This document shows positions 1 through 64,000 of a DNA stretch of 64,000 bases, one piece after another. The position numbers and the translations under genes were made by a program. The notes under the pieces are model-generated. The model ran no database searches, was not told where the DNA came from, and saw only the letters and a program-made list of their open reading frames with translations. Positions within the stretch are counted from its first letter, which is position 1; every line of letters begins with the position of its first letter. This stretch comes from Candidatus Nomurabacteria bacterium RIFCSPHIGHO2_02_FULL_42_19 (GTDB lineage: Bacteria > Patescibacteriota > Minisyncoccia > Phycocordibacterales > UBA9973): NCBI GenBank assembly GCA_001785615.1, contig MFUG01000013.1, positions 11,006-75,005 on the forward strand, given 5' to 3'.

Positions 1-430
1 GAATTCATTGGCAAGCTCTATTTGCTCTACGAATGCTTGCTTTTGTTTAGAAATTGACTCGCTATCTAGCCGATAATAATCAAGTCCACACTCGCCTATG
101 GCTACTACCTTAGGATCTTTTAAAAGTTCTCTGTATTTATTTTTATCAAATATTTCCCCGCGTGAAGTAAATTCTTTGCCGCCTTCCCCTAATTCTTTAA
201 TATCATGAAACGAGGCGCCGGTATGTATCGGATGAAGTCCTACGATTGCGTACACACCTTTTTTATATTGATTCGCCATTTCAACCGCTTTAATAGAAGT
301 ATGCACTTGCGTGCCGACATTTATAACCCAAGTATCCCGCTCTAGCGCGCGTTTGATTACTTCCTCCCTATCCGCATCAAAAGCGGTAAAGTTGACATGG
401 GAGTGTATGTCTATATATTTTGGGGTCATA
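1..430 (-). CDS. TatD-family metal-dependent hydrolase (DNase). N-terminal part only; the C-terminus runs off the window edge
   Basis: Reverse translation from the ATG at 428-430 gives MTPKYIDIHSHVNF...VAIGECGLDYYR. The IDxHxH and GECGLD motifs are typical of TatD. It sits immediately downstream of metG, the conserved metG-tatD arrangement. Confidence 0.7.
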
Positions 431-1900
431 TTAGTCCTTGCGCAAAAATAACGGCTGGTCGGGTTTTTTGTTTTCTTTTATCAGTTTTTTAAGCAACTCA
501 TTAGTGCTAGGCATTATCGGATTTAGCATTCTAGCTATTTTATACAAGCGGATAACAGCGGAAGAAATTAATTCTTTCCCCTTTTTTTCGTCTACTTTTA
601 TAACCTTAAACGGTTCCGTTTCTTGAATAAATTTATCAAGTTCACTGATTTCTTTCCAAGTAAAATCCACTGCTTTATTAATTTCAAATTTATCCAAGTA
701 ATCTTTCCATTCTTGCGGGATAGAATGCTCTGGAATTTCTGGACACTTGTTTAAATACTTCTCGGATAAAGTTAAAATACGACTTACCAAATTCCCCAAC
801 CCATTTGCCAGATTCGCATTGTATGCCTCTTTAAACCTTTCCATAGTAAAAGGACTGTCTTCAAATGAAGAAATCTCACGCAAAAGAAAATAACGCAATG
901 CGTCTGTGCCATATTCTTTTACAACTTCTATAGGATCTATGCCATTCCCTAGGGATTTAGACATTTTTATTCCGCCCTCGCCGGTGATAAAACCGTGATA
1001 AACAATTGTGTCTGTAGTTGGCATTCCAACCGACATCAACATTCCCTGCCACATTACGGATTGGAATTTAACCATGTCTTTCCCAGCTATCTGAATTTTT
1101 TCTCCATTGACCCAGAACTTTTCAAAAAGACCCTCCCCTCCTGCCAGAGGAGGGGAGAGGGGATGGTGGGAGTCGGGCCAGCCCAAGGTGGAAAGATAAT
1201 TTACAAAAGCGCCAAACCATACATACATTACTTGGGCATCGTCCCCTGGTATCGGCACCCCCCAGGAAAAGCGTTTCTTGTCGCGGGAAATAGAAAAGTC
1301 CTCCATGCCTTCGGATACGAAATCAATTGCTTCACGCCGACGCCACTCTGGAAAAATTGCTTTTTCTTTTGCGAGATAATCTAAAAGCTGCTTTCTGTAA
1401 TTTGCTAATCTAAAAAAATAATTTTCTTCCTCCACCATCTCGGGCTTTTTATCCGGATGAAGTGAGCATTTTCCTTCCATTAGATCTTTTTCAGTAATAA
1501 ATTTTTCACATCCTACGCAATAAAGCCCTCTGTATTTTTTTTTATAAATATCACCCTTAGCGTCACAAAGACGCCAAAATTCCTGCGCTGCTTTCACGTG
1601 TTCTCCGCTTGTGGTTCTGATAAAATTATCGTAGGAGAGATTTAACACATCTTTCAGGCCCAGAAACTTCTCTGCATAAAAATCCACATAACTTTGCACA
1701 TCCTTGTCTTCCTTTAAACTTCCCTCCCAGATTTTTTGACCATATTCGTCTGTGCCAGTACTGAAAAATACATCGCGTCCTACTAGCCGCTGATATCGTG
1801 CCATCGCATCCGCTTGCACAAGCTCAAGCGCAAAGCCAATATGAGGATCCGCATTCACATATGGAATCGTGGTCGTAATGTAAAAACTATTTTTTTTCAT
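431..1900 (-). CDS. metG: Methionyl-tRNA synthetase
   Basis: Class I aaRS with the P-Y-V-N-A-D-P-H-I-G-F HIGH-type motif, KMSKS (KMSKSLGN) and a Zn knuckle (CVGCEKF). Confidence 0.9.
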   Translation of the reverse strand: MKKNSFYITTTIPYVNADPHIGFALELVQADAMARYQRLVGRDVFFSTGTDEYGQKIWEGSLKEDKDVQSYVDFYAEKFLGLKDVLNLSYDNFIRTTSGEHVKAAQEFWRLCDAKGDIYKKKYRGLYCVGCEKFITEKDLMEGKCSLHPDKKPEMVEEENYFFRLANYRKQLLDYLAKEKAIFPEWRRREAIDFVSEGMEDFSISRDKKRFSWGVPIPGDDAQVMYVWFGAFVNYLSTLGWPDSHHPLSPPLAGGEGLFEKFWVNGEKIQIAGKDMVKFQSVMWQGMLMSVGMPTTDTIVYHGFITGEGGIKMSKSLGNGIDPIEVVKEYGTDALRYFLLREISSFEDSPFTMERFKEAYNANLANGLGNLVSRILTLSEKYLNKCPEIPEHSIPQEWKDYLDKFEINKAVDFTWKEISELDKFIQETEPFKVIKVDEKKGKELISSAVIRLYKIARMLNPIMPSTNELLKKLIKENKKPDQPLFLRKD

Positions 1901-1903
1901 TCG

Positions 1904-2995
1904 TTATTTATCGTTGGTTTTGGTTAAAATTTTACGTTTCTCAATATCATTCGAGAGCTCCACTACCAGAATAGACAAGGGAATCGCCAATACTACTCCC
2001 CAGAAAGAGGCAAGTTCAAAACCAATTAAAGCGGCAAGAATTATGACGATAGGTGAAAGCCCTACCACTTTTTTGATAATTAAAGGAGCAAAAAGGAAGA
2101 CCTCAAATTGATGCACAATCAGGTAGGCCCCAGTTACCATTAGCGCGCTGCCAAGACCGCCGGAAAGATAAGAAAAGGAAATAGCGGGTATCAAAGCGAC
2201 GAGAATTCCATAGGGGATGAGTTCCATTATGCCGGCAATAATAGCCAGGAGCAGGGCATACTGTACCCCTAACAGAGAGAGCGTCAGATAAATCAGAACA
2301 CCGACGACCAAGCCAAGCAGAAGCTGACCCTTAACCCATAAAGCAATTTTGCGACTGGAGCGATTCCATAAATCCACCACATAATCCTCGTGTTTTATGG
2401 GTAAAATAACTCTTAAAAAATTTTCTATCCCTCTTTCTTGAATTGAAAGATAAAAAGAAATAAGAATAATCATGCCTACGTTGAAAATACTGCCGAAGGC
2501 CACGGAAAGTGTTTGGAAAAATCCACCGGAGAGATTTTCGATGAAGGCCTTGGACACCGCAGTCAGCGATGAAAACGATAAATTGTGTGATAAATTTGCG
2601 ACAATATCTTTGGCTCCAGAGAAGGCCTCGTTTTGAAAATAATTTAAAAAGTACACACCGGGAACGTAGGAAGAAAGGGCCGAGGAAAAATTATAAACTT
2701 CGGTGATTAAAAGTGGGGCGAAAAGATAAAATATTCCAGCCAGGGCAAGGATGGATACAGCGTATAAAAGAACTATGCCGAAAATTCTGCCGATTTTTAT
2801 TTTGCGGAAGTGAGGAACCGCTGATTCCACGAAAGAGGCAATGATAATAGAGGTTAGAATAATAAGGATTAGGTCTCGTAAGAACCAAAGCAAAAAGATG
2901 CCAAGAAGAACCAGGGCAGCTCGAACCATTGTCCCGGTAGTTATGGAAAAATGGGCTACATCATTTCTTTCTTGCATAGGAACATAATACCACAA
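1904..2995 (-). CDS. AI-2E (PerM/UPF0118) family membrane transporter
   Basis: 363 aa, about 8 TM helices. The hydrophobic pattern and length match AI-2E family permeases. No catalytic motif. Confidence 0.55.
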   Translation of the reverse strand: MWYYVPMQERNDVAHFSITTGTMVRAALVLLGIFLLWFLRDLILIILTSIIIASFVESAVPHFRKIKIGRIFGIVLLYAVSILALAGIFYLFAPLLITEVYNFSSALSSYVPGVYFLNYFQNEAFSGAKDIVANLSHNLSFSSLTAVSKAFIENLSGGFFQTLSVAFGSIFNVGMIILISFYLSIQERGIENFLRVILPIKHEDYVVDLWNRSSRKIALWVKGQLLLGLVVGVLIYLTLSLLGVQYALLLAIIAGIMELIPYGILVALIPAISFSYLSGGLGSALMVTGAYLIVHQFEVFLFAPLIIKKVVGLSPIVIILAALIGFELASFWGVVLAIPLSILVVELSNDIEKRKILTKTNDK

Positions 2996-3020
2996 ATATT
3001 ACAGATGAAAAGCAAACAAA

Positions 3021-4289
3021 CTAAAACTTTAGTTTTCTCAAAAACTTGGATTTTTTCTTAAAAGGTCCAATGAGCGCCAGATTAAGTTTGTTATTCTTGA
3101 AAATGTGCTGGGCTAGAGTTTTTATTTGGCTAGCGGTAACACGGCGTATTTTATCTATTTTGTCTTCTGCATTTTTTGTTTCGCGTTTTAATAGTTCCTG
3201 CCCTCCATAAAAATTGGCGATGTCATCAGTGGACTCAAGCGAGAGCTTCAGGTTGCCTATCAGGCATTCTTTTACCTTATTTAATTCTTCCTCTTCTACT
3301 TTGTAAATTTTTAGCTTCCGACATTCCTCTAGTACTGCCTTTATCACTTCGGCTATCCTTTTATTATCCACTCCGGCAGAAATTTGAAAAAATCCGTGGT
3401 CAGTATAAGCGTCGTTATACGCGCGAACATAATATCCTACTCCCATCTCCTCGCGTAATTTTTGAAAAAGTCGGGAGCTCATTCCGCCACCCAAAATTCC
3501 GCCTAATACTGAAAGTATTGCGCTTTTTTTGCTAAACAAATCATGGGTGCGTACGCCCAACACGAAATGTGTTTGGTCTGTTTTCTTGAATTTAACTAGG
3601 GCGCATGGCTTTTTCTGTATTTCTTTCACTTTAACTTTTTTTGCTTTTTTCCCACGGGAAACATTATCAAAAATCTTTTTTATTTCTTTCAGCACTTCCT
3701 TTTCATTCACCTGCCCGACCACTACGATCACCGTGGCCTCCGGTAGATAGTGCTCTTCTTTATAGCGCACAAAATCATCCCGTTTCATTCTGAAAATATT
3801 TTTTTTAGAACCGGCAATATTCCAGCCCGCTGGCTGATCGCCATAAAGTAGTTTCATGACCAGGTCCTGCACATGTCGGTTCGGCATATCTTCATACATA
3901 TTTATCTCTTCAATGATTACTCCTTTCTCCTTTTCTATTTCTTGTTCTGGGAAAGTGGAATTAAGATAGACATCTGAAACAACATCCAGAATTTGCTTAA
4001 AATGCTTCGCATCGGACTTGGCATAGTAACCTGTATATTCTTGGGCGGTAAAAGCATTATATTCACTCCCTAGGGCGTCTAATTCTTTGGAAATGTCTAT
4101 CGCTTTGGGCCTGCGGAGTGTTCCCTTAAAACACATATGTTCTAAAAAGTGGGAGATGCCGTTTAATTTTTTCGTTTCGTACTTGCTGCCCGCTTCCACC
4201 AAAACCAAGACCGTCACCGTCGGATTATCCTGCATCGGAATAGTTACCACCCGCAGTCCGTTTTTAAGAGTTGTTTTTGAGAATCCCAT
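3021..4289 (-). CDS. M16 (pitrilysin/insulinase) family zinc peptidase
   Basis: Inverted zinc-binding motif HFLEH (HxxEH) near the N-terminus. 422 aa with the M16 two-lobe layout. Confidence 0.8.
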   Translation of the reverse strand: MGFSKTTLKNGLRVVTIPMQDNPTVTVLVLVEAGSKYETKKLNGISHFLEHMCFKGTLRRPKAIDISKELDALGSEYNAFTAQEYTGYYAKSDAKHFKQILDVVSDVYLNSTFPEQEIEKEKGVIIEEINMYEDMPNRHVQDLVMKLLYGDQPAGWNIAGSKKNIFRMKRDDFVRYKEEHYLPEATVIVVVGQVNEKEVLKEIKKIFDNVSRGKKAKKVKVKEIQKKPCALVKFKKTDQTHFVLGVRTHDLFSKKSAILSVLGGILGGGMSSRLFQKLREEMGVGYYVRAYNDAYTDHGFFQISAGVDNKRIAEVIKAVLEECRKLKIYKVEEEELNKVKECLIGNLKLSLESTDDIANFYGGQELLKRETKNAEDKIDKIRRVTASQIKTLAQHIFKNNKLNLALIGPFKKKSKFLRKLKF

Positions 4290-4326
4290 CGTTAAAATAT
4301 ATCACGCCATATAAATCTTCACAATA

Positions 4327-4363
4327 ATTGCCTATTTTTACGCTATAGCGTAATTATAAGCAA
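4327..4363. repeat. Family-1 palindromic repeat, copy a (attgcctatttttacgctatagcgtaattataagcaa). Contains a perfect 16-bp palindrome, ttacgctatagcgtaa
   Basis: 34/37 identical to the copy at 4972-5008. Abuts the stop of ORF 4368..4970. Confidence 0.85.
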
Positions 4364-4367
4364 TAAT

Positions 4368-4970
4368 CTAACAAGGTAGGTTAAAAACTTCTCGAATGCG
4401 CCTATCATTTTCAATACTGTCAGCAATAACATAGAGGAGATCCTTGCCAATTTTAAAGTCTGCCTTGAGAAGCATTACCAGATCTTCGCAGTCGTAGGGG
4501 AAAATCCACACACTATCTTGTAAATAATGAAACCCGATTTGCTTAAGTGTGCTACGTATTTTTTCACGCGTATTTTTTCTTTTCTCTTTTACGTCAAATA
4601 TAAGCATTCTCCACTTCCCATCCCAGCGCCTTGGCCTCTCGAATTGATAATCCTTTAATTCAAATTGGCGAAGCTTCGCCTCTCCTTTTGGGGTCAAACG
4701 AGCGAAGGTTCCATTTTCCGTTTGCTCAAAAATTATCAATCCTTCATTTTTTAGCCTATTCCAGGATCGATTAACAGAATATTTACCGAATTTATTCTTC
4801 ATAAATTGCGGCTCGATTTGAGCTAGAACTTTCGTCATCTTTGGGGCTACTAAAGCAACACTCAACCCACCCAAGGCAAATACTGTGCTTAAAATTGCCT
4901 TTTGAATATTTGCCTTTTTTGAGCGTTTTCTTGAAGCTTTTTCTAACTGCCCCATGTAATCATAATACAC
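4368..4970 (-). CDS. PaaX-like small protein: N-terminal winged-HTH-like region plus C-terminal Cas2/VapD-like motif. Paralog 1 of 4
   Basis: C-terminal motif WRMLIFDVKEKRKNTREKIRSTLKQIGFHYLQDSVWIFPY follows the Cas2 pattern hhYD-x-R-R-x-L-x-G-x-Q-SVF. Paralogous to 17789..18352, 9235..9708 and 27139..27636. Alternative start GTG at 4970 or ATG at 4955. Confidence 0.5.
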   Translation of the reverse strand: MYYDYMGQLEKASRKRSKKANIQKAILSTVFALGGLSVALVAPKMTKVLAQIEPQFMKNKFGKYSVNRSWNRLKNEGLIIFEQTENGTFARLTPKGEAKLRQFELKDYQFERPRRWDGKWRMLIFDVKEKRKNTREKIRSTLKQIGFHYLQDSVWIFPYDCEDLVMLLKADFKIGKDLLYVIADSIENDRRIREVFNLPC

Positions 4971-4971
4971 T

Positions 4972-5008
4972 ATTGCCTATTTTTACGCTATAGCATAATT
5001 ATAGACAA
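4972..5008. repeat. Family-1 palindromic repeat, copy b
   Basis: Direct repeat of 4327-4363 (34/37 identical). Abuts the start codon of ORF 4368..4970. Confidence 0.85.
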
Positions 5009-5037
5009 CAAGTTTTATAACTTGCCTTTATATAATT

Positions 5038-5295
5038 TCAAGAAATTCGGTAACCCAAAAATTCATAATCTAAAATATCGGTAGAATATTCTTCTTTTAT
5101 TTCTTTCTTAAGAGTGTTCTCAATAGTATCCCCAAACTCGACTCCCCCGCCGCCGGGATCCCAGGTCCCTTTTTCGTCTCTGGAATTTTGTCCTCTTTTA
5201 CTTAAAAGAACATTTTTTTTCCCGTCATGGCAAAAGTAAACTACTGCAATTCCGGTATAATCTTCACCTCTTTTCATATTAGATTTTTTCTTCAA
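5038..5295 (-). pseudogene. NUDIX hydrolase, C-terminally truncated (85 aa)
   Basis: The Nudix box GGGVEFGDTIENTLKKEIKEE is present, but the ORF stops only 18 aa after it. The missing ~50 aa would lie where the family-1 repeat-flanked module now sits. Confidence 0.5.
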
Positions 5296-6532
5296 TATAT
5301 TTTACTAGGTCAGAAACCTTTATTCGCTCTTGTAGGGCAGTATCGCGGTCGCGGATGGTGACAGTATCGTCTTTCAGCGTGTCAAAATCAATGACGATGC
5401 AGTAAGGGGTGCCGATTTCGTCCTGCCGACGATAACGCTTGCCGATATTGCCGTTATCGTCCCAGGCCACGCGACCGAATTCGGCCTTGAGGGGCGCATA
5501 GACCTTGGTATTGGCATATTCTACTAACTCGGGTTTATTCTTTAGAAGTGGCGAGACGGCGCAAATAACTGGCGCCATGTTGGGTTTAAACTTGAGATAC
5601 ACTCTGGGGCCGTCCTTTTCGCCTGCCCCGTTGGAAACTTGCTTTCCTTCGGGGTCTTCTTTATAAGCAGAAAGAAGAAGCGCGAGAACTGCGCGATCCA
5701 CCCCGAAAGTTGGCTCAATTACATGTGGTACTATTTTTTCATTTTTCTCTTCATCAATGTAATCAAGCTTATGATTACTTAAATCAAAATTCGTTCGGTA
5801 AGCCAGGCCGAAAAGTTCTTTACGTCCGAAAGGATAATCGAATTCAAAGTCAGTCGTTCTTTTGGAATAATGTGCTCTCTCCCCATTCGGAACCTCAAGT
5901 TCGTGCACTTTTGTCATATCAATGCCTATTTCTTTCATCCATTCAAGCATTTCATCCTTCCAGTATTCAAAATATTTTTCCCATTCGGATGCTCTTACAA
6001 AATATTCTATTTCCATCTGTTCAAACTCACGCTGACGAAAAAGAAAATCGCGAGGAGCGATTTCATTTCGGAAGGCCTTACCTATTTGGGCAATACCGAA
6101 AGGTAGCTTGGGATGATGGGCGTCAATTAGGTTCTTGAAATTTACAAAAATCCCCTGTGCGGTTTCCGGGCGTAAATAGGAGGTAATAGCTTCTTCGCCT
6201 GCCCCCACTTGGGTTTGAAACATTTCGTTAAATTTTTTACCCTCGGGGGTTGTGCTTAAAAACCCGGCTACGTGACCCGAAGCAACCCAAACTTTTGGAT
6301 TAAAAATGATGGAAGAATTCAGGCCATACATATCACGCCTGGAATCAACAAACTTTTTCCACCAAGAATTTTTTATATTGTTTTGCAACGCAAGACCGTA
6401 ATGTCCATAATCGTAAAAACCGGCCAGTCCTCCATAAATTTCCGAACTCTGGAAAACAAAACCGCGCCTTTTGCAAAGCGAAACAATTTTCTCCATTAGA
6501 TTGTCATCAGTTTTTGACATATTTTTATTCAA
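5279..6532 (-). CDS. glyQS: Glycyl-tRNA synthetase, dimeric class II type
   Basis: The N-terminus FQSSEIYGGLAGFYDYGHYG and the class II core motifs match GlyRS (alpha2 type). Confidence 0.85.
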   Translation of the reverse strand: MNKNMSKTDDNLMEKIVSLCKRRGFVFQSSEIYGGLAGFYDYGHYGLALQNNIKNSWWKKFVDSRRDMYGLNSSIIFNPKVWVASGHVAGFLSTTPEGKKFNEMFQTQVGAGEEAITSYLRPETAQGIFVNFKNLIDAHHPKLPFGIAQIGKAFRNEIAPRDFLFRQREFEQMEIEYFVRASEWEKYFEYWKDEMLEWMKEIGIDMTKVHELEVPNGERAHYSKRTTDFEFDYPFGRKELFGLAYRTNFDLSNHKLDYIDEEKNEKIVPHVIEPTFGVDRAVLALLLSAYKEDPEGKQVSNGAGEKDGPRVYLKFKPNMAPVICAVSPLLKNKPELVEYANTKVYAPLKAEFGRVAWDDNGNIGKRYRRQDEIGTPYCIVIDFDTLKDDTVTIRDRDTALQERIKVSDLVKYIEEKI

Positions 6533-8456
6533 CTACCCGGTCTCCGTTCGACGGGAAAGCGGAATCATTTACCAGCCGAGTATTAAGCGATGCTTTATTA
6601 ACTCTGATATCCAGATTAGCAAAATCGTCGTGCCCAGTCAAAGTTGCGTCGTTTATAATAACAGGAATGGTATTAACTTGAGACAACGAAGGGATAAAGG
6701 TGACAACAAAAGAGACCTCCTTGCCGGTAGTTGTGATCCCTGTTCCCCTCGGAATATTGCCTATATTCCAGATTATTTCTTTGGTTGAAGAATTATAAAT
6801 TAAATCCTCCGACGAAGGAGAAAATTTTCCTGCAAAATTTATCCACGGGGGAAGGGTAGAGCGTACGGACGCTTTAGAAATATTGTTGGCGGTATTAGAA
6901 AGAGACCACGCCACAGTATAAGTCGTTTCTTCTTCGGCCTTGGGGGGAATAGCTCCGGTATTCTTAAAAGGTCCGGAAAAATAAAGCGCTTTCGCGGCCA
7001 GTCCCGTATCAGAAATAATTTTAATTACCGAGGATTCTTTGTTGCCCAGGTCTTTGGATTCATACCCGGCGAGCGTTTGCTGCCCTGAAATATCTACGTC
7101 AATATTTATAGAAGGGTTAGCCAGCATGCCACTTGAGGCAGAAAATAGGGAGAGGGAGGAAATAGAAAAACTCACTGATCCAGAATCCCCCGGGTCTATT
7201 TCCTTAAATCTACTAATGGAATTTTTGTCCCAAATAATTACATCTTCGGATGAATTATAAAAGCCCTGCTTGGCAAAGATGGTTTTGCGATTGACCGCAT
7301 TCCCAGAAATTTTCGCGCGAATTTCCAGATCACTTATCTTGGTATCCAAGTTGTTGGTAAAACGAACTTCGGCATTAATGGGGGTACCAGAATAGCTAGA
7401 ATATTCTCTTTGACTTGCACCATCGATAAAAAACTTCGCCTCAATAAGAGGTTTTTTAATAACGACTGTCTGCTTTAAGGAGTTGAAAACGGTGCCAATA
7501 GTGGACTTGTCGGCAGCGGATTGTGACCCGCTCCAAACGTGAAAGGTTTTTTCTTCACCGTCAAAAACATCCAATATCTTGCCTTCGACGTAAATATTTT
7601 TGTCTGCCCCAGGAGCCAGATCCCCTAAGTCCCAAATATTATTGCCAAATGAGGGGGCCGGCGTTGCCTTGGTAAATTGAAAACCGACAGGATAATCAAG
7701 CCGCAGAAGCATCTTGGCCGCCGGCCGCGTAGCGTTCAGTGTGGCTTTTACTTTCAGGGTCATATTTTGATTTGGGCTTACGGAAGTCGGAAGATCCAGT
7801 GAAAGATTTATCGGGGTAGAGTTTATAGTTACTTCATATGATTTTTCCTTTACGAAAATAGCGTTGGATCCTTCTACCCGATACTCAATAGAAATTTTAA
7901 TGGGGCGAATACTGCCTTGTTCGCCAAAAAGAACTACTCTTACATTTTCATTTCTAATTACTCCCGGCGGAATAGTGCCTAGGGACTCGCGGATGCGTTC
8001 TGTTTCCGACCCCAGATTGACTTCTGAATTTTTGGGGTATTCCACAACCAGGTCGACAAGTTCCAGCGCCGAGGTATTTCTATTGGTTATACCAATCTGT
8101 AACGGTAGTTCTTCTCCGCCAGCAGTAAAAGCATTTCCCAGAATAGAGATATCTATGTTGTTGTTGGAAACGGTATTGCTTTCAACAAAAAACATGTAGG
8201 AGGCATATCCGACAGCCAAAATAAAAAAACCTACAGAAAAAATGAAAAACTTCTTAAAGAGAGACGTTTTTATAAAAAATTTTTCCCCTAAATCTTGCGC
8301 CACCCGTCCGCTAGTCCTCCAAACGTCCGGAACGTCCTTCGTTTCTAAGGGAGTAAAATTATCTCGATGCTCTACCTTTGTTTTATAACTTTTACTGAAA
8401 AGTTTGCTTTTTAGTTCTTCTATTCTGTTTAATTTATCTCCATCGCCTGATACCAT
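6525..8456 (-). CDS. Large membrane-anchored surface protein with a beta-rich repetitive ectodomain
   Basis: 643 aa. Cytoplasmic N-terminus of ~70 aa, then a single TM helix (FFIFSVGFFILAVGYASYMFF), then a long Ser/Thr/Asn-rich extracellular region. No recognised catalytic motif. Confidence 0.5.
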   Translation of the reverse strand: MVSGDGDKLNRIEELKSKLFSKSYKTKVEHRDNFTPLETKDVPDVWRTSGRVAQDLGEKFFIKTSLFKKFFIFSVGFFILAVGYASYMFFVESNTVSNNNIDISILGNAFTAGGEELPLQIGITNRNTSALELVDLVVEYPKNSEVNLGSETERIRESLGTIPPGVIRNENVRVVLFGEQGSIRPIKISIEYRVEGSNAIFVKEKSYEVTINSTPINLSLDLPTSVSPNQNMTLKVKATLNATRPAAKMLLRLDYPVGFQFTKATPAPSFGNNIWDLGDLAPGADKNIYVEGKILDVFDGEEKTFHVWSGSQSAADKSTIGTVFNSLKQTVVIKKPLIEAKFFIDGASQREYSSYSGTPINAEVRFTNNLDTKISDLEIRAKISGNAVNRKTIFAKQGFYNSSEDVIIWDKNSISRFKEIDPGDSGSVSFSISSLSLFSASSGMLANPSINIDVDISGQQTLAGYESKDLGNKESSVIKIISDTGLAAKALYFSGPFKNTGAIPPKAEEETTYTVAWSLSNTANNISKASVRSTLPPWINFAGKFSPSSEDLIYNSSTKEIIWNIGNIPRGTGITTTGKEVSFVVTFIPSLSQVNTIPVIINDATLTGHDDFANLDIRVNKASLNTRLVNDSAFPSNGDRVVE

Positions 8457-8512
8457 CCCTTTATTATACCATCCCGAACGAGATTGAGAAAATCTCTGAC
8501 GGGACAGGCATT

Positions 8513-9043
8513 TTATAAATGTGTTTCTTTCAGAACTCGATTTATTAAAGAGACCGCTTGGGCTTTGTTCCTGGCCTCGTATCCTCCCTCAACATAACCA
8601 AGTTTCTCTAAAATACCTAGGACAAGGGTTATTTCATAATCTTCAAATTCTTCCTGGGAGTGCGCATTCTCAACACTCGACAACCCCATAATTATTTCCT
8701 TAAACAATGGCTCATTCGCCTCCGTCCCGGGCAGTAAGCGTTTAAGTAGACGAGAGACATTGCTAAAAATTTTTAAACTTTCCCGTTTTTTGGTAATATT
8801 TTCCAGATAGCTTGTTTTTTCCGCAGTGGTAATACGCCAGAAGTCCTTACCTTGCACTAGGTCAATTTTTAAGTAAGCGAAATCCTGCAGCACAAAACGA
8901 AGTTTCGAGGACATTTTGCGCACGCCCGAGGCCGAAGCATAGATCATCCCGAGATCGCGAGTGAAAACGTAATAATACCTCCCCGCCTCTCCAAAATTTT
9001 TACTCCCCAATATTATCCCCTCGGTGTGGTAAATGTGATGCAT
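8513..9043 (-). CDS. recO: RecO-like recombination mediator, short form
   Basis: N-terminal OB-fold pattern TEGIILGSKNFGEAGRYYYVFTRDLGMIYASASGVRK and the later ITLVLGILEKLGY resemble RecO. The C-terminal Zn-finger region is absent. Confidence 0.5.
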   Translation of the reverse strand: MHHIYHTEGIILGSKNFGEAGRYYYVFTRDLGMIYASASGVRKMSSKLRFVLQDFAYLKIDLVQGKDFWRITTAEKTSYLENITKKRESLKIFSNVSRLLKRLLPGTEANEPLFKEIIMGLSSVENAHSQEEFEDYEITLVLGILEKLGYVEGGYEARNKAQAVSLINRVLKETHL

Positions 9044-9201
9044 GATTAGGGTAGCTTAACTAAATGCCAAGACCAATTTTCTAGAAAAAGGGTCTTTCGC
9101 TCTGCTCGCCCATGACTCTGTATATTTATTATAATAACTTAAATTTCTTTTGACTTCCTTCCTCATATATTTATTTTATCATATTCCTTCTCAGTTTATC
9201 T

Positions 9202-9241
9202 AACATAACACTACATCGCGACCGCGATAGATTGTTATGTT
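9202..9241. repeat. Family-3 palindromic repeat, copy a (aacataacactacatcgcgaccgcgatagattgttatgtt)
   Basis: Imperfect palindrome with outer arms aacataaca/tgttatgtt and core tcgcgaccgcga. Overlaps the stop of ORF 9235..9708. Shares the core and outer arms with 9718-9753. Confidence 0.75.
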
Positions 9242-9708
9242 GCTTTTCTAACCCTAAACACACGGATGTTTTCATAAATACCAAGAACTCTCAACCTCTC
9301 ACCAAATTCTTTTGGTAGAGGACCATGACCAAGCCATAAGCTTTTATGAATCATCTCAAAATCCCAATATTTTATCTGATTGCGGAGCCAGTCCCTAGTT
9401 TTTTTCTTGGTTTCAGGTATATCAAAAGATAGCAACACTCTTTCGGTCTTGCCTGGATAAATATTTTTCATCACCGAGTTATTCTTTACGGCAAGTTTAG
9501 CTAAATCCTCTCGACAAATATGAATGGTCTCGCCGTCTGTCTCAACAACCCCCTGCTTTCCTAACCGATAAATGCGTTGCCGAAAAGCTTCCGGAGTTAG
9601 GTTTTTTTGCCTTGCTCGCATTCTTTTCCACAACATCTTCCTGTATATTTTTGTTGAACGAGAAGACAGTAAAAATGCTATTAAGTGATCTACTATCGTC
9701 GGTTGCAT
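9235..9708 (-). CDS. PaaX-like/Cas2-like-motif small protein, paralog (subfamily B)
   Basis: C-terminal motif VLLSFDIPETKKKTRDWLRNQIKYWDFEMIHKSLWLG. Closest to 27139..27636 (shared FDIPE-K-R-WLR-I-KS-W-G-PLP-EF). Confidence 0.5.
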   Translation of the reverse strand: MQPTIVDHLIAFLLSSRSTKIYRKMLWKRMRARQKNLTPEAFRQRIYRLGKQGVVETDGETIHICREDLAKLAVKNNSVMKNIYPGKTERVLLSFDIPETKKKTRDWLRNQIKYWDFEMIHKSLWLGHGPLPKEFGERLRVLGIYENIRVFRVRKAT

Positions 9709-9717
9709 GGGTATATT

Positions 9718-9753
9718 ATAACATATTTTCGCGACCGCGAAGGAACGTTATGT
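9718..9753. repeat. Family-3 palindromic repeat, copy b (ataacatattttcgcgaccgcgaaggaacgttatgt)
   Basis: Shares aacata...tcgcgaccgcga...gttatgt with 9202-9241. Sits ~10 nt upstream of the start of ORF 9235..9708. Confidence 0.7.
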
Positions 9754-9758
9754 GTGAA

Positions 9759-10397
9759 TTACAAATTTTCTTCTTTGCCAATTTCCAAAACTTTAAATTC
9801 AATACTGTGTTTTATTAGAACAACGCTGGGAGTTCTATGCACAATACCTGGTATTTTTATATTCCAATCGTGAACTGGAAAACATACACGAGGGGCAAGT
9901 GAAATGGCATAATCTATGGAATCTTTAATTTTTAGCCACGGCGCCAAGACCGGAAGCGCAAGTATTTCTACTTTTTTCCCAGGGTTAGTAAATGAATCAC
10001 CAGGATAGAATAAATTTTTTCCAATAAAATAACCAGTATTTTGAACTTGACCAAACTCTTCATAAATTTCTGCGTGCTTGTCTCCATGGGCCTCTAGAGA
10101 AACCCCCATGAATTCTTCCGACTGCCCATCCTCAAGCTTTTTATATTTAATCCCAGCTTCGTCCAGTATCTTGCCTACCCCGCTGTTAGTAATGACTACG
10201 GCGTTTTGGTTACTTACTAAAATGTTTTTCAACGAATCAGTATGTAAGTGGTCTCGGTGTTCGTGAGAAATAATTATAATATCAATATTTTTCTCCATTT
10301 CCTGTTCTGAAATAGTATAAGATCCCGGATCAGTCATTACCCTTTTACCGTTTATCTCTATCACCAGGCAACAATGTCCTAGTTTTTTGATCTTCAT
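9759..10397 (-). CDS. MBL-fold metallo-hydrolase
   Basis: HxHxDH motif (SHEHRDHLH) in a 212-aa protein. Confidence 0.7.
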   Translation of the reverse strand: MKIKKLGHCCLVIEINGKRVMTDPGSYTISEQEMEKNIDIIIISHEHRDHLHTDSLKNILVSNQNAVVITNSGVGKILDEAGIKYKKLEDGQSEEFMGVSLEAHGDKHAEIYEEFGQVQNTGYFIGKNLFYPGDSFTNPGKKVEILALPVLAPWLKIKDSIDYAISLAPRVCFPVHDWNIKIPGIVHRTPSVVLIKHSIEFKVLEIGKEENL

Positions 10398-10409
10398 TTC
10401 TACATTTTA

Positions 10410-11009
10410 TCACAGAATTTCTTCCAGGGCCTTTAGTAAGTCCTCAGGGGTGCTGACAACCTTTGCAGGGTTAGCTTTTTGTAAATTTTCTTCTTCATGA
10501 AATCCCCAGGTAACGGCGATGGACTTGATCCCGCATTCCCGTGCTTCGGCAATATCGCCTGTTGTGTCTGTAATAAAAACAGCATTTTCTGATGTAATTT
10601 TATATTTTTCCAAAAGCATTTTGTTTTTCACAACTTTGCTGGTGTGAATATCTCCTCCTAATATATCGGAAAAACATTCGAGGACATTCGCTTGTTTTAA
10701 AATTTTTGTTATGAGTGCTGACGGCGTCGCCGAAACAATGGCAAGTTTGTAATCTTTGTTTAGTTCAAAAATGATGTCTTGTAATGGTTGTGGTACCTTA
10801 AACTCCCGTGACTGTTCTTCGTATCGTTCGAAAAATTTAGGATGTTGTTTTACTTTAGGATTATTTTTTAATGAATTATAAATATTCCCATTAAAAAGAG
10901 AGCGGAACATGTGAAGAGACAAGTTTTCATTGGTCTCTTTGCTAATTTCATAACTCACTATGAATGTATCCACCAAGACCCCATCAAAATCAAAAAGAAT
11001 CAATTTCAT
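10410..11009 (-). CDS. HAD-superfamily hydrolase/phosphatase
   Basis: N-terminal motif I LILFDFDGVLVDT (DxDG). Confidence 0.75.
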   Translation of the reverse strand: MKLILFDFDGVLVDTFIVSYEISKETNENLSLHMFRSLFNGNIYNSLKNNPKVKQHPKFFERYEEQSREFKVPQPLQDIIFELNKDYKLAIVSATPSALITKILKQANVLECFSDILGGDIHTSKVVKNKMLLEKYKITSENAVFITDTTGDIAEARECGIKSIAVTWGFHEEENLQKANPAKVVSTPEDLLKALEEIL

Positions 11010-14000
11010 ACTTTATCAATCTTTACTTTGAAAACCAACTCCCCTATTTTCACCTCTTCGCTATTAGTGTCTTTAAATTCTATTTTGGATGCCAGTGCAA
11101 TTTTTTTAATATCTTGCTCAAATTTTTGGATTAAACTCTTTCCCGCGTCGTCGGTTTCAACAGAAAGGGTGATCATGTCGCTCGGCGTCAGCCCCATTTT
11201 CTTCCGCATATCTTGAACAGCGCGCAAAAGCTCGCGATAACTTCCCTCTTGCTTTAATTCATGAGTTAACTCAGTAATTAATTTAAATTCCTTTCCGGCT
11301 GAAACTTCTTTGACGTTCAATTCATCTTTTATTAGCTCAATATACTCTGTGGTTAAACTTAAATTCGCCAACTCTAACTTAGCAAGCGGCTGACGAACTT
11401 GGATTTTCGCTTTCTGCCTGGCTTCTAACCCTAAAGAAACTATTTTTCTAACCTCTGCCATGTTTTCTAAAACTTTTGGCCGAAGGTCCCGAGCAGAAAC
11501 GAGGGGCCACTCGGCCAAATGCACACTGCCTACATCCTTATCTGTTTTTAGTCGGCGCCAAATATCTTCTGCCGCAAACGGAGTAAACGGGGCCATAATT
11601 TTCGCTAGAGTTTTCAAAATAAAATACAAAGTTGCTTTCGCGTCCCCGTCTCCCTCTTTAATCCGCTCGCGGGAGCGGCGAAGGTACCAAGTAGAAAGGT
11701 CCCCTATAAAATCCTTTATCGCGCGGGTCGGTTCAAGCAATTTATAATTGTCTAAGCTGTCAGTAGTGAGTTTTACCAGCTCATTTAGTCGAGCTATGAT
11801 CCATTGATCAAGGACATTGGTAGGCTTTAGGCGGTAGGCACTAGGCTCTAGCGAAACATTCCGATATAGTTCATAGAAAGCCAACACATTGTAGAGCAGG
11901 CCGAAAACCTGCTGATGAAGAAGAGCCACCGTTTTTTCATCAAAATTTTTGGACTCACCCGGCTGATTGACCGAATACATCCATAAGCGCAGTGTATCCA
12001 CACCGTATTTATCTATCATTTCCCACGGGTTCACAATATTTCCCAGGGATTTGGACATTTTTTTACCATTGGCATCGAGTAAATGCCCGAGGCAAATCAC
12101 ATTTTTATACGCTTTTCCCCGGCCCATCAGCACCCCCACTGCGTGCAGGGTATAAAACCATCCACGGGTCTGGTCAATAGCTTCCGAAATAAAATCCGCC
12201 GGGTAGCCCTTGCCGTCTACCCATTTTTTGTTTTCAAAGGGATAATGATCTTGAGCGAAAGGCATGCAGCCGGAATCCAGCCACACATCCATTACCTCTT
12301 TAGTTCTTACCGCACTGCCGCCACAGTCGCACACCAGATGAACCCCATCAATATACGGACGATGCAAGTCAAGTTCATAATTTTCATTGTGCGGCAATGG
12401 GATAAAATCTAATTTTTTCATTTCTCCCGTATGAAGCATTTCTTTTTCTTTAAAATTATTATCTGAAGATCCAGCGGATATTTTTTGTAAAACCCATAAA
12501 GGGTTGCCGTGAGAAACTATAAGAATATTTTTCCCTTGATATTTATTATCAATCTCATATATAAATTCCGCCATTCTTCTCCTAACAATATCCTCACTGC
12601 CTTCGTTTGATTCATGAAGCCGATCATCAACTAAAACAGCGTCGGGAGCAAGGCCTAGTTCATTTTTTACTACCTCTGCGGTCTCTTTGGTTCTTAAAAA
12701 TGGCGAGGAAAATATCGGGTTTATATCTTTTAATTTCTTAGATGTAGATATTGCTTCCTTTTTACCTTTTTCAGTCAAGTGATTGTCCGGATCACCCTTT
12801 GGGTCCAACAAGTGTTTGGCGTTATTAATTGCTTCTCCATGCCGCATAATAAAATATTTATTGCCGGATTTTTTAGTTTTACTTTGGAGATCTTCCAAGC
12901 CCCCGACGACATGCCTCTTCTCACATTTTTCGCAAGTCCAGACGGGCAGAGGCGTGCCCCAGTATCGCTCGCGGGATATTGCCCAGTCCTTGATCTCCCG
13001 TAGCCATTCGCCGAAACGTCCCTCGCGGGTATGCGCCGGCTCCCAGTTTATATTTTTATTTTCATTAATTAGTTGTTTCTTAATTTTTGGATCCGACATT
13101 TTGATATACCAAGAGTCCCGCGCATAGTATATGAGCGCTGTCTTACAGCGCCAGCAGTGCGGATATGAGTGTTGATAGTTTTCTTTATCGAAAAATAAAT
13201 TTTTATCTGTTAAATATTTAATAATGTCCACATCCAAAGTTGGCTTTCCACTGTCGTCTTTTTCTCTCACAAATCTTCCTCCCAAGAACCCTGTGCCTTC
13301 TATAAACTTACCTTCGGGGTCTACCAGATGGTGTTTCGGTAGTCCTACTTTCGTACCAAGCTCAAAATCGTCTTGCCCATACATCACCGCGGTGTGCACG
13401 ATACCCGTACCGTCTTCAGTATTTACAAAGTCCGCCGCGTAAACCCGAAAGGCCTTATCTGTTGACTCCCCTTTTTTCTCTAGTTGTTCTTTTAAGTATG
13501 GGAAAAGTGGTTCGTACTCTAGCCCAACCAAATCTTTGCCTTTCATTTCGGTTATAACTTCAGGATTTTCACCAAAAACAGGAAGTCGCGCCTTTGCTAG
13601 AATATATATTTCGTCCCCGCTTTTGACTTTCACATAATCAACCTTCTCCCCCACCGCAAGCGCGACATTCCCTGGCAAAGTCCAAGAGGTGGTCGTCCAG
13701 GCCAAGAAATACATATTGGCCGAGTCTGTATGCTTTTGTGAAGGAGTGGCTGAGCGTAGTGAGGAACCGAGCGACTGAGGAAAAGCATCAGGCGAGGCCA
13801 GCTTGAACTTTACATAAACCGAAAGATCTTTCACTTCTTCATACCCCTGTGCGAGCTCGTGTGAAGAAAGCGCGGTGCCGCATCTCGGGCACCAAGGTAC
13901 CACCTTGTAATCCTTGTAAAGAAGTTTCTGATCATCTACTTTTTTTACAACATTCCAAACCGATTCAATATAATCATTGTGATATGTGGCATACGCATTT

Positions 14001-14437
14001 TCTTGATCTACCCAATATCCGACACGTTCGGTAAATTTATTCCAGGCCTCAAGATATTCCCAGACGCTCTCCCTGCATTCCTGATTAAATTTAGCTACAC
14101 CGTATTCCTCAATCGCTTTTTTTGAATTAAGACCTAATTTCTTTTCTACCTGGATTTCTACTGGAAGTCCATGCGTGTCCCAACCGCCCTTGCGGCGTAC
14201 ATGGTACCCCTGCATCGTTTTGTAGCGAGGAATCGCATCTTTGAAGACACGCGCTTCCAAGTGGTGAAGCGCTGGTTTAGCATTGGCCGTCGGCGGACCT
14301 TCGTAAAAGATAAATTCTTTTTTACCTTCGGATTCTTTTAATGTCTTTTCAAAAATTTTATTCTCGCGCCAAAATTCCAAGATGCGCTCTTCCCGAAGAG
14401 CCGCATCTGATTTTTTATTCTTTTCGGTTTCAGCCAT
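11006..14437 (-). CDS. ileS: Isoleucyl-tRNA synthetase (type 2, archaeal/eukaryote-like) with an inserted histidine-phosphatase (PGAM-like) domain
   Basis: Editing-domain motif WTTTSWTLPGN, KMSKS (KKMSKSLGN), LHRPYID...DVWLDSG. A ~125-aa insert at aa ~527-650 reads KYFIMRHGEAINN...LTEKGKKEA...SSPFLRTKETA...ILIVSHGNPL, i.e. the RHGE...SHG pattern of the histidine phosphatase superfamily. HIGH motif is non-canonical (PALHHLEA). Confidence 0.85.
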   Translation of the reverse strand: MAETEKNKKSDAALREERILEFWRENKIFEKTLKESEGKKEFIFYEGPPTANAKPALHHLEARVFKDAIPRYKTMQGYHVRRKGGWDTHGLPVEIQVEKKLGLNSKKAIEEYGVAKFNQECRESVWEYLEAWNKFTERVGYWVDQENAYATYHNDYIESVWNVVKKVDDQKLLYKDYKVVPWCPRCGTALSSHELAQGYEEVKDLSVYVKFKLASPDAFPQSLGSSLRSATPSQKHTDSANMYFLAWTTTSWTLPGNVALAVGEKVDYVKVKSGDEIYILAKARLPVFGENPEVITEMKGKDLVGLEYEPLFPYLKEQLEKKGESTDKAFRVYAADFVNTEDGTGIVHTAVMYGQDDFELGTKVGLPKHHLVDPEGKFIEGTGFLGGRFVREKDDSGKPTLDVDIIKYLTDKNLFFDKENYQHSYPHCWRCKTALIYYARDSWYIKMSDPKIKKQLINENKNINWEPAHTREGRFGEWLREIKDWAISRERYWGTPLPVWTCEKCEKRHVVGGLEDLQSKTKKSGNKYFIMRHGEAINNAKHLLDPKGDPDNHLTEKGKKEAISTSKKLKDINPIFSSPFLRTKETAEVVKNELGLAPDAVLVDDRLHESNEGSEDIVRRRMAEFIYEIDNKYQGKNILIVSHGNPLWVLQKISAGSSDNNFKEKEMLHTGEMKKLDFIPLPHNENYELDLHRPYIDGVHLVCDCGGSAVRTKEVMDVWLDSGCMPFAQDHYPFENKKWVDGKGYPADFISEAIDQTRGWFYTLHAVGVLMGRGKAYKNVICLGHLLDANGKKMSKSLGNIVNPWEMIDKYGVDTLRLWMYSVNQPGESKNFDEKTVALLHQQVFGLLYNVLAFYELYRNVSLEPSAYRLKPTNVLDQWIIARLNELVKLTTDSLDNYKLLEPTRAIKDFIGDLSTWYLRRSRERIKEGDGDAKATLYFILKTLAKIMAPFTPFAAEDIWRRLKTDKDVGSVHLAEWPLVSARDLRPKVLENMAEVRKIVSLGLEARQKAKIQVRQPLAKLELANLSLTTEYIELIKDELNVKEVSAGKEFKLITELTHELKQEGSYRELLRAVQDMRKKMGLTPSDMITLSVETDDAGKSLIQKFEQDIKKIALASKIEFKDTNSEEVKIGELVFKVKIDKV

Positions 14438-14491
14438 TATTGGCTGATTTTAGCACAAAATTTATGGTTTTACACCTTGCTAGATAAAATT

Positions 14492-14524
14492 AAAAACACA
14501 CCGTACTTACAGAGTAAGACGGTG
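14492..14524 (-). terminator. Rho-independent terminator for the GC-rich ORF
   Basis: On the minus strand: caccgtcttactctgtaagtacggtg followed by tgttttt, ~60 nt downstream of the stop of ORF 14585..15001. Confidence 0.6.
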
Positions 14525-14584
14525 CATTGATTCGTGAGCCCCCGCGCCGCTAGATATTGCACGGGGACTCCTGCGACCTGCCAA

Positions 14585-15001
14585 CTACGAGGCCACGGTT
14601 TCTTTCCGTGCCGGCAGGTATTGACCGATCACGAAGTCAACGCGGCTCATCAGCCGTGCCCTGTTCTCCTCGTAGGCCTTGAGGGAAGCCGCGATTTCCT
14701 CTCCGACCATCTGGGTCTCAAGTTCAGCCCAGATTCGGCCATACTCCTCGAGCGCGCCGACGAAACTCGCCACCACCAGCTCAATGCCGTCCTCTTTCAG
14801 TTCCGACAAACCCCATATTAAGAAGTATCGGCTGTTTGGGGAAAGACGACTGGAGATGAGCTTCTCGACAAGGTGTTCGTGGATAGCTCTGCGGGCATGA
14901 CTTTTATACAAAGAGCCGCCACCCCGGTACGCAAGCTCGATGATGTGGGCGTCTTCGTAATAGTGACGCACATTGATGTACGCCCCTGAAGAGGTAGGCA
15001 C
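14585..15001 (-). CDS. Hypothetical protein in a compositionally anomalous (GC-rich) island. Possibly a gene remnant
   Basis: Only a GTG start is available and there is no in-frame ATG. Local GC is clearly higher than flanks, with long ORFs in several frames. No recognisable motif. Confidence 0.3.
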   Translation of the reverse strand: MPTSSGAYINVRHYYEDAHIIELAYRGGGSLYKSHARRAIHEHLVEKLISSRLSPNSRYFLIWGLSELKEDGIELVVASFVGALEEYGRIWAELETQMVGEEIAASLKAYEENRARLMSRVDFVIGQYLPARKETVAS

Positions 15002-15079
15002 GGTCTGGCCTGTGTACCTGCCATCCTTGATGACCCACGTAAACGGGAGACCGCGGTCTTCAAAACATCTTTGTCAAAA

Positions 15080-16795
15080 CTACATTTTAGTTGGCGCTTC
15101 GATGCCGAGGAGGTGCAGGCCTTTTTTCATTACGAAAGTAAAAGCGTAAGTGAGCGCCACTTTATAGGAAGAGGTCTTATCTTTTTTATCCACGATAACC
15201 GTATTGCCATAAAAGCTGTTGAAGGCGCGAGCGACTTCTATTAAATAGTTTGCAATGTAATGCGGCTCGTATTCGGAAGCAGAGCGAGACACAACTTCCG
15301 GAAATTTATATAATAATTTTTCTACCTCCGTTATTTCAGCAGGCAGAACTTCAAAATCCGGCAAAATATTTTCACTTTTCGCTTTCTCTAGCACTGAATT
15401 TGCTCGAGCATAAGAATATTGTAAGTACGGTCCGGAATCACCTTCAAAAGAAATTGATTTATCAAAATCATAAATGATGTTTCCGCCAGTGGATTGCTTG
15501 AGTATTGAATATTTGATAGCGGCTACGGCAACGCTAGAAATAATTTTCTCTTCCGCATCTTGGTCGAAGCTTCTGTCCTTCATTTTTTCTGCTACAAGCA
15601 TTTTTGTGTCTTGAATAAGGGTCTCTCCCGTTATCACATTCCCTTTGCGCGAGCTCATCTTTTCTCCCGCGAAGCGCATCATCCCGTGCGTAATGTGGAG
15701 CATTTTATTTTGAAATTCGGGATGAATGATGGAAAGCGCGCTCTCCACCACCCGCATATAGTCCGCTTGCTCCTGCGCGGTGATAACTATAGAGAGATCC
15801 ATGCCCGGCGCTGTTTTAAATTTCTCCATCGTGAGCCCAAGTTCCTTGGCCTCATAGGTAGGGAGCCCTTGCGAGGTTATGAAAACGCGGGTGTGAAGCT
15901 TTGGATCGCGCTTTTCGGCTTTGAATACGATAGCGCCATTCGACTTTTCGAAAACTTTTCCTACATTTTCCTTCACAATGCTTCTCCCCGATGGCGCCAC
16001 TACGCTCTCTAGAAAATAAAAATCAAACTGAGTGCCCAGCATGTCATATATATCTTCGAAGGTCTTCATAGTTACTTCGAAACCCCAGTCATATATCTCA
16101 TTTATTTTTTTATCGCTTCGCTCGTAAATTTTCTTATTTATTTCATCTATTTTTGTTTTTGCATTCTTTTCATACGCTTCCGCGCCTAGAGCGTAGGCCA
16201 CTCCGATATTGGCGGACTGCTCCGCGGTAGAACCGGACTTGCCTTGTAATTTTTCATCTTGTAAAAGGCCCCAGATCGCTTTAGCCACATGTAGCCCGAC
16301 GTCACCCTGGTAGTTGGCCCTAGAAACAGTGGCATCGGAGTGCTCAAGAATGCGCGCGATAGATTCTCCGATGGCATTCGTCATCAAATGCCCGATGTGG
16401 AAGGGCTTGAAAGGGTTCGGATCCGTGTATTCAACCATTACGCGCTTACCTGCAAACATATTATTTCCGCCCAAGGCGGATCCGCCTCCGGTGGATAAAA
16501 TTTTCTCGATACTTTCGCTAAAAAATTTATGTGGCAAATAGAAATTTATGAAACCATTTCCAGCAGCTTCTACTTTTGAAATTTCTTCCGGTAAATTCTT
16601 ATTTATTTCATCTCTGATTTGTACAGCTAGATTTTTCGGGTTCGTTTTTAATTTTTTAGCCAAAACCATCGCCACGTTAGTGGAATAGTCGCCATTCTTC
16701 AAGTCCTCCGGATGCTCCAGGATAAAATCGGACTTCTTTATTTTAAGTCGATCCAGTGCTTCGTTAATTAAATTTTTTATTTTTTCTTGAATCAT
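15080..16795 (-). CDS. argS: Arginyl-tRNA synthetase
   Basis: Class I HIGH motif (PFHIGHLMT). ArgRS N-terminal add-on domain and C-terminal anticodon-binding (DALR-type) region. 571 aa. Confidence 0.9.
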   Translation of the reverse strand: MIQEKIKNLINEALDRLKIKKSDFILEHPEDLKNGDYSTNVAMVLAKKLKTNPKNLAVQIRDEINKNLPEEISKVEAAGNGFINFYLPHKFFSESIEKILSTGGGSALGGNNMFAGKRVMVEYTDPNPFKPFHIGHLMTNAIGESIARILEHSDATVSRANYQGDVGLHVAKAIWGLLQDEKLQGKSGSTAEQSANIGVAYALGAEAYEKNAKTKIDEINKKIYERSDKKINEIYDWGFEVTMKTFEDIYDMLGTQFDFYFLESVVAPSGRSIVKENVGKVFEKSNGAIVFKAEKRDPKLHTRVFITSQGLPTYEAKELGLTMEKFKTAPGMDLSIVITAQEQADYMRVVESALSIIHPEFQNKMLHITHGMMRFAGEKMSSRKGNVITGETLIQDTKMLVAEKMKDRSFDQDAEEKIISSVAVAAIKYSILKQSTGGNIIYDFDKSISFEGDSGPYLQYSYARANSVLEKAKSENILPDFEVLPAEITEVEKLLYKFPEVVSRSASEYEPHYIANYLIEVARAFNSFYGNTVIVDKKDKTSSYKVALTYAFTFVMKKGLHLLGIEAPTKM

Positions 16796-17221
16796 CTATT
16801 TATGCCCAGTGCTTCCCTCACGCCCGACTCCGCGTACCGTCTCCGAGAGTTCCTGTATCTCTACAATATCACAATGTTCAAACTTTTGAACCAACATTTG
16901 GGCTACTTTATGCCCCTTCTCAAGCAGAATATCTTTACCGGAAGTGTTCAAAAAATTCATAATGATTTCGCCCCTATAGCTGGAATCTACAACGCCACCC
17001 ATAACTTTTAAACCAAGATTAAAGGAAATGCTTGATTTATCCCAGATCAGGCCCACGTGACCTTCCGGAATTTCTACGGCAATCCCTGTATGCACCTCAT
17101 TTTGTTTGCCGGCCGGGAAAATAACATCTTCTACCGTATAAAAATCCATTCCTGCGTCCCCGGGATGCCCATGCGTCGGCACCTTTGCATTCTTATGTAA
17201 TTTTTTAACTTTGATTTTCAT
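16796..17221 (-). CDS. dut: dUTP diphosphatase
   Basis: 141 aa with trimeric dUTPase motifs (GDAGMDF, VDSSYRGEI, RGVGREGSTG). Confidence 0.9.
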   Translation of the reverse strand: MKIKVKKLHKNAKVPTHGHPGDAGMDFYTVEDVIFPAGKQNEVHTGIAVEIPEGHVGLIWDKSSISFNLGLKVMGGVVDSSYRGEIIMNFLNTSGKDILLEKGHKVAQMLVQKFEHCDIVEIQELSETVRGVGREGSTGHK

Positions 17222-17347
17222 TATTACTCTTTTATGCGCTCGTGAATTCCCTTTAAAAAATCATCGGGTTTTTCTTTCAATTCTTTTTTTAATTCTTCTT
17301 CTGAAAACCATTTAACTTCGGCTACTTCTTCTTTTCTAACTTTAAAT

Positions 17348-17704
17348 TCAGATATTTTTTTTATCTAAAACAATACTAAACTGCTGTACGAAATAATTAT
17401 AATTTGTTCTTTTTCTTAATCTAGCCCCTGAAACTAGTTGTATGTTTGTAAGTCCCAGTTCTTCCTCCGCCTCTTTTATTATGTTCGATTCGTAAGTTTC
17501 ACCCTCTTCTACAGTTCCCGCTACTGCTGGCCCCCATTTCCCCGGATCATGACTTTTACTAAAAGCCCGCCGTGCAAGTAAAATTTCACCTTTACTATTT
17601 CTAATCCATAAAGATGAAACACGATAAATGGCATTGGCGTCTTGGTCGTTTCTCTCTCTATATTCTATAACATCGTCGTTCTTATCCACTATCGGAATTT
17701 TCAT
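17348..17704 (-). CDS. NUDIX hydrolase
   Basis: Nudix box GTVEEGETYESNIIKEAEEELGL. Confidence 0.8.
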   Translation of the reverse strand: MKIPIVDKNDDVIEYRERNDQDANAIYRVSSLWIRNSKGEILLARRAFSKSHDPGKWGPAVAGTVEEGETYESNIIKEAEEELGLTNIQLVSGARLRKRTNYNYFVQQFSIVLDKKNI

Positions 17705-17746
17705 ATTATTATCTAATTATATATCTTTCCCCCACAAAAACCAACC

Positions 17747-17780
17747 TAGCATTTGCTTACGACCGTTAGTAAATGCTAAA
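17747..17780. repeat. Family-2 palindromic repeat, copy a (tagcatttgcttacgaccgttagtaaatgctaaa)
   Basis: Stem tagcattt/aaatgcta around a cgaccg core. 8 nt upstream of the start of ORF 17789..18352. Near-identical to 18355-18388 and related to 60557-60590. Confidence 0.85.
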
Positions 17781-17788
17781 ATGGTTCA

Positions 17789-18352
17789 ATGAGTCAAAAT
17801 ATTAAACGGCTAGGGACTACGCAACGAAAGATTCTTCTGCTTCTTCTGGCAGGGCTCGCGTTGGGTTTAACCAGATCGCCGAAAAAGCATTGGTGGATTT
17901 TAAAACAGATACCGAAAGAATGGAAAAAGATAAACCGACAAGCCCTGGAGAGGGCGATTAATTCTCTTTATGTTTCTCATCTAGTGCAGAAGGAACAACA
18001 CAGAGATGGCACAACCACTTTTGTCTTGAGTGAAAATGGTAAACGAAGGGCCTTGCGATTTAATATCGATAAGATGGAAATCAAAAGGCCGGGTAAGTGG
18101 GATAATAAATGGCGAGTGGTGATGTTTGATATTCCAGAAAAATTAAGGAGGTTGCGAGATTCTTTACGTTTACATTTCCGTGAAATAGGTTTAATTGAAC
18201 TCCAAAAATCAGTTTTTGTATATCCTTATCCATGCAGTAAGGAAATCGAGTTTATCTTGGAATTCTACAATACAAGAAGGCATGTGCGTTTTCTCTTGGT
18301 CGAAAAGATAGATAATCAGCTTCATTTAATGAAAAAATTTAATCTGTGTTAG
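17789..18352 (+). CDS. PaaX-like small protein (wHTH + Cas2/VapD-like motif), paralog (subfamily A)
   Basis: C-terminal motif WRVVMFDIPEKLRRLRDSLRLHFREIGLIELQKSVFVYPY. Aligns with 4368..4970 (RP-KWD-KWR...FD...Q-SV...PY-C). Confidence 0.5.
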   Translation: MSQNIKRLGTTQRKILLLLLAGLALGLTRSPKKHWWILKQIPKEWKKINRQALERAINSLYVSHLVQKEQHRDGTTTFVLSENGKRRALRFNIDKMEIKRPGKWDNKWRVVMFDIPEKLRRLRDSLRLHFREIGLIELQKSVFVYPYPCSKEIEFILEFYNTRRHVRFLLVEKIDNQLHLMKKFNLC

Positions 18353-18354
18353 TT

Positions 18355-18388
18355 TAGCATTTGCTTACGACCGTTTGTTAATGCTAAA
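18355..18388. repeat. Family-2 palindromic repeat, copy b (tagcatttgcttacgaccgtttgttaatgctaaa)
   Basis: 32/34 identical to 17747-17780. Begins 2 nt after the stop of ORF 17789..18352. Confidence 0.85.
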
Positions 18389-18396
18389 TAAGTTAT

Positions 18397-18993
18397 TTAT
18401 TTAGGTTTAATTTTAAAGTGTTTGATGATTATGGTGGCGACCTTTTTGGGGGAAAAATGGGTATTGTCTATTATGAGATTATTTTTCACTGGAGCAGCTA
18501 ATTTCCATTCGCTATCACTTAAATATTCTTTTAGGATTTTTTTATTCCTTAATTTTCCAAAATTTTTCCTTGATTCGTCTGATACTCTTTTAAAAATTTC
18601 TTTGGGGTCGGCCATTAAATGCACAAAACAAGCTCTTCCTCCACTTTTTTCAATAATTGATTCAATTTTTTTCATATACATTGGGTCAGTTAAACTTGTT
18701 TTAGATACATAACTGGATGAATAAGTGTGGGTCGTTACAACATTTATTTTCGCTTCCGCTATTTCTTTAAATACAAAAAATCTAATGTTCTCGGTCACTC
18801 TGTGCAAATGTATATTACCCCTCTCAAAAAGTTGCCGGGCTAAATCATGGGTGTGGTGGTTATGAAAAAATTTGTAATTAATTAGTTTACGAAGTTTTTT
18901 GGCAACGGTATACTTACCCACCGCTACTGGACCGTAGATAACTACCATAGTAAATAAAGGGTTTTTATTTGAGAATTTTTTTAATTTTCTCAT
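18397..18993 (-). CDS. P-loop NTPase / small-molecule kinase-like (AAA_33 / zeta-toxin-like fold)
   Basis: Walker A YGPVAVGKYT near the N-terminus. ~200 aa. No further specific motif. Confidence 0.4.
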   Translation of the reverse strand: MRKLKKFSNKNPLFTMVVIYGPVAVGKYTVAKKLRKLINYKFFHNHHTHDLARQLFERGNIHLHRVTENIRFFVFKEIAEAKINVVTTHTYSSSYVSKTSLTDPMYMKKIESIIEKSGGRACFVHLMADPKEIFKRVSDESRKNFGKLRNKKILKEYLSDSEWKLAAPVKNNLIIDNTHFSPKKVATIIIKHFKIKPK

Positions 18994-19654
18994 AGATTTT
19001 TTGGTGAATATTCTCTCTTGAGTCCATTTTATTCCCCACGATACACTCTATTTTTATCCAGCCCTTTTGTGTCTTGGTAAGCCAGAGCGCGCTTTTGCGT
19101 GAATTTTCTAAAAATTTTACATCTTTTTCATGGACATCTTTCTTTTTACCTAAATAATTTCTACTTCTACTTTTATTCCGCTCACGAATGAGTTTCAAGA
19201 CAATAGGGATAGGCACGTTCAGATAAAATACAGCATCCGGCTTTGGAATTTTGAAAACACTGTATTCCATCTCCGCCAGCCATTTTATAAATGCTTCACG
19301 CTTCTTGGTATTTGTAATTTTTCCTCCCTGGTGAATCTGGTTTGCGCTCGCGTACCTGTTGGCGACTATAATATTTCCTTCTTTGAGCCACTTTTCAATT
19401 TTATTCTTTGATTCAAAACGATCCGCCGCATATAAAACCGAGGCAATCTTCGGGTGAATCTTCACGAAATTATAATATTGCTCGGAAAGGCAGTGCCCGA
19501 TGAATTTTCCGAAAAAGTTTGAATAGTATTCCGGGAAGTCCACTACTTTCACCTTCCGGCCATCTTTCTTCAAATGCCTAATCAAAAGATTGGTCTGCGT
19601 CGCCTTGCCGCTCCCGTCCGTACCGTCTATTACTATGAGTTTACCTCTTTTCAT
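18965..19654 (-). CDS. tmk: Thymidylate kinase
   Basis: LIVIDGTDGSGKATQ P-loop, DRY-like region, and a lid typical of dTMP kinase. Confidence 0.85.
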   Translation of the reverse strand: MKRGKLIVIDGTDGSGKATQTNLLIRHLKKDGRKVKVVDFPEYYSNFFGKFIGHCLSEQYYNFVKIHPKIASVLYAADRFESKNKIEKWLKEGNIIVANRYASANQIHQGGKITNTKKREAFIKWLAEMEYSVFKIPKPDAVFYLNVPIPIVLKLIRERNKSRSRNYLGKKKDVHEKDVKFLENSRKSALWLTKTQKGWIKIECIVGNKMDSRENIHQKIYEKIKKILK

Positions 19655-20049
19655 ACTAATTTTCTATCCAATAACTCTTGAATATATTTGTCCATCGGCT
19701 CAAGTTTAGACAATTCACCTCGAGTAAGCCAGCGATGTTTTGAATGCTCTTCAGATAATTTTACTTCACCTATAGCTTCTCCTGCATAAGTAAGACAAAC
19801 AACATGTTTATCGGCCTTCAAAATATCCTGCGCCAGAAGAAGTTTAGGTTCGCCTGTAATAGAAAGTCCGGCTTCCTCCATCACTTCTCTTTTTAAGTTA
19901 TCGAGCAGAAAAACTCCAGGGGTAATTCTCCCGCCAACTATGTCCCATTTTGCTCCCACTTCCGGATACTTCTCTGGATTCCTCTGCAATAGTAAAAACT
20001 TTCCTTCTTTATTATTTAACAAAATTTTTACCCCGACTTGCAGTTCCAT
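19651..20049 (-). CDS. NUDIX hydrolase (MutT-like)
   Basis: Degenerate Nudix box GGRITPGVFLLDNLKREVMEEAGL. Confidence 0.65.
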   Translation of the reverse strand: MELQVGVKILLNNKEGKFLLLQRNPEKYPEVGAKWDIVGGRITPGVFLLDNLKREVMEEAGLSITGEPKLLLAQDILKADKHVVCLTYAGEAIGEVKLSEEHSKHRWLTRGELSKLEPMDKYIQELLDRKLV

Positions 20050-20052
20050 AAA

Positions 20053-20349
20053 TTATTTTTGGTATGAATGCCTAAGTTCAACTTTATCTTCATTTAAGCT
20101 ATATTCATATATATAGCGCACAGCGGGAGGTTGTTGTTCAACTCTAAAAAGAATACTTAGTTGTGGTCTCCCGTTACCAGAATGATTAAAAATAACATGG
20201 TCACAATCGCTTGCTTCAGGAAATCTTTCTTTTACTTTTTCGACAGGAATCTTCATCAGGCGAGAGAGCATCTCTAACCCCCTTTCTAAATCTAAAGATC
20301 TACTAAATTCTAGATTGATCCCCCACAATGGTGCTCCTTTTTCTATCAT
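20053..20349 (-). CDS. Hypothetical protein
   Basis: 98-aa ORF filling the gap between glyA and the NUDIX gene. No motif recognised. Confidence 0.3.
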   Translation of the reverse strand: MIEKGAPLWGINLEFSRSLDLERGLEMLSRLMKIPVEKVKERFPEASDCDHVIFNHSGNGRPQLSILFRVEQQPPAVRYIYEYSLNEDKVELRHSYQK

Positions 20350-20355
20350 AAATTT

Positions 20356-21600
20356 TTAGACAAACTTTTTCGGTATCGGAAACTTTTTTGCTAAGGTCTT
20401 AATTTCTTTGTGAATGGATTCTTTCATCTTTTTATTGTCTTTATTCTTGAGCGTTTCAATTAAAAGTTCTGCCACTAGTTTACATTCTTTTCCCTTGAAC
20501 CCGCGCGTAGTTATCGCCGGAGTGCCGAAACGGATCCCAGATGGGTCCAGCGGTTTCCTGGTGTCCCCTGCAATAGAATTCATGTTGAGAGTGATACCTA
20601 CCTCATCTAGTACCGTCTGCGCCTCTTTGCCTGTCACCCCAAGCGAGCCGAAAACATCGGCCAAAATCAGGTGATTATCCGTTCCGCCACCAATCATACG
20701 AATTTTATTTTTGCGTAAAACCCCTTCCATCGCTTTAGCATTTTTTAGGACCTGTCTTGCGTATTTTTTATACTTCGGTGTCATCGCCTCACCGAAGGCC
20801 ACCGCTTTCGCCGCGATAGTGTGCATGTGCGGGCCACCTTGAATACCGGGGAAAATTGATTTATCAATTTTCTTGGCAATTTCTTCACTTTCGCGGGTTA
20901 AAATTATGCCTCCACGTGGACCACGAAGTGTCTTGTGAGTGGTAGAAGTGATAACATCAAAGCCGTCATCAAATGGATTACGAAGTTCTCCCGCAGCAAT
21001 GAGCCCGGCAATGTGCGCCATGTCTGCCATAGTGATAGCTCCGACTTCGTGAGCAATTTCCACAAATTTTTTATAGTCCAGTGTGCGCGAATAGGCAGAA
21101 AACCCGGCAATAATTAATTTCGGCTTGGTCTCAAGCGCCACTTTTCGCATGTCTTCATAATCAATCTCTCCCGTATCCGGATTTTTCATTTTGTAAGTGA
21201 CGAATTTGTAAATTTTAGCAGGCAAAGTCATCGGGTGGCCATGAGTTAGGTGCCCACCGTGCGACAAATCCAGGCCGAGCACTGTGTCCCCCGGCACAAG
21301 AAGCGCCGCATACACTGCCAAGTTTGCCGGAGCGCCGGAATGCGGCTGAACATTGGCAAATTTACACTTAAAAAGTTTACAGATGCGTTCAATTGCCAGG
21401 CGTTCCACTTGATCTGTAAAATCCTGTCCTCCATAATAACGGCGGCCGGGATACCCTTCGGAATATTTATTGGTAAAGACCGAACCGTTCGCTCTCAAAA
21501 CGTCTTCCGATACATAGTTCTCCGATGGAATGAGTTCCAGCCCCTCTGCCTGTCTCTTTTCTTCCCCTTTGATCAACTTCTCTACTAGTTTATCTCGCAT
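20356..21600 (-). CDS. glyA: Serine hydroxymethyltransferase
   Basis: PLP-lysine region TTHKTLRGPRGG. SHMT-typical length. Confidence 0.9.
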   Translation of the reverse strand: MRDKLVEKLIKGEEKRQAEGLELIPSENYVSEDVLRANGSVFTNKYSEGYPGRRYYGGQDFTDQVERLAIERICKLFKCKFANVQPHSGAPANLAVYAALLVPGDTVLGLDLSHGGHLTHGHPMTLPAKIYKFVTYKMKNPDTGEIDYEDMRKVALETKPKLIIAGFSAYSRTLDYKKFVEIAHEVGAITMADMAHIAGLIAAGELRNPFDDGFDVITSTTHKTLRGPRGGIILTRESEEIAKKIDKSIFPGIQGGPHMHTIAAKAVAFGEAMTPKYKKYARQVLKNAKAMEGVLRKNKIRMIGGGTDNHLILADVFGSLGVTGKEAQTVLDEVGITLNMNSIAGDTRKPLDPSGIRFGTPAITTRGFKGKECKLVAELLIETLKNKDNKKMKESIHKEIKTLAKKFPIPKKFV

Positions 21601-22448
21601 GCGCCCAGTATATCACAAGAAAAAATTATTGTCCCAAGCAAATCTGTACGTAAAATTTTTGCCCCAAACTGAATAAGTGTGTCCAAAGTTTCTGGATGCG
21701 GATGTCCGTATTTATTATCTTTGCCGTCGGAGACAAGCGCATATGCTGGCGAGACGGCCTCCACGAAGGATGCGGATGAAGAAGTGCGCGAGCCGTGATG
21801 TCCGACTTTTAAAATATCGCTTGCAAGCGCCTCCTTGGAAAAACCGCCGAGCACTATTTTTTCTGTTTTAGCTGTGGCGTCTCCCATGAGCATGACAGAG
21901 GTGTCGCCATAAGTTAATTTGGCCACGATTGAGCCATCGTTTGGAGACCAATCAAAGATATCTCTGTCTGGAAATAAAATATCAATGACTGCGCCGCCGC
22001 CGATGTTAAGCCGCATTCCTTTCTTGGCTAAAACATTCGGAATATTTTTCCTTTTTATTTCGGCTTCAAGGTTTTGATATGTTTTTGAATCATTTATCGT
22101 TCCGGACTCAAGCACTGCTCCTACTTCGTAGACATTGAGGACATCCGGGAATCCGCCGATGTGGTCTTGGTCCGGGTTGGTGATGATTATAGCGTCCAGC
22201 TTCCGGTCAAAAGGAGACATTATCCGTGAAAGCTGGCTTAATATCTTCCGAGGCGGCCCCGCGTCCACCAATATCTGGGTTCCGGTTGGCGACTCTATAA
22301 AAAGCGCATCGCCTTGCCCGATGTCCAGTATGGCAAAAGTAAGCTCCTGCCCGAAGCTTTTGAAATCAAGATAAACTAGAAAAATATTTGAAACTAGCAG
22401 CAGAAAAACAAATATTAACAGGCCATACTTCTGACGTTTTGGAGTCAT
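21585..22448 (-). CDS. ComEC/Rec2-type metallo-beta-lactamase domain protein. Stand-alone C-terminal nuclease domain of ComEC with its own N-terminal TM helix
   Basis: ILDIGQGDALFIE...ITNPDQDHIGG...VGHHGS matches the ComEC C-terminal MBL domain. Confidence 0.7.
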   Translation of the reverse strand: MTPKRQKYGLLIFVFLLLVSNIFLVYLDFKSFGQELTFAILDIGQGDALFIESPTGTQILVDAGPPRKILSQLSRIMSPFDRKLDAIIITNPDQDHIGGFPDVLNVYEVGAVLESGTINDSKTYQNLEAEIKRKNIPNVLAKKGMRLNIGGGAVIDILFPDRDIFDWSPNDGSIVAKLTYGDTSVMLMGDATAKTEKIVLGGFSKEALASDILKVGHHGSRTSSSASFVEAVSPAYALVSDGKDNKYGHPHPETLDTLIQFGAKILRTDLLGTIIFSCDILGACEIN

Positions 22449-22462
22449 GGTATAATACTAAC

Positions 22463-23059
22463 ATGAAAAAATTTGAAGAAATGAAATTTAATATCCCAGA
22501 GCTTAAGGGCATTTCCAAGAAAAATATTGATGAGCACCTGAAGCTTTACGCCGGCTATGTAAAAAATGCAAACTTGATTACAGATAAAATTGGAGAATAC
22601 ATGGCAGACCCGGAGAAAAATATGTTTGTACTAGGAGAGTTGCAAAGAAGGTTTAGTTTTGAATTTAACGGCATTAGGAATCATGAATATTATTTTGCTT
22701 CGCTTGAAGGTGGGGCGAAGCCGCTTTCCGCAAATTCTAAACTTAAAACTGCTATAGAGAATCAGACACCTTCTTTTGACGCCTGGCTGGTTTCATTCAA
22801 GTTGCTGGCTATGACTCGCGGTGTGGGCTGGGCAGTACTCGCCTGGGATCATGACACCGAGCAATTCCTCCACATTTGGGTAGATGAGCAACACCTGGGT
22901 CAATTAAACGGGGCGTGCTGGATACTGGCTATTGATATGTGGGAGCACGCTTTTGTTTACGACTACCCTACCTCGGAAAAGAAAAAATATATTGAGGCAT
23001 TTTTTGAAAACCTAAACTGGGAAGTAGCAGAAGAATATTTTACAGAACTTCAGCATTAA
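22463..23059 (+). CDS. sodA: Fe/Mn superoxide dismutase
   Basis: GWAVLAWD and DMWEHAFVYDY (Asp/His metal ligands) plus the NHEYYF region. Start moved to the internal ATG at 22463 to avoid the 60-nt overlap. Confidence 0.8.
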   Translation: MKKFEEMKFNIPELKGISKKNIDEHLKLYAGYVKNANLITDKIGEYMADPEKNMFVLGELQRRFSFEFNGIRNHEYYFASLEGGAKPLSANSKLKTAIENQTPSFDAWLVSFKLLAMTRGVGWAVLAWDHDTEQFLHIWVDEQHLGQLNGACWILAIDMWEHAFVYDYPTSEKKKYIEAFFENLNWEVAEEYFTELQH

Positions 23060-24515
23060 AAAATTTCTTTATAGCGCGCCCAAAAAGCATATAAATAAAA
23101 TATGCATAGGTTAGAAGTACTAGGAACAGGGGAAAATTTGGGACAGAAAAGGAGGCAAAAGGAATGTTGGCGAAAAATTCTATGACTCCGAGCACATAGT
23201 GAAGCAGGAGATATGATATGAAACCGGCCGGTACCGCTAAACCATACCAAATAATGCCGAAAAAGCTGGTGAGAAATCCGAGCAGCATAGTAAAAGGAAT
23301 AAAAGGTAAAACCAGGATGTTCGCCGGCAAGGCAACTAGGGAAAAATTACCCATTTTATATAAAATAAAAGGAAAAACGAAAATATACGCGGCGCTAGTA
23401 ACGGAAACTATGTCCCGCAACTTGAAATAGTCCGGCACCCACCTAAAATATTTTTCAATTCGAGGTGTAAAGAAGATTACTGCCACGGTAGCGATAAAAG
23501 AAAGCTGGAAAGAAACATCATAAACGAGCACAAATGGGTTTAATAGAATCATAAAAACACCGGCGAGTACCAGCGCTCTCCCCACATCGTATGTTCGGCC
23601 ACTAGCTCGGGCTACCAGTGCAAGCGTCGCCATTATCCCCGCTCGCAAGGCCGTAGAACTTCCGCCAGTCATCAAGACGAAAAGTAAAATCGCCAAAATC
23701 CCCATACCGATACCGAGGTGTTGCGGTAAAAAACTAAATAGTTTCATAAACCACTCGGCCACTATAGTGATGTTGTATCCGGAGAGAGCCACGATGTGTA
23801 TCGTTCCGGTATCGACAAAGCTCTGCCGCAGTTCCTGGCTAAAAGAGGACTTTTCCCCTAAAATCAGCCCGCCCATTAGGAGATTCTCGGGGCTCCTAAT
23901 AGCAAAATTCATTTTCTCTAAAAATTTTTCTTTGACAGAAAATAATATACTTTTTATCCAGTTCCCATGGCCACGTGAGACAACTTCTACTTCTCCATAG
24001 TTCACTATATAAAAGATTCCATCTTTACGTAAGTAATTTATATAGTCAAATTCTTTCCCCTGATCAGTAATAAAATTCTCTGGTTTTTCTAATTTTCCAG
24101 AAAAATTTACTTCGTCACCGTATTTGAAATATTGGTTGAAGTTTACTGTGGCTAAAATTTTTGTTTTTTCCTCCCCTACTTTAGTTTCAATAGTTAGATT
24201 CTGACTATTTTCTCTGATATCGGGCTCATCGACAATCATTCCAGATAAGGAAACCTTCTCTCCTAGTTGCGACTCAAAAACATAAGGCGCCGGCTTGTCA
24301 GCCATGTGAAACCTTAAAATCCCAAGTGAAAACATTAAAACAAAAATTCCAGTAATTATTCCCCACTTGTACTTTGCTAAACTAAAGTAGAAAACTCCTG
24401 CCAGCGGAATTATCACTAACAGCAAAATAAAATGAAAATTTACAGAAACAAAAGACCGCAAAAGTACTCCTATGGTAAAACCGAAACAAACTGAATAAAA
24501 AATCCTATCTTGCAT
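23040..24515 (-). CDS. comEC: ComEC/Rec2 DNA internalisation channel (DUF4131 + competence domain). Lacks the MBL domain
   Basis: Polytopic membrane protein with the competence-domain motif VDTGTIHIVALSGYNITIV. Confidence 0.75.
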   Translation of the reverse strand: MQDRIFYSVCFGFTIGVLLRSFVSVNFHFILLLVIIPLAGVFYFSLAKYKWGIITGIFVLMFSLGILRFHMADKPAPYVFESQLGEKVSLSGMIVDEPDIRENSQNLTIETKVGEEKTKILATVNFNQYFKYGDEVNFSGKLEKPENFITDQGKEFDYINYLRKDGIFYIVNYGEVEVVSRGHGNWIKSILFSVKEKFLEKMNFAIRSPENLLMGGLILGEKSSFSQELRQSFVDTGTIHIVALSGYNITIVAEWFMKLFSFLPQHLGIGMGILAILLFVLMTGGSSTALRAGIMATLALVARASGRTYDVGRALVLAGVFMILLNPFVLVYDVSFQLSFIATVAVIFFTPRIEKYFRWVPDYFKLRDIVSVTSAAYIFVFPFILYKMGNFSLVALPANILVLPFIPFTMLLGFLTSFFGIIWYGLAVPAGFISYLLLHYVLGVIEFFANIPFASFSVPNFPLFLVLLTYAYFIYMLFGRAIKKFFNAEVL

Positions 24516-24978
24516 TTTTTAATTTCACTGGCTCGCCTAGGGCATTGCTGGTGGCAATGAGGTCTGCGCGGTCGTTATGTTTATCCTCATTGTGTCCTTT
24601 CACGTAAGTCCACTTGGGCTTTAGCTCTTCCGTAAGTCCGTAAAGCTCTTCCCAAAGTGCGCGATTGAGGACTGGTTTTTTATTCGCATTGCGCCAATTA
24701 TTTTTTATCCAGTTCCCTATCCACTCGGTAATTCCTAAAATTACATATTTGGAGTCCGAGATAATTTCCACATTTAAGCCATGGCTGAAATGTGTTTTTA
24801 CATATTTCAAAGCTTCAATGGGAGCGGTAAGCTCCATTATGTTATTCGTCGCATGCTCGACGCTCCCACCAATTTCAAAAACTTTTTTATCCACAACAAA
24901 AACCGCACCCCAACCAGCCGCCCCAGGATTGCCCTTCGCCGCCCCATCGGTATAAATTGTGATTTTGTTATTTTTCAC
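24505..24978 (-). CDS. rnhA: Ribonuclease HI
   Basis: IYTDGAAKGNPGAAGWGAV...ELTA...SDS motif set. Confidence 0.85.
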   Translation of the reverse strand: MKNNKITIYTDGAAKGNPGAAGWGAVFVVDKKVFEIGGSVEHATNNIMELTAPIEALKYVKTHFSHGLNVEIISDSKYVILGITEWIGNWIKNNWRNANKKPVLNRALWEELYGLTEELKPKWTYVKGHNEDKHNDRADLIATSNALGEPVKLKNAR

Positions 24979-24980
24979 AA

Positions 24981-26654
24981 CTAAATTATATCAGTTACTC
25001 TTAATCTTAACTCTTCTCGGCCTCTCCATCTAGACAAGTCAAAAGTCGCCAGAAGATTGACATTTCCTCCTTCAGCTATAGGTATCTTAAAAGAATTGTG
25101 GTTAGAGAAAAAGGAAACGGCCTTGGACTTATGGCCCTCTTTGTTGGAAAAAGCAATTTCTAAGTGCTCTTCCGAACCATTTTTGCCAAATTTTTTTATT
25201 TTTTCCACTTTCACTCCCTCAAAAAGAAAAATGGGCTTCTCATTTCCTATGCCGAAAGGGGCAAGTTTGGCAAGTTCTTTCCAATTTTTCATATTAACTG
25301 CATCAAGATCCGTATTTATATCATGCAAAAGACCATTACTGAAGTCCCCACTTAAATCATTACTTTTTTCCTCTTTTTTTATTTTATTAAATGACAGAGA
25401 CAGAGCCTCCTCTAAGAAATGAATTTTGTCGTTCTTCACTGTAAATCCGCCAGCCAGCTCATGCCCACCAAAATCCGTAAAAAATTCACCCGTTGCAGCC
25501 ATCAACTCAACGACAGAAACCGAGCCATCACTTCGACATGATCCCTTAATGCAACTATTCTCGTCCTTGCCCCAGACAAATACGGGCTTATTGTGTTCAT
25601 CCGATATCTTGCCAGCCACCAGCCCCAAAACACCTACCCGCCAGGAAGGATTACCTATTACTATTACTTCCCGCAATTCGCCGGCGCTTCTTTTTTCAAA
25701 ATTTTTATTGACTTCACGCATAATGCTCACCACAATACTCTTCCTGTCGTCATTAATTTTTGACAATTGATCCGCCAGTATCCCCGCTTCTACTTCGTCT
25801 TCGGTGGAAAGAAGTTCGTAGGCCAAAAGTGGGCTCGCCATTCGGGAGGCGGCATTGAGCCGTGGAGCGAGCATAAAGCCGACATCGTCTTCGGTTAAAT
25901 ATTTCTGATCAATGTTCATTTTTGCTAAAAGTTTCTGCAGGCCGGGACGGGGCGACTTGCGTAAGACCGTCATCCCGAAGTGAGCGATAGCCCTGTTCTC
26001 GCCCAAAAGCGGCACCATGTCGGAGAGAGTGGCAAGGCCTGCCATGTCTAGCATCCATTTTTCCGCGCCATCTTTTATTTTAAAATATTCGCCGTATTTT
26101 TTTATAAATCCTTGCACTAATTTGAAAACTACTCCGGCCCCACAGAGCATTTTTCCCGGATAGTCATCCGTTTTAGGATTTAAAATAGCGTAAGCGCGAG
26201 GCAGAACCTCAGGTGGCAAGTGGTGGTCCGTAATTATTACGTCAATATCATCTACTTCTGTTTGAGCTACTTCAGCCACCGCCGTAATACCGAGGTCAAC
26301 AGTTATTAAAAGCTTTACTCCTGCCTCGGCAAATTGTTTTATCGCTTCTAGATTTAGCCCATAGCCCTCGGAATTTCTTTGGGGAATGTAGACCTCGTAA
26401 TTTGAATAATTTATTTTCTTAAACAAGTCGCACAGAATCACTGCGCCAGGAATTCCGTCACAATCATAGTCCGCATAGATAACTATCTTTTCTTTATTCT
26501 CTATCGCTTCATATAGCCGTACACAGGCGCGCTCCATGTCTTTCATCAAGAATGGGTCATGCAAGTCACGCTTGTAATCTGGATTTAAAAAAATTTCTCT
26601 TTCCTCTTCACCCATAATTCCACGTTTTTCCAAAATAGTTTCCAATAATTCCAT
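24981..26654 (-). CDS. recJ: Single-stranded-DNA-specific exonuclease RecJ
   Basis: DHH motifs (YADYDCDG, ITDHH) and DHHA1 (GGHELAGG). Confidence 0.85.
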   Translation of the reverse strand: MELLETILEKRGIMGEEEREIFLNPDYKRDLHDPFLMKDMERACVRLYEAIENKEKIVIYADYDCDGIPGAVILCDLFKKINYSNYEVYIPQRNSEGYGLNLEAIKQFAEAGVKLLITVDLGITAVAEVAQTEVDDIDVIITDHHLPPEVLPRAYAILNPKTDDYPGKMLCGAGVVFKLVQGFIKKYGEYFKIKDGAEKWMLDMAGLATLSDMVPLLGENRAIAHFGMTVLRKSPRPGLQKLLAKMNIDQKYLTEDDVGFMLAPRLNAASRMASPLLAYELLSTEDEVEAGILADQLSKINDDRKSIVVSIMREVNKNFEKRSAGELREVIVIGNPSWRVGVLGLVAGKISDEHNKPVFVWGKDENSCIKGSCRSDGSVSVVELMAATGEFFTDFGGHELAGGFTVKNDKIHFLEEALSLSFNKIKKEEKSNDLSGDFSNGLLHDINTDLDAVNMKNWKELAKLAPFGIGNEKPIFLFEGVKVEKIKKFGKNGSEEHLEIAFSNKEGHKSKAVSFFSNHNSFKIPIAEGGNVNLLATFDLSRWRGREELRLRVTDII

Positions 26655-26668
26655 GATATAATACTAGC

Positions 26669-27061
26669 ATGGAAAGCTGTGTTTTCTGCAAAATTGTAAA
26701 AGGCGAAATCCCTTGTGACAAAACCTATGAGGATAAGGACTTTTTGTCATTTTTGACCATCGAACCGGTCTCCGACGGACATCTTTTAATAATACCCAAG
26801 GAGCATGTGGCCTGGATGCAGGATGCAAGCGATGAAACACTCGCGGGGCTTTTTAAGGTGGCAAAAAAGTTAATGAGGGCGATAAAAAAAGGATTTAAGG
26901 CGGACTACGTACAGCTCTCTGTCGCCGGCGAAGAAGTGCCACATTTTCATGTACATTTATTTTCGAGATATTTAAATGATGGTCTATTTAACTTTCCTCA
27001 CAAGAAATACAAAGAGGGCGAAGCAAGCAAAATTGTAAAAAAAATTACTCAAGCGTTTTGA
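26669..27061 (+). CDS. HIT-family (histidine triad) nucleotide hydrolase
   Basis: HFHVHLF histidine triad. C-x-x-C near the N-terminus. Confidence 0.8.
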   Translation: MESCVFCKIVKGEIPCDKTYEDKDFLSFLTIEPVSDGHLLIIPKEHVAWMQDASDETLAGLFKVAKKLMRAIKKGFKADYVQLSVAGEEVPHFHVHLFSRYLNDGLFNFPHKKYKEGEASKIVKKITQAF

Positions 27062-27138
27062 TAAGAAATTTAACAAAACGATTCCCATAAAATCAATATT
27101 TATAATTCTGCTATAGCAGATAAAAAAGTATCGATAAC

Positions 27139-27636
27139 TTAACTTAAAGCAAAAGAGTCGGTTTTGTACGGTTTTGCTAATTTTAATACCTTTATACATT
27201 TCTCAAGATGAATGTGCTCTAGATAAGAGATAAATTCTCGAGGCAAAGGAGAAGGACCAACCCATATACTTTTTTGAATCATTTTATACCCGAACTTTCT
27301 TAAATGCCACCTGAACCATTCCCGCTCAGCTCTCTTACTTTGCGGGATATCATACATCACAATAAGATTTTTTGGGGCGTCTTTGGGAAAACAAGATGGA
27401 AATTCCTTTATGAAGTTCAACTTTCTTTCTAAATACTTCCTACCAGCACTAGTTATAATTGCCTTGTCCTCTCCTGTCAGAATATACTTTTTCTGTTTCA
27501 ACTCGTATAAAGAGTTTCGGATAGATTGTCTTTTATAAGAGCCGAAGGCGGGCAAGCCAAAGAAGCTCACCGGCATACCCTTGTACCTAAAGTGCGGTTC
27601 TAGAAGAAGCCCTAGAATTTTTTCTCCTAAATTCAT
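27139..27636 (-). CDS. PaaX-like/Cas2-like-motif small protein, paralog (subfamily B)
   Basis: LIVMYDIPQSKRAEREWFRWHLRKFGYKMIQKSIWVGPSPLPREF. Closest to 9235..9708. Confidence 0.5.
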   Translation of the reverse strand: MNLGEKILGLLLEPHFRYKGMPVSFFGLPAFGSYKRQSIRNSLYELKQKKYILTGEDKAIITSAGRKYLERKLNFIKEFPSCFPKDAPKNLIVMYDIPQSKRAEREWFRWHLRKFGYKMIQKSIWVGPSPLPREFISYLEHIHLEKCIKVLKLAKPYKTDSFALS

Positions 27637-27731
27637 AGCTTAATTAAGCATAACACACTATATACTCAAAATCTAGCCATGGCATAAATTAAAGTATGGT
27701 AACACAAAATTATATAGTATTAATTTAGAAA

Positions 27732-28847
27732 TCACCCAAGCGCTTTGATGCCGGGCAGGGTGCCGTTCGCCAGAAAGTCCAAAGTAGCGCCACCGCCGGT
27801 GGAAACGAAAGAAAAATCTTTTTCTATTTGCATTTGAGAAATAAGAGCCACCGTATCTCCGCCGCCGATAATGCTTTTAGCCCCTGAATCAGCGACCATT
27901 TTTAATATTTTTTTAGTCCCCTTCTCTCCGCCCACTTCATACTTCCCCAGCGGACCATTCCAAAGAATTAATTTTGCATTTTTAATGTAGGGCTCCAGTT
28001 TTTTTATCGTTTTATCTCCCACATCCAGAATAACTTCATCTTTTTGCACTTCTTCTGCCCTTTTATTTACAAGCTTATCGCCCACTTGGATCGTTACATC
28101 CTCCGGCACTATTAACTTTTTATTTTCAAGAAACTTTGTTAGATCGTAGCCCGAATCATCCACCAGCGATTGTCCTACTTCGTATCCTCTGGCTTTCAAA
28201 ACATCGTTCGCCAGCGCACCGCCAATGAATACATTATCAGCGAGTTCTAGATACTTATCGATCAGCGGTAATTTAGTAGAAAACTTGGCTCCCCCCAGAA
28301 TGAACAAAAAAGGATGTTCTGGATTTTCAAAAGCACTAGATAAATGTTTGACTTCTTCTTGGAGCTGTAATCCTGCGTAGGCAGGCAGAATCTTGGGCAA
28401 CAAAACAAGCGAAGCGTCTTCTCGGTGGTCAACTGGGAAGGCCTCATTCACGTAAATTTCCGCGAGCTTTGAAAGCTCGAGGGCAAAAATCTGGCTGTTT
28501 TCTTTCTCCCTCGGATCATTTCTTAAATTTTCAAGTAGAATTATCTCGCCTTCCTTCATCTCGGCCACTGCATTTTGTACTTTTTCTCCTAAAACATCTG
28601 GTACAAATTTAACTTTAATAAATTTCTCCAGGGCTTCTACCACTGGAGCCATGCCCCCTTCGCCTTTACTTAAATGGCTAGCCAAAATAATTTTGGCGCC
28701 TTTCTTTTGCAAAAATTCTATAGTAGGTAGAGCTTTCTTGATGCGAAAATTATCTTGAGCTTTTCCACCTACAATAGGCAGATTTAAGTCCGCTCGCAAA
28801 AATACCACTTTTCCTTTTATGTCTTTTAACTCTTTAACGCTTCGCAT
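27732..28847 (-). CDS. pgk: Phosphoglycerate kinase
   Basis: VFLRADLNLP N-terminus. Conserved Gly-rich C-terminal ATP-binding motifs. Confidence 0.9.
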   Translation of the reverse strand: MRSVKELKDIKGKVVFLRADLNLPIVGGKAQDNFRIKKALPTIEFLQKKGAKIILASHLSKGEGGMAPVVEALEKFIKVKFVPDVLGEKVQNAVAEMKEGEIILLENLRNDPREKENSQIFALELSKLAEIYVNEAFPVDHREDASLVLLPKILPAYAGLQLQEEVKHLSSAFENPEHPFLFILGGAKFSTKLPLIDKYLELADNVFIGGALANDVLKARGYEVGQSLVDDSGYDLTKFLENKKLIVPEDVTIQVGDKLVNKRAEEVQKDEVILDVGDKTIKKLEPYIKNAKLILWNGPLGKYEVGGEKGTKKILKMVADSGAKSIIGGGDTVALISQMQIEKDFSFVSTGGGATLDFLANGTLPGIKALG

Positions 28848-29608
28848 ATTTTTACAATCTCTAAAAATTTTAACGGATCTATGCTTGCTCGGCCAACCAA
28901 AAGTCCGTCTACTCCGCCGTTTGTCAGAAACTCTCCGGCATCGCGGTCAGTCACGGAACCACCATAAAGAATACGGGTGTTTGAGGCCATTTGGGGCGAA
29001 CTAATGTCAGATAAAACTTTCCGGATAAACACTGCCATTTCCAGCGAGTCAGCCGCGGTGGCGTCCCGGCGACTGGGAGTACTGGAGATAGACCATACCG
29101 GCTCGTAAGCAATTATGACTTTTGAAATTGATTCTTTGGAAACTCCTTTTAAGCACTCTTTCACCTGCGTTTTTACAATATTAAAATATTCATGCTTTTC
29201 ATCTCTTTCTTTTTCCCCGATACAAATCACTGGCACTAGACCGGATAGAAGTGCGGACTTTATTTTTTTATTTACAATTTCATTCGTCTCTCCTCCGCCG
29301 GCTGGCGGACTCCTCCTTTCCGAATGACCTAAAATTACGTATTTAACACCCAAATTATAGAGCATCTCAGCCGAGACCTCTCCGGTGAAAGGCCCTACTT
29401 CCCCGGGATACGCGTTTTGTGCCCCCAGCATTATTTTTCTAGAAACTTTTTTTAACTTCTCTAAGTATAAAAAAGGCGGGCAAATGACGACCTCTGTTCT
29501 TTTGATTCGCTTGATGGACTTGGCAATGTTTAGAAGCCATTTTCCTGCTTCGGTCGCCGTGCTCGGGTTCATTTTCCAGTTAGCGATGACTATATTTCTT
29601 TTTGCCAT
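28826..29608 (-). CDS. tpiA: Triosephosphate isomerase
   Basis: IVIANWKMN N-terminus, AYEPVWSIS catalytic Glu region, GGSV. Start moved to the internal Met (MAKRN). Confidence 0.85.
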   Translation of the reverse strand: MAKRNIVIANWKMNPSTATEAGKWLLNIAKSIKRIKRTEVVICPPFLYLEKLKKVSRKIMLGAQNAYPGEVGPFTGEVSAEMLYNLGVKYVILGHSERRSPPAGGGETNEIVNKKIKSALLSGLVPVICIGEKERDEKHEYFNIVKTQVKECLKGVSKESISKVIIAYEPVWSISSTPSRRDATAADSLEMAVFIRKVLSDISSPQMASNTRILYGGSVTDRDAGEFLTNGGVDGLLVGRASIDPLKFLEIVKICEALKS

Positions 29609-29645
29609 ATGGCGAATTATATCATAATGCGTTAAAATATAGGTA

Positions 29646-30974
29646 ATGAACTTCAATGCTGAGCGAAGAGGATTTACTTTAATTGAGACATTGGTCGGTA
29701 GTGCTGTTTTTATCCTAGTGGCTCTTTCTGCTTATAAGGCCTTCGGGGTATTGATGGACGCCGTGTCTTCATCGCAAGCAAAAGTTGCCGCTACCTCGCT
29801 CGCTAATGAGAGATTTGAAATCGTGCGCAATTTACCTTACGGTGATGTGGGAATAGTAGCTGGGTTGCCGGTAGGGAAAATTCAAAGAACCCAAACGCTT
29901 ATACGTGACGGCTATTCTTTTACCGTACAGACAACTATCCGAAGCGTAGATGATACTTTTGACGGCACGATTGGCGGAAATCCCGGGGACACTTCGCCCG
30001 CTGACTACAAATTGGCGGACCTGGATATAACTTGCTCAAATTGTAAAATCTTTTCTCCGCTCAAATTCACTACTCTGGTCGCCCCGCGCGCGCTGGAAAC
30101 TGCTTCCACTAATGGCGCTCTTTTTATCCAGGTATTTGATACGGGTGGTTTGCCTATTTCTGGGGCCTCGATTCATATTGTAAATACTCAAACCAACCCG
30201 GACACCGTCATAGATGAAATAACTGATAACGGTGGGTGGATAAAAGTAGTGGACGCCCCGCCGGGAACCAACGCCTATAATCTTACCGCTACTAAATCAG
30301 GCTATTCACAAGATCAGACGTACCCGCTGGGCGGAGCCGCCGGGCCAAATCCTCTTAAGCCGGATGCAACCGTCGTATTGCAACAAGTAACCCAAACCAG
30401 TTTGTCCATAGATAGAACAAGCTCACTCAATGTCTCCTCGGTAGATGCTGCCTGCCTCGCTCTCCCTGACATCGGTTTTTCTTTAACTGGCACAAAAATT
30501 ATCGGCGCGCCGGCTGTTTTGAAATACCCAACTCAGAACTTTACTACAGATAGCGCCGGTTCCCGCGTATTTTTAAGTTTAGAAGCGGATACTTATGGGG
30601 TTTTGTTAACCTCCGCTCTCTATGACTTGGCTGGCACAACTCTTTTACCATCTTTTGCCTTAAATCCAAACGAGAATAAATCCTTGCAGTTGGTTGCCGT
30701 ACCGCATATAAATAGAGCATTTTTGGTTTCGGTAAAGGACTCGGCTAACGTGACGATAGACGGAGCTACGGTGCGTTTGGAAAAAAGTGGGTTTGACGAA
30801 ACAAAAACCACAAATTCAGGAACATGCGCTACCCCGGGCCAGGTCTTTTGGAATGGGCTTGCTAGTGGAACATATACTCTGACTATTTCTAAAGCGGGAT
30901 TTCAGACATATACGGATACTGCTTTAGATATGTCCTCTACTTGGCAAGAACAAACGATAACCCTAATTCCATAA
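29646..30974 (+). CDS. Type IV pilin-like (prepilin) protein, large
   Basis: Class III signal peptide RRGFTLIETLV (G/F cleavage plus hydrophobic helix). 442 aa. Confidence 0.75.
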   Translation: MNFNAERRGFTLIETLVGSAVFILVALSAYKAFGVLMDAVSSSQAKVAATSLANERFEIVRNLPYGDVGIVAGLPVGKIQRTQTLIRDGYSFTVQTTIRSVDDTFDGTIGGNPGDTSPADYKLADLDITCSNCKIFSPLKFTTLVAPRALETASTNGALFIQVFDTGGLPISGASIHIVNTQTNPDTVIDEITDNGGWIKVVDAPPGTNAYNLTATKSGYSQDQTYPLGGAAGPNPLKPDATVVLQQVTQTSLSIDRTSSLNVSSVDAACLALPDIGFSLTGTKIIGAPAVLKYPTQNFTTDSAGSRVFLSLEADTYGVLLTSALYDLAGTTLLPSFALNPNENKSLQLVAVPHINRAFLVSVKDSANVTIDGATVRLEKSGFDETKTTNSGTCATPGQVFWNGLASGTYTLTISKAGFQTYTDTALDMSSTWQEQTITLIP

Positions 30975-30975
30975 A

Positions 30976-31611
30976 ATGCAAAAAAAGATAAAAACAAAAA
31001 ATAAAAAAGCTGATTTCGGAAACAATAGGGGTTTTACTCTGGTTGAAATACTATTCGGAGTGGGAATTTTTGTTATAATAGTTGGGGCCCTGACTTTTTT
31101 CTCCAGAAATATCTGGATTTATGGGTCTTATGTCTCTGTTGGATTGTCTGACGCCAACAGTGGAAGGATCGCGCTTAAAACAATGGTGGCGGAAATACGC
31201 ACGGCTTCTACCGCAGAGACCGGATCATATGTCATAGCGTTGGCCACCGCTACGGCTTTTACTTTTTATTCCGACATAGACAATGATGGATTAAAAGAAA
31301 AAGTAAGATATTTTTTAAATGGTTCAGAGCTTCAAAAAGGAGTCATCAAGCCGACCGGCAGTCCGCTTTTTTACAATGTGGTAAATGAAAAAATTTCAAC
31401 GCTTACTTCTTATGTAACCAACGCTACAATTTTTCAATATTATGATAAAAATTATGATGGCACGACGGCAGCGCTCACTTCTCCGATAAATATATCCTCT
31501 GTTCGTTTAGTTAAAATAACTATGGACCTGGATAAAGACCCGAATCGCGCTCCGGCCACAACAACATTTTCCTCCCAGGTCTCTTTAAGAAATTTGAAAG
31601 ATAATTTATGA
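30976..31611 (+). CDS. Type IV pilin-like (minor pilin/pseudopilin) protein
   Basis: N-terminal NNRGFTLVEILFGVGIFVII prepilin motif. Confidence 0.75.
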   Translation: MQKKIKTKNKKADFGNNRGFTLVEILFGVGIFVIIVGALTFFSRNIWIYGSYVSVGLSDANSGRIALKTMVAEIRTASTAETGSYVIALATATAFTFYSDIDNDGLKEKVRYFLNGSELQKGVIKPTGSPLFYNVVNEKISTLTSYVTNATIFQYYDKNYDGTTAALTSPINISSVRLVKITMDLDKDPNRAPATTTFSSQVSLRNLKDNL

Positions 31612-33062
31612 CCCATTCGAAGATAATCAAAAAAAAAGACGGGGATAAAGGTATAATTATAGTGCAAACAATGGTCTTCGCCGCTATTGTCGTAATCATC
31701 ATCGGAGCACTTTCAAGTTTTGCCGCTACAACCATAAAAGCAGGAAGGATAAATTTTAATCGGGAGCAGGCCCTGCAAGCGGCGGAGGCCGGCATTGATT
31801 ATTATCGTTGGCATTTGGCGCACGCGCCAAGCGACTACCAGGACGGCACTGGCGCTCCGGGGCCTTATGTGCATTCATTGAAAGACAAAAGCGGAAATAC
31901 GGTTGGAGAATTTTCTCTGGACCTTACCGCGCCACCCGTCGGATCAACGATAGTTAAAATAAAGTCAACCGGGTCTTCGGTGCTTGATGCGTCTTACCTA
32001 AGAAAAATATTGAGTTTCGTCGCAAAGCCCTCCATCGCTAAATACGCCGTCGCGGGGAACAACGCTATGCGCTTCGGCGTCGGCACGGAAATTTTCGGAC
32101 CAGTGCACGTAAATGGGGGAATACGTTTTGACGGTCTGGCGCACAACCTGGTAACCAGCGGAGCGACAACTTATACCGATGGGGACTATGACGCTTGCAC
32201 TGGCGCCAATTCTTACGGAGTCCATACCTGTGTCAACCCAGACGACCCGACATCGCCGACGCCACTTCCTTCTCGACCGGATGTTTTTGAGGCCGGACGT
32301 TTAATTAGTCAGCCGATAATTGACTTTACTAGTTTTACCGCCGACTTAGCAATATTACAGGCAAATGCAATAGCAAGTGGATTTTATAGAGACGTAGCCG
32401 GTAGCGGATATGTGGGTTATCATTTGGTCTTAAAAACAAATGATACTTTCGATTTATATAAAATAAATTCGTGGGCGAGTTTGGGTAGCTGTTCGTCATC
32501 GCCCTCGGGAACGCCCAGCTGGAGTGTTGGTACTCAAACCCTAGAAGGTAATTACCCGTTCCCGGCCAATGGAATAATATTTATAGAAGATCACTTGGTA
32601 ATAGACGGACAGATAAACGGGGCACGACTCACCATCACGGCCGCTGACTTGCCGGTACCTTCTTCCTCTTCCGGCTATAAAAATGTTTTAACAAATAACG
32701 ACTTGTCTTATACGAATTATGACGGTACGGACTCTATTGGAATAATTGGACAGAAAGGGGTAATGGTAGGGCTCTTCAGTGAAGATAACTTAAAAATAGA
32801 TGCGGCGCTTATCGCGCAAAACGACCGAGTGGGAAGATTTTATTATTCGGGCGGAAGTTGCACCTATAAAAATCGAAGTGTTATTTCTCTCTACGGCATG
32901 ATTGCCTCTTATGCCAGATACGGATTCGCCTATACAAACGGTACTGGTTATACCACGCGAAATATAACTTATGATGCGAATTTGCTGTACGCTCCGCCTC
33001 CGGACTTTCCTCTTACTTCGGATGAATACCAGATTCTTTCATGGCAGGAAGTGTATAACTAA
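31608..33062 (+). CDS. Type IV pilin-like protein (PilX-like N-terminus), large
   Basis: N-terminal hydrophobic helix IIIVQTMVFAAIVVIIIGAL after a short basic leader. 484 aa. Confidence 0.6.
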   Translation: MTHSKIIKKKDGDKGIIIVQTMVFAAIVVIIIGALSSFAATTIKAGRINFNREQALQAAEAGIDYYRWHLAHAPSDYQDGTGAPGPYVHSLKDKSGNTVGEFSLDLTAPPVGSTIVKIKSTGSSVLDASYLRKILSFVAKPSIAKYAVAGNNAMRFGVGTEIFGPVHVNGGIRFDGLAHNLVTSGATTYTDGDYDACTGANSYGVHTCVNPDDPTSPTPLPSRPDVFEAGRLISQPIIDFTSFTADLAILQANAIASGFYRDVAGSGYVGYHLVLKTNDTFDLYKINSWASLGSCSSSPSGTPSWSVGTQTLEGNYPFPANGIIFIEDHLVIDGQINGARLTITAADLPVPSSSSGYKNVLTNNDLSYTNYDGTDSIGIIGQKGVMVGLFSEDNLKIDAALIAQNDRVGRFYYSGGSCTYKNRSVISLYGMIASYARYGFAYTNGTGYTTRNITYDANLLYAPPPDFPLTSDEYQILSWQEVYN

Positions 33063-33064
33063 GA

Positions 33065-34282
33065 TTATTTAATTTCATCTAGAATAGAATAAAGCGGTGA
33101 AATCATAGAAATGGCGAAAAATCCTACCCCAGAGCCGATAAGAATCATGAGCACCGGTTCGATAATGGTGGAAAGGTTCTTGGTTTTGTTTTCAATTTCT
33201 TCTTCATAAAATGTTGCGACTTGGAGCAACATATCCGAGAGTTTACCGGTCTCCTCTCCCACTTCAACCATTTCCGACATCATTATTGGGTAAAGTTTTG
33301 GATTGGCTTTGAAGACCGCCGAAAAAGGAGTGCCTTTTTCTATGGCTAGTTTTGCGTCATTTAGGACCTGTTTGTAATAAACATTTTGCACTACATCTCC
33401 GGTTATCTCCACTGCCCTGGTGATAGAAACCCCGGCAAGCAAGAGAGACGACATTGTACGGGTGGTACGAGCCGTGTTTAGTTCTTTGGCTAAAGTACCG
33501 ATAAGTGGGAGCCGCACAACCACAAAGTCAACATACTTAGCCATAAATTTCGCCCGGAAAAGAGCCACTAAACAAAAAACAGCGCTAATTATTATGGCAA
33601 ACGTTAGTAGAAGATGATTTGAGAAAAAGTTGCCAATCCAGATAATGGCGCGCGTGGAAAGAGGCAGGGCAACCCCGAGTTCCTTAAAGGTGCTGGCGAG
33701 TGTCGGCACTACGAAAGCAAACATTAAAACGCCAATGACGACCATCGCCGAGAGAATTACCCCCGGATAAATAAGGGCTCCTTGGATTTTTTTCGTTAAA
33801 GAGTGGGCTTTCTCCAGATTGATACCGATATCCGAAAGCGCGCCAGCCAGGTTGCCGGACTCTTCTCCCGCTTTAGTCATGGATACAAAAAGTTTTGAAA
33901 AAATATTTGGGAATTTTGAAAATGCGGAGGATAACGTTTCGCCAGAATTTATATCATTACCGAGTGATACCAAAACCTTATTGAGAGTGGCATTTTTTGT
34001 CTGTTTTTCCAGAACGGACAATGCTCTAAAGAGCGAGAGCCCGGCCCGAATCATTCCGCTTAGGTTTTTTGTTAAGATTATCAATTCTGCCGTTTTGACT
34101 CTTCCTAAAAATTCCTTAAATAGGCGCGCGACATCAAAAGAGCCGCTACTTTTTGAAGTTATGGATATGGGAATACTGCCCTTGGATCGCAATTCGCGCC
34201 CAAGAGAAAAACGGTCCTGGGACTCCAGCATTCCTTCAATGATTTCTCCATCTTTTGATTTTGCTTTGTAAGAAAAAAGCAT
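33065..34282 (-). CDS. pilC: Type IV pilus assembly platform protein PilC (GspF family)
   Basis: Two GspF repeats, 3 TM segments, ~400 aa. Confidence 0.85.
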   Translation of the reverse strand: MLFSYKAKSKDGEIIEGMLESQDRFSLGRELRSKGSIPISITSKSSGSFDVARLFKEFLGRVKTAELIILTKNLSGMIRAGLSLFRALSVLEKQTKNATLNKVLVSLGNDINSGETLSSAFSKFPNIFSKLFVSMTKAGEESGNLAGALSDIGINLEKAHSLTKKIQGALIYPGVILSAMVVIGVLMFAFVVPTLASTFKELGVALPLSTRAIIWIGNFFSNHLLLTFAIIISAVFCLVALFRAKFMAKYVDFVVVRLPLIGTLAKELNTARTTRTMSSLLLAGVSITRAVEITGDVVQNVYYKQVLNDAKLAIEKGTPFSAVFKANPKLYPIMMSEMVEVGEETGKLSDMLLQVATFYEEEIENKTKNLSTIIEPVLMILIGSGVGFFAISMISPLYSILDEIK

Positions 34283-34302
34283 TTTATGTCTTCGCGATAT
34301 TT

Positions 34303-36057
34303 TTATTCAGAAACCACACGAAACACCTCTTCTAAAGTAGTGACTCCGATTACCGCTTGAAAAACACCGTCTTCCAGCATGGTCATCATTCCCTCTTTCT
34401 TGGCCTGCACTTCTATATCGTCTTGCGAACTTCCTTTGAGAATCATTTCTCTGATGGTGGCGGTTACCTTCAACACTTCGTGGATACCAACACGATTTGA
34501 ATATCCATCAGGCGATTCAGCGTTTTTTACCGCTTTATAGAAAGGAACTTTTTCCCAAGTACTTTTGGCATCTATCATTTTTTCTTTTTTAAGAAGGGCT
34601 AGCATTCGGTCCAGGTCAACCAGTTTTGCCAAATTTTTTATCTCGGCTTCGGATAAAAAGTACTTTTCTTTATTAGATACGAGTTTACGCACCAATCTTT
34701 GCGCAATAATGGTTTTAATCGTAGAAGTTAAAAGAAAGGGTTCAACCCCCATATCTACTAATCTCGGAATTGCCCCGGAAGCGGAATTGGTATGGATGGT
34801 GGAGAGAACTAAATGACCAGTAAGCGCGGCATTGATTGCGAGTCCGGCTGTTTCTCCGTCGCGAATTTCTCCCACCATAATGATATCTGGGTCTTGACGC
34901 AGGAGGGAGCGCAGCCCGTTGGCAAAAGTGAGTCCGATTTCCGGTTTTACTTGGGTTTGATTGATTCTGGGCATCTGATATTCAATCGGATCCTCTACGG
35001 TGGAAATATTAACTTCTGGTTTATTCAAAATTTCAATCATGGTGTAGAGAGTAGTCGTTTTTCCGGAGCCAGTCGGGCCCGTAGCCAGCACCATTCCGGT
35101 CTTGAGCTTGAGTGAGGCATAGATTTCTTCCAGTCCTTCGCCGTGAAAGCCGAGGGTCTCTAGTGAAAACCCCGAAGAATTTTCTTTCAATAACCTTATT
35201 ACTGTTTTCTCTCCAAAAAAGGTAGGTAGAGTAGAAACACGAAAAGAAATTTTTTCTCCGTTCTGTTCTATCTTAAACCTACCATCTTGGGGTAATCTTT
35301 TTTCATCCAGTTTCAGGTTGGCAAGGACTTTTATGCGAGCGGTTATACCGGATCCAGCATTTTTATCCAGTACCATGGCATCGTGCAATATTCCGTCTAT
35401 TCGGTAACGGATAGAAAGTTCTTTTTCGCCAGGTTCAATATGAATATCAGAAGCATTTTGCAAGGTCGCGTGAAAAATTAAAGAGTCAACAATTTTAACT
35501 ACCGGTAGCTCTTCGGCCATTTCCTTCAATTCTTTCTCTGACTTTTCACCTTCTCCGGAGGAGGGCTTGATGGAAGTAGATTCTTTTTGAATGATATTGT
35601 CAAACTCAACTTGCAAACTTTTCCGGTATTGCACCAGTACTGCCTTGATTGAGGCAGAGTCGGTAAGTCGAGGTAAAATTTTAAGTCCAGAACGCTTCTT
35701 AATAAAATCAATGACGGTTAGGTCGTCAACGTCCAGCATTGCCACTTCGAGTCCGGTCTCACTCTTTTTATAAGCAATGATATTGTAGTTTCTGGCAATC
35801 GGTTCGGGTATTAGGGAAAGGATAGAAAAATCAATTTTTTGAGTGCTTAAATCCACATAAGGAATACCCAGAACAAAGGCCTGCATTCTTTTTAAGTCGG
35901 CTTCGGATATCTTGCCGCTTGAAAGCAGGGCATCTTCAATTTTTTGATTTTTTGTCTTGGCTTTTTTTATGATTGTGTCTAGATCGGGACGAGAGACAAG
36001 TCCGGAGTCCAGGACAAATTTTTCCAACTGTTCCTCATTGATTTGCATGCTTAACAT
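34303..36057 (-). CDS. pilB: Type IV pilus assembly ATPase PilB (GspE family)
   Basis: Walker A GPTGSGKTTTL, Asp/His boxes, N-terminal GspII-like region. Confidence 0.9.
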   Translation of the reverse strand: MLSMQINEEQLEKFVLDSGLVSRPDLDTIIKKAKTKNQKIEDALLSSGKISEADLKRMQAFVLGIPYVDLSTQKIDFSILSLIPEPIARNYNIIAYKKSETGLEVAMLDVDDLTVIDFIKKRSGLKILPRLTDSASIKAVLVQYRKSLQVEFDNIIQKESTSIKPSSGEGEKSEKELKEMAEELPVVKIVDSLIFHATLQNASDIHIEPGEKELSIRYRIDGILHDAMVLDKNAGSGITARIKVLANLKLDEKRLPQDGRFKIEQNGEKISFRVSTLPTFFGEKTVIRLLKENSSGFSLETLGFHGEGLEEIYASLKLKTGMVLATGPTGSGKTTTLYTMIEILNKPEVNISTVEDPIEYQMPRINQTQVKPEIGLTFANGLRSLLRQDPDIIMVGEIRDGETAGLAINAALTGHLVLSTIHTNSASGAIPRLVDMGVEPFLLTSTIKTIIAQRLVRKLVSNKEKYFLSEAEIKNLAKLVDLDRMLALLKKEKMIDAKSTWEKVPFYKAVKNAESPDGYSNRVGIHEVLKVTATIREMILKGSSQDDIEVQAKKEGMMTMLEDGVFQAVIGVTTLEEVFRVVSE

Positions 36058-36115
36058 TATATCAAGAAATCTTGCATTCCAACAGACCTTGTGCTAGCAT
36101 GCAAGGTGTATGAGT

Positions 36116-36139
36116 CCTGTCAGAACAGGGCTTTTTTTA
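36116..36139 (+). terminator. Intrinsic-terminator-like hairpin + U-run in the nusA leader. Candidate attenuator
   Basis: cctgtcagaacagg followed by gcttttttt, ~25 nt upstream of the nusA start. No upstream plus-strand gene to terminate. Confidence 0.45.
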
Positions 36140-36161
36140 TTAAAAATTAAATAAAACAACT

Positions 36162-37295
36162 ATGTTAGACCTAAAAACATTCAAATCAGCATTGGAACAA
36201 CTGGAAGAAGAGAGGAAAATCCCGAAAGAAAAAATCCTAGACGCAATAGAGCAAGCAATGGCGGCGGCCTATAAGAAGGACTATGGTAAAAAGGGGCAGA
36301 TAATCCGATCCAAATTTGATCTGGAGACCGGCAAGGCAACTTTTTTCCAGGTGAAAATTGTAGTGGACGAGACCATTGCTCGGGTAGGAGAAGGCAAGGC
36401 AGATGGAGAAGAGTATTCGGTAAAAAACGAAAATGATGAACGCGTGCGTTTCAATGAAGAGCATCACATCATGTTAGAAGACGCTAAAAAAATAAAAAGG
36501 GGGGTGGAATTAAATGATGAGATTACCTTCCCGTTGGAACCAAAAGAGGACTATGGGCGTATCGCCGCCCAAACCGCCAAACAAGTCATCATCCAAAAAA
36601 TCCGCGAGGCCGAACGTACATCCATCATAGACGAATATGGTACTAAGGAAGGAGAAATAGTTTCAGGAGTAGTGCAAAAAATCGAAAGAGGGAATGTTTA
36701 TATTGATTTTAATCGTGCTACAGGAATACTGCCGGCGGAGGAACAGATCCCCGGAGAATACCTGGAGAGAGGTCAACGCATCCGAACTTATCTGTATCAA
36801 GTAGAAGACACGCCGAGAGGTATAAATCTTCGTCTCTCTCGCACTCATCCGAAATTTGTGGAAAAGCTTTTTGCCGTTGAGGCGCCGGAAATCGCCAGCG
36901 GCATTGTGGAAATAAAGGCCATCGCCCGGGAAGCAGGCGCTCGTTCTAAGATTGCGGTCTATTCAAATGATGAGCATATTGACCCGGTCGGCTCATGTGT
37001 CGGACAGAAAGGCACCCGAGTAAACACCATTACGGGAGAGCTGGGGGGAGAAAAAATTGATATAATTCCTTGGTCGGAGAATCCGAAGCAGTTTGTTTCT
37101 AACTCTCTTTCCCCGGCAAAAGTTATCTCTATTGAAATAGACGAGCGAGAGCATAAAGCCACGGTGGAAGTGGCTGATGGTCAATTGTCACTGGCCATAG
37201 GCAAAAGCGGACAAAACGTACGCCTGGCGGCCAAGCTTACCGGCTGGAGAATAGACATTAAGGGTGATGGGGTTTCAGAAGAAAATAAGAAATAA
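36162..37295 (+). CDS. nusA: Transcription termination/antitermination factor NusA
   Basis: N-terminal NusA domain, S1 and two KH regions (GIVEIKAIAREAGARSKIAV; GKSGQNVRLAAKLTGW). Confidence 0.9.
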   Translation: MLDLKTFKSALEQLEEERKIPKEKILDAIEQAMAAAYKKDYGKKGQIIRSKFDLETGKATFFQVKIVVDETIARVGEGKADGEEYSVKNENDERVRFNEEHHIMLEDAKKIKRGVELNDEITFPLEPKEDYGRIAAQTAKQVIIQKIREAERTSIIDEYGTKEGEIVSGVVQKIERGNVYIDFNRATGILPAEEQIPGEYLERGQRIRTYLYQVEDTPRGINLRLSRTHPKFVEKLFAVEAPEIASGIVEIKAIAREAGARSKIAVYSNDEHIDPVGSCVGQKGTRVNTITGELGGEKIDIIPWSENPKQFVSNSLSPAKVISIEIDEREHKATVEVADGQLSLAIGKSGQNVRLAAKLTGWRIDIKGDGVSEENKK

Positions 37296-37318
37296 ATTAT
37301 TATTAACAAAACAAAAAA

Positions 37319-39337
37319 ATGGATAAATTTTTATTGTTTATACTTGTCAGTTCAGTCGTATCAATACTTTACGGGTTGGTCGTGGCTAAAAAGATATTAA
37401 AAAAGAGCGCTGGTAACGAAAAAATGCAAGGAATTGCCAAAGCCATAGAAGAAGGAGCTACGGCTTATTTGAATAGGCAATACAAAACTATCGGCGTCAT
37501 TGCCGTTATATTATTTTTTATCATGGGTCTCGTTCCACAGTTGGGCTGGACGACGGCATTCGGGTTTATCTTCGGCGCGATTCTTTCGGCTTTAGCTGGG
37601 TACATTGGGATGAATGTTTCGGTACGAGCAAATGTGCGCACCGCGGAAGCCGCTAAATTAGGTCTGAAAGAATCCTTAGCCATCGCTTTTGACGGTGGCA
37701 CAGTTACCGGACTTCTAGTCGTCGGGCTTTCTTTGCTTGGAGTTACTTTGTCTTTTATGGTAACTGGCGACGTAAAAGCGCTTATCGGTTTTGGTTTTGG
37801 TGGCTCCTTAATATCAATCTTTGCCCGTTTGGGCGGAGGCATTTTTACTAAAGCCGCGGACGTAGGGGCGGATCTGGTGGGAAAATTAGAAGCCGGCATA
37901 CCGGAAGACGATCCGAGAAATGCCGCCTTTATCGCGGACAATGTGGGCGACAATGTGGGCGACTGCGCTGGTATGGCGGCGGATCTTTTTGAGACCTACG
38001 CGGTTACTTCTATCGCCACAATGCTTTTGGGCTCGCTTATTTTCCCCGACTCACCGAATGCGCTTCTCTTCCCTTTGGCCCTCGGTGGGATGGCGGCTCT
38101 CGCCTCAATTGTGGGCACTTTTTTCGTACGCTTAGGAAAATCTGCCCGCGCAGGCGGATCACCAAATATAATGAATGCTTTATACAAGGGTTTGATTGCG
38201 ACAGGAGTGATTTCGGCAGTCGCTTTTTACCCAATTACAAAAATGCTAATGGGAGACAATGGACTTTATGATGCGCTAAATCTTTTCTACGCAACCTTGG
38301 TCGGACTGGTGGTCACTGGGTTCTTGGTGGTCATTACCGAATATTTTACCGCTTCCAAATATGCCCCTGTTCGATCCATTGCCAATGCGTCGATTTCCGG
38401 ACATGGTACCAATATAATTCAGGGACTTGCGATTTCAATGAAATCAACTGCTTTACCGGTAATAGTTATCACACTCGGAATTCTTTTCTCCTACAATTTT
38501 GCCGGCCTTTATGGTATTGCGGTCGCGGCTATGTCCATGCTTTCCATGGCGGGCATTATCATAGCCATTGATGCTTATGGACCAATTACTGATAACGCCG
38601 GAGGTATTGCGGAAACAGCTGGGCTATCCCCGGAAGTAAGGACTATTACCGACGCTCTTGATGCGGTCGGCAACACCACCAAAGCAGTCACCAAGGGCTA
38701 TGCCATCGGCTCAGCCGGCCTTGCTGCTCTTGTTTTATTTGCTTCTTATACCCAAGAATTTGCAAACGCTGGTCTAAATCTTAATTTCACTTTAGAAGAT
38801 CCAAAGCTTATTGCGGGACTTTTCTTGGGCGGACTTCTGCCTTATTATTTCGGAGCGCTTTGTATGGAAGCAGTGGGAAAAACCGCGGGTAAAGTAGTCG
38901 AAGAGGTACGCAGACAATTTAGAGAAATAAAAGGAATCATGGACGGTAGTGGAAAACCAGAGTACGGAAAATGTGTGGACATTGTGACTAGTAGCGCCAT
39001 CAAGCAGATGATCGTGCCAGCCCTTATCCCAATTGTCGCACCAATTTTAGTTGGTTTTATCTTAGGACCAGTTGCTCTCGGCGGAATGTTGGTGGGCTCA
39101 ATCATCACCGGACTTTTCGTGGCAATATCCATGACCTCTGGCGGCGGGGCCTGGGACAACGCGAAGAAATACATTGAAGAAGGAAACCACGGCGGTAAAG
39201 GAGGAAATGCTCATAAGGCAGCTATCACCGGAGACACCGTAGGCGACCCTTATAAAGATACGGCCGGACCCGCTATCAACCCGATGATTAAAGTACTCAA
39301 TATTGTGGCCTTGCTTCTGGTGGCTTTCTTGGTATAA
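37319..39337 (+). CDS. hppA: Membrane-bound proton/sodium-translocating pyrophosphatase
   Basis: Signature [21 protein letters not shown]. ~16 TM helices, 672 aa. Confidence 0.9.
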
Positions 39338-39383
39338 TCAAGTGAATCTGGGTTTATTAGCTTTAATAGAAAATCGTAATTTT

Positions 39384-40040
39384 ATGAAAAAACACTTAAA
39401 ACCATTTGTATTTTTAGTAGTATTGGGCTTGATGCTTTCAAGCCCCACAGCCAGAGCGGAAGACAACGGTGACGCGGAAGATAATGACGGCAATAATAAT
39501 AGTAGACCAATTTTTAATCAGTTAATAAAAACTGACCGAGAAGCATTTAGGGAAAAAGTTAAAACTGAAAGAAGGGACTTTGTTGAAAAATTAAAGACCG
39601 ATCGCGAAAAATTTAGGTCCGAAGTTAGAATAAAAAAAGAGGAATTCAGGTCAGCCAGTAAAGAAAGAAAGGCAGAATTTCGAAGCAGGGCCAGAGAGAT
39701 GCTGAGCCAAAGATTTGAAGTGGTTGTTGCCAATCTTGAAAAGATTCAGGCCCGAGTTGGTGAAATAATTGAAAAATTAAAGGCAGATGGCAAAGACACT
39801 GAAGATGCGGAGAGTTACTTGGATTTATCTGAGCAAAAATTAGAGGCGGCGAAAGATAAAGTGGCTGAAATCAAGGCCCTAATTCCTGACACGGACGAGA
39901 AAGTCACCCCGGAAGTATTTGAACAAATTAAACTCCTAGCCAGAGAAGCCAAGGACTTGCTGAAGGAGTCCCACAGCGCTCTTCGAGATGCAATTAAAGA
40001 AATAAAGGATTTAAGGGGTGAAGATAATATTACAAACTAA
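39384..40040 (+). CDS. Secreted charged repeat / coiled-coil protein
   Basis: Signal peptide MKKHLKPFVFLVVLGLMLSSPTARA, then ~11-residue K/E/R-rich repeats (KTDREAFREKVKTERRDFVEKLKTDREKFRSEV...). Start moved to the internal ATG. Confidence 0.55.
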   Translation: MKKHLKPFVFLVVLGLMLSSPTARAEDNGDAEDNDGNNNSRPIFNQLIKTDREAFREKVKTERRDFVEKLKTDREKFRSEVRIKKEEFRSASKERKAEFRSRAREMLSQRFEVVVANLEKIQARVGEIIEKLKADGKDTEDAESYLDLSEQKLEAAKDKVAEIKALIPDTDEKVTPEVFEQIKLLAREAKDLLKESHSALRDAIKEIKDLRGEDNITN

Positions 40041-40051
40041 TTTTCAAAACC

Positions 40052-40261
40052 ATGGAACCAGAACAAAAAACAAACGGCGCGCTAATTGGTTCAGTTATCA
40101 TAATAATAATCTTGATCGTTGGCGGGATTTTCCTTTGGAAAACCAGCTTAAAAGAGAGACCAGTGCCAACTGATGAGGGTAGTACTTCGGAGGACGATAC
40201 GGCAAGCATGGAAGCAGAATTAAACGCTATGGATTTAGAGAATCTGGATGGGGGTATCTAA
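40052..40261 (+). CDS. Small single-pass membrane protein
   Basis: 69 aa with one TM helix (ALIGSVIIIIILIVGGIFLW) and an acidic tail. Abuts tig. Confidence 0.4.
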   Translation: MEPEQKTNGALIGSVIIIIILIVGGIFLWKTSLKERPVPTDEGSTSEDDTASMEAELNAMDLENLDGGI

Positions 40262-41299
40262 ATGAAAATCACAGTCAAGAAATTACCAAAAAGCGAAATA
40301 GAAATTGAGGGTGAGCTAGAAAGTGAATTATTGGAAAACTATTACTCTCCGGCGCTTAAAAAAATGGGTGCCACTTTAGAGCTCCCTGGTTTTAGAAAGG
40401 GTAAAATACCAAATAACGTCCTTGTTTCTAAAGTTGGAGACATGCGGATTTTGGAAGAGATGGCCGAGCTGGCGCTTTCGGAATACTATCCAAAGATAAT
40501 AGAGCAGGAAAAATTAGATGTAGTTGGCCGACCGGAAATTTCTATTACTAAGTTAGCCCGGAAAAATCCTCTTGGTTTTAAGATTAAAACCGCTGTGTTG
40601 CCGGAAATTAAATTACCTGATTATAAAAAAATCGCCAAAAAAGTGCTTGGAGGGATTACGGAAGCGGAAAAAAGGGTAACAGTATCGGATGAAGACGTAG
40701 AAAACACCATTATGGATATTAGAAAATCCCGCGCGCCGAAAAAGCATGTAACGGAAGAAGCAAAAGAAGCAGAAAAAGAAGAGTTGCCAGAATTAAATGA
40801 TGCTTTTGTGCAAACGCTCGGACCCTTCAAAGGTGTGGCGGATTTTAAGGTTAAACTGCGAGAAAATATAAAACTGGAAAAAGAAAATCAAGTGAAAGAA
40901 AAAACCCGACTGAAAATTATTGAGAAAATAATAGAAGATACGGAAGTGGAAACGCCAGAAATTTTAATTGAAGCAGAGCTGAGTAAAATCATGTATCGAA
41001 TGGAGTCCGACATTACCCAGATGGGGCTAAAATTTGAGGATTATTTGAAACATTTAAATAAAACCATAGCGGACTTAAGAAAAGAATTTAGAAACGACGC
41101 AGAAAAGAAAACCAAGCTCGGGCTTGTGTTAAACGAGATCGCTAAGACAGAAAAAATTGTCGCGGATGAAACCGAAGTGGCAAAAGAAGTGGCGCATATA
41201 CTAGAGCACTATAAGGATGCGGACCCCGAGCGAGCTCGCATGCACGCCGAAAATGTTCTCACGAACGAGAAAATCTTTCAGTTTTTGGAAACGCAGTAA
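40262..41299 (+). CDS. tig: Trigger factor (short form)
   Basis: N-terminal ribosome-binding domain with the GFRKGKIP signature. 345 aa. Confidence 0.8.
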   Translation: MKITVKKLPKSEIEIEGELESELLENYYSPALKKMGATLELPGFRKGKIPNNVLVSKVGDMRILEEMAELALSEYYPKIIEQEKLDVVGRPEISITKLARKNPLGFKIKTAVLPEIKLPDYKKIAKKVLGGITEAEKRVTVSDEDVENTIMDIRKSRAPKKHVTEEAKEAEKEELPELNDAFVQTLGPFKGVADFKVKLRENIKLEKENQVKEKTRLKIIEKIIEDTEVETPEILIEAELSKIMYRMESDITQMGLKFEDYLKHLNKTIADLRKEFRNDAEKKTKLGLVLNEIAKTEKIVADETEVAKEVAHILEHYKDADPERARMHAENVLTNEKIFQFLETQ

Positions 41300-41364
41300 T
41301 GCTGGCAGTAGGTCAATATTTTGTAAAGTTGGTAATTCTAGCATATGCGGAAATTACTCACTTT

Positions 41365-42339
41365 TTACTTATACCCAAGAATTTTCGCTCCGTTGGTAGA
41401 AGCAATTTCAACGAGCGCGTCAAGGTTGTAATATCGGCAGGCCTCCTGCATCAAACGCAATTCCGTCCACATATCCCCGTCCACAAATGGCTCATAGAAG
41501 TCCGCAATGTTGTCCACGCCCAGGCCTACCAGTACCCCTGCCTCCAGCATTTCTGGTACATTGGCAATGGAATTATGTACTGGCGCTGTGTGCTGATCTA
41601 GCTGACGCATAGAAAGAGCAGCCGAAGGACACACGGCAACCGCGATACCGAGTTCCGCCATTTCTTTATAAATTTTCATGCGATATTCTTTCGGCTGGGC
41701 CGAAGTGGAGATAGCATGCACGGCTACCGTTCGGCCTTGGTAGCCGTAACGTTTTACCGCCTCAATTAATTTCTCCGTATCGCGTTCATCCGGGTTATTT
41801 TCCTGGTCAATGTGCACGTGGATTGGTTTATTTAATTTTTTAGCAATTTCAAAAAGATAGTCCAAATGTTTCGTATCATCCGGCCGATCCTTGGACGGTA
41901 GTCCGCCGGCAATGTCCGCTTTGGCTGTAATTTCTTCGTAAAGAGCGCGAGCTTTATCGTCCACCAACCCGCCTAAAGGTTGAGTAATAGTAAGTAAAGT
42001 AATTTTATCTTTATATTCGAGTTTTACTTCGTTGGCCGCGTCTATCGCCTTGTGCCCAACGGCGTCATAAGCATCCACGAAAGTGCAAGTTAGTTTGCAT
42101 CCTTGTTTAATCAAGCCGTCGAGGGCTCTTTTTATTCTCTCTTTTATCTCGGGCACCGTGGCCGCCCGTTTTATACCATCACTCATACGCCACTTTTCTT
42201 CCATACTAACCATGGACTTATCTAAACCTTCACGGGTAATGTAATAGGCCTTGTCAAAATGTGCGTGGCAGTTCACAAATCCGCCATTTTTTTTGATGGC
42301 CTCAAGCATTTGTGTTTTTAAGTCCCAAGGTTTATGCAT
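41365..42339 (-). CDS. Amidohydrolase-superfamily deaminase, cytosine-deaminase-like
   Basis: Metal-ligand motifs HAHFD, IHVHIDQ, VAVHAIS and VGLGVDNIADFYEP parallel CodA-type deaminases. Confidence 0.6.
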   Translation of the reverse strand: MHKPWDLKTQMLEAIKKNGGFVNCHAHFDKAYYITREGLDKSMVSMEEKWRMSDGIKRAATVPEIKERIKRALDGLIKQGCKLTCTFVDAYDAVGHKAIDAANEVKLEYKDKITLLTITQPLGGLVDDKARALYEEITAKADIAGGLPSKDRPDDTKHLDYLFEIAKKLNKPIHVHIDQENNPDERDTEKLIEAVKRYGYQGRTVAVHAISTSAQPKEYRMKIYKEMAELGIAVAVCPSAALSMRQLDQHTAPVHNSIANVPEMLEAGVLVGLGVDNIADFYEPFVDGDMWTELRLMQEACRYYNLDALVEIASTNGAKILGYK

Positions 42340-43522
42340 ATTTTTCTTTTATTTCTTGGTAGGCCTCCCTCCAATTTTTACCCTTTTTAACTAACTTCAG
42401 GGCTAGGTCGGTGGCGTAAAGTTCTGGACTGCAGGCATTTTCCAAATTTTTTTTCTTGGCTTCTAAATTTTTGATGACCAGGGTCATGACTTCGATGGTT
42501 TCAAGCGCAAGTTTCATGCCTTTTATATACGGCTCTTTGGTGAGCTGAAAATCCCTGTTATATCCGGCCATTAAGGCCTTTATCACATTCTCTATTTGAT
42601 GTTGGTAGCCATTGAAGATGCCGATATTCCCCCTGATTAGTTCCAACACGTCATAATTCTTCTTCTGGGGCATAATGCTGGAGCCCGTCTTAAAAGAGTC
42701 CGGCAGGGTAAAAAAATTAAATTCTTTAGTAGTGAAGAGAAGTAGGTCATTCGCGATTTTACCAAGATCAAACATCACACCTCCGACGGATTGTAAAATA
42801 ATGTTCTCAAATTTCCCGCGAGACATGGCGCAATACATTGGATTGTCCTGAATTTTCTTAAAACCCAATTCTTTAGTGGTAAATTTTCTATCCAAGCCAA
42901 GAATTTTTTCGCCGTAGCCAGCCGCGGAGCCGAGAGGGTTCTGGTCTGTCACTTTCCTCACCGCTTCAAGTAAAATTAGGTCGTCTTTTAAGCTGTCATG
43001 GTAGGAACCGAGCCACATCCCCACCGAGCTAGGCATGGCTCTCTGCATATGAGTATAGCCAGGCATTTTTATTTTACCTTGTTTTTTTATTTGCTGGGCT
43101 AGTGTTTTAATTAAATTTTCTACTTTCTTTTCAACTTCTAACAATTTTTCTTTACTGAAAAGACGCGTCATGGTTAAGGACTGATCATTGCGGGAGCGTC
43201 CAGTGTGAACTTTCTTGCCTACTTCACCGTAATTTTCTGTCAGGTAGGCCTCAATGGCGGTATGGCCGTCTTCTTGGGACTTATCAATTTTGAATGATCC
43301 CCTCTTCCAGAGCGACAAGATTTTATTTAGTCCATTTATCAATAATTTGAGTTCTTTGTCATTTAATATTTTTATTTTGCGTAACATTTTAGCATGAGCC
43401 ATTGTGCCCTTTATGTCGTAAGACAAGAGTTCTAAGTCGAGCAGATAGTCAACCCCGACAGTGTAGTTTTCCACCACGCTGTTGGTCTTGGTCCCTCCTT
43501 TTTTATCCCATAGTTTTTTCAT
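42332..43522 (-). CDS. argH: Argininosuccinate lyase (fumarate-lyase superfamily)
   Basis: TGRSRNDQ and the signature GSSIMPQKKNYD. Confidence 0.75.
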   Translation of the reverse strand: MKKLWDKKGGTKTNSVVENYTVGVDYLLDLELLSYDIKGTMAHAKMLRKIKILNDKELKLLINGLNKILSLWKRGSFKIDKSQEDGHTAIEAYLTENYGEVGKKVHTGRSRNDQSLTMTRLFSKEKLLEVEKKVENLIKTLAQQIKKQGKIKMPGYTHMQRAMPSSVGMWLGSYHDSLKDDLILLEAVRKVTDQNPLGSAAGYGEKILGLDRKFTTKELGFKKIQDNPMYCAMSRGKFENIILQSVGGVMFDLGKIANDLLLFTTKEFNFFTLPDSFKTGSSIMPQKKNYDVLELIRGNIGIFNGYQHQIENVIKALMAGYNRDFQLTKEPYIKGMKLALETIEVMTLVIKNLEAKKKNLENACSPELYATDLALKLVKKGKNWREAYQEIKEKYA

Positions 43523-43739
43523 AGTTTTTTAGTTAATTATTCGTAGACAAAAAAATAACCCCGCGACTGGGGTTTTTAGTGGAAACAGAAAAAAGCGTTC
43601 GGGTGTAGCACTTATGAAACTTTTTACCTAGACAGCACATTAGGTAAGATGGTAGCACCCTGCCACTGATGGAGCAAGTGGAAAACTTTGAGATAAATTT
43701 ATTACTTGAAAAATTTCTAAAAAGGTATAATATATAAAT

Positions 43740-44339
43740 ATGTTAATACCTACGGTTATAGAAAAATCGCAGTTCGGGGAGAGAGCTTATGATATTTACT
43801 CTCGCCTTTTGCGCGAGCGCATTATATTCTTGGGCGGTCCGATTGACGACAATACGGCCAATATCATCATTGCCCAGCTTCTTTTCCTGGAGTCCGAAGA
43901 CCCGAAGAAAGACGTCTTCCTTTACATAAATTCTCCGGGCGGTTCGGTCACCTCTACCATGGCCATAGTGGACACCATGAACCATGTGCGTCCGGATATT
44001 TCTACTTTTTGTGTGGGCTTAGCGGCCTCCGGCGGAGCAATTATTCTCTCCGCTGGTAAAAAGGGCAAACGCTATATCCTGCCGAATGCCGAAGTGATGA
44101 TTCATCAGCCGCTCGGCGGGGTGGAAGGTCAGGCCTCCGACATTGCCATTACGGCTAAACATATTTTGAAGACCAGAGATAATTTAAATAAATTGTTAGC
44201 GAAAAATACCGGCAAGTCCCTAGTGCAAGTAGAAAAAGACGTGGAGCGGGACTTCTTCATGGATGCCGAGGAGGCCAAAAATTATGGAATTATAGATGAA
44301 ATAGTAACGAAGTCCAAAGCCCCCGTAGCGAAATCCTAA
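43740..44339 (+). CDS. clpP: ATP-dependent Clp protease proteolytic subunit
   Basis: Catalytic triad context GLAASGG (Ser), MIHQPLGG (His). N-terminus MLIPTVIE typical of ClpP. Confidence 0.9.
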
Positions 44340-44342
44340 CAA

Positions 44343-46232
44343 CTATTTTATTTCTATCGTGCCTCCCGTGTTGCCAGCCACGATGTACTCGGCGACTTTG
44401 TTTTCCACAATTTTTTCTATAGCGCGCTTAATCGGACGAGCGCCAAATTCTGGGTCAAAACCGGCTGTAGAAACTTTATCAATTAGGGCATCCGTTACTA
44501 AAAGTTTAATATTATTGTCGGCGAGTAAGCGCGCGGCTAGTTCTCGAAGGAGCAGTGAAGATATTTTTCTCGCCTGCGATTGGTCAAGCGGCCTAAAAAG
44601 AATAATGGAGCTCCATCTATTCAAAAATTCCGGGGCAAATATATTATCTTTGATTAAAGTATTAATTAACTCTTTTTTCTCAATGGAACGATTTTGAATA
44701 ATATTAATACTGCCGGCGTTCGAGGTGGCAATAATAATGGCGTTCTTAAAACTTGCTTCCCACCCACTGCCACGAGTTAGGCGACCTTCATCCAATATTT
44801 GCAAAAGCAAGTTCAGAATTAGCCGATTGGACTTCTCCAGCTCGTCAAAAAATACCAGAGACAACGGCGCCTCTTCTACGACCGAAACCAATCGATTGAC
44901 AAAGAGAGGAAGGGAATCCGGCAGAGAAAATTCACTCATGTCAAAACGAATCATGGCATCCTTGCGACCGAAATAACATTCGGCTAAAATCTTGGCCGTA
45001 TAGGTTTTACCAACTCCAGTAGGACCTAAAAAAAGAAAACTCCCAGCCGGCTTGTTGGGGTCGGCGACCCCAGAGCGTAAGCGACGAAGGGCCAGAGAGA
45101 CGTCTTCGACTGCTTCGTCTTGCCCAACAATTTTGCTTTTCATTAAACTCTCGAGCTCCACCAACACTTTCTTTTCGTCTGCGCCAATAGCGCCTATGGG
45201 GATGTTGGTCTTGTCAGATACGATTTGCCTAACATCGTCTATCGTGATTGACTTTTCTAGCGTGCGCAACTCTTCAAGAATGGCGACCGACTTGGCGGGC
45301 TCGGGTTGGTTGCCAATCAGCCGATCAGCAAGCCGTACGATCTCTTGAAGCGCTTCATCGCTAATTCTAATTTCATTCTGACGGGCATAATTAATAAGCA
45401 CCGCCATCGTGTCGGCCGGAGCTGTTTCTTCTATGCTTACTTTTTCAAATTGGGAAACAAATTCGGGGTGTTTTTTTAATACTTCATTGTAATTAAAAAA
45501 ATCCGTGATGGCCACAATGCCAAGATTGGGTAATTGCAAGTACGGCATCAGCCGTTCGTACAGGGACTCATAAGCATGGATATTTTTGAGAACCAAAATA
45601 ACATTCCCGGCCGCGGCCGCTTCTTTCAGACATTTGTCAAAATCCGGCAAGCTTAAATTTTCCAGATATAGCTCTACCACTCGATGCAGACGAATGCCCT
45701 TGAAAGAAACCCCTGACTGTCCCAGACGGCCCAGGTGGCCAACAATGGTGGATTTGCCCGTACCGGCACCGCCCAGCAGCAGCACATTGTGATTTACATT
45801 ATTAGAAAGCCCGCGTTCAATCATCCGCAGAGCTTTTTCTTTGCCGAAAAGTTTTACCCGAGGCGACCCGGCAAGCTCGCGGCTGTGCACGTTGAGCGTA
45901 TAAGTATTACCATAAGAAAGAAAAGCGCCGAAGCTTCCGAGGCCCTCTAAATATTCACGGCTAATTTTAATCGGTAGTAATAAAAAAATCGGAAAGGTTA
46001 AAAACACAACGGTGGTAAATAAAAGACCGATAATTATAAAAACAACGCGAGCGACAAACCCCAAAGTCCGCGATAATATGGCAAAAACCATTTTTTCAAA
46101 AAAAGAATAATTGCCCTTGATATCCGTATCTCTCTCCCAGGGAGCAAAAAGAGTTCCGACAAGCAGCGGAACAGAAAAAGCGTTAAAAGCGTAGGATAGA
46201 AGGTTTTTCCAGGACGTTAAGCCAGAGGGCAT
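44343..46232 (-). CDS. Clp/Hsp100-type double AAA+ ATPase with an N-terminal transmembrane region replacing the Clp_N domain
   Basis: D1 Walker A LLLGGAGTGKST. D2 FLFLGPTGVGKTYTAKILAE plus the ClpA/B/C-like D2 element IRFDMSEF. N-terminal ~100 aa contain 2-3 hydrophobic helices. Convergent with clpP. Confidence 0.65.
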   Translation of the reverse strand: MPSGLTSWKNLLSYAFNAFSVPLLVGTLFAPWERDTDIKGNYSFFEKMVFAILSRTLGFVARVVFIIIGLLFTTVVFLTFPIFLLLPIKISREYLEGLGSFGAFLSYGNTYTLNVHSRELAGSPRVKLFGKEKALRMIERGLSNNVNHNVLLLGGAGTGKSTIVGHLGRLGQSGVSFKGIRLHRVVELYLENLSLPDFDKCLKEAAAAGNVILVLKNIHAYESLYERLMPYLQLPNLGIVAITDFFNYNEVLKKHPEFVSQFEKVSIEETAPADTMAVLINYARQNEIRISDEALQEIVRLADRLIGNQPEPAKSVAILEELRTLEKSITIDDVRQIVSDKTNIPIGAIGADEKKVLVELESLMKSKIVGQDEAVEDVSLALRRLRSGVADPNKPAGSFLFLGPTGVGKTYTAKILAECYFGRKDAMIRFDMSEFSLPDSLPLFVNRLVSVVEEAPLSLVFFDELEKSNRLILNLLLQILDEGRLTRGSGWEASFKNAIIIATSNAGSINIIQNRSIEKKELINTLIKDNIFAPEFLNRWSSIILFRPLDQSQARKISSLLLRELAARLLADNNIKLLVTDALIDKVSTAGFDPEFGARPIKRAIEKIVENKVAEYIVAGNTGGTIEIK

Positions 46233-46458
46233 TTTTATATTCTAACACATATGGACAAGTCATTAGTAATCTGCTATACTTCATTCGTTGAAATTTACAA
46301 ATTATTTTCGCTTAACTTACGTCGGTTTATAGGAATATCCATATATTATGAAGTGTTCAAGAAAAAATCTAAGAGGAAATTTTCAAATCTTTAGAAAAAT
46401 CGCTCAAAAAGAACCGCAAATATAGTGGCTTGTTCTTATAAGTCGGGGTCACGGACTT

Positions 46459-47988
46459 ATGGGATTAACAATAATAACTCTAATCGGGGCTCTAGTGCTC
46501 CTTTTGGGCATAGGCATTGGGTATTATTTGCGCTTAATTATCGCGCTCGGGAAAAGGCGTTCTATTGAAATTGACATTAAGCAGATGATGGTTGCGGCCA
46601 AGGAAGAAGCGCAGAGAATCACGGACGAAGCAAAGAAAAAGTCGGAGAGAGACCTGGCTACCTTAAAAGAGGAAGAGAAAAAGAAGGAACAAGAGTTCAA
46701 AGAAACGGAAAAACGTCTTATTAAAAAAGACGAGTTTTTGGACGCCAGGCAAGTTGAAATAGATAAAGAAGTTGAGAATATAAAATTGAAAGTTGAAGAA
46801 ATAAAAAGAATTCAAGAAAAGGTTTCTAAAATAGAAGAGGAAAAAGCAAGCCAGCTGGAGAGAGTGGCGCGGCTTTCCCAGGAAGAAGCTAAGGAAGAGC
46901 TTCTAAAAGAAGTGGAAAAAAAGTATGAAGAGGATATTTTAAGCAGAATGCAAAAGTTGGAAAACACCAACGAGGAAAAGCTGGACCGAAGGGCGAAAGA
47001 TATTCTGGCCACCAGCATTCAGCGCCTGGCTTCTAGTACCGCCTCGGAATTAATGACTACGGTGGTATCAATTCCAAATAACGAAATCAAGGGCAAAATT
47101 ATCGGCAAAGAAGGCAGAAATATAAGGGCTTTTGAACGGGCCGCCGGAGTAGAACTCATCGTGGATGACACTCCCGGCTCTATTGTTATCTCTTCTTTTG
47201 ACCCGATCAGGCGGCAAGTAGCGCGCCTGGCGTTGGAGAATTTAATCTTAGATGGGCGCATTCAGCCGGCTAAAATTGAAGAACTGGTAGAAAAAGCGAA
47301 AGAAGAGATAAATAAAATAATCAAAGAGAAAGGTGAGCAGGCGGTGTATGAATGCGGAATCTTTAACTTTGATCCGCGCATTGTGGCTATCATCGGGCGG
47401 CTATACTTCCGCACTAGCTATGGACAAAACGTGCTTCAGCATTCCATTGAGATGGCGCACATTGCCGGCATGCTGGCGGAGGAACTTGGCGCGGATGTTG
47501 CCATTGCAAAAGCGGGGGCTTTGGTGCACGACATCGGCAAGGCGCTGGACCATGAAGTGCAAGGCACGCATATAGAGATAGGTATGCGCATACTGCAGAA
47601 GTTCGGCGCGGACGAAAAGATTATTACCGCCATGAAGAGCCATCATGAGGACTATCCATATGAAACAATAGAGTCCGTTATTGTGCAAACTGCGGACTCC
47701 ATTTCCGGTGGCCGCCCTGGAGCCCGCCGCGACTCCGTAGAAAACTACTTGAAACGTTTGAAGGAGCTGGAAGCATTGGTAAATGCCTTCCCGTCAGTGG
47801 AAAAATCCTACGCCCTGCAGGCCGGCCGTGAAATACGCATCTTCGTCACCCCGGAGAAAATTTCGGACGCCGAAGCCAAGCTCATGGCTCGCGATATTGC
47901 CATGAAAATAGAGCAAGAATTGAAATATCCCGGTGAAATCAAGGTCACTTTGATAAGGGAGACCCGGGTAATCGAGTATGCTAGATAA
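46459..47988 (+). CDS. rny: Ribonuclease Y
   Basis: N-terminal TM anchor, long coiled-coil, KH domain (GKIIGKEGRNIRAFE), HD domain (HSIEMAHIAG...LVHDIGK). Confidence 0.9.
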   Translation: MGLTIITLIGALVLLLGIGIGYYLRLIIALGKRRSIEIDIKQMMVAAKEEAQRITDEAKKKSERDLATLKEEEKKKEQEFKETEKRLIKKDEFLDARQVEIDKEVENIKLKVEEIKRIQEKVSKIEEEKASQLERVARLSQEEAKEELLKEVEKKYEEDILSRMQKLENTNEEKLDRRAKDILATSIQRLASSTASELMTTVVSIPNNEIKGKIIGKEGRNIRAFERAAGVELIVDDTPGSIVISSFDPIRRQVARLALENLILDGRIQPAKIEELVEKAKEEINKIIKEKGEQAVYECGIFNFDPRIVAIIGRLYFRTSYGQNVLQHSIEMAHIAGMLAEELGADVAIAKAGALVHDIGKALDHEVQGTHIEIGMRILQKFGADEKIITAMKSHHEDYPYETIESVIVQTADSISGGRPGARRDSVENYLKRLKELEALVNAFPSVEKSYALQAGREIRIFVTPEKISDAEAKLMARDIAMKIEQELKYPGEIKVTLIRETRVIEYAR

Positions 47989-48162
47989 ATAGAGGATTTT
48001 AGGGCCCTGCCCCGCACCAAGTTGTAAACTTTGGTATGGGGTTGCTCTTGAAATCCCCTTGATATATAATGCAGGAGAACTACAAAGGTAGTAATTTTAT
48101 AAGCAATTGGCCTCCGCCACGGCGGGGCAAGGTCGAGATATTACAAAAATCACTAAAAATAT

Positions 48163-48435
48163 ATGAATAAACAAGCATTAGCGGAGTGGGTACACGGAAA
48201 GCTTGGCGGTACAAAGGTCCAAGCAGAGGAAATCGTCGACGGATTGTTTGGCGCTATCATTGATACCTTGAAAAAGGGCGGTGAGGTCTCAATCGCCGGC
48301 TTCGGAATCTTTTCCGTAAAACAGAGAGCGGCTCGCATGGCTCGCAATCCAAAGACCGGAGAGCAGGTCAAAGTAGCAGCCAAGAAAGTTCCAAAATTCC
48401 GAGCAGCCAAAGGTTTGAAGGACACGATTGCCTAA
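48163..48435 (+). CDS. hup: DNA-binding protein HU
   Basis: 90 aa with the beta-arm motif GFGIFSVKQRAARMARNPKTGE. Confidence 0.9.
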   Translation: MNKQALAEWVHGKLGGTKVQAEEIVDGLFGAIIDTLKKGGEVSIAGFGIFSVKQRAARMARNPKTGEQVKVAAKKVPKFRAAKGLKDTIA

Positions 48436-48470
48436 ATTTCTGTTCGCCTCTGGCGGATTCTCTCGATATA

Positions 48471-48500
48471 AAAACAAAACCCCGAAAGGGGTTTTGTTTT
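48471..48500. terminator. Bidirectional rho-independent terminator between hup and lexA
   Basis: aaaacaaaaCCCCgaaaGGGGttttgtttt. Perfect GC stem flanked by A- and T-runs on both strands. Confidence 0.85.
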
Positions 48501-48515
48501 GGAATTTATAAAAAT

Positions 48516-49082
48516 TTAGTATTTCCTAATAACCGCTTTCAAAACCGCGATCACATTTAAGCTATGCTCCGGGTATATCGGCTTGTAGTTCTCATTGGCT
48601 GGTTCTAGCCAGGCCTTACTCCCTTGTTTACGAAAATATTTCATAGTGTACTCGCCGTCCACTTCCGCTATTACAATTTGCCTATCACGAGCCGTGTTGC
48701 ACCGCTCCACTAGCACCATATCTCCCTTTTCTATGTGCGCGTCAATCATGGAGTCCCCATCCACCTCCAACATGTATGTAAATTCTTTCTTGCCTACCAG
48801 CATTTCATCCAAGGAGACAGTGTCCGCCAATTCTTCATCTACCGTAGCTGGCAGTCCCGCTGTTACGAGCCCGAGCATCGGCACTTCCCCGAAAGAGTCC
48901 GTGGGCACTAGCCGGCCCAAGTGATCCTTCTCCACCAGCCCTGCCTCCACCATCTTCCCCACAATCTTAAAAACGGCATTCTTGGATTTGAAACCGAAAA
49001 TCCTCAGCATCTCCGAATATGTCGGCATACGATTTTCTTCTTTATAAAATGACTCTATCTTGGTCTGGTAAGGACTACGCAT
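48516..49082 (-). CDS. lexA: LexA-family SOS repressor (S24 peptidase)
   Basis: N-terminal wHTH and C-terminal self-cleavage domain. Catalytic Ser in GDSM and Lys in MKYFRK. Ala-Gly cleavage site VTAG. Confidence 0.85.
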   Translation of the reverse strand: MRSPYQTKIESFYKEENRMPTYSEMLRIFGFKSKNAVFKIVGKMVEAGLVEKDHLGRLVPTDSFGEVPMLGLVTAGLPATVDEELADTVSLDEMLVGKKEFTYMLEVDGDSMIDAHIEKGDMVLVERCNTARDRQIVIAEVDGEYTMKYFRKQGSKAWLEPANENYKPIYPEHSLNVIAVLKAVIRKY

Positions 49083-49290
49083 AGATGTTTCGAATATCCT
49101 TACGGAAGAATAAGTGAATCATTCTTTGCGCGAAACTCTTGCGATTCAGATAGCGCATGCGGCGAAGCATGAGGCGGTGGTCTCGAGCTTCCCTGCTATA
49201 ATTCTCTCCGCGTATTATTTTATGATCAATAATTTTATTGATCTTCTGTATCTCCTTCTCTAACATTTTTAAGTATTGTGATTGTGACAT
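49075..49290 (-). CDS. Small basic protein co-transcribed upstream of lexA
   Basis: 71-aa ORF overlapping the lexA start by 8 nt. Lies directly downstream of the SOS promoter. No motif recognised. Confidence 0.4.
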   Translation of the reverse strand: MSQSQYLKMLEKEIQKINKIIDHKIIRGENYSREARDHRLMLRRMRYLNRKSFAQRMIHLFFRKDIRNIYA

Positions 49291-49347
49291 ATATTTTAAA
49301 AAGCTGATAGCTATTAGCTAACTAGCTGATTAGCTTGTAATCTATTT

Positions 49348-49377
49348 AGTATAAGTGAACGAGCGTTCACCTGTCAA
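49348..49377 (-). promoter_or_regulatory. Sigma-70-type promoter (TTGACA-N18-TATACT) with a LexA/Cheo-type SOS box (GAAC-N4-GTTC) at 49355-49370 embedded in the spacer
   Basis: Minus-strand reading is cagTTGACAggtgaacgctcgttcacTTATACTaaat. The 16-bp near-palindrome gtgaacgagcgttcac fits the Gram-positive-type LexA box consensus CGAACnnnnGTTCG. Confidence 0.75.
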
Positions 49378-49489
49378 CTGCTAAGCTGTGGATAACTCCG
49401 ACGCCCATTTATAGGGTCGGAGTCCGACTTTTTACGTCGGACTAATTATTCACCCTTCGACTATGCTCAGGATCTAAGCGACCTTCGGC

Positions 49490-49828
49490 CTATACTGTAT
49501 GGCTTCTAGAATATGACTGGCTCTGTGCAACCAAAGCAAAAAGCATGAAATATTTTTCCAAATCCTTAAAGTCGCTTTTATATTCTGTGCCACCGAGCAC
49601 TGCATCAGCAAAAACTTCTCTGGCGCGGTCAAGTTCTAGGCGGCGGTTGCTCCAGCGCCTATCAGCTTGAGTAAGGTCGAATAAATCCATGGCCCGAGTT
49701 ACCGCTCCCCAAAAAGAGTCCTCATCTTTACCTCGCCATTTAGCAGCGCGACCTACTTCGCTTCCGATATTGCCAAGCTGTTCGGCTAGTGTAAACGATT
49801 GCCATTTTTCTTTTGAAACAGTTGCCAT
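49490..49828 (-). CDS. Hypothetical protein P2 in the comM-3'-end insert
   Basis: 112-aa ORF, relatively GC/Ala/Arg-rich. Its last ~12 codons read through a duplicated comM 3'-end remnant in another frame. Confidence 0.4.
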   Translation of the reverse strand: MATVSKEKWQSFTLAEQLGNIGSEVGRAAKWRGKDEDSFWGAVTRAMDLFDLTQADRRWSNRRLELDRAREVFADAVLGGTEYKSDFKDLEKYFMLFALVAQSQSYSRSHTV

Positions 49829-49831
49829 AAT

Positions 49832-50179
49832 TTATTGAACCAATCTACTGATAATTTGGAGAATTTTTTCCTTGATTTCTTCACTTTCTACATCACGGGT
49901 TCGATTCCCCAAATTCGGTTTCAGGTTTATCATTGAGTCAAACTCAATAAAATCATCCCCGGTCTTCTCTAAATATAAGTTTATCCCCCAAGTATCTTCT
50001 CCCTTTGAACTTTCCTTTTCAATTAATAGAGATTGAATATCTACATGTAACTCTCCGCCGACTCCCATAATTCTCTGTTTTATATCAACAACTGCTTTTA
50101 TGATATCGCCATACTGTTCGTGAGCCAGAGTTTTGAGCTCAGTTCGACTTATTTTATCTTTTATAATTTTAGTTTCCAT
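49832..50179 (-). CDS. Hypothetical protein P1 in the comM-3'-end insert
   Basis: 115-aa ORF directly downstream of comM and co-oriented with it. No motif recognised. Confidence 0.4.
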   Translation of the reverse strand: METKIIKDKISRTELKTLAHEQYGDIIKAVVDIKQRIMGVGGELHVDIQSLLIEKESSKGEDTWGINLYLEKTGDDFIEFDSMINLKPNLGNRTRDVESEEIKEKILQIISRLVQ

Positions 50180-50194
50180 AATCTTATTTTAGCA

Positions 50195-51766
50195 TTAATT
50201 GTTCACTTTCGGCCTATACTGGATCGCTTCGAGGATGTGGTTGGCTTTAATCTCTGGAGAGCTTTCTAAGTCGGCGATGGTGCGGGCAATTTTGATGACT
50301 CGGTGGTAGGCGCGGGCGGAGAGTGCTAAGCGCTCGGCGCTATTGTTTAAAAGCTCTTTAACGTCCGGCGAAAGTGGCGCAAAAATGCCCAAATCTTTTG
50401 CATTCATATCGCTATTTGTTTTTAGTTTTCTTTTGCTATTTAAAAATCTTTTTTCTTGAATGAGTCGCGCGGCCTTGACTCGATCTTTTATCGTGTGTGT
50501 TCTCTCACTTCGGACAACTTCATCGCTTAACTTTTTATAGTCCACATTCCCGACAGTCACCCATAAATCTATACGATCTATAATCGGCCCCGAGATTCTA
50601 CGATTGTATCTTTCTAGATCGTTTGGGCGACAAATACAAACTTTATCTTTGTTACCTCTATTCCCGCACGGGCAGGGATTCATTGCGGCGACTAAAATAA
50701 AATTAGACGGAAATATCGCCGAGCCTCGCGCTCGAGAAATAGAAACAATATTATCTTCCAGTGGCTGACGAAGCGCCTCTAGTACCCTTTTTTCAAATTC
50801 TGGGAATTCATCTAGAAAGAGCACGCCTTTGTGCGCCAACGTCACTTCCCCGGGTTTTGGATTTGATCCACCGCCGATCATCGACACATAACTCGCAGTA
50901 TGATGTGGCGCGCGAAATGGTGGCTCGGTGATAAGCGCATCTTCTAGTAATCCTACAATAGAATGAATGCCGGTAATTTCTAAAATGTCATCATTGCCAA
51001 GCTCTGGTAATATGTGTGAAAATACTCTGGCGAGCATTGTCTTGCCAGTGCCCGGCGGTCCCGAAAGCGCAATGTTGTGCCCACCCGCCGCCGCTATCTC
51101 AAGCCCACGCTTCGCAGACTCTTGTCCCTTAATATCAGAAAAGTCCACATCGTGAGTCTTGTCTTTACGAATTATTTCTGTTGGTTTTTGTGCTAAAATT
51201 TTTGGACGTTCTTTTTCCATCGGATTTCCTTTTCTATCTAAATGTATTTTAGAGACATGATCAATAACTTCCTTTAATGTTTTCGCGCCATAGATCGTAA
51301 TACCAGGCACCAATGCCGCCTCCTGCGCATTCATCACCGGCACAAAGATTTCTTGGAAACCCAGTCGCATCGCTTGTTCGGTGAGTGGTAGCACTCCTTT
51401 GATGGGCTGAAGTTCGCCATTGAGAGCAAGTTCTCCTAAAAATATTTTTCCCTTGGGGTCAAAATCTATTTCCTCGCCCGAAAGTAAATATGCGAGCGCA
51501 ATTGCCAGATCAAAATATGGACCTTCTTTCTTTAAGTCTGCCGGCGAGAGTGATATGACTATTTTTTGATTTTGATTTTTGGGAGATTTGAAACCAGAGT
51601 TCTTTAGCGCGGAACTCATGCGATCTTTTGACTCATCCACCGCTTTATCAGGAAGTCCGACCAGAGTAAAAGCATGCAATGTTTTCTTCGTAATATCGAC
51701 TTCTATCGTAACAATTTTACCCTTCAATAGATGCGTCTGCGCGGAATATACTCTTGAAAATGACAT
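50195..51766 (-). CDS. comM: YifB/ComM-family Mg-chelatase-like AAA+ ATPase
   Basis: N-terminal Lon-protease-like domain. AAA+ Walker A GPPGTGKT, Walker B LFLDEFPEF, C-terminal Mg-chelatase domain. 523 aa. Confidence 0.85.
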   Translation of the reverse strand: MSFSRVYSAQTHLLKGKIVTIEVDITKKTLHAFTLVGLPDKAVDESKDRMSSALKNSGFKSPKNQNQKIVISLSPADLKKEGPYFDLAIALAYLLSGEEIDFDPKGKIFLGELALNGELQPIKGVLPLTEQAMRLGFQEIFVPVMNAQEAALVPGITIYGAKTLKEVIDHVSKIHLDRKGNPMEKERPKILAQKPTEIIRKDKTHDVDFSDIKGQESAKRGLEIAAAGGHNIALSGPPGTGKTMLARVFSHILPELGNDDILEITGIHSIVGLLEDALITEPPFRAPHHTASYVSMIGGGSNPKPGEVTLAHKGVLFLDEFPEFEKRVLEALRQPLEDNIVSISRARGSAIFPSNFILVAAMNPCPCGNRGNKDKVCICRPNDLERYNRRISGPIIDRIDLWVTVGNVDYKKLSDEVVRSERTHTIKDRVKAARLIQEKRFLNSKRKLKTNSDMNAKDLGIFAPLSPDVKELLNNSAERLALSARAYHRVIKIARTIADLESSPEIKANHILEAIQYRPKVNN

Positions 51767-51777
51767 ATTGTCTCATA

Positions 51778-52134
51778 TTAACCTTCTAGATGTTCTTTGC
51801 AAGTTCGCGCAGCTGGATTCGCCTCTAAACGATCATCTTCAATATCTTTTTTACAAACTTCGCATTTACCAAATGACTCGCGATTTACACTTTTGAGCGC
51901 CCGCAAAATATCATTCAGTCGGGGCGCCAAGGTCTTAATCATAGAACTCTTTGCTTCAAAATCCTCGAACCTGTCCGCCATTTCATTCGGGTCCGCCTCC
52001 GGTGTATCTTGTTCTTCTGGCGTTGCTTCCCATTCCCCTGTTTCTGGATTGAGCTTGCCCATGTCCCTCAATTGTTCAAGTAAAATATCTCTTTCTTTTT
52101 CCAGTTTCTCTTTGATTTTCTTCTTATCCAACAT
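51778..52134 (-). CDS. DksA/TraR-family C4 zinc-finger protein
   Basis: C-terminal CEVCKKDIEDDRLEANPAARTCKEH (C-x2-C...C-x2-H/C) after an acidic helical region. Confidence 0.7.
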   Translation of the reverse strand: MLDKKKIKEKLEKERDILLEQLRDMGKLNPETGEWEATPEEQDTPEADPNEMADRFEDFEAKSSMIKTLAPRLNDILRALKSVNRESFGKCEVCKKDIEDDRLEANPAARTCKEHLEG

Positions 52135-52384
52135 GCCCGTATGATAGCATGCTTTATTTTAATAGCAATGAACCAGTATTGCTATTATTCCCAATTACAT
52201 TGGCCCAAGTCCGGTCTGCAACTCTTATGATGGGGATTTCAATTGCATAGATCAAGAACCGAACCTGTGCCCGTATATTTCATTAGAACCCCAAGACGGA
52301 GAAGCGACTGAGAGCGGCTTTAGTAAAAATCCGAATGGTTTTCTTGCTCGTGGCCTCCTAAATAGACCAGATGATGAGGCAGAT

Positions 52385-54778
52385 GTGTGGACTCTTTCGG
52401 TTCAATCTCCCTGCTTTGAAGGGGAGTGCCCGGCGGACTATGACGAAAACATAAACGGGACGCCACTTCCGCAGGCCGACAAGGGTAAAACATTTAAATG
52501 TAATTTGTTCGTGGAGTCAGATGAAATCCCGGAGATCGTCCGTTATTTTGCTCCCGAAAAAGCCCTGGCCGACGACGCACAGAATTCCATAGAAATTTCC
52601 GCAGTATTTACGGGGGGAACTGACACTTGCACTACTGACTGTTTTTCCAACGTACTTTTTTTACCGGGGATAAAGGGAAGCGTTTTAAAAAAGAGTGCGG
52701 ATACTCTCTGGCCGCCCACTGTGTTTAGTTTCAACGACATAGAGCAACTGGCCCTGACAGACGAAGGCGAGAGCGAGTACAATATTTATACCGACGGCAT
52801 TTTAAACAAATTCATTACCACTCCAATTTATGAACCCTTTTCAGATTTTATGGACGGTTTAATTTTGCAAGAACTGATCAATGAATGGCTGCCTCTCGCC
52901 TACGACTGGAGATTTTCTCCAAAAAAAATTCTGCAGGACGGCATTAAAACACAAAGCGAAGTCCTGAATGTGATCGATGAAATAGAAACTTTGGCGATCA
53001 ACTCCAAAACCGGCAAGGTAATCATTGTTGCGCATTCAATGGGCGGGTTTTTTGGGAAGGCAATAATAAAAGAACTGGAAAATCGCGGAGAGAGTGGTCT
53101 AATAGATTCTTTCGTAATGGTGGGCGTGCCTCAACTAGGAACTCCTCAGGCAACAGCTGCCATGTTGCACGGGGATGACGAGGGAATTGTAGCCGGGCTA
53201 GTTGTCAACGCTTCTGAAATGCGGGCCATCGCGCAAAATATGCCTAGCGCCTACAACCTCCTTCCTTCCCCGCAGTACTTTGATCAAGTATCAGACCCAG
53301 TTATTAAATTCGATCCAACTAAACCATTCACAGAAGCATGGCGAAACCTTTGGGGAGAAACTATCAATACTTATAATAATTTCTTTTCATTTTTGATTGG
53401 AGCAGACGGACGTAGCAGACCTGCCGAAAATATATTGCAGATCCCGGAAGTCCTCCGAGGGGATCTAATGCTTTCTGTAAAAAATTTCCATGATGAATAT
53501 GATGATTACCAATTCCCAACCGGCATTCGTGTTGTTCAGGTTGCTGGATGGGGTCTTCCAACAACAAAAGCCGTTAATTACACAACTAAACATCCATTGC
53601 AAAATTTTGGCTATGAAACAATTCCTACTCGCGAGGGTGACAGAACTGTAGTTTACCCCAGTGCAATCTCTTCTGATGCGGATGAAACATATTTTTTTAA
53701 TGTTTTCGAATTTAATAAACAATTGAATTCTAACGCGCAACACCGTGACCTTTTAAGCACGAATGCAATCCAAGATTTAATAGAATCTGTAATAAAGAAT
53801 GAAGATATCTCTAGCACAAATTTTATTTTTAATACAAAACCAGTACCAATAGATCTCGATGATCAATTGGTGGTAAGTACCAATTCCCCGGTCATTCTTG
53901 GCGTATACGATCAGTCCAGGAATTTTACCGGTGTTGATCCGAACCAGGATCTCTCAGCTGATATTTTAACTGTTGAGGAAGGAATTCCAGGAAGTACTTT
54001 TCTTTACACCAGCGAAGGCCAACAAATATTTCTTCCGAAAGAAGGGATTTATTATTTTACTTACCAAGGTGTCGGTAGCGGTCCAACCACTGTTGAAATT
54101 GAAAATTTCACAGCCGATACCGTGCTCCCGATAGTTTCATATACAGATATTCCAACCACCCCGGATACTGTTGCAAATTTTACGGTGGAAAGCGATGTCC
54201 CAGAGAATACAGTTATAGAACTTGATACTGATGGCAACGGAGCGACAGACGAAACAATTGATTCAGACAATTACGAACCCTCGCCAAATGAACTCCTTAC
54301 TCTTATCAAAGAAAAAATATCTGCCCTTAATATTAAAAACAATCTCAAGAAGAATCTTCTGAAGAAAATCGCCGGGCTTGAAAAGAAAATTGAGAACAAA
54401 AAGCAGAGGAACCTTAAAATACTTGCGGGTCTTGAGAAAAAAATATCCAATCAAGAAATAAAGGGAAAGATAAATTCTCTTGATGCCAACGAGATTATCA
54501 GCTTGCTAAATGCCCTTGAAGCGGAAGCGGAAAATATCGCGCTTGACTCCTCTATAATTACCGACTTAAAAAACAAAATTCAAACTTTAGCTATTACTGA
54601 TGGCCTAAAAAATAGCTTGCTGAAACAAATTGAACGTCTTGAAAAGAAAGAAGTACTCATCAAAACCCTGGCTAATTTATCTAAAAATATAATGAAGAAA
54701 GCCGAAAAAGGCAAAGTGACCGATGCGGATGCGCAAATGCTTATTGAATTGCTTGGTCAGATTGAAAGTGTGATATAA
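52385..54778 (+). CDS. Alpha/beta-hydrolase lipase/esterase (class-2 lipase / LCAT-PGAP1-like nucleophile elbow) with a long C-terminal coiled-coil repeat region
   Basis: Nucleophile elbow VIIVAHSMGGFFGK (A-H-S-M-G-G as in Bacillus LipA-type lipases). C-terminal ~170 aa are K/L/E heptad-like repeats (LKKNLLKKIAGLEKKIENKK...). GTG start, no N-terminal signal peptide. Confidence 0.6.
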   Translation: MWTLSVQSPCFEGECPADYDENINGTPLPQADKGKTFKCNLFVESDEIPEIVRYFAPEKALADDAQNSIEISAVFTGGTDTCTTDCFSNVLFLPGIKGSVLKKSADTLWPPTVFSFNDIEQLALTDEGESEYNIYTDGILNKFITTPIYEPFSDFMDGLILQELINEWLPLAYDWRFSPKKILQDGIKTQSEVLNVIDEIETLAINSKTGKVIIVAHSMGGFFGKAIIKELENRGESGLIDSFVMVGVPQLGTPQATAAMLHGDDEGIVAGLVVNASEMRAIAQNMPSAYNLLPSPQYFDQVSDPVIKFDPTKPFTEAWRNLWGETINTYNNFFSFLIGADGRSRPAENILQIPEVLRGDLMLSVKNFHDEYDDYQFPTGIRVVQVAGWGLPTTKAVNYTTKHPLQNFGYETIPTREGDRTVVYPSAISSDADETYFFNVFEFNKQLNSNAQHRDLLSTNAIQDLIESVIKNEDISSTNFIFNTKPVPIDLDDQLVVSTNSPVILGVYDQSRNFTGVDPNQDLSADILTVEEGIPGSTFLYTSEGQQIFLPKEGIYYFTYQGVGSGPTTVEIENFTADTVLPIVSYTDIPTTPDTVANFTVESDVPENTVIELDTDGNGATDETIDSDNYEPSPNELLTLIKEKISALNIKNNLKKNLLKKIAGLEKKIENKKQRNLKILAGLEKKISNQEIKGKINSLDANEIISLLNALEAEAENIALDSSIITDLKNKIQTLAITDGLKNSLLKQIERLEKKEVLIKTLANLSKNIMKKAEKGKVTDADAQMLIELLGQIESVI

Positions 54779-54787
54779 TTAAAAAAC

Positions 54788-55192
54788 ATGAGCATAAAAA
54801 AAATAACACTGCTATTTCTTTGTTTATCATTAGTTGGCCTAGGTGTCTCTTATTATATTTTTCAATTAGATTTACAAACAAGCGCCACGGGAGACCTATT
54901 GTTGAAATTAAGGGATGGTCTGTTTTACGGCATGTCTGCTCTCGCTCTCATATTTCTCATTCTCCTCTTTCTCCCTCGCGCGTTTCCCGCGTGGAAAAAG
55001 TTTGCTATTTGGTTTATACCACTTGCGACTTTACTTTTTATTTTCTACCCCGACCCGGGCTCCGGCGATTATTTTTCTCCTTACCCTGAACAAGTTTATA
55101 AATGGGTCAGTATTCTTTATGTGGTTATAAGTATTGGAATTATCGCTTTCTCAACTCGTAAATCAAGCGTCACACCCACTTTACCCAACTAA
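54788..55192 (+). CDS. Small integral membrane protein (4 TM)
   Basis: 134 aa with four hydrophobic helices. No motif. Confidence 0.45.
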   Translation: MSIKKITLLFLCLSLVGLGVSYYIFQLDLQTSATGDLLLKLRDGLFYGMSALALIFLILLFLPRAFPAWKKFAIWFIPLATLLFIFYPDPGSGDYFSPYPEQVYKWVSILYVVISIGIIAFSTRKSSVTPTLPN

Positions 55193-55220
55193 AGTAGCTA
55201 GGCGGTAAAATAATTTGAAA

Positions 55221-55333
55221 GGATTAAAGGTGTCAGAGATTAAAGGTGGATTAAAGGTGTCAGGAACCTTTCTTTTTACACTATTACATGGGATTAAAGG
55301 TGTCAGGAACCTTTCTTTTTACACTATTACATG
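55221..55333. repeat. Upstream REP-like array: four copies of ttaaaggtg(tcag), including a 43-bp unit duplicated in tandem (55248-55290 and 55291-55333)
   Basis: Two adjacent copies of ggattaaaggtgtcaggaacctttctttttacactattacatg, preceded by ggattaaaggtgtcag and agattaaaggtgg. Confidence 0.85.
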
Positions 55334-55346
55334 TTAATATAGATCT

Positions 55347-56021
55347 ATGGGAAGACCCCAAAGAACTGACGTTGGTGGATATGTGTACCATGTATTAAAT
55401 CGAGCTAATGCTCGGATGACTATATTTAGTAATGATAAAGAATATCAAGGCTTTGAAGCAATACTTTTCGAAGCAATGGAAAAATTTAAGATGAGACTCA
55501 TCGCATACACTCTGATGCCAAATCATTTTCATTTAGTTCTGTATCCAAAATATGAGGGCGAGATAAAAAAGTTCATGCACTGGCTAACCCTTACCCACAC
55601 TCAGAGATGGCATGTATATACAAAAACAATAGGCCATGGTCATTTATACCAAGGAAGGTATAAATCATTTCTAGTAGAAGAGGATTCATATCTATGGGTA
55701 CTGCTTGCGTATGTTGAAAGAAATGCATTACGCGCAAAATTAGTAAAATCTCTCAAAGACTGGAAATGGTCAAGCTATTACAAAAGATTATATGGCACAG
55801 CTCTGCAGAAAAAATTACTGGCCACTGATAGCATTGCTTGGCCTGATAATTACGACAAATTACTTTCTCTAACTGAAGAAAAAGAAAAGTTAGAAACTAT
55901 TAGAAACTCTGTCAACAGAGGAAAACCTTATGGTGGTAATAGTTGGACCGGTAAAGTTTTGAAAAAGTTTGGTTTAGAAATAACAGAAAGAAAGAGAGGA
56001 AGACCAAAAAAAGGTTCCTGA
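55347..56021 (+). CDS. REP-associated tyrosine transposase (RAYT) / IS200-like Y1 HUH transposase
   Basis: HUH motif LMPNHFHLVL and the catalytic Tyr region GRYKSF...YLWVLLAYVERNALRAKLV parallel E. coli RayT/YafM (LPEHMH ... YxxxxDYIxxNPV). Confidence 0.75.
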   Translation: MGRPQRTDVGGYVYHVLNRANARMTIFSNDKEYQGFEAILFEAMEKFKMRLIAYTLMPNHFHLVLYPKYEGEIKKFMHWLTLTHTQRWHVYTKTIGHGHLYQGRYKSFLVEEDSYLWVLLAYVERNALRAKLVKSLKDWKWSSYYKRLYGTALQKKLLATDSIAWPDNYDKLLSLTEEKEKLETIRNSVNRGKPYGGNSWTGKVLKKFGLEITERKRGRPKKGS

Positions 56022-56095
56022 CACCTTTTACCCTTTTACCACTGACACCTTTTACCACCTTTTACCCACCTTTTACCTTCTGACACCTTTTACCT
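56013..56095. repeat. Downstream REP-like array: three copies of ctgacaccttttacc plus degenerate ccaccttttacc variants
   Basis: Inverted relative to the upstream array. The first copy overlaps the transposase stop codon. Confidence 0.85.
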
Positions 56096-56208
56096 TATGG
56101 TATTTATTGATTTACTAGGGTTTTACTTTACCCAACTAAGTTTTAACGCAAAAATCAAACGTGGCTTTGACGGGCAAATTCATGCCCTTTCCTGTATAAT
56201 ATTTAAAT

Positions 56209-57123
56209 ATGCAATGGTTTTTTATTGCGCTCGGGGCGCCGTTTCTGTGGGCAGTGGTAAATATTTTTGATCAGTATCTGGTCATCCGATATTCTATGGG
56301 TACGCGGGGCTCCGGTGGCCTGGTGCTCTTTTCCAGCTTGATAGGCATCTTCGTAGCCATACCGATCGGGCTATTTACGACCGGAGTATTCAATATTCCC
56401 CTCTTGGATAAACTACTTCTAATAATAGTAGGAGGGTTAACTATCGCCTGGGTAATTTTATATTTATTTACTTTGGAAATTGAAGAGGTTTCCGCGGTGG
56501 TGCCGTGGTTTCTGACCATTCCGATTTTCGGCTACGCGCTCGGATACGTTTTCTTGGGCGAGACGCTTTCTTTACAACAGCAAATCGGGTCACTAATTAT
56601 TTTAGCTGGCGTATTTTTAATCTCTATTGATTTCTCGGGCAAAAAAAGAACATTCAGGTGGCGACCAGCGCTATACATGGTGGTAGCCTGCTTGTTGGTG
56701 GCGGTGGCCGGAGTTATTTTCAAATATGTAACCGTGGGCAACAACTTCTGGGCGTCTTCTTTCTGGGAATACGTGGGGCTGGGGGTTTTCGGTATTCTGA
56801 TGTATCTTTTTATCCCGAAATATCGCCAAGAATTCACGCTAATGAACAGAGAGGGCGGGAAAAAGATTTTCACCCTTAACACAATAAGCGAAATTATGAC
56901 TATCGTCGGCAACCTGCTGACAAATTTCGCTCTTCTCTTGGCTCCAGTGACTATGATATACCTGGTGGGCAGTTTCCAGCCGGCCATTGTGTTATTTTTA
57001 ACGCTTTTAGCCACAAAATTTTACCCCAATATTGCGAAGGAAAATACGAAAGAGCGCGTTTTACTGCCTAAAGTCATCGCTATCGTTATTATGATCGCCG
57101 GCAGCGCCGTTCTATTTATTTAG
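56209..57123 (+). CDS. DMT/EamA-family transporter
   Basis: 304 aa, 10 TM helices in two 5-TM repeats. Confidence 0.65.
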   Translation: MQWFFIALGAPFLWAVVNIFDQYLVIRYSMGTRGSGGLVLFSSLIGIFVAIPIGLFTTGVFNIPLLDKLLLIIVGGLTIAWVILYLFTLEIEEVSAVVPWFLTIPIFGYALGYVFLGETLSLQQQIGSLIILAGVFLISIDFSGKKRTFRWRPALYMVVACLLVAVAGVIFKYVTVGNNFWASSFWEYVGLGVFGILMYLFIPKYRQEFTLMNREGGKKIFTLNTISEIMTIVGNLLTNFALLLAPVTMIYLVGSFQPAIVLFLTLLATKFYPNIAKENTKERVLLPKVIAIVIMIAGSAVLFI

Positions 57124-57684
57124 AAATAATTCCGGATAGGATCTTTTGATTTGAATATTTTCAGCGTCTTTAATTCCTAAATTTTCCAGAAAAGCGATAC
57201 AAGCGCCTTTTGCTTCTTTGTCATTTTTAAAATTTCCCTTCGCTTCTGCTTCAACGAAAAATCCTAACCCTTTCACCTCATCTAGGGCCACTTCAATACC
57301 GCTACACATCCAATACTCCCTATTCTTCTCTATCGTCATGGCTTTTTTAAAATCCAAAAACCCTAAAATTTTCCTAAATTCTTCCGGGTCAGAAATTTCT
57401 GTTTCATATTCTTCCACATGATCATGCTCGCCGTCCGCTCTTTTATTTATTGATTTATCGTATTCCAAAACAACTTTATCTGGATTTGTTCTGATTCTTA
57501 AATATTCATCGGGGTGCGGTTTCTTGGCAAAGAAATCTCTATGGAAAGGCACGTAGTATTCATCAATTTGCTTGATCGCTTTCACGAGTTGCCCTATTTT
57601 TGAGATTTTCTCCTTGATTTCTTCAAGATTCTCTACTTTCACCTTAATTTCAACTTCAATATTCATGTTTTTATGATACTCCAA
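57112..57684 (-). CDS. CYTH-domain protein (class IV adenylate cyclase CyaB / triphosphatase-like)
   Basis: N-terminal EVEIKVKV (ExExK) and C-terminal TIEKNREYW...LDEVKGLGFFVEAEAK...SYPELFL parallel CyaB. Confidence 0.65.
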   Translation of the reverse strand: MEYHKNMNIEVEIKVKVENLEEIKEKISKIGQLVKAIKQIDEYYVPFHRDFFAKKPHPDEYLRIRTNPDKVVLEYDKSINKRADGEHDHVEEYETEISDPEEFRKILGFLDFKKAMTIEKNREYWMCSGIEVALDEVKGLGFFVEAEAKGNFKNDKEAKGACIAFLENLGIKDAENIQIKRSYPELFLNK

Positions 57685-57734
57685 AATTGCAAAAATAACT
57701 ATTTTATATCCTATTTCTATGCTAAAATAACCCC

Positions 57735-58121
57735 ATGCCTGAAGGAGACCAAAAGGGTCATAATTTTTTCTTAGATATTTTAGTTTTAGGGTGTTTTGTT
57801 GCCATAATCACTTCTTTTTACTTTTTCTACTTTCAAAAGGATTACGATTTTATCGTGGAAGTTGCGTGTGATCCCACCGAAGAAACATGTTTACAGCGTG
57901 ACTGCTCCAACCCCGACGACTGCCCGCCGAACGGCCTATCTGATTTCAAAAGATACGGCTTAAACGCGGGCGACTTTGCAAAGTGTGAAAATGAGGACTG
58001 CGAAAACGCCTGTGAGACCGGAGCCATAAAATGCGAACTGCTAGAATGTGAGGAGGATGAAATAATGGGAGAAGCATGCAGTTCTTTCGAATCGCCTGCT
58101 AGTGATAAGGAACAAATATGA
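57735..58121 (+). CDS. Small membrane-anchored Cys-rich protein
   Basis: N-terminal TM helix, then 12 Cys in ~80 aa (CDPTEETCLQRDCSNPDDCPPNG...CENEDCENACETGAIKCELLECEED). Confidence 0.45.
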   Translation: MPEGDQKGHNFFLDILVLGCFVAIITSFYFFYFQKDYDFIVEVACDPTEETCLQRDCSNPDDCPPNGLSDFKRYGLNAGDFAKCENEDCENACETGAIKCELLECEEDEIMGEACSSFESPASDKEQI

Positions 58122-58939
58122 TAAAAATCGGGGACTATAATACAATAATGTCGGACAGAAATATATTCAACCAAATTGTATATACTCCCCTTTCTGAGGC
58201 GCTTCGACTTTTGGATGAACGCAAAAAGAATAAGGAATTGACAGCAAAAGTGGAAAAATTACTAAAAGGGGATATTCCGGAATTTTTAAAAAAGAAGAAC
58301 TGTGCAATTCTTTTTAGACAAGTTGCTACCCCAAACTATGAAACTAGACGATTTATATCTTTAGCAAAAGAAAATGACTTGCATCCGGTAATTTTTGAGT
58401 ATCATGATGATAAATTCACTTCTAATAATGAATTCAAGCACTCACTGGGGCAGTTACATATACAAAAAAAGAATAGAAAAAATAGTAATTTTAGTGTTGA
58501 AAAGATTACAATTATTGATTTTAACTTACATAACGGCAAAAAATTTAAAGATATTAAAACTTTATGGCTAGAACCGCTTGTTGATTTTCATAAAAAATTA
58601 TTTTCTGTTCACGACTATGGTGTTAATGATTTTTATTTATACAACGCCTCAGATTGGTTTAAAAAAAATGGAGGAAAGGCAATTGATTACTATGTCAATC
58701 TACTTTTATTATTTACTTGTTTTGGAATTTTATTTGAAAATTTTTTGACGTCAAAAAACTCCGAAGGCGAATTTACAAAGGGCATAGTATTGCCAGCGAT
58801 AGAAAAAGTGATTAACTTAGTCGGTGTTAAGCCGCTAATAATACCGATTGAACCCCTAGATTTAGAAACAGATATCTTTTGGGTTCATCATTTATTAAAA
58901 GTCAAGGAATTAATTCCAAATTATAAAAATGATAGATGA
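58118..58939 (+). CDS. Hypothetical protein co-transcribed with the histidine kinase
   Basis: 273-aa ORF overlapping its upstream and downstream neighbours by 4 and 11 nt. No motif. Confidence 0.4.
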   Translation: MIKIGDYNTIMSDRNIFNQIVYTPLSEALRLLDERKKNKELTAKVEKLLKGDIPEFLKKKNCAILFRQVATPNYETRRFISLAKENDLHPVIFEYHDDKFTSNNEFKHSLGQLHIQKKNRKNSNFSVEKITIIDFNLHNGKKFKDIKTLWLEPLVDFHKKLFSVHDYGVNDFYLYNASDWFKKNGGKAIDYYVNLLLLFTCFGILFENFLTSKNSEGEFTKGIVLPAIEKVINLVGVKPLIIPIEPLDLETDIFWVHHLLKVKELIPNYKNDR

Positions 58940-60554
58940 AATTTTAAACATTATAAATACTTGTTTTTTAACGACTAGCGCGTCAAGGCCAATAGCTTTT
59001 TACTCCCACTTAATTCCGGTAGTTTTATCAACTTTATTGGCTTTTTTAGTATTTATTAAATCTAAACGCACTCTTTTTTCTACTATTTTTTTGACTTTTA
59101 TTTTTGTCTTTTCTCTTTGGCTCATTGGCGATCTTGTAATATGGACATCGGATAATTATTATCTAATTTATGCCTTTTGGGCTCCTCTCGATTATATAGA
59201 AATAGTATTTTACGTCCTTGGTCTATATTTCGCTATAGTTTTCGTCAAAAAGTCCGACATATCAACATGGTGGAAAATTGTACTTTTTGCTTTAACCCTA
59301 CCAGCATTTTGGCTCACAATCAGTAGACAGTCAGTAATTGGTTTCAATCAGCCAGTCTGCGAAGCATTTAACAATGATTTTCTGGGTCAATATAAACTTG
59401 CCCTAGAGGGCATAATTTTAATATTTATCCTCATTTATGCAATTACTCCATTTTTCAAAAAGCTTCCCTGGAAGAAAAAGTGGCCGGACTTAGTGGTGCT
59501 TGGTTCTATGTTTTTATTCCTATCATCCTTCGGCATTACCGAATATCTGGCTTCCATCACTGGATATTATGAAATGAACTTATACAGCTTATTTCTCTTG
59601 CCGATATTCCTGGTAGCTATTATCTACTCCGTATTTGAACTTGATATTTTTAACGTTCACATTTTGGGCACGCATTACTTGGTCGTCGGGCTTATGGTTC
59701 TAATGGGCGGACAACTCTTCTTTATCACTGACACAACTAACCGATTTCTAACCATTTTAACAATCATCTTGATTACCATATTGAGCGTTATCCTTTTTAG
59801 GAACCTGAAACGCGAGTCCGACCAGAGAGTACAAATCGCGAAACTTAATATTGACCTCCAGAACCTTATCAAGCAGAGGGAGTCCCTCGTGCACCTCGTT
59901 ACCCATAAAGTGAAGGGTTCATTTACCCGTTCTAAATATATTTTTGCCGGGATGTTGGACGGAACTTTTGGCGAAGTGTCCCCAGCCCTTAAAAAAATAG
60001 CCAAACAGGGGCTGGAGTCCGACAATGCGGGCATCCAAACGGTTGATTTGGTCTTGAACGTTTCCAATATGCAGACCGGGACGGTTAAATACGAAATGAA
60101 ATCAATTGACTTAAAAGAACTAGCGCTAAAGGTAATCGCCGACAAGAAAGTCCACGCAGAGGAAAAAAATCTTAAAATAGAAAAAGATGTTAAAGACGAT
60201 AATTACTCCATCGCCGGGGACGTCTTCTGGCTTAAAGAAGTAATGAGCAATTTGATTGACAACTCTATCAAATACACCAAGGAAGGAAAAATAACGGTAG
60301 GTCTGGAAAAGAAGCCCGGCAAGATAATATTCTCGGTCAAAGACACCGGCCTAGGCATAACCGACGAAGATAAAAAGAATCTCTTTACCGAAGGCGGGCG
60401 AGGCAAGGACTCGGTTAAAATAAACGTGGACAGCACGGGCTACGGGCTCTTCTCGGTAAAACTAATCGTGGATGCTCACAAAGGCCGGGTCTGGGGAGAG
60501 TCCGAAGGACCCGGCAAGGGCTCGCAGTTCTTCGTGGAATTGCCGGCAGTATAA
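58929..60554 (+). CDS. Membrane sensor histidine kinase (orphan; no response regulator adjacent)
   Basis: ~8 N-terminal TM helices, an H-box-like VTHKVKGS, and HATPase_c G-boxes (DTGLGI, GTGYGL, GPGKGSQFFVELP). Confidence 0.7.
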   Translation: MIDEILNIINTCFLTTSASRPIAFYSHLIPVVLSTLLAFLVFIKSKRTLFSTIFLTFIFVFSLWLIGDLVIWTSDNYYLIYAFWAPLDYIEIVFYVLGLYFAIVFVKKSDISTWWKIVLFALTLPAFWLTISRQSVIGFNQPVCEAFNNDFLGQYKLALEGIILIFILIYAITPFFKKLPWKKKWPDLVVLGSMFLFLSSFGITEYLASITGYYEMNLYSLFLLPIFLVAIIYSVFELDIFNVHILGTHYLVVGLMVLMGGQLFFITDTTNRFLTILTIILITILSVILFRNLKRESDQRVQIAKLNIDLQNLIKQRESLVHLVTHKVKGSFTRSKYIFAGMLDGTFGEVSPALKKIAKQGLESDNAGIQTVDLVLNVSNMQTGTVKYEMKSIDLKELALKVIADKKVHAEEKNLKIEKDVKDDNYSIAGDVFWLKEVMSNLIDNSIKYTKEGKITVGLEKKPGKIIFSVKDTGLGITDEDKKNLFTEGGRGKDSVKINVDSTGYGLFSVKLIVDAHKGRVWGESEGPGKGSQFFVELPAV

Positions 60555-60556
60555 TT

Positions 60557-60590
60557 TAGCATTAGTGCGCGACCGCTTACTAATGCTAAA
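60557..60590. repeat. Family-2 palindromic repeat, orphan copy (tagcattagtgcgcgaccgcttactaatgctaaa)
   Basis: 10-bp perfect stem tagcattagt/actaatgcta around gcgcgaccgc. Same outer arms and cgaccg core as 17747-17780 and 18355-18388. Lies between the convergent kinase and methyltransferase genes. Confidence 0.8.
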
Positions 60591-60660
60591 AAGACGCGTT
60601 TGACGTCTAAATATCTGATTACTTCTCAACCTGACCCGCTTATTTTCGTTTATTTTAATT

Positions 60661-61605
60661 TTAAACCACCTTAAAAACCAAGAAATATGAGGGGAGACGA
60701 GAAAATCCGAAGTGACTATAAACATATCGGCTCCCGACCACTAATCGTTCCAATTTGGCAGTACGAGAAACCTTGTGGGCAAGATTATCAAATGCTTGAG
60801 AGATTAAACGTGCATCTTCGAAAGCAAATCTTCCACGAGTGACCGTATTGCTCGCCTGCTGATCTGATTGTCCCACCAAAAATCGGGCTGGTAATCTTCC
60901 TTCCAGGATAATTTTTGCTCCCCTATTCGCGTGCTCTATCGCCGAAGCGAAGGTTGCCAACTGATTATTGTCATAATCAATAAAATAACTTAGGAAAATA
61001 ATATCGAACCTTAGAGTGGCGGGCAGGATACCGATAGTTCCCTCATAAACATTGATTCCTAGTCGCTTCTGGCGCTCAATACTTGCTCGAGATACATCAA
61101 CGCTGTGCAAATGCGTTCCTGTGACGCCTAAAGATAAAAGATGTTCTTCCAGTTCACCGCTTCCGCTACCTACATCGCATATTTCTTTTTTTTTCAATTC
61201 ATTGCGGGTATAACCACTGATGAGTGTTAAGCCATTCCATACAAGAAGCGCATTGAGAAAGCCGTAGTGGCATTTCCCTTTAAATTTTGAAAATTCCGAT
61301 AATATTCCGCCACCTCTTTGTTCATTTATAAGTTGCCCCAGATCAAGAATATCGACATATTCAATATCATACACCCGCGCAATATATTCATTGCCCTGCA
61401 AGTTTTGTTTTGCCAGATTGCGGATGTATTTATTTATGAGTTGCCGAAGTGGGTATTTTGCGTGGCAAGATTTCTTAAATTCATCTAAGGCGAAGCGCAT
61501 CGCACTTGAAAAATCAAGGTCTTGTTTTAGCAAGATATACTCCGCACCAAGCTTCCTGGCCAATTTCTTCATTGGCCAGAGGAAGAGATCGGATATGTTA
61601 ATCAT
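60661..61605 (-). CDS. Class I SAM-dependent methyltransferase
   Basis: Motif I ICDVGSGSGELE and post-I acidic residue (HSVDVS). Confidence 0.65.
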   Translation of the reverse strand: MINISDLFLWPMKKLARKLGAEYILLKQDLDFSSAMRFALDEFKKSCHAKYPLRQLINKYIRNLAKQNLQGNEYIARVYDIEYVDILDLGQLINEQRGGGILSEFSKFKGKCHYGFLNALLVWNGLTLISGYTRNELKKKEICDVGSGSGELEEHLLSLGVTGTHLHSVDVSRASIERQKRLGINVYEGTIGILPATLRFDIIFLSYFIDYDNNQLATFASAIEHANRGAKIILEGRLPARFLVGQSDQQASNTVTRGRFAFEDARLISQAFDNLAHKVSRTAKLERLVVGSRYVYSHFGFSRLPSYFLVFKVV

Positions 61606-61737
61606 ATATCTGAATTATAATCTAAAAAATAAAGAGAGGGAGGGGGATGGATATCCTTCTTTATAGAACTGCCGGCGGTCTAGGAACAATCTAAAAAATA
61701 ACTTGAAATAACTCTTACGAGATGCTATATTAAAAGG

Positions 61738-61968
61738 GTGAATATCGTAACTTTGCCTAAAAATCAATACATGCGGATTCTAAACACCCAAGAAAAACTT
61801 CGAGACGATTTAGCTCGTCTGCAAAAAATAGTTTCTTATATTGCCCAAGACGAAGTAAGTCCTAAGTACATGAAAAAGCTGTCTAAAATAGAAAGGGGGC
61901 TTTCCTTGGGTAGAGGTATTAAATTCAAAACCAAAAGTGAAATTAGAAAACTCTTCCGTTCGCTTTAG
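61738..61968 (+). CDS. Small hypothetical protein
   Basis: 76-aa basic ORF with a plausible intergenic location. No motif. Confidence 0.3.
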   Translation: MNIVTLPKNQYMRILNTQEKLRDDLARLQKIVSYIAQDEVSPKYMKKLSKIERGLSLGRGIKFKTKSEIRKLFRSL

Positions 61969-62011
61969 TCATGGAAAATAAAAAGAAGATGACTTTTTAG
62001 AAAGGCAATTT

Positions 62012-62896
62012 TTATTGCTTGATTCTGCTCCCGGCTAGACGAACTGTTATTTCGTGGACAGCGATAAGGTCGTTCGCTATTATTAAGTGCGAATCATCTA
62101 CAAAAACATACATTAGAATTATCTCGCCACTCACTCCATACAGAATTCGCGCGTTTTTATTTTCTACTACGCCGTCCTCAAAACTTTTAGTTAGAAGGTA
62201 ATTGGTATCTGCATTTATATCCAGACCGAAGAGCCCATGCAAATCGTAGAACATTTTGTCTTCCCAGGCCCGCATACTTGGAAAGATATCAGGCAGGGTG
62301 CGTATCTCAATTAAAACAAATGGGCTCTTGGCCTCCCAGACATACACGCCCAGTAGAAAATTATCGTCTACCAACTCCGGACTGTCTAAGACAAGGGTGC
62401 TTTTCAAAAGGGTAATAAACTCGCGCAAGCCGATAATTCTTTTATTGGCATTTAAGTAAATCCCCTCTATGCCCTCATACTTTACATCACTATTGCTGGC
62501 TTCGTCCCAAATCATTTTAGCTATTTGGTCTTTGGTTAGATTGGCTACTTCAATAAAACTTGTCTTGTCATTAAAAATTATTGAGGTTGACTCACTTTGT
62601 ACAGAAAATTCATTTGTCTCCTCCCGGTCGGGAAAGAAAAAAAATATAAGCAGATAGGAAGAAATTAAGAGCAAAAACCCAGCAAGCATGAAGAACTTAT
62701 TCCTCCTTGACTCCGGAAATAGATTTCTCTTCTCGGCTTCACGCGCCTCCTCATCATGAATTATTTTTTTTAACGCTTCCCCTTGGCTACCGCCAATGGC
62801 CTTTGCCACATCCTCCGCATAGGTTTCTGTGATTTTGTCCGGCACTTTGCCGGGAGTCGGGGCGGGTATTTTATTTTGCTCCTGTTCCTCGTCCAT
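62012..62896 (-). CDS. Single-pass membrane protein of unknown function
   Basis: One TM helix (FMLAGFLLLISSYLLIFFFF) after a charged N-terminal region. Start moved to the internal Met (MDEEQ) to remove the overlap with pnp. Confidence 0.45.
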   Translation of the reverse strand: MDEEQEQNKIPAPTPGKVPDKITETYAEDVAKAIGGSQGEALKKIIHDEEAREAEKRNLFPESRRNKFFMLAGFLLLISSYLLIFFFFPDREETNEFSVQSESTSIIFNDKTSFIEVANLTKDQIAKMIWDEASNSDVKYEGIEGIYLNANKRIIGLREFITLLKSTLVLDSPELVDDNFLLGVYVWEAKSPFVLIEIRTLPDIFPSMRAWEDKMFYDLHGLFGLDINADTNYLLTKSFEDGVVENKNARILYGVSGEIILMYVFVDDSHLIIANDLIAVHEITVRLAGSRIKQ

Positions 62897-64000
62897 GATT
62901 ATTTGTGAAAAAATCCTTGTTCGCTTCCCGGATAGATAAGCTAATCTTGCCCCTCTCTTTATCAATTTTGATAACCTTCACCGGGACCTCCATGCCTTCT
63001 TTTATTATATCGCTAACTCGCTCTACACGGAATGGCGCGAGCTCCGAGATATGCACCATGCCGTCAACGAAAGGATTGAGTTGGACAAAGGCCCCAAAAT
63101 CGGCAACTTTCACCACTTTGCCGTTGAGTGTTTCGCCCATGGTAAATTCGTGCGTCATTTCTTCCACTAATGCTTTGGCGACCTCCACGGTTCCACTTTT
63201 CCCTGTTAAATACACCGTGCCGTCGTCCTCAATGGTAATCTCCGCACCGGATTTTTCTTTGATTTCTTTGATGGTCTTGCCCCCACTCCCGATAACCATC
63301 CCGATTTGATCCGGATTGATTTTAATCATGATTATTTTCGGCGCGTTGGGAGAAATTTCCTTGCGCGGGGCCGAAATTTCTTTTTCAATTTTATCGATGA
63401 TGCCAGTGCGAGCCCCTTTGGCTTGGCGCATCGCTTCGCCCAGTATTTTTATCGGTACGCCTGCTACCTTTACATCAAGCTGGATAGCGGTGATGCCTTC
63501 CCTGGTCCCGGCCACCTTGAAATCCATGTCCCCGTAATGGTCTTCGGGGCCCTGAATGTCGGTCAGGATTTTGTATTGTGGTTCTTTTTTAATTTGTAAT
63601 TTTTTATTCGTAATTTGTTCTATCATCAGCCCTATGGCAATCCCCGCCACCGGCGCTTTGATCGGCACTCCACCGTCCATCAAGGCGAGAGTGGCAGCGC
63701 AGATGGAGGCCTGGGAAGTGGAGCCGTTCGAAGCCATTGATTCAGAAACTACGCGTATGGTGTAAGGAAATTCTAGGGCAGGCGGCAAGACCATGGCAAG
63801 CGCTTTCTCGGCGAGCGCGCCGTGGCCGACTTCGCGGCTGTTGGTGAAACCGGCCCGACCCGTCTCCCCTGAAGAGTATGGGGGAAAGTTGTAATGATGC
63901 ATAAATCTTTTTTCACTTTTTGTCTGCATGCCATCAATCATGTGTCTGTCTTCGGGCCCGCCTAAGGTAAGCACGGAGAGCACATGGGTTCCTCCACGAT
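62871..64000 (-). CDS. pnp: Polynucleotide phosphorylase, C-terminal part (second RNase PH domain + KH + S1). The N-terminus runs off the window
   Basis: GLMIEQITNKK...KH motif IGSGGKTIKEI, S1 (GKVVKVADFGAFVQL), and the RNase PH-like region with NGSTSQAS. Confidence 0.85.
   Translation of the reverse strand, partial: RGGTHVLSVLTLGGPEDRHMIDGMQTKSEKRFMHHYNFPPYSSGETGRAGFTNSREVGHGALAEKALAMVLPPALEFPYTIRVVSESMASNGSTSQASICAATLALMDGGVPIKAPVAGIAIGLMIEQITNKKLQIKKEPQYKILTDIQGPEDHYGDMDFKVAGTREGITAIQLDVKVAGVPIKILGEAMRQAKGARTGIIDKIEKEISAPRKEISPNAPKIIMIKINPDQIGMVIGSGGKTIKEIKEKSGAEITIEDDGTVYLTGKSGTVEVAKALVEEMTHEFTMGETLNGKVVKVADFGAFVQLNPFVDGMVHISELAPFRVERVSDIIKEGMEVPVKVIKIDKERGKISLSIREANKDFFTNNHGRGTGAK

Follow-up and report, generated by a model that had tools for sequence, protein, structure and literature searches.

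A RAYT-like nuclease gene with inverted copies of a short repeat on either side raises the question of what kind of unit it belongs to, whether a REPtron, as the original prediction proposed, a gene in the service of its host, an insertion sequence, or a member of some other mobile class. The gene lies in a window of 64,000 nt (the whole stretch of DNA analysed here) from a Nomurabacteria genome, and we conclude that the locus is a further member of the large, previously described TIRtron/TIRYT family, not a classic dispersed REP system. The segment 55193-56124 is a compact insertion of ~0.93 kb in a Nomurabacteria chromosome, found in one genomic context, which probably constitutes a TIRtron encoding its TIRYT and was probably mobilised via its repeats. 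The features of the locus, in window coordinates, are as follows.

55178..55192, + strand: left copy of the 15-bp direct repeat ACTTTACCCAACTAA, target sequence (last codons and stop of a 134-aa membrane-protein gene)
55193..55220, + strand: left outer spacer, 28 nt, from the target repeat to the first truncated repeat copy
55221..55248, + strand: two truncated 'stutter' copies, GGATTAAAGGTGTCAG and GATTAAAGGTG (direct-repeat search)
55248..55290, + strand: 43-bp unit, distal copy, including a full left terminal repeat at 55253-55271
55291..55333, + strand: 43-bp unit, proximal copy, with the functional-position left repeat AAAGGTGTCAGGAACCTTT at 55296-55314
55332..55340, + strand: extended -10 element TGTTAATAT, stopping 6 nt before the ATG
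55347..56021, + strand: Y1 HUH nuclease gene (RAYT-like/TIRYT), 224 aa
55524-55532, + strand: HUH codons of the nuclease gene
55710-55712, + strand: Tyr122 codon of the nuclease gene
56010..56028, - strand: right terminal repeat, inverted copy of the 19-mer, its arms matching the left end
56029..56094, - strand: right-hand array of complete and truncated outer-arm copies (direct-repeat search)
56095..56124, + strand: right outer spacer, 30 nt, not in the empty site L160
56125..56139, + strand: right copy of the 15-bp direct repeat ACTTTACCCAACTAA, paired with 55178..55192
55226, 55253 and 55296 (+ strand); 56018, 56042 and 56080 (- strand): core AAAGGTGTCAG

Nuclease gene, terminal repeats and promoter

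The 224-aa product matches the Y1_Tnp profile PF01797 (E=6.7e-15, 55.7 bits, cutoff 23), with H60-F-H62 as the HUH motif and Y122 as the catalytic tyrosine, in agreement with the original prediction of a Y1 transposase bearing both motifs. These three residues are invariant in family alignments of 15 and 47 sequences, as is the RGRP of the tail, and the C-terminal RGRPKKGS forms an AT-hook-like tail. The further claim of a match to RAYT stood only in part: the protein is RAYT-like, and its sole PDB sequence match is E. coli TnpA_REP (4ER8, E=1.1e-5), yet it scores 54 bits against the NCBIfam RayT equivalog, under the cutoff of 80. An AF2 model (pLDDT 89.6, pTM 0.87) has 4ER8 as its closest fold (TM 0.73), followed by the ISDra2 and IS608 transposases, with an identity of only 14% over the fold alignment to 4ER8. 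The protein has the Y1 fold and its catalytic residues, and is nearest to TnpA_REP. Its HuH motif reads NHFH, its W-motif YQ and its Y-motif YVERNA (family consensus YVERNP; class 2, Y..N[PA]).

The terminal repeat of the locus is a near-palindrome of 19-21 nt centred on CAG (AAAGGTGTCAGGAACCTTT). The 19-mer occurs at 55253-55271 (+), 55296-55314 (+) and 56010-56028 (-), and these are its only copies in the window. The inverted arms of the element extend to 28 nt with 89% complementarity around the exact 19-nt core, giving terminal inverted repeats in the range of 19-28 nt. All six exact window copies of the core AAAGGTGTCAG are likewise at the locus (0.03 copies expected in shuffles; six reached in 0 of 100). 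Left and right cores are 714 nt apart, both here and in L001-L010, which represent three close lineages fetched by exact protein. The right repeat also reaches into the gene, encoding its last codons (K K G S) and holding the TGA stop (56019-56021) within its loop.

Inverted repeats able to form small hairpins do flank the nuclease gene, as had been proposed. In the hairpin itself, however, AAAGGT pairs with ACCTTT and GTCAGGA forms the loop (-3.4 to -4.2 kcal/mol), and the pair gtcaggaacc/ggttcctgac, originally offered as the hairpin, represents the left and right copies of the repeat. This hairpin is weak (z = -1.2 to -1.8). Of four core copies counted upstream, three are complete and the fourth, at 55238-55248, is truncated (GATTAAAGGTG only), while the downstream count of three complete 15-mers plus degenerate forms was correct, the latter being truncated CACCTTTTACC forms. 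Rather than a series of independent REPs, the flanking 'arrays' consist of truncated copies of the terminal repeat's outer arm, placed locally in tandem, as is also the case elsewhere in the family: the stutters at 55221..55248 each combine a few flank nucleotides with the outer arm, and in the right-hand array GGTAAAAGGTGTCAG stands at 56042-56056 and 56080-56094 with truncated forms in between. A degenerate GGTAAAA unit can also be read in the left outer spacer.

The left repeat adjoins the gene's own promoter, an extended -10 of the leaderless type, and its position suggests that the mRNA is leaderless. A generic sigma-70 scan returned no + strand site upstream of the gene, and the promoter was recognised only after lining up 86 upstream regions, most of which show, on inspection by eye, an element of the TGnTAnnAT type equally far from the ATG. 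In GC-rich taxa a -35 TTGAC adjoins the left repeat.

Insertion, empty sites and end polymorphism

Two relatives, L160 and L248, conserve synteny around the locus and lack the unit, which is consequently an insertion. The predicted empty-site 25-mer CACCCACTTTACCCAACTAAGTTTT had no match in the scanned metagenome contigs; the actual empty site, reached via homologues of the EamA neighbour, differs from it by a few bases. ACTTTACCCAACTAA is present once in the empty site L160, from which the left outer spacer is absent, or to which it is weakly alignable. In the right outer spacer, 56107-56118 is an 11/12 inverted match to host sequence at 55155-55166.

A 15-bp direct repeat of target sequence bracketing the insertion is unusual, and is not expected from Y1 chemistry. 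A direct repeat of 15 nt was reached in 0 of 300 flank shuffles. No flanking direct repeats above chance were found at L001, L003 or L005, and on present evidence the 15-bp repeat is therefore not a general feature of the family. Both junctions resemble the empty site, which prompted the idea of a longer target duplication of ~40 nt; it was rejected as unproven, since outside the 15-mer the resemblance is weak and does not accord with a 15-mer that is itself perfect.

The 43-bp units at 55248-55290 and 55291-55333 are 100% identical. A strain contig (L135) with 99.9% identity over the 4.7 kb downstream has the unit once, so that copy number is a strain polymorphism, and the perfect and recent duplication put forward in the original prediction is borne out. 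Instability of this kind recurs across the family: outer-arm copies lie outward of 50 of 167 family ends and inward of one of 167, whole-end tandem duplications occur in eight lineages (all perfect except that of L204, with one mismatch), and such duplications are polymorphic in two lineages (the window versus L135, and L149 versus L152).

These observations bear on the possibility that the gene is a domesticated host nuclease in an immobile unit, its palindromes acting as operator, promoter or terminator and its duplications arising by replication slippage, an explanation that we regard as unlikely. RAYTs are generally housekeeping-like (PMC5581495), the 224-aa length and the sequence are very strongly conserved across phyla, the left repeat overlaps the promoter, the hairpin is weak, and the gene keeps one fixed context across 10-16 contigs from many samples (the exact protein is on 10 contigs in a single genomic context, and P0012, P0005, P0017, P0050 and P0061 likewise have one context each). 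However, a host gene of this kind does not sit well with filled and empty sites among syntenic relatives, nor with close homologues (proteins 80-87% identical) in unrelated gene neighbourhoods, one of them directly behind a tRNA gene; at another homologue the upstream gene runs through the left repeat and may have been truncated by insertion. Derivatives also exist, in the form of an ORF-less miniature element adjoining the full element in L005-L010 and of solo and decayed repeat ends in CPR genomes, and a Pirellulaceae genome carries two near-identical gene copies in one 8-kb block. Moreover, regulation leaves unexplained why each gene of the family has a matching inverted copy at its 3' end, which co-varies with the 5' copy.

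Repeats and nuclease across phyla

The original prediction regarded a REPtron in a CPR-like genome as being of interest, REPtrons being well known in proteobacteria. The gene is no rarity in CPR: we recovered 7603 homologues of the 224-aa protein, 224 aa being the length of nearly all the matches listed, and those with names belong to the Paceibacterota, Shapirobacteria, Kaiserbacteria and Parcubacteria. A common anatomy is found in 93 related genes from CPR, Planctomycetota, NC10, Nitrospirota and other phyla, with the left repeat next to a leaderless extended -10 and the right repeat usually over or close behind the stop. Among 89 related loci the commonest right-repeat offset, over the stop as at our locus, accounts for 30 of 86 ends. 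Relatives keep the repeat centre GG[GT]G[TA]CAG at 82 of 85 left and 86 of 89 right ends, and although 21 repeat variants exist, 66 of 77 elements have the same central 11-mer on both sides. The repeat class follows the protein clade (0 of 1000 permutations). An identical core also flanks homologues of 44-54% identity in NPL-UPA2, NC10, Gemmataceae, Nitrospiraceae, Pirellulaceae, Vicinamibacteria and Sedimentisphaerales, while the four nucleotides 5' of the stem differ among elements (GGAT, GGGT, GTGG, AAGG, CGGA and others).

As thermodynamic support for the hairpin is weak, we rely on covariation. Compensatory changes occur in the stem, pair 5-19 being A-T in 42 sequences, T-A in 41, G-C in five and C-G in two. 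Stem cells are paired in 78.7% of cases versus 73.4% in shuffles (0 of 500), a modest covariation that comes mostly from one or two pairs, and the proposed register pairs best. Palindromy and covariation of the repeat could equally be caused by a dimer binding double-stranded DNA.

For a classic REPtron, in which the flanking REPs belong to a genome-wide REP/REPIN population kept by a single-copy RAYT, the resemblance to E. coli TnpA_REP/RayT with its REP-BIME repeats (Ton-Hoang et al. 2012; 4ER8) is a natural starting point. The HUH and Tyr residues of the two proteins align, and the gene, which has no second homologue within the 64-kb window and one context across the 10 contigs with the exact protein, is probably single-copy, with inverted hairpin repeats on either side. 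In other phyla the core occurs as solo copies and REPIN-like inverted dimers, at least several per genome, and one CPR relative has the miniature element noted above. A scan of species-representative genomes with the 15-mer, for which an estimated ~2000 chance matches are expected and in which the window's genome is not among the matches listed, gave at least 120 repeat blocks, including 15 inverted dimers and 59 unpaired copies; of the blocks listed, 71 have the extended motif and the 49 that lack it are probably chance noise.

The repeats nevertheless behave differently at the locus. The 11-mer, the 19-mer and the centre motif with palindromic flanks are missing from the other ~63 kb of the window, and in a relative, the L001 locus of 20 kb holds no copy beyond the two that flank the gene. 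The original prediction had itself named absence of the core elsewhere as a refuting observation, and with the core confined to the locus and the protein in a single context a dispersed REP population is unsupported. A GTAG or CGTC tag is absent, the arrays are made up of truncated stutters and not of complete REPs, the repeat overlaps both coding sequence and promoter, and the RayT score is below its cutoff. Unlike TnpA_REP, the locus protein has an extra helical C-terminal domain of ~85 aa in the AF2 model as well as its AT-hook-like tail, and the locus is without a GTAG guide or a dispersed REP population in the available sequence; REPs are specific to their lineages, but the core here hardly changes from phylum to phylum. 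Of the REPtron proposal, then, the RAYT-like nuclease with inverted hairpin repeats survives, while the lack of GTAG and, within the window, of dispersed repeats, the terminal inverted repeats and the stop-codon overlap speak against the remainder, and we consider a classic REPtron improbable.

The TnpA transposases of the IS200/IS605 family (IS608, ISDra2), which share the Y1 HUH fold, recognise small DNA hairpins at element ends. They carry a Y..Q motif, and their elements are multi-copy, have both ends read on one strand, produce no target duplication and often have tnpB alongside. An active autonomous element of this type, moving by single-strand peel-and-paste, is highly improbable here, for while the PF01797 domain and Y1 fold, the subterminal hairpins, the compact size (<1 kb) and the many homologues on ~1-kb contigs, as if repeats break assemblies, would suit it, the median contig in the collection is ~1 kb anyway, the Y-motif is Y..N[PA] (class 2) and not Y..Q (PMC6006769), the NCBIfam IS200 model gives 19.5 bits, short of its cutoff of 55, each protein has one context, the ends are true inverted repeats and not same-strand hairpins, tnpB is absent and a target duplication is present.

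Affinities, mechanism and significance

The best-fitting label for the locus, in preference to REPtron, is the TIRtron/TIRYT class of RAYT relatives (PMC3733652; PMC6006769, subclass 2.1). TIRYTs, or TIR-associated tyrosine transposases, were described by Di Nocera et al. 2013 (PMC3733652), who give 26 TIRtron examples from the genomes then accessible, with repeats that carry a GGGGWSAS motif, lie at a fixed distance from the gene, in some cases overlap its 3' end, and occur in some genomes as singles, dimers or groups. Our locus is alike in having a RAYT-like Y1 gene between long terminal inverted repeats in place of GTAG REPs. Its GGTGTCAG agrees with GGGGWSAS at 7/8 positions, and relatives' GGGGTCAG (present in close relatives) or GGGGACAG at 8/8; its right repeat spans the stop codon, the 714-nt core spacing is fixed, and relatives' repeats are also single or dimeric among the blocks listed. 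It differs in that its host is a CPR bacterium, and the text of the 2013 description makes no mention of outward stutters, of end duplications that recur and are polymorphic, of a repeat overlapping the promoter, of covariation in the stem or of a duplicated target.

On its motifs, the nuclease would best be placed as subclass 2.1-like within the TnpA_Y1 classification of Quentin et al. 2018 (PMC6006769), this subclass being equivalent to RAYT Group 1 of Bertels et al. 2017 (PMC5581495). The signature comprises NH[YF]H, W[EQ]/FQ, Y[IV]..NP and a C-terminal extension, and Quentin et al. did not find genes of the subclass to have REP-like sequences at their flanks (PMC6006769). The locus shares NHFH, a class 2 Y-motif (YVERNA for the consensus YVERNP), a long C-terminal extension (224 aa versus a median of 238), low copy number and a wide taxonomic spread with signs of horizontal transfer. 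It departs from the subclass in its W-motif (YQ, not W[EQ] or FQ), in a tail in which Pfam profile searches detected no Bac_DnaA_C or HTH domain, and in the very regular hairpin-repeat pair of its clade.

Under the preferred TIRtron reading the enzyme, if it works as TnpA_REP and IS608 TnpA do, would bind the small hairpin that each repeat makes when the DNA is single-stranded, as it is at replication forks, for instance, and would nick and rejoin at the repeat through Tyr122. Such nicking and rejoining could have brought the unit to its present site, and may occasionally yield repeat-only copies. Enzyme on the left repeat probably represses the overlapping promoter, a repression that would hold the element quiet and single-copy. 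Both the 43-bp duplication and the outward arrays may be by-products that arise when the end of the repeat is re-copied locally in tandem. Slippage at the hairpin or abortive nicking and re-ligation could drive this re-copying, which would be frequent and reversible enough for polymorphism within populations. However, because the ends are truly inverted, with their loops on opposite strands, the peel-and-paste analogy may not hold; and given that the 64 kb contain no other repeat and the protein is known in one context, there is no sign of current activity in this genome.

A more speculative proposal, which we think rather doubtful, is that this Y1 clade moves as a TIR-bounded unit by a chemistry other than peel-and-paste, writing both the target duplication and the stutters. 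The ends may then be cut on opposite strands, in or beside the invariant GTCAG loop, and integration can leave a 15-bp target duplication with templated junction sequence, while repeated abortive cutting and rejoining may make the stutter arrays and the polymorphic end duplications. One 21-nt address, nearly constant from CPR to Planctomycetota, would serve thousands of orthologues.

To our knowledge, the RAYT-like gene family of this locus has never been studied experimentally. Within a very large family that is common in small CPR genomes the locus is a well-resolved case, and its filled and empty sites, its strain-level polymorphism in end copy number and the family-wide anatomy yield 19-21-nt oligonucleotide substrates and specific predictions for biochemical work. 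If the stutters and the target duplication are not products of the enzyme, the locus is an ordinary member of a described class; if they are, it would represent a mode of Y1 transposition unlike that of IS608.

The nuclease, its terminal repeats and its putative promoter

The original prediction of a RAYT-type Y1 transposase with HUH and tyrosine motifs is borne out by the HMM search for Pfam PF01797, by H60 and H62 (the HUH pair) and Y122 within RYVERNPLRA, all invariant in family alignments, and by a PDB sequence search whose sole match was E. coli TnpA_REP (4ER8, E=1.1e-5), with HUH and Tyr aligned.

Features of the element in the window
55178-55192 and 56125-56139: 15-mer ACTTTACCCAACTAA, perfect direct repeat around the whole unit
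55226, 55253, 55296, + strand: upstream copies of the 11-mer AAAGGTGTCAG
55332-55340, + strand: extended -10 TGTTAATAT, from the alignment of 86 upstream regions
55347-56021, + strand: Y1 nuclease ORF, 224 aa; PF01797 (Y1_Tnp) match, E=6.7e-15
56010-56028, - strand: right 19-mer AAAGGTGTCAGGAACCTTT, inverted, covering the TGA stop codon
56018, 56042, 56080, - strand: downstream copies of AAAGGTGTCAG

Also invariant across the family are the motif YQGR(Y/F)K and the RGRP of a C-terminal tail, RGRPKKGS, which we take to be AT-hook-like and the final codons of which are encoded by the right repeat. An AlphaFold model (47-sequence alignment; pLDDT 89.6, pTM 0.87) predicts a beta-alpha core at the N-terminus and a helical part at the C-terminus, and Foldseek places 4ER8 first among the matches to this model (TM 0.73 on target), followed by the ISDra2, IS200 and IS608 transposases. 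The protein falls below the cutoffs of two NCBIfam models, that for REP-associated tyrosine transposases (54 bits, cutoff 80) and that for IS200 (19.5 bits, cutoff 55).

All six copies of AAAGGTGTCAG in the 64-kb window lie at the nuclease locus (shuffles expect 0.03), and a count of the core away from the locus, made within the window, returned 0 copies. The complete repeat is the 19-mer AAAGGTGTCAGGAACCTTT, present in the window as two upstream copies and one inverted downstream copy, with inverted arms of up to 28 nt (complementarity 89%). The other apparent copies are truncated to a few flanking nucleotides and the outer arm (GATTAAAGGTG, GGTAAAAGGTG), the remainder being missing; the four upstream core copies originally proposed thus resolve into three complete and one truncated.

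In most of the 86 aligned upstream regions (judged by eye, uncounted) a TGnTAnnAT-type extended -10 ends 6-7 nt short of the ATG, and in GC-rich hosts an additional TTGAC -35 box adjoins the left repeat. A generic promoter scan returned no site on the + strand upstream of the nuclease gene. From the distance between -10 and ATG and the position of the left repeat, we infer that the nuclease mRNA would be leaderless or almost so, and that the left repeat is a putative operator.

Insertion site and variation among strains

The unit is an insertion: two relatives (contigs L160 and L248) keep the neighbourhood without it. In L160, whose EamA is 83% identical, the counterpart of the 134-aa membrane-protein gene ends in ...ACTTTACCCAACTAA and is followed directly by the EamA upstream region. 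L248 (EamA 79% identical) has an LCAT-like gene, next to it small membrane proteins that share 33% identity with the window's 134-aa protein, and then, across a 21-nt gap, EamA. The 15-mer ACTTTACCCAACTAA occurs once only in the empty site of L160 (220-234); in the window it flanks the whole unit on both sides, a length of direct repeat reached by 0/300 flank shuffles, with spacers of 28-30 nt between each 15-mer and the repeat arrays. Within the right outer spacer, 56107-56118 (TTGATTTACTAG) matches, inverted and at 11/12 positions, the host sequence that shortly precedes the left 15-mer (55155-55166, CTCGTAAATCAA), and might represent a templated or fold-back junction. The 15-bp duplication is real at this insertion. 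No significant flanking direct repeats were found around three other elements, and consequently target duplication is not supported as a family-wide property. Target duplication is not known from Y1 transposases.

Two further observations concern the neighbouring membrane-protein gene. A repeat-like sequence, ATAAATGGGTCAGTATTCTTTAT, lies within the 134-aa gene at 55098-55120, and the insertion point follows 73 nt downstream of it. The sequence codes for K-W-V-S, the empty-site relative has it too, and its likeness to the repeat is probably due to chance. Additionally, in another locus (L162; 444-743, 890-1564, 1588-1737), the element, whose protein is 86% identical, directly precedes a fragment with homology to the last 50 aa of the membrane protein preceding the window element. 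One gene family has therefore been hit at two different positions, for which local hopping or a target preference could be responsible.

ENA contig ERZ27254754 k141_198994 matches the window at 100% identity, and one source assigns the adjacent EamA protein to Candidatus Nomurabacteria bacterium RIFCSPHIGHO2_02_FULL_42, a member of the CPR/Patescibacteria. The exact nuclease protein occurs on 10 contigs from different samples in a single context, with LCAT-like, 134-aa membrane-protein, EamA and CYTH genes as constant neighbours; no second nuclease homologue was found within the 64-kb window. The predicted perfect tandem duplication of 43 bp is confirmed. In contig L135, which is 99.9% identical over 4.7 kb downstream, the 43-bp unit is single; the duplication is therefore a polymorphism among closely related strains. 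Between L135 (1543-1610) and the window (55291-55360) there are 5 mismatches in ~30 nt around the -10 and ATG, then 0 over 4.6 kb, with 97% identity in the upstream region, a pattern suggestive of a recombination breakpoint, or of a chimeric assembly join, where the nuclease gene starts.

Conservation of the repeat and turnover of element ends

Our repeat survey comprised 93 elements, namely that of the window, those of earlier loci and 80 from metagenomes. At 82/85 left ends and 86/89 right ends we find the centre motif GG[GT]G[TA]CAG, within a 21-nt near-palindrome centred on CAG that exists in several variants (including AAAAGGTGTCAGGAACCTTTT, AAAAGGGGTCAGGTACCTTTT, AAATGGGGTCAGCCACCATTT, AAAGGGGGTCAGGAGCCCTTT and AAAAGGTGTCAGACACCTTTT). 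Despite 21 variants, the central 11-mers of left and right ends are the same in 66/77 elements, and the repeat variant tracks protein clade.

The data favour a small hairpin, as judged from aligned repeats, with a palindromic binding site for double-stranded DNA as a possible alternative. Across 129 distinct 23-mers, 78.7% of the cells of a seven-pair stem are paired, versus 73.4% in shuffles (0/500 reach this value), the covariation being mostly confined to one or two stem pairs and the sequences being mutually related. Pairing is highest in the proposed register, and one stem pair occurs in all four Watson-Crick states (A-T 42, T-A 41, G-C 5, C-G 2). The hairpin of the window itself is weak (-3.4 and -4.2 kcal/mol; z = -1.2 to -1.8).

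Repetition at the ends is directed outward: at least one extra exact 7-nt copy of the outer arm lies within 60 nt outward of the repeat at 50/167 ends, versus 1/167 inward, and an additional complete core lies outward at 9/167 ends. Whole-end tandem duplications occur in eight lineages.

Tandem duplications of element ends (locus; end; duplicated unit; match)
Window; left; 43 bp, 55248-55290 repeated at 55291-55333; perfect
L149; left; 57 bp; perfect
L182; left; 43 bp; perfect
L171; left; 20 bp; perfect
L215; left; 26 bp; perfect
L161; right; 28 bp; perfect
L180; right; 34 bp; perfect
L204; right; 31 bp; one mismatch

The 57-bp duplication of L149 varies between samples. Given this polymorphism and the eight lineages, the 43-bp duplication is an instance of a recurrent, fast-turnover property of element ends. 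Every duplicated unit includes the outer boundary of the repeat, which fits either polymerase slippage at the hairpin or repeated rounds in which the enzyme nicks and religates the DNA abortively. In the lineage of protein P0050, a homologue of the nuclease, one sample (L155, 3676-3700) carries, immediately beyond the right repeat, 10 inserted nucleotides (ATATATCTGC-like) that L149 lacks, a further indel polymorphism of element ends.

Spread of the family and its classification

The original prediction took such an element in a CPR-like genome to be of interest for repeat dispersal; the type is common in CPR and no exception. The 224-aa protein has 7603 homologues at E<=1e-3; nearly all of the 120 listed share its length, and those with a named source belong to CPR lineages. 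Proteins 57-85% identical occupy unrelated gene neighbourhoods, while each exact protein keeps one context across samples. Three close lineages, retrieved through their exact proteins (L001-L010), share the anatomy of the window, with the left repeat ~35 nt before the ATG, the stop codon within the right repeat and a core-to-core spacing of 714 nt. In one of these (L001, Paceibacterota; 9841-9912) the left-end array begins ~21 nt past a tRNA-Trp gene, counted from its 3' end; at another locus the called upstream gene extends through the left repeat and may have been truncated by insertion. One lineage carries an ORF-less element of ~90 bp (left plus right end) 150 nt downstream of a full element, and solo and decayed ends are present in CPR genomes.

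Among the matches listed by a pattern scan that took a single genome for each species, 71 of 120 blocks carry the extended motif. These include 15 inverted dimers (spaced <=120 nt), 6 pairs of gene size and 59 copies without a partner. The listed matches are mainly from Planctomycetota, and also from Proteobacteria, NC10, Nitrospirota, Acidobacteriota, Saccharibacteria and other Patescibacteria. In seven non-CPR lineages, the identical core flanks full-length homologues of just 44-54% identity. One 8-kb block from a Pirellulaceae genome (L093) holds two homologous nuclease genes (3443-4163 and 5007-5727) with identical left ends, and the unit is therefore multi-copy in some lineages. A beta-proteobacterial MAG carries four copies of the perfect palindromic dimer GGGTGTCAGGAACCTTAGnnnTnAGGGTTCCTGACACCC on three contigs (L025, L090, L095), so that this core is also dispersed in a REPIN-like manner in a genome that is not CPR.

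Di Nocera et al. (PMC3733652) describe RAYT-like genes with terminal inverted repeats in place of GTAG REPs, and coin TIRtron for the unit and TIRYT for its protein; the repeats lie at a fixed distance from the gene, some over its 3' end, share GGGGWSAS and occasionally multiply as singles, dimers or groups. The window's GGTGTCAG differs from GGGGWSAS by one base, and many relatives match it exactly. TIRYTs mostly correspond to TnpA_Y1 subclass 2.1, or RAYT Group 1 of Bertels, with NH[YF]H, Y..NP, a long C-terminal extension and low copy number as signatures (Quentin et al., PMC6006769); among the RAYT groups, it is Group 1 that most resembles insertion sequences (Bertels et al., PMC5581495). 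By motif comparison the window protein agrees with the signatures of subclass 2.1, except in its W-motif (YQ) and in that no HTH domain was detected. The defining features of IS200/IS605 are absent from the window element. Of the proposed REP/RAYT unit, the Y1/RAYT-type unit is real; the REPtron reading is not upheld, as the element lacks a GTAG tag and a dispersed repeat family in the available sequence of this genome, and TIRtron-type element is the more fitting class.

No paper with the repeat sequence came up in a full-text literature search. Several features go beyond the accessible literature: a repeat core that hardly varies from phylum to phylum, covariation within the stem, the overlap with the promoter, stutters directed outward, end duplications that recur and are polymorphic, and the 15-bp target duplication at the window insertion. 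Insufficient by themselves to establish a new mechanism, these features are a concrete experimental entry point to an unstudied enzyme family.
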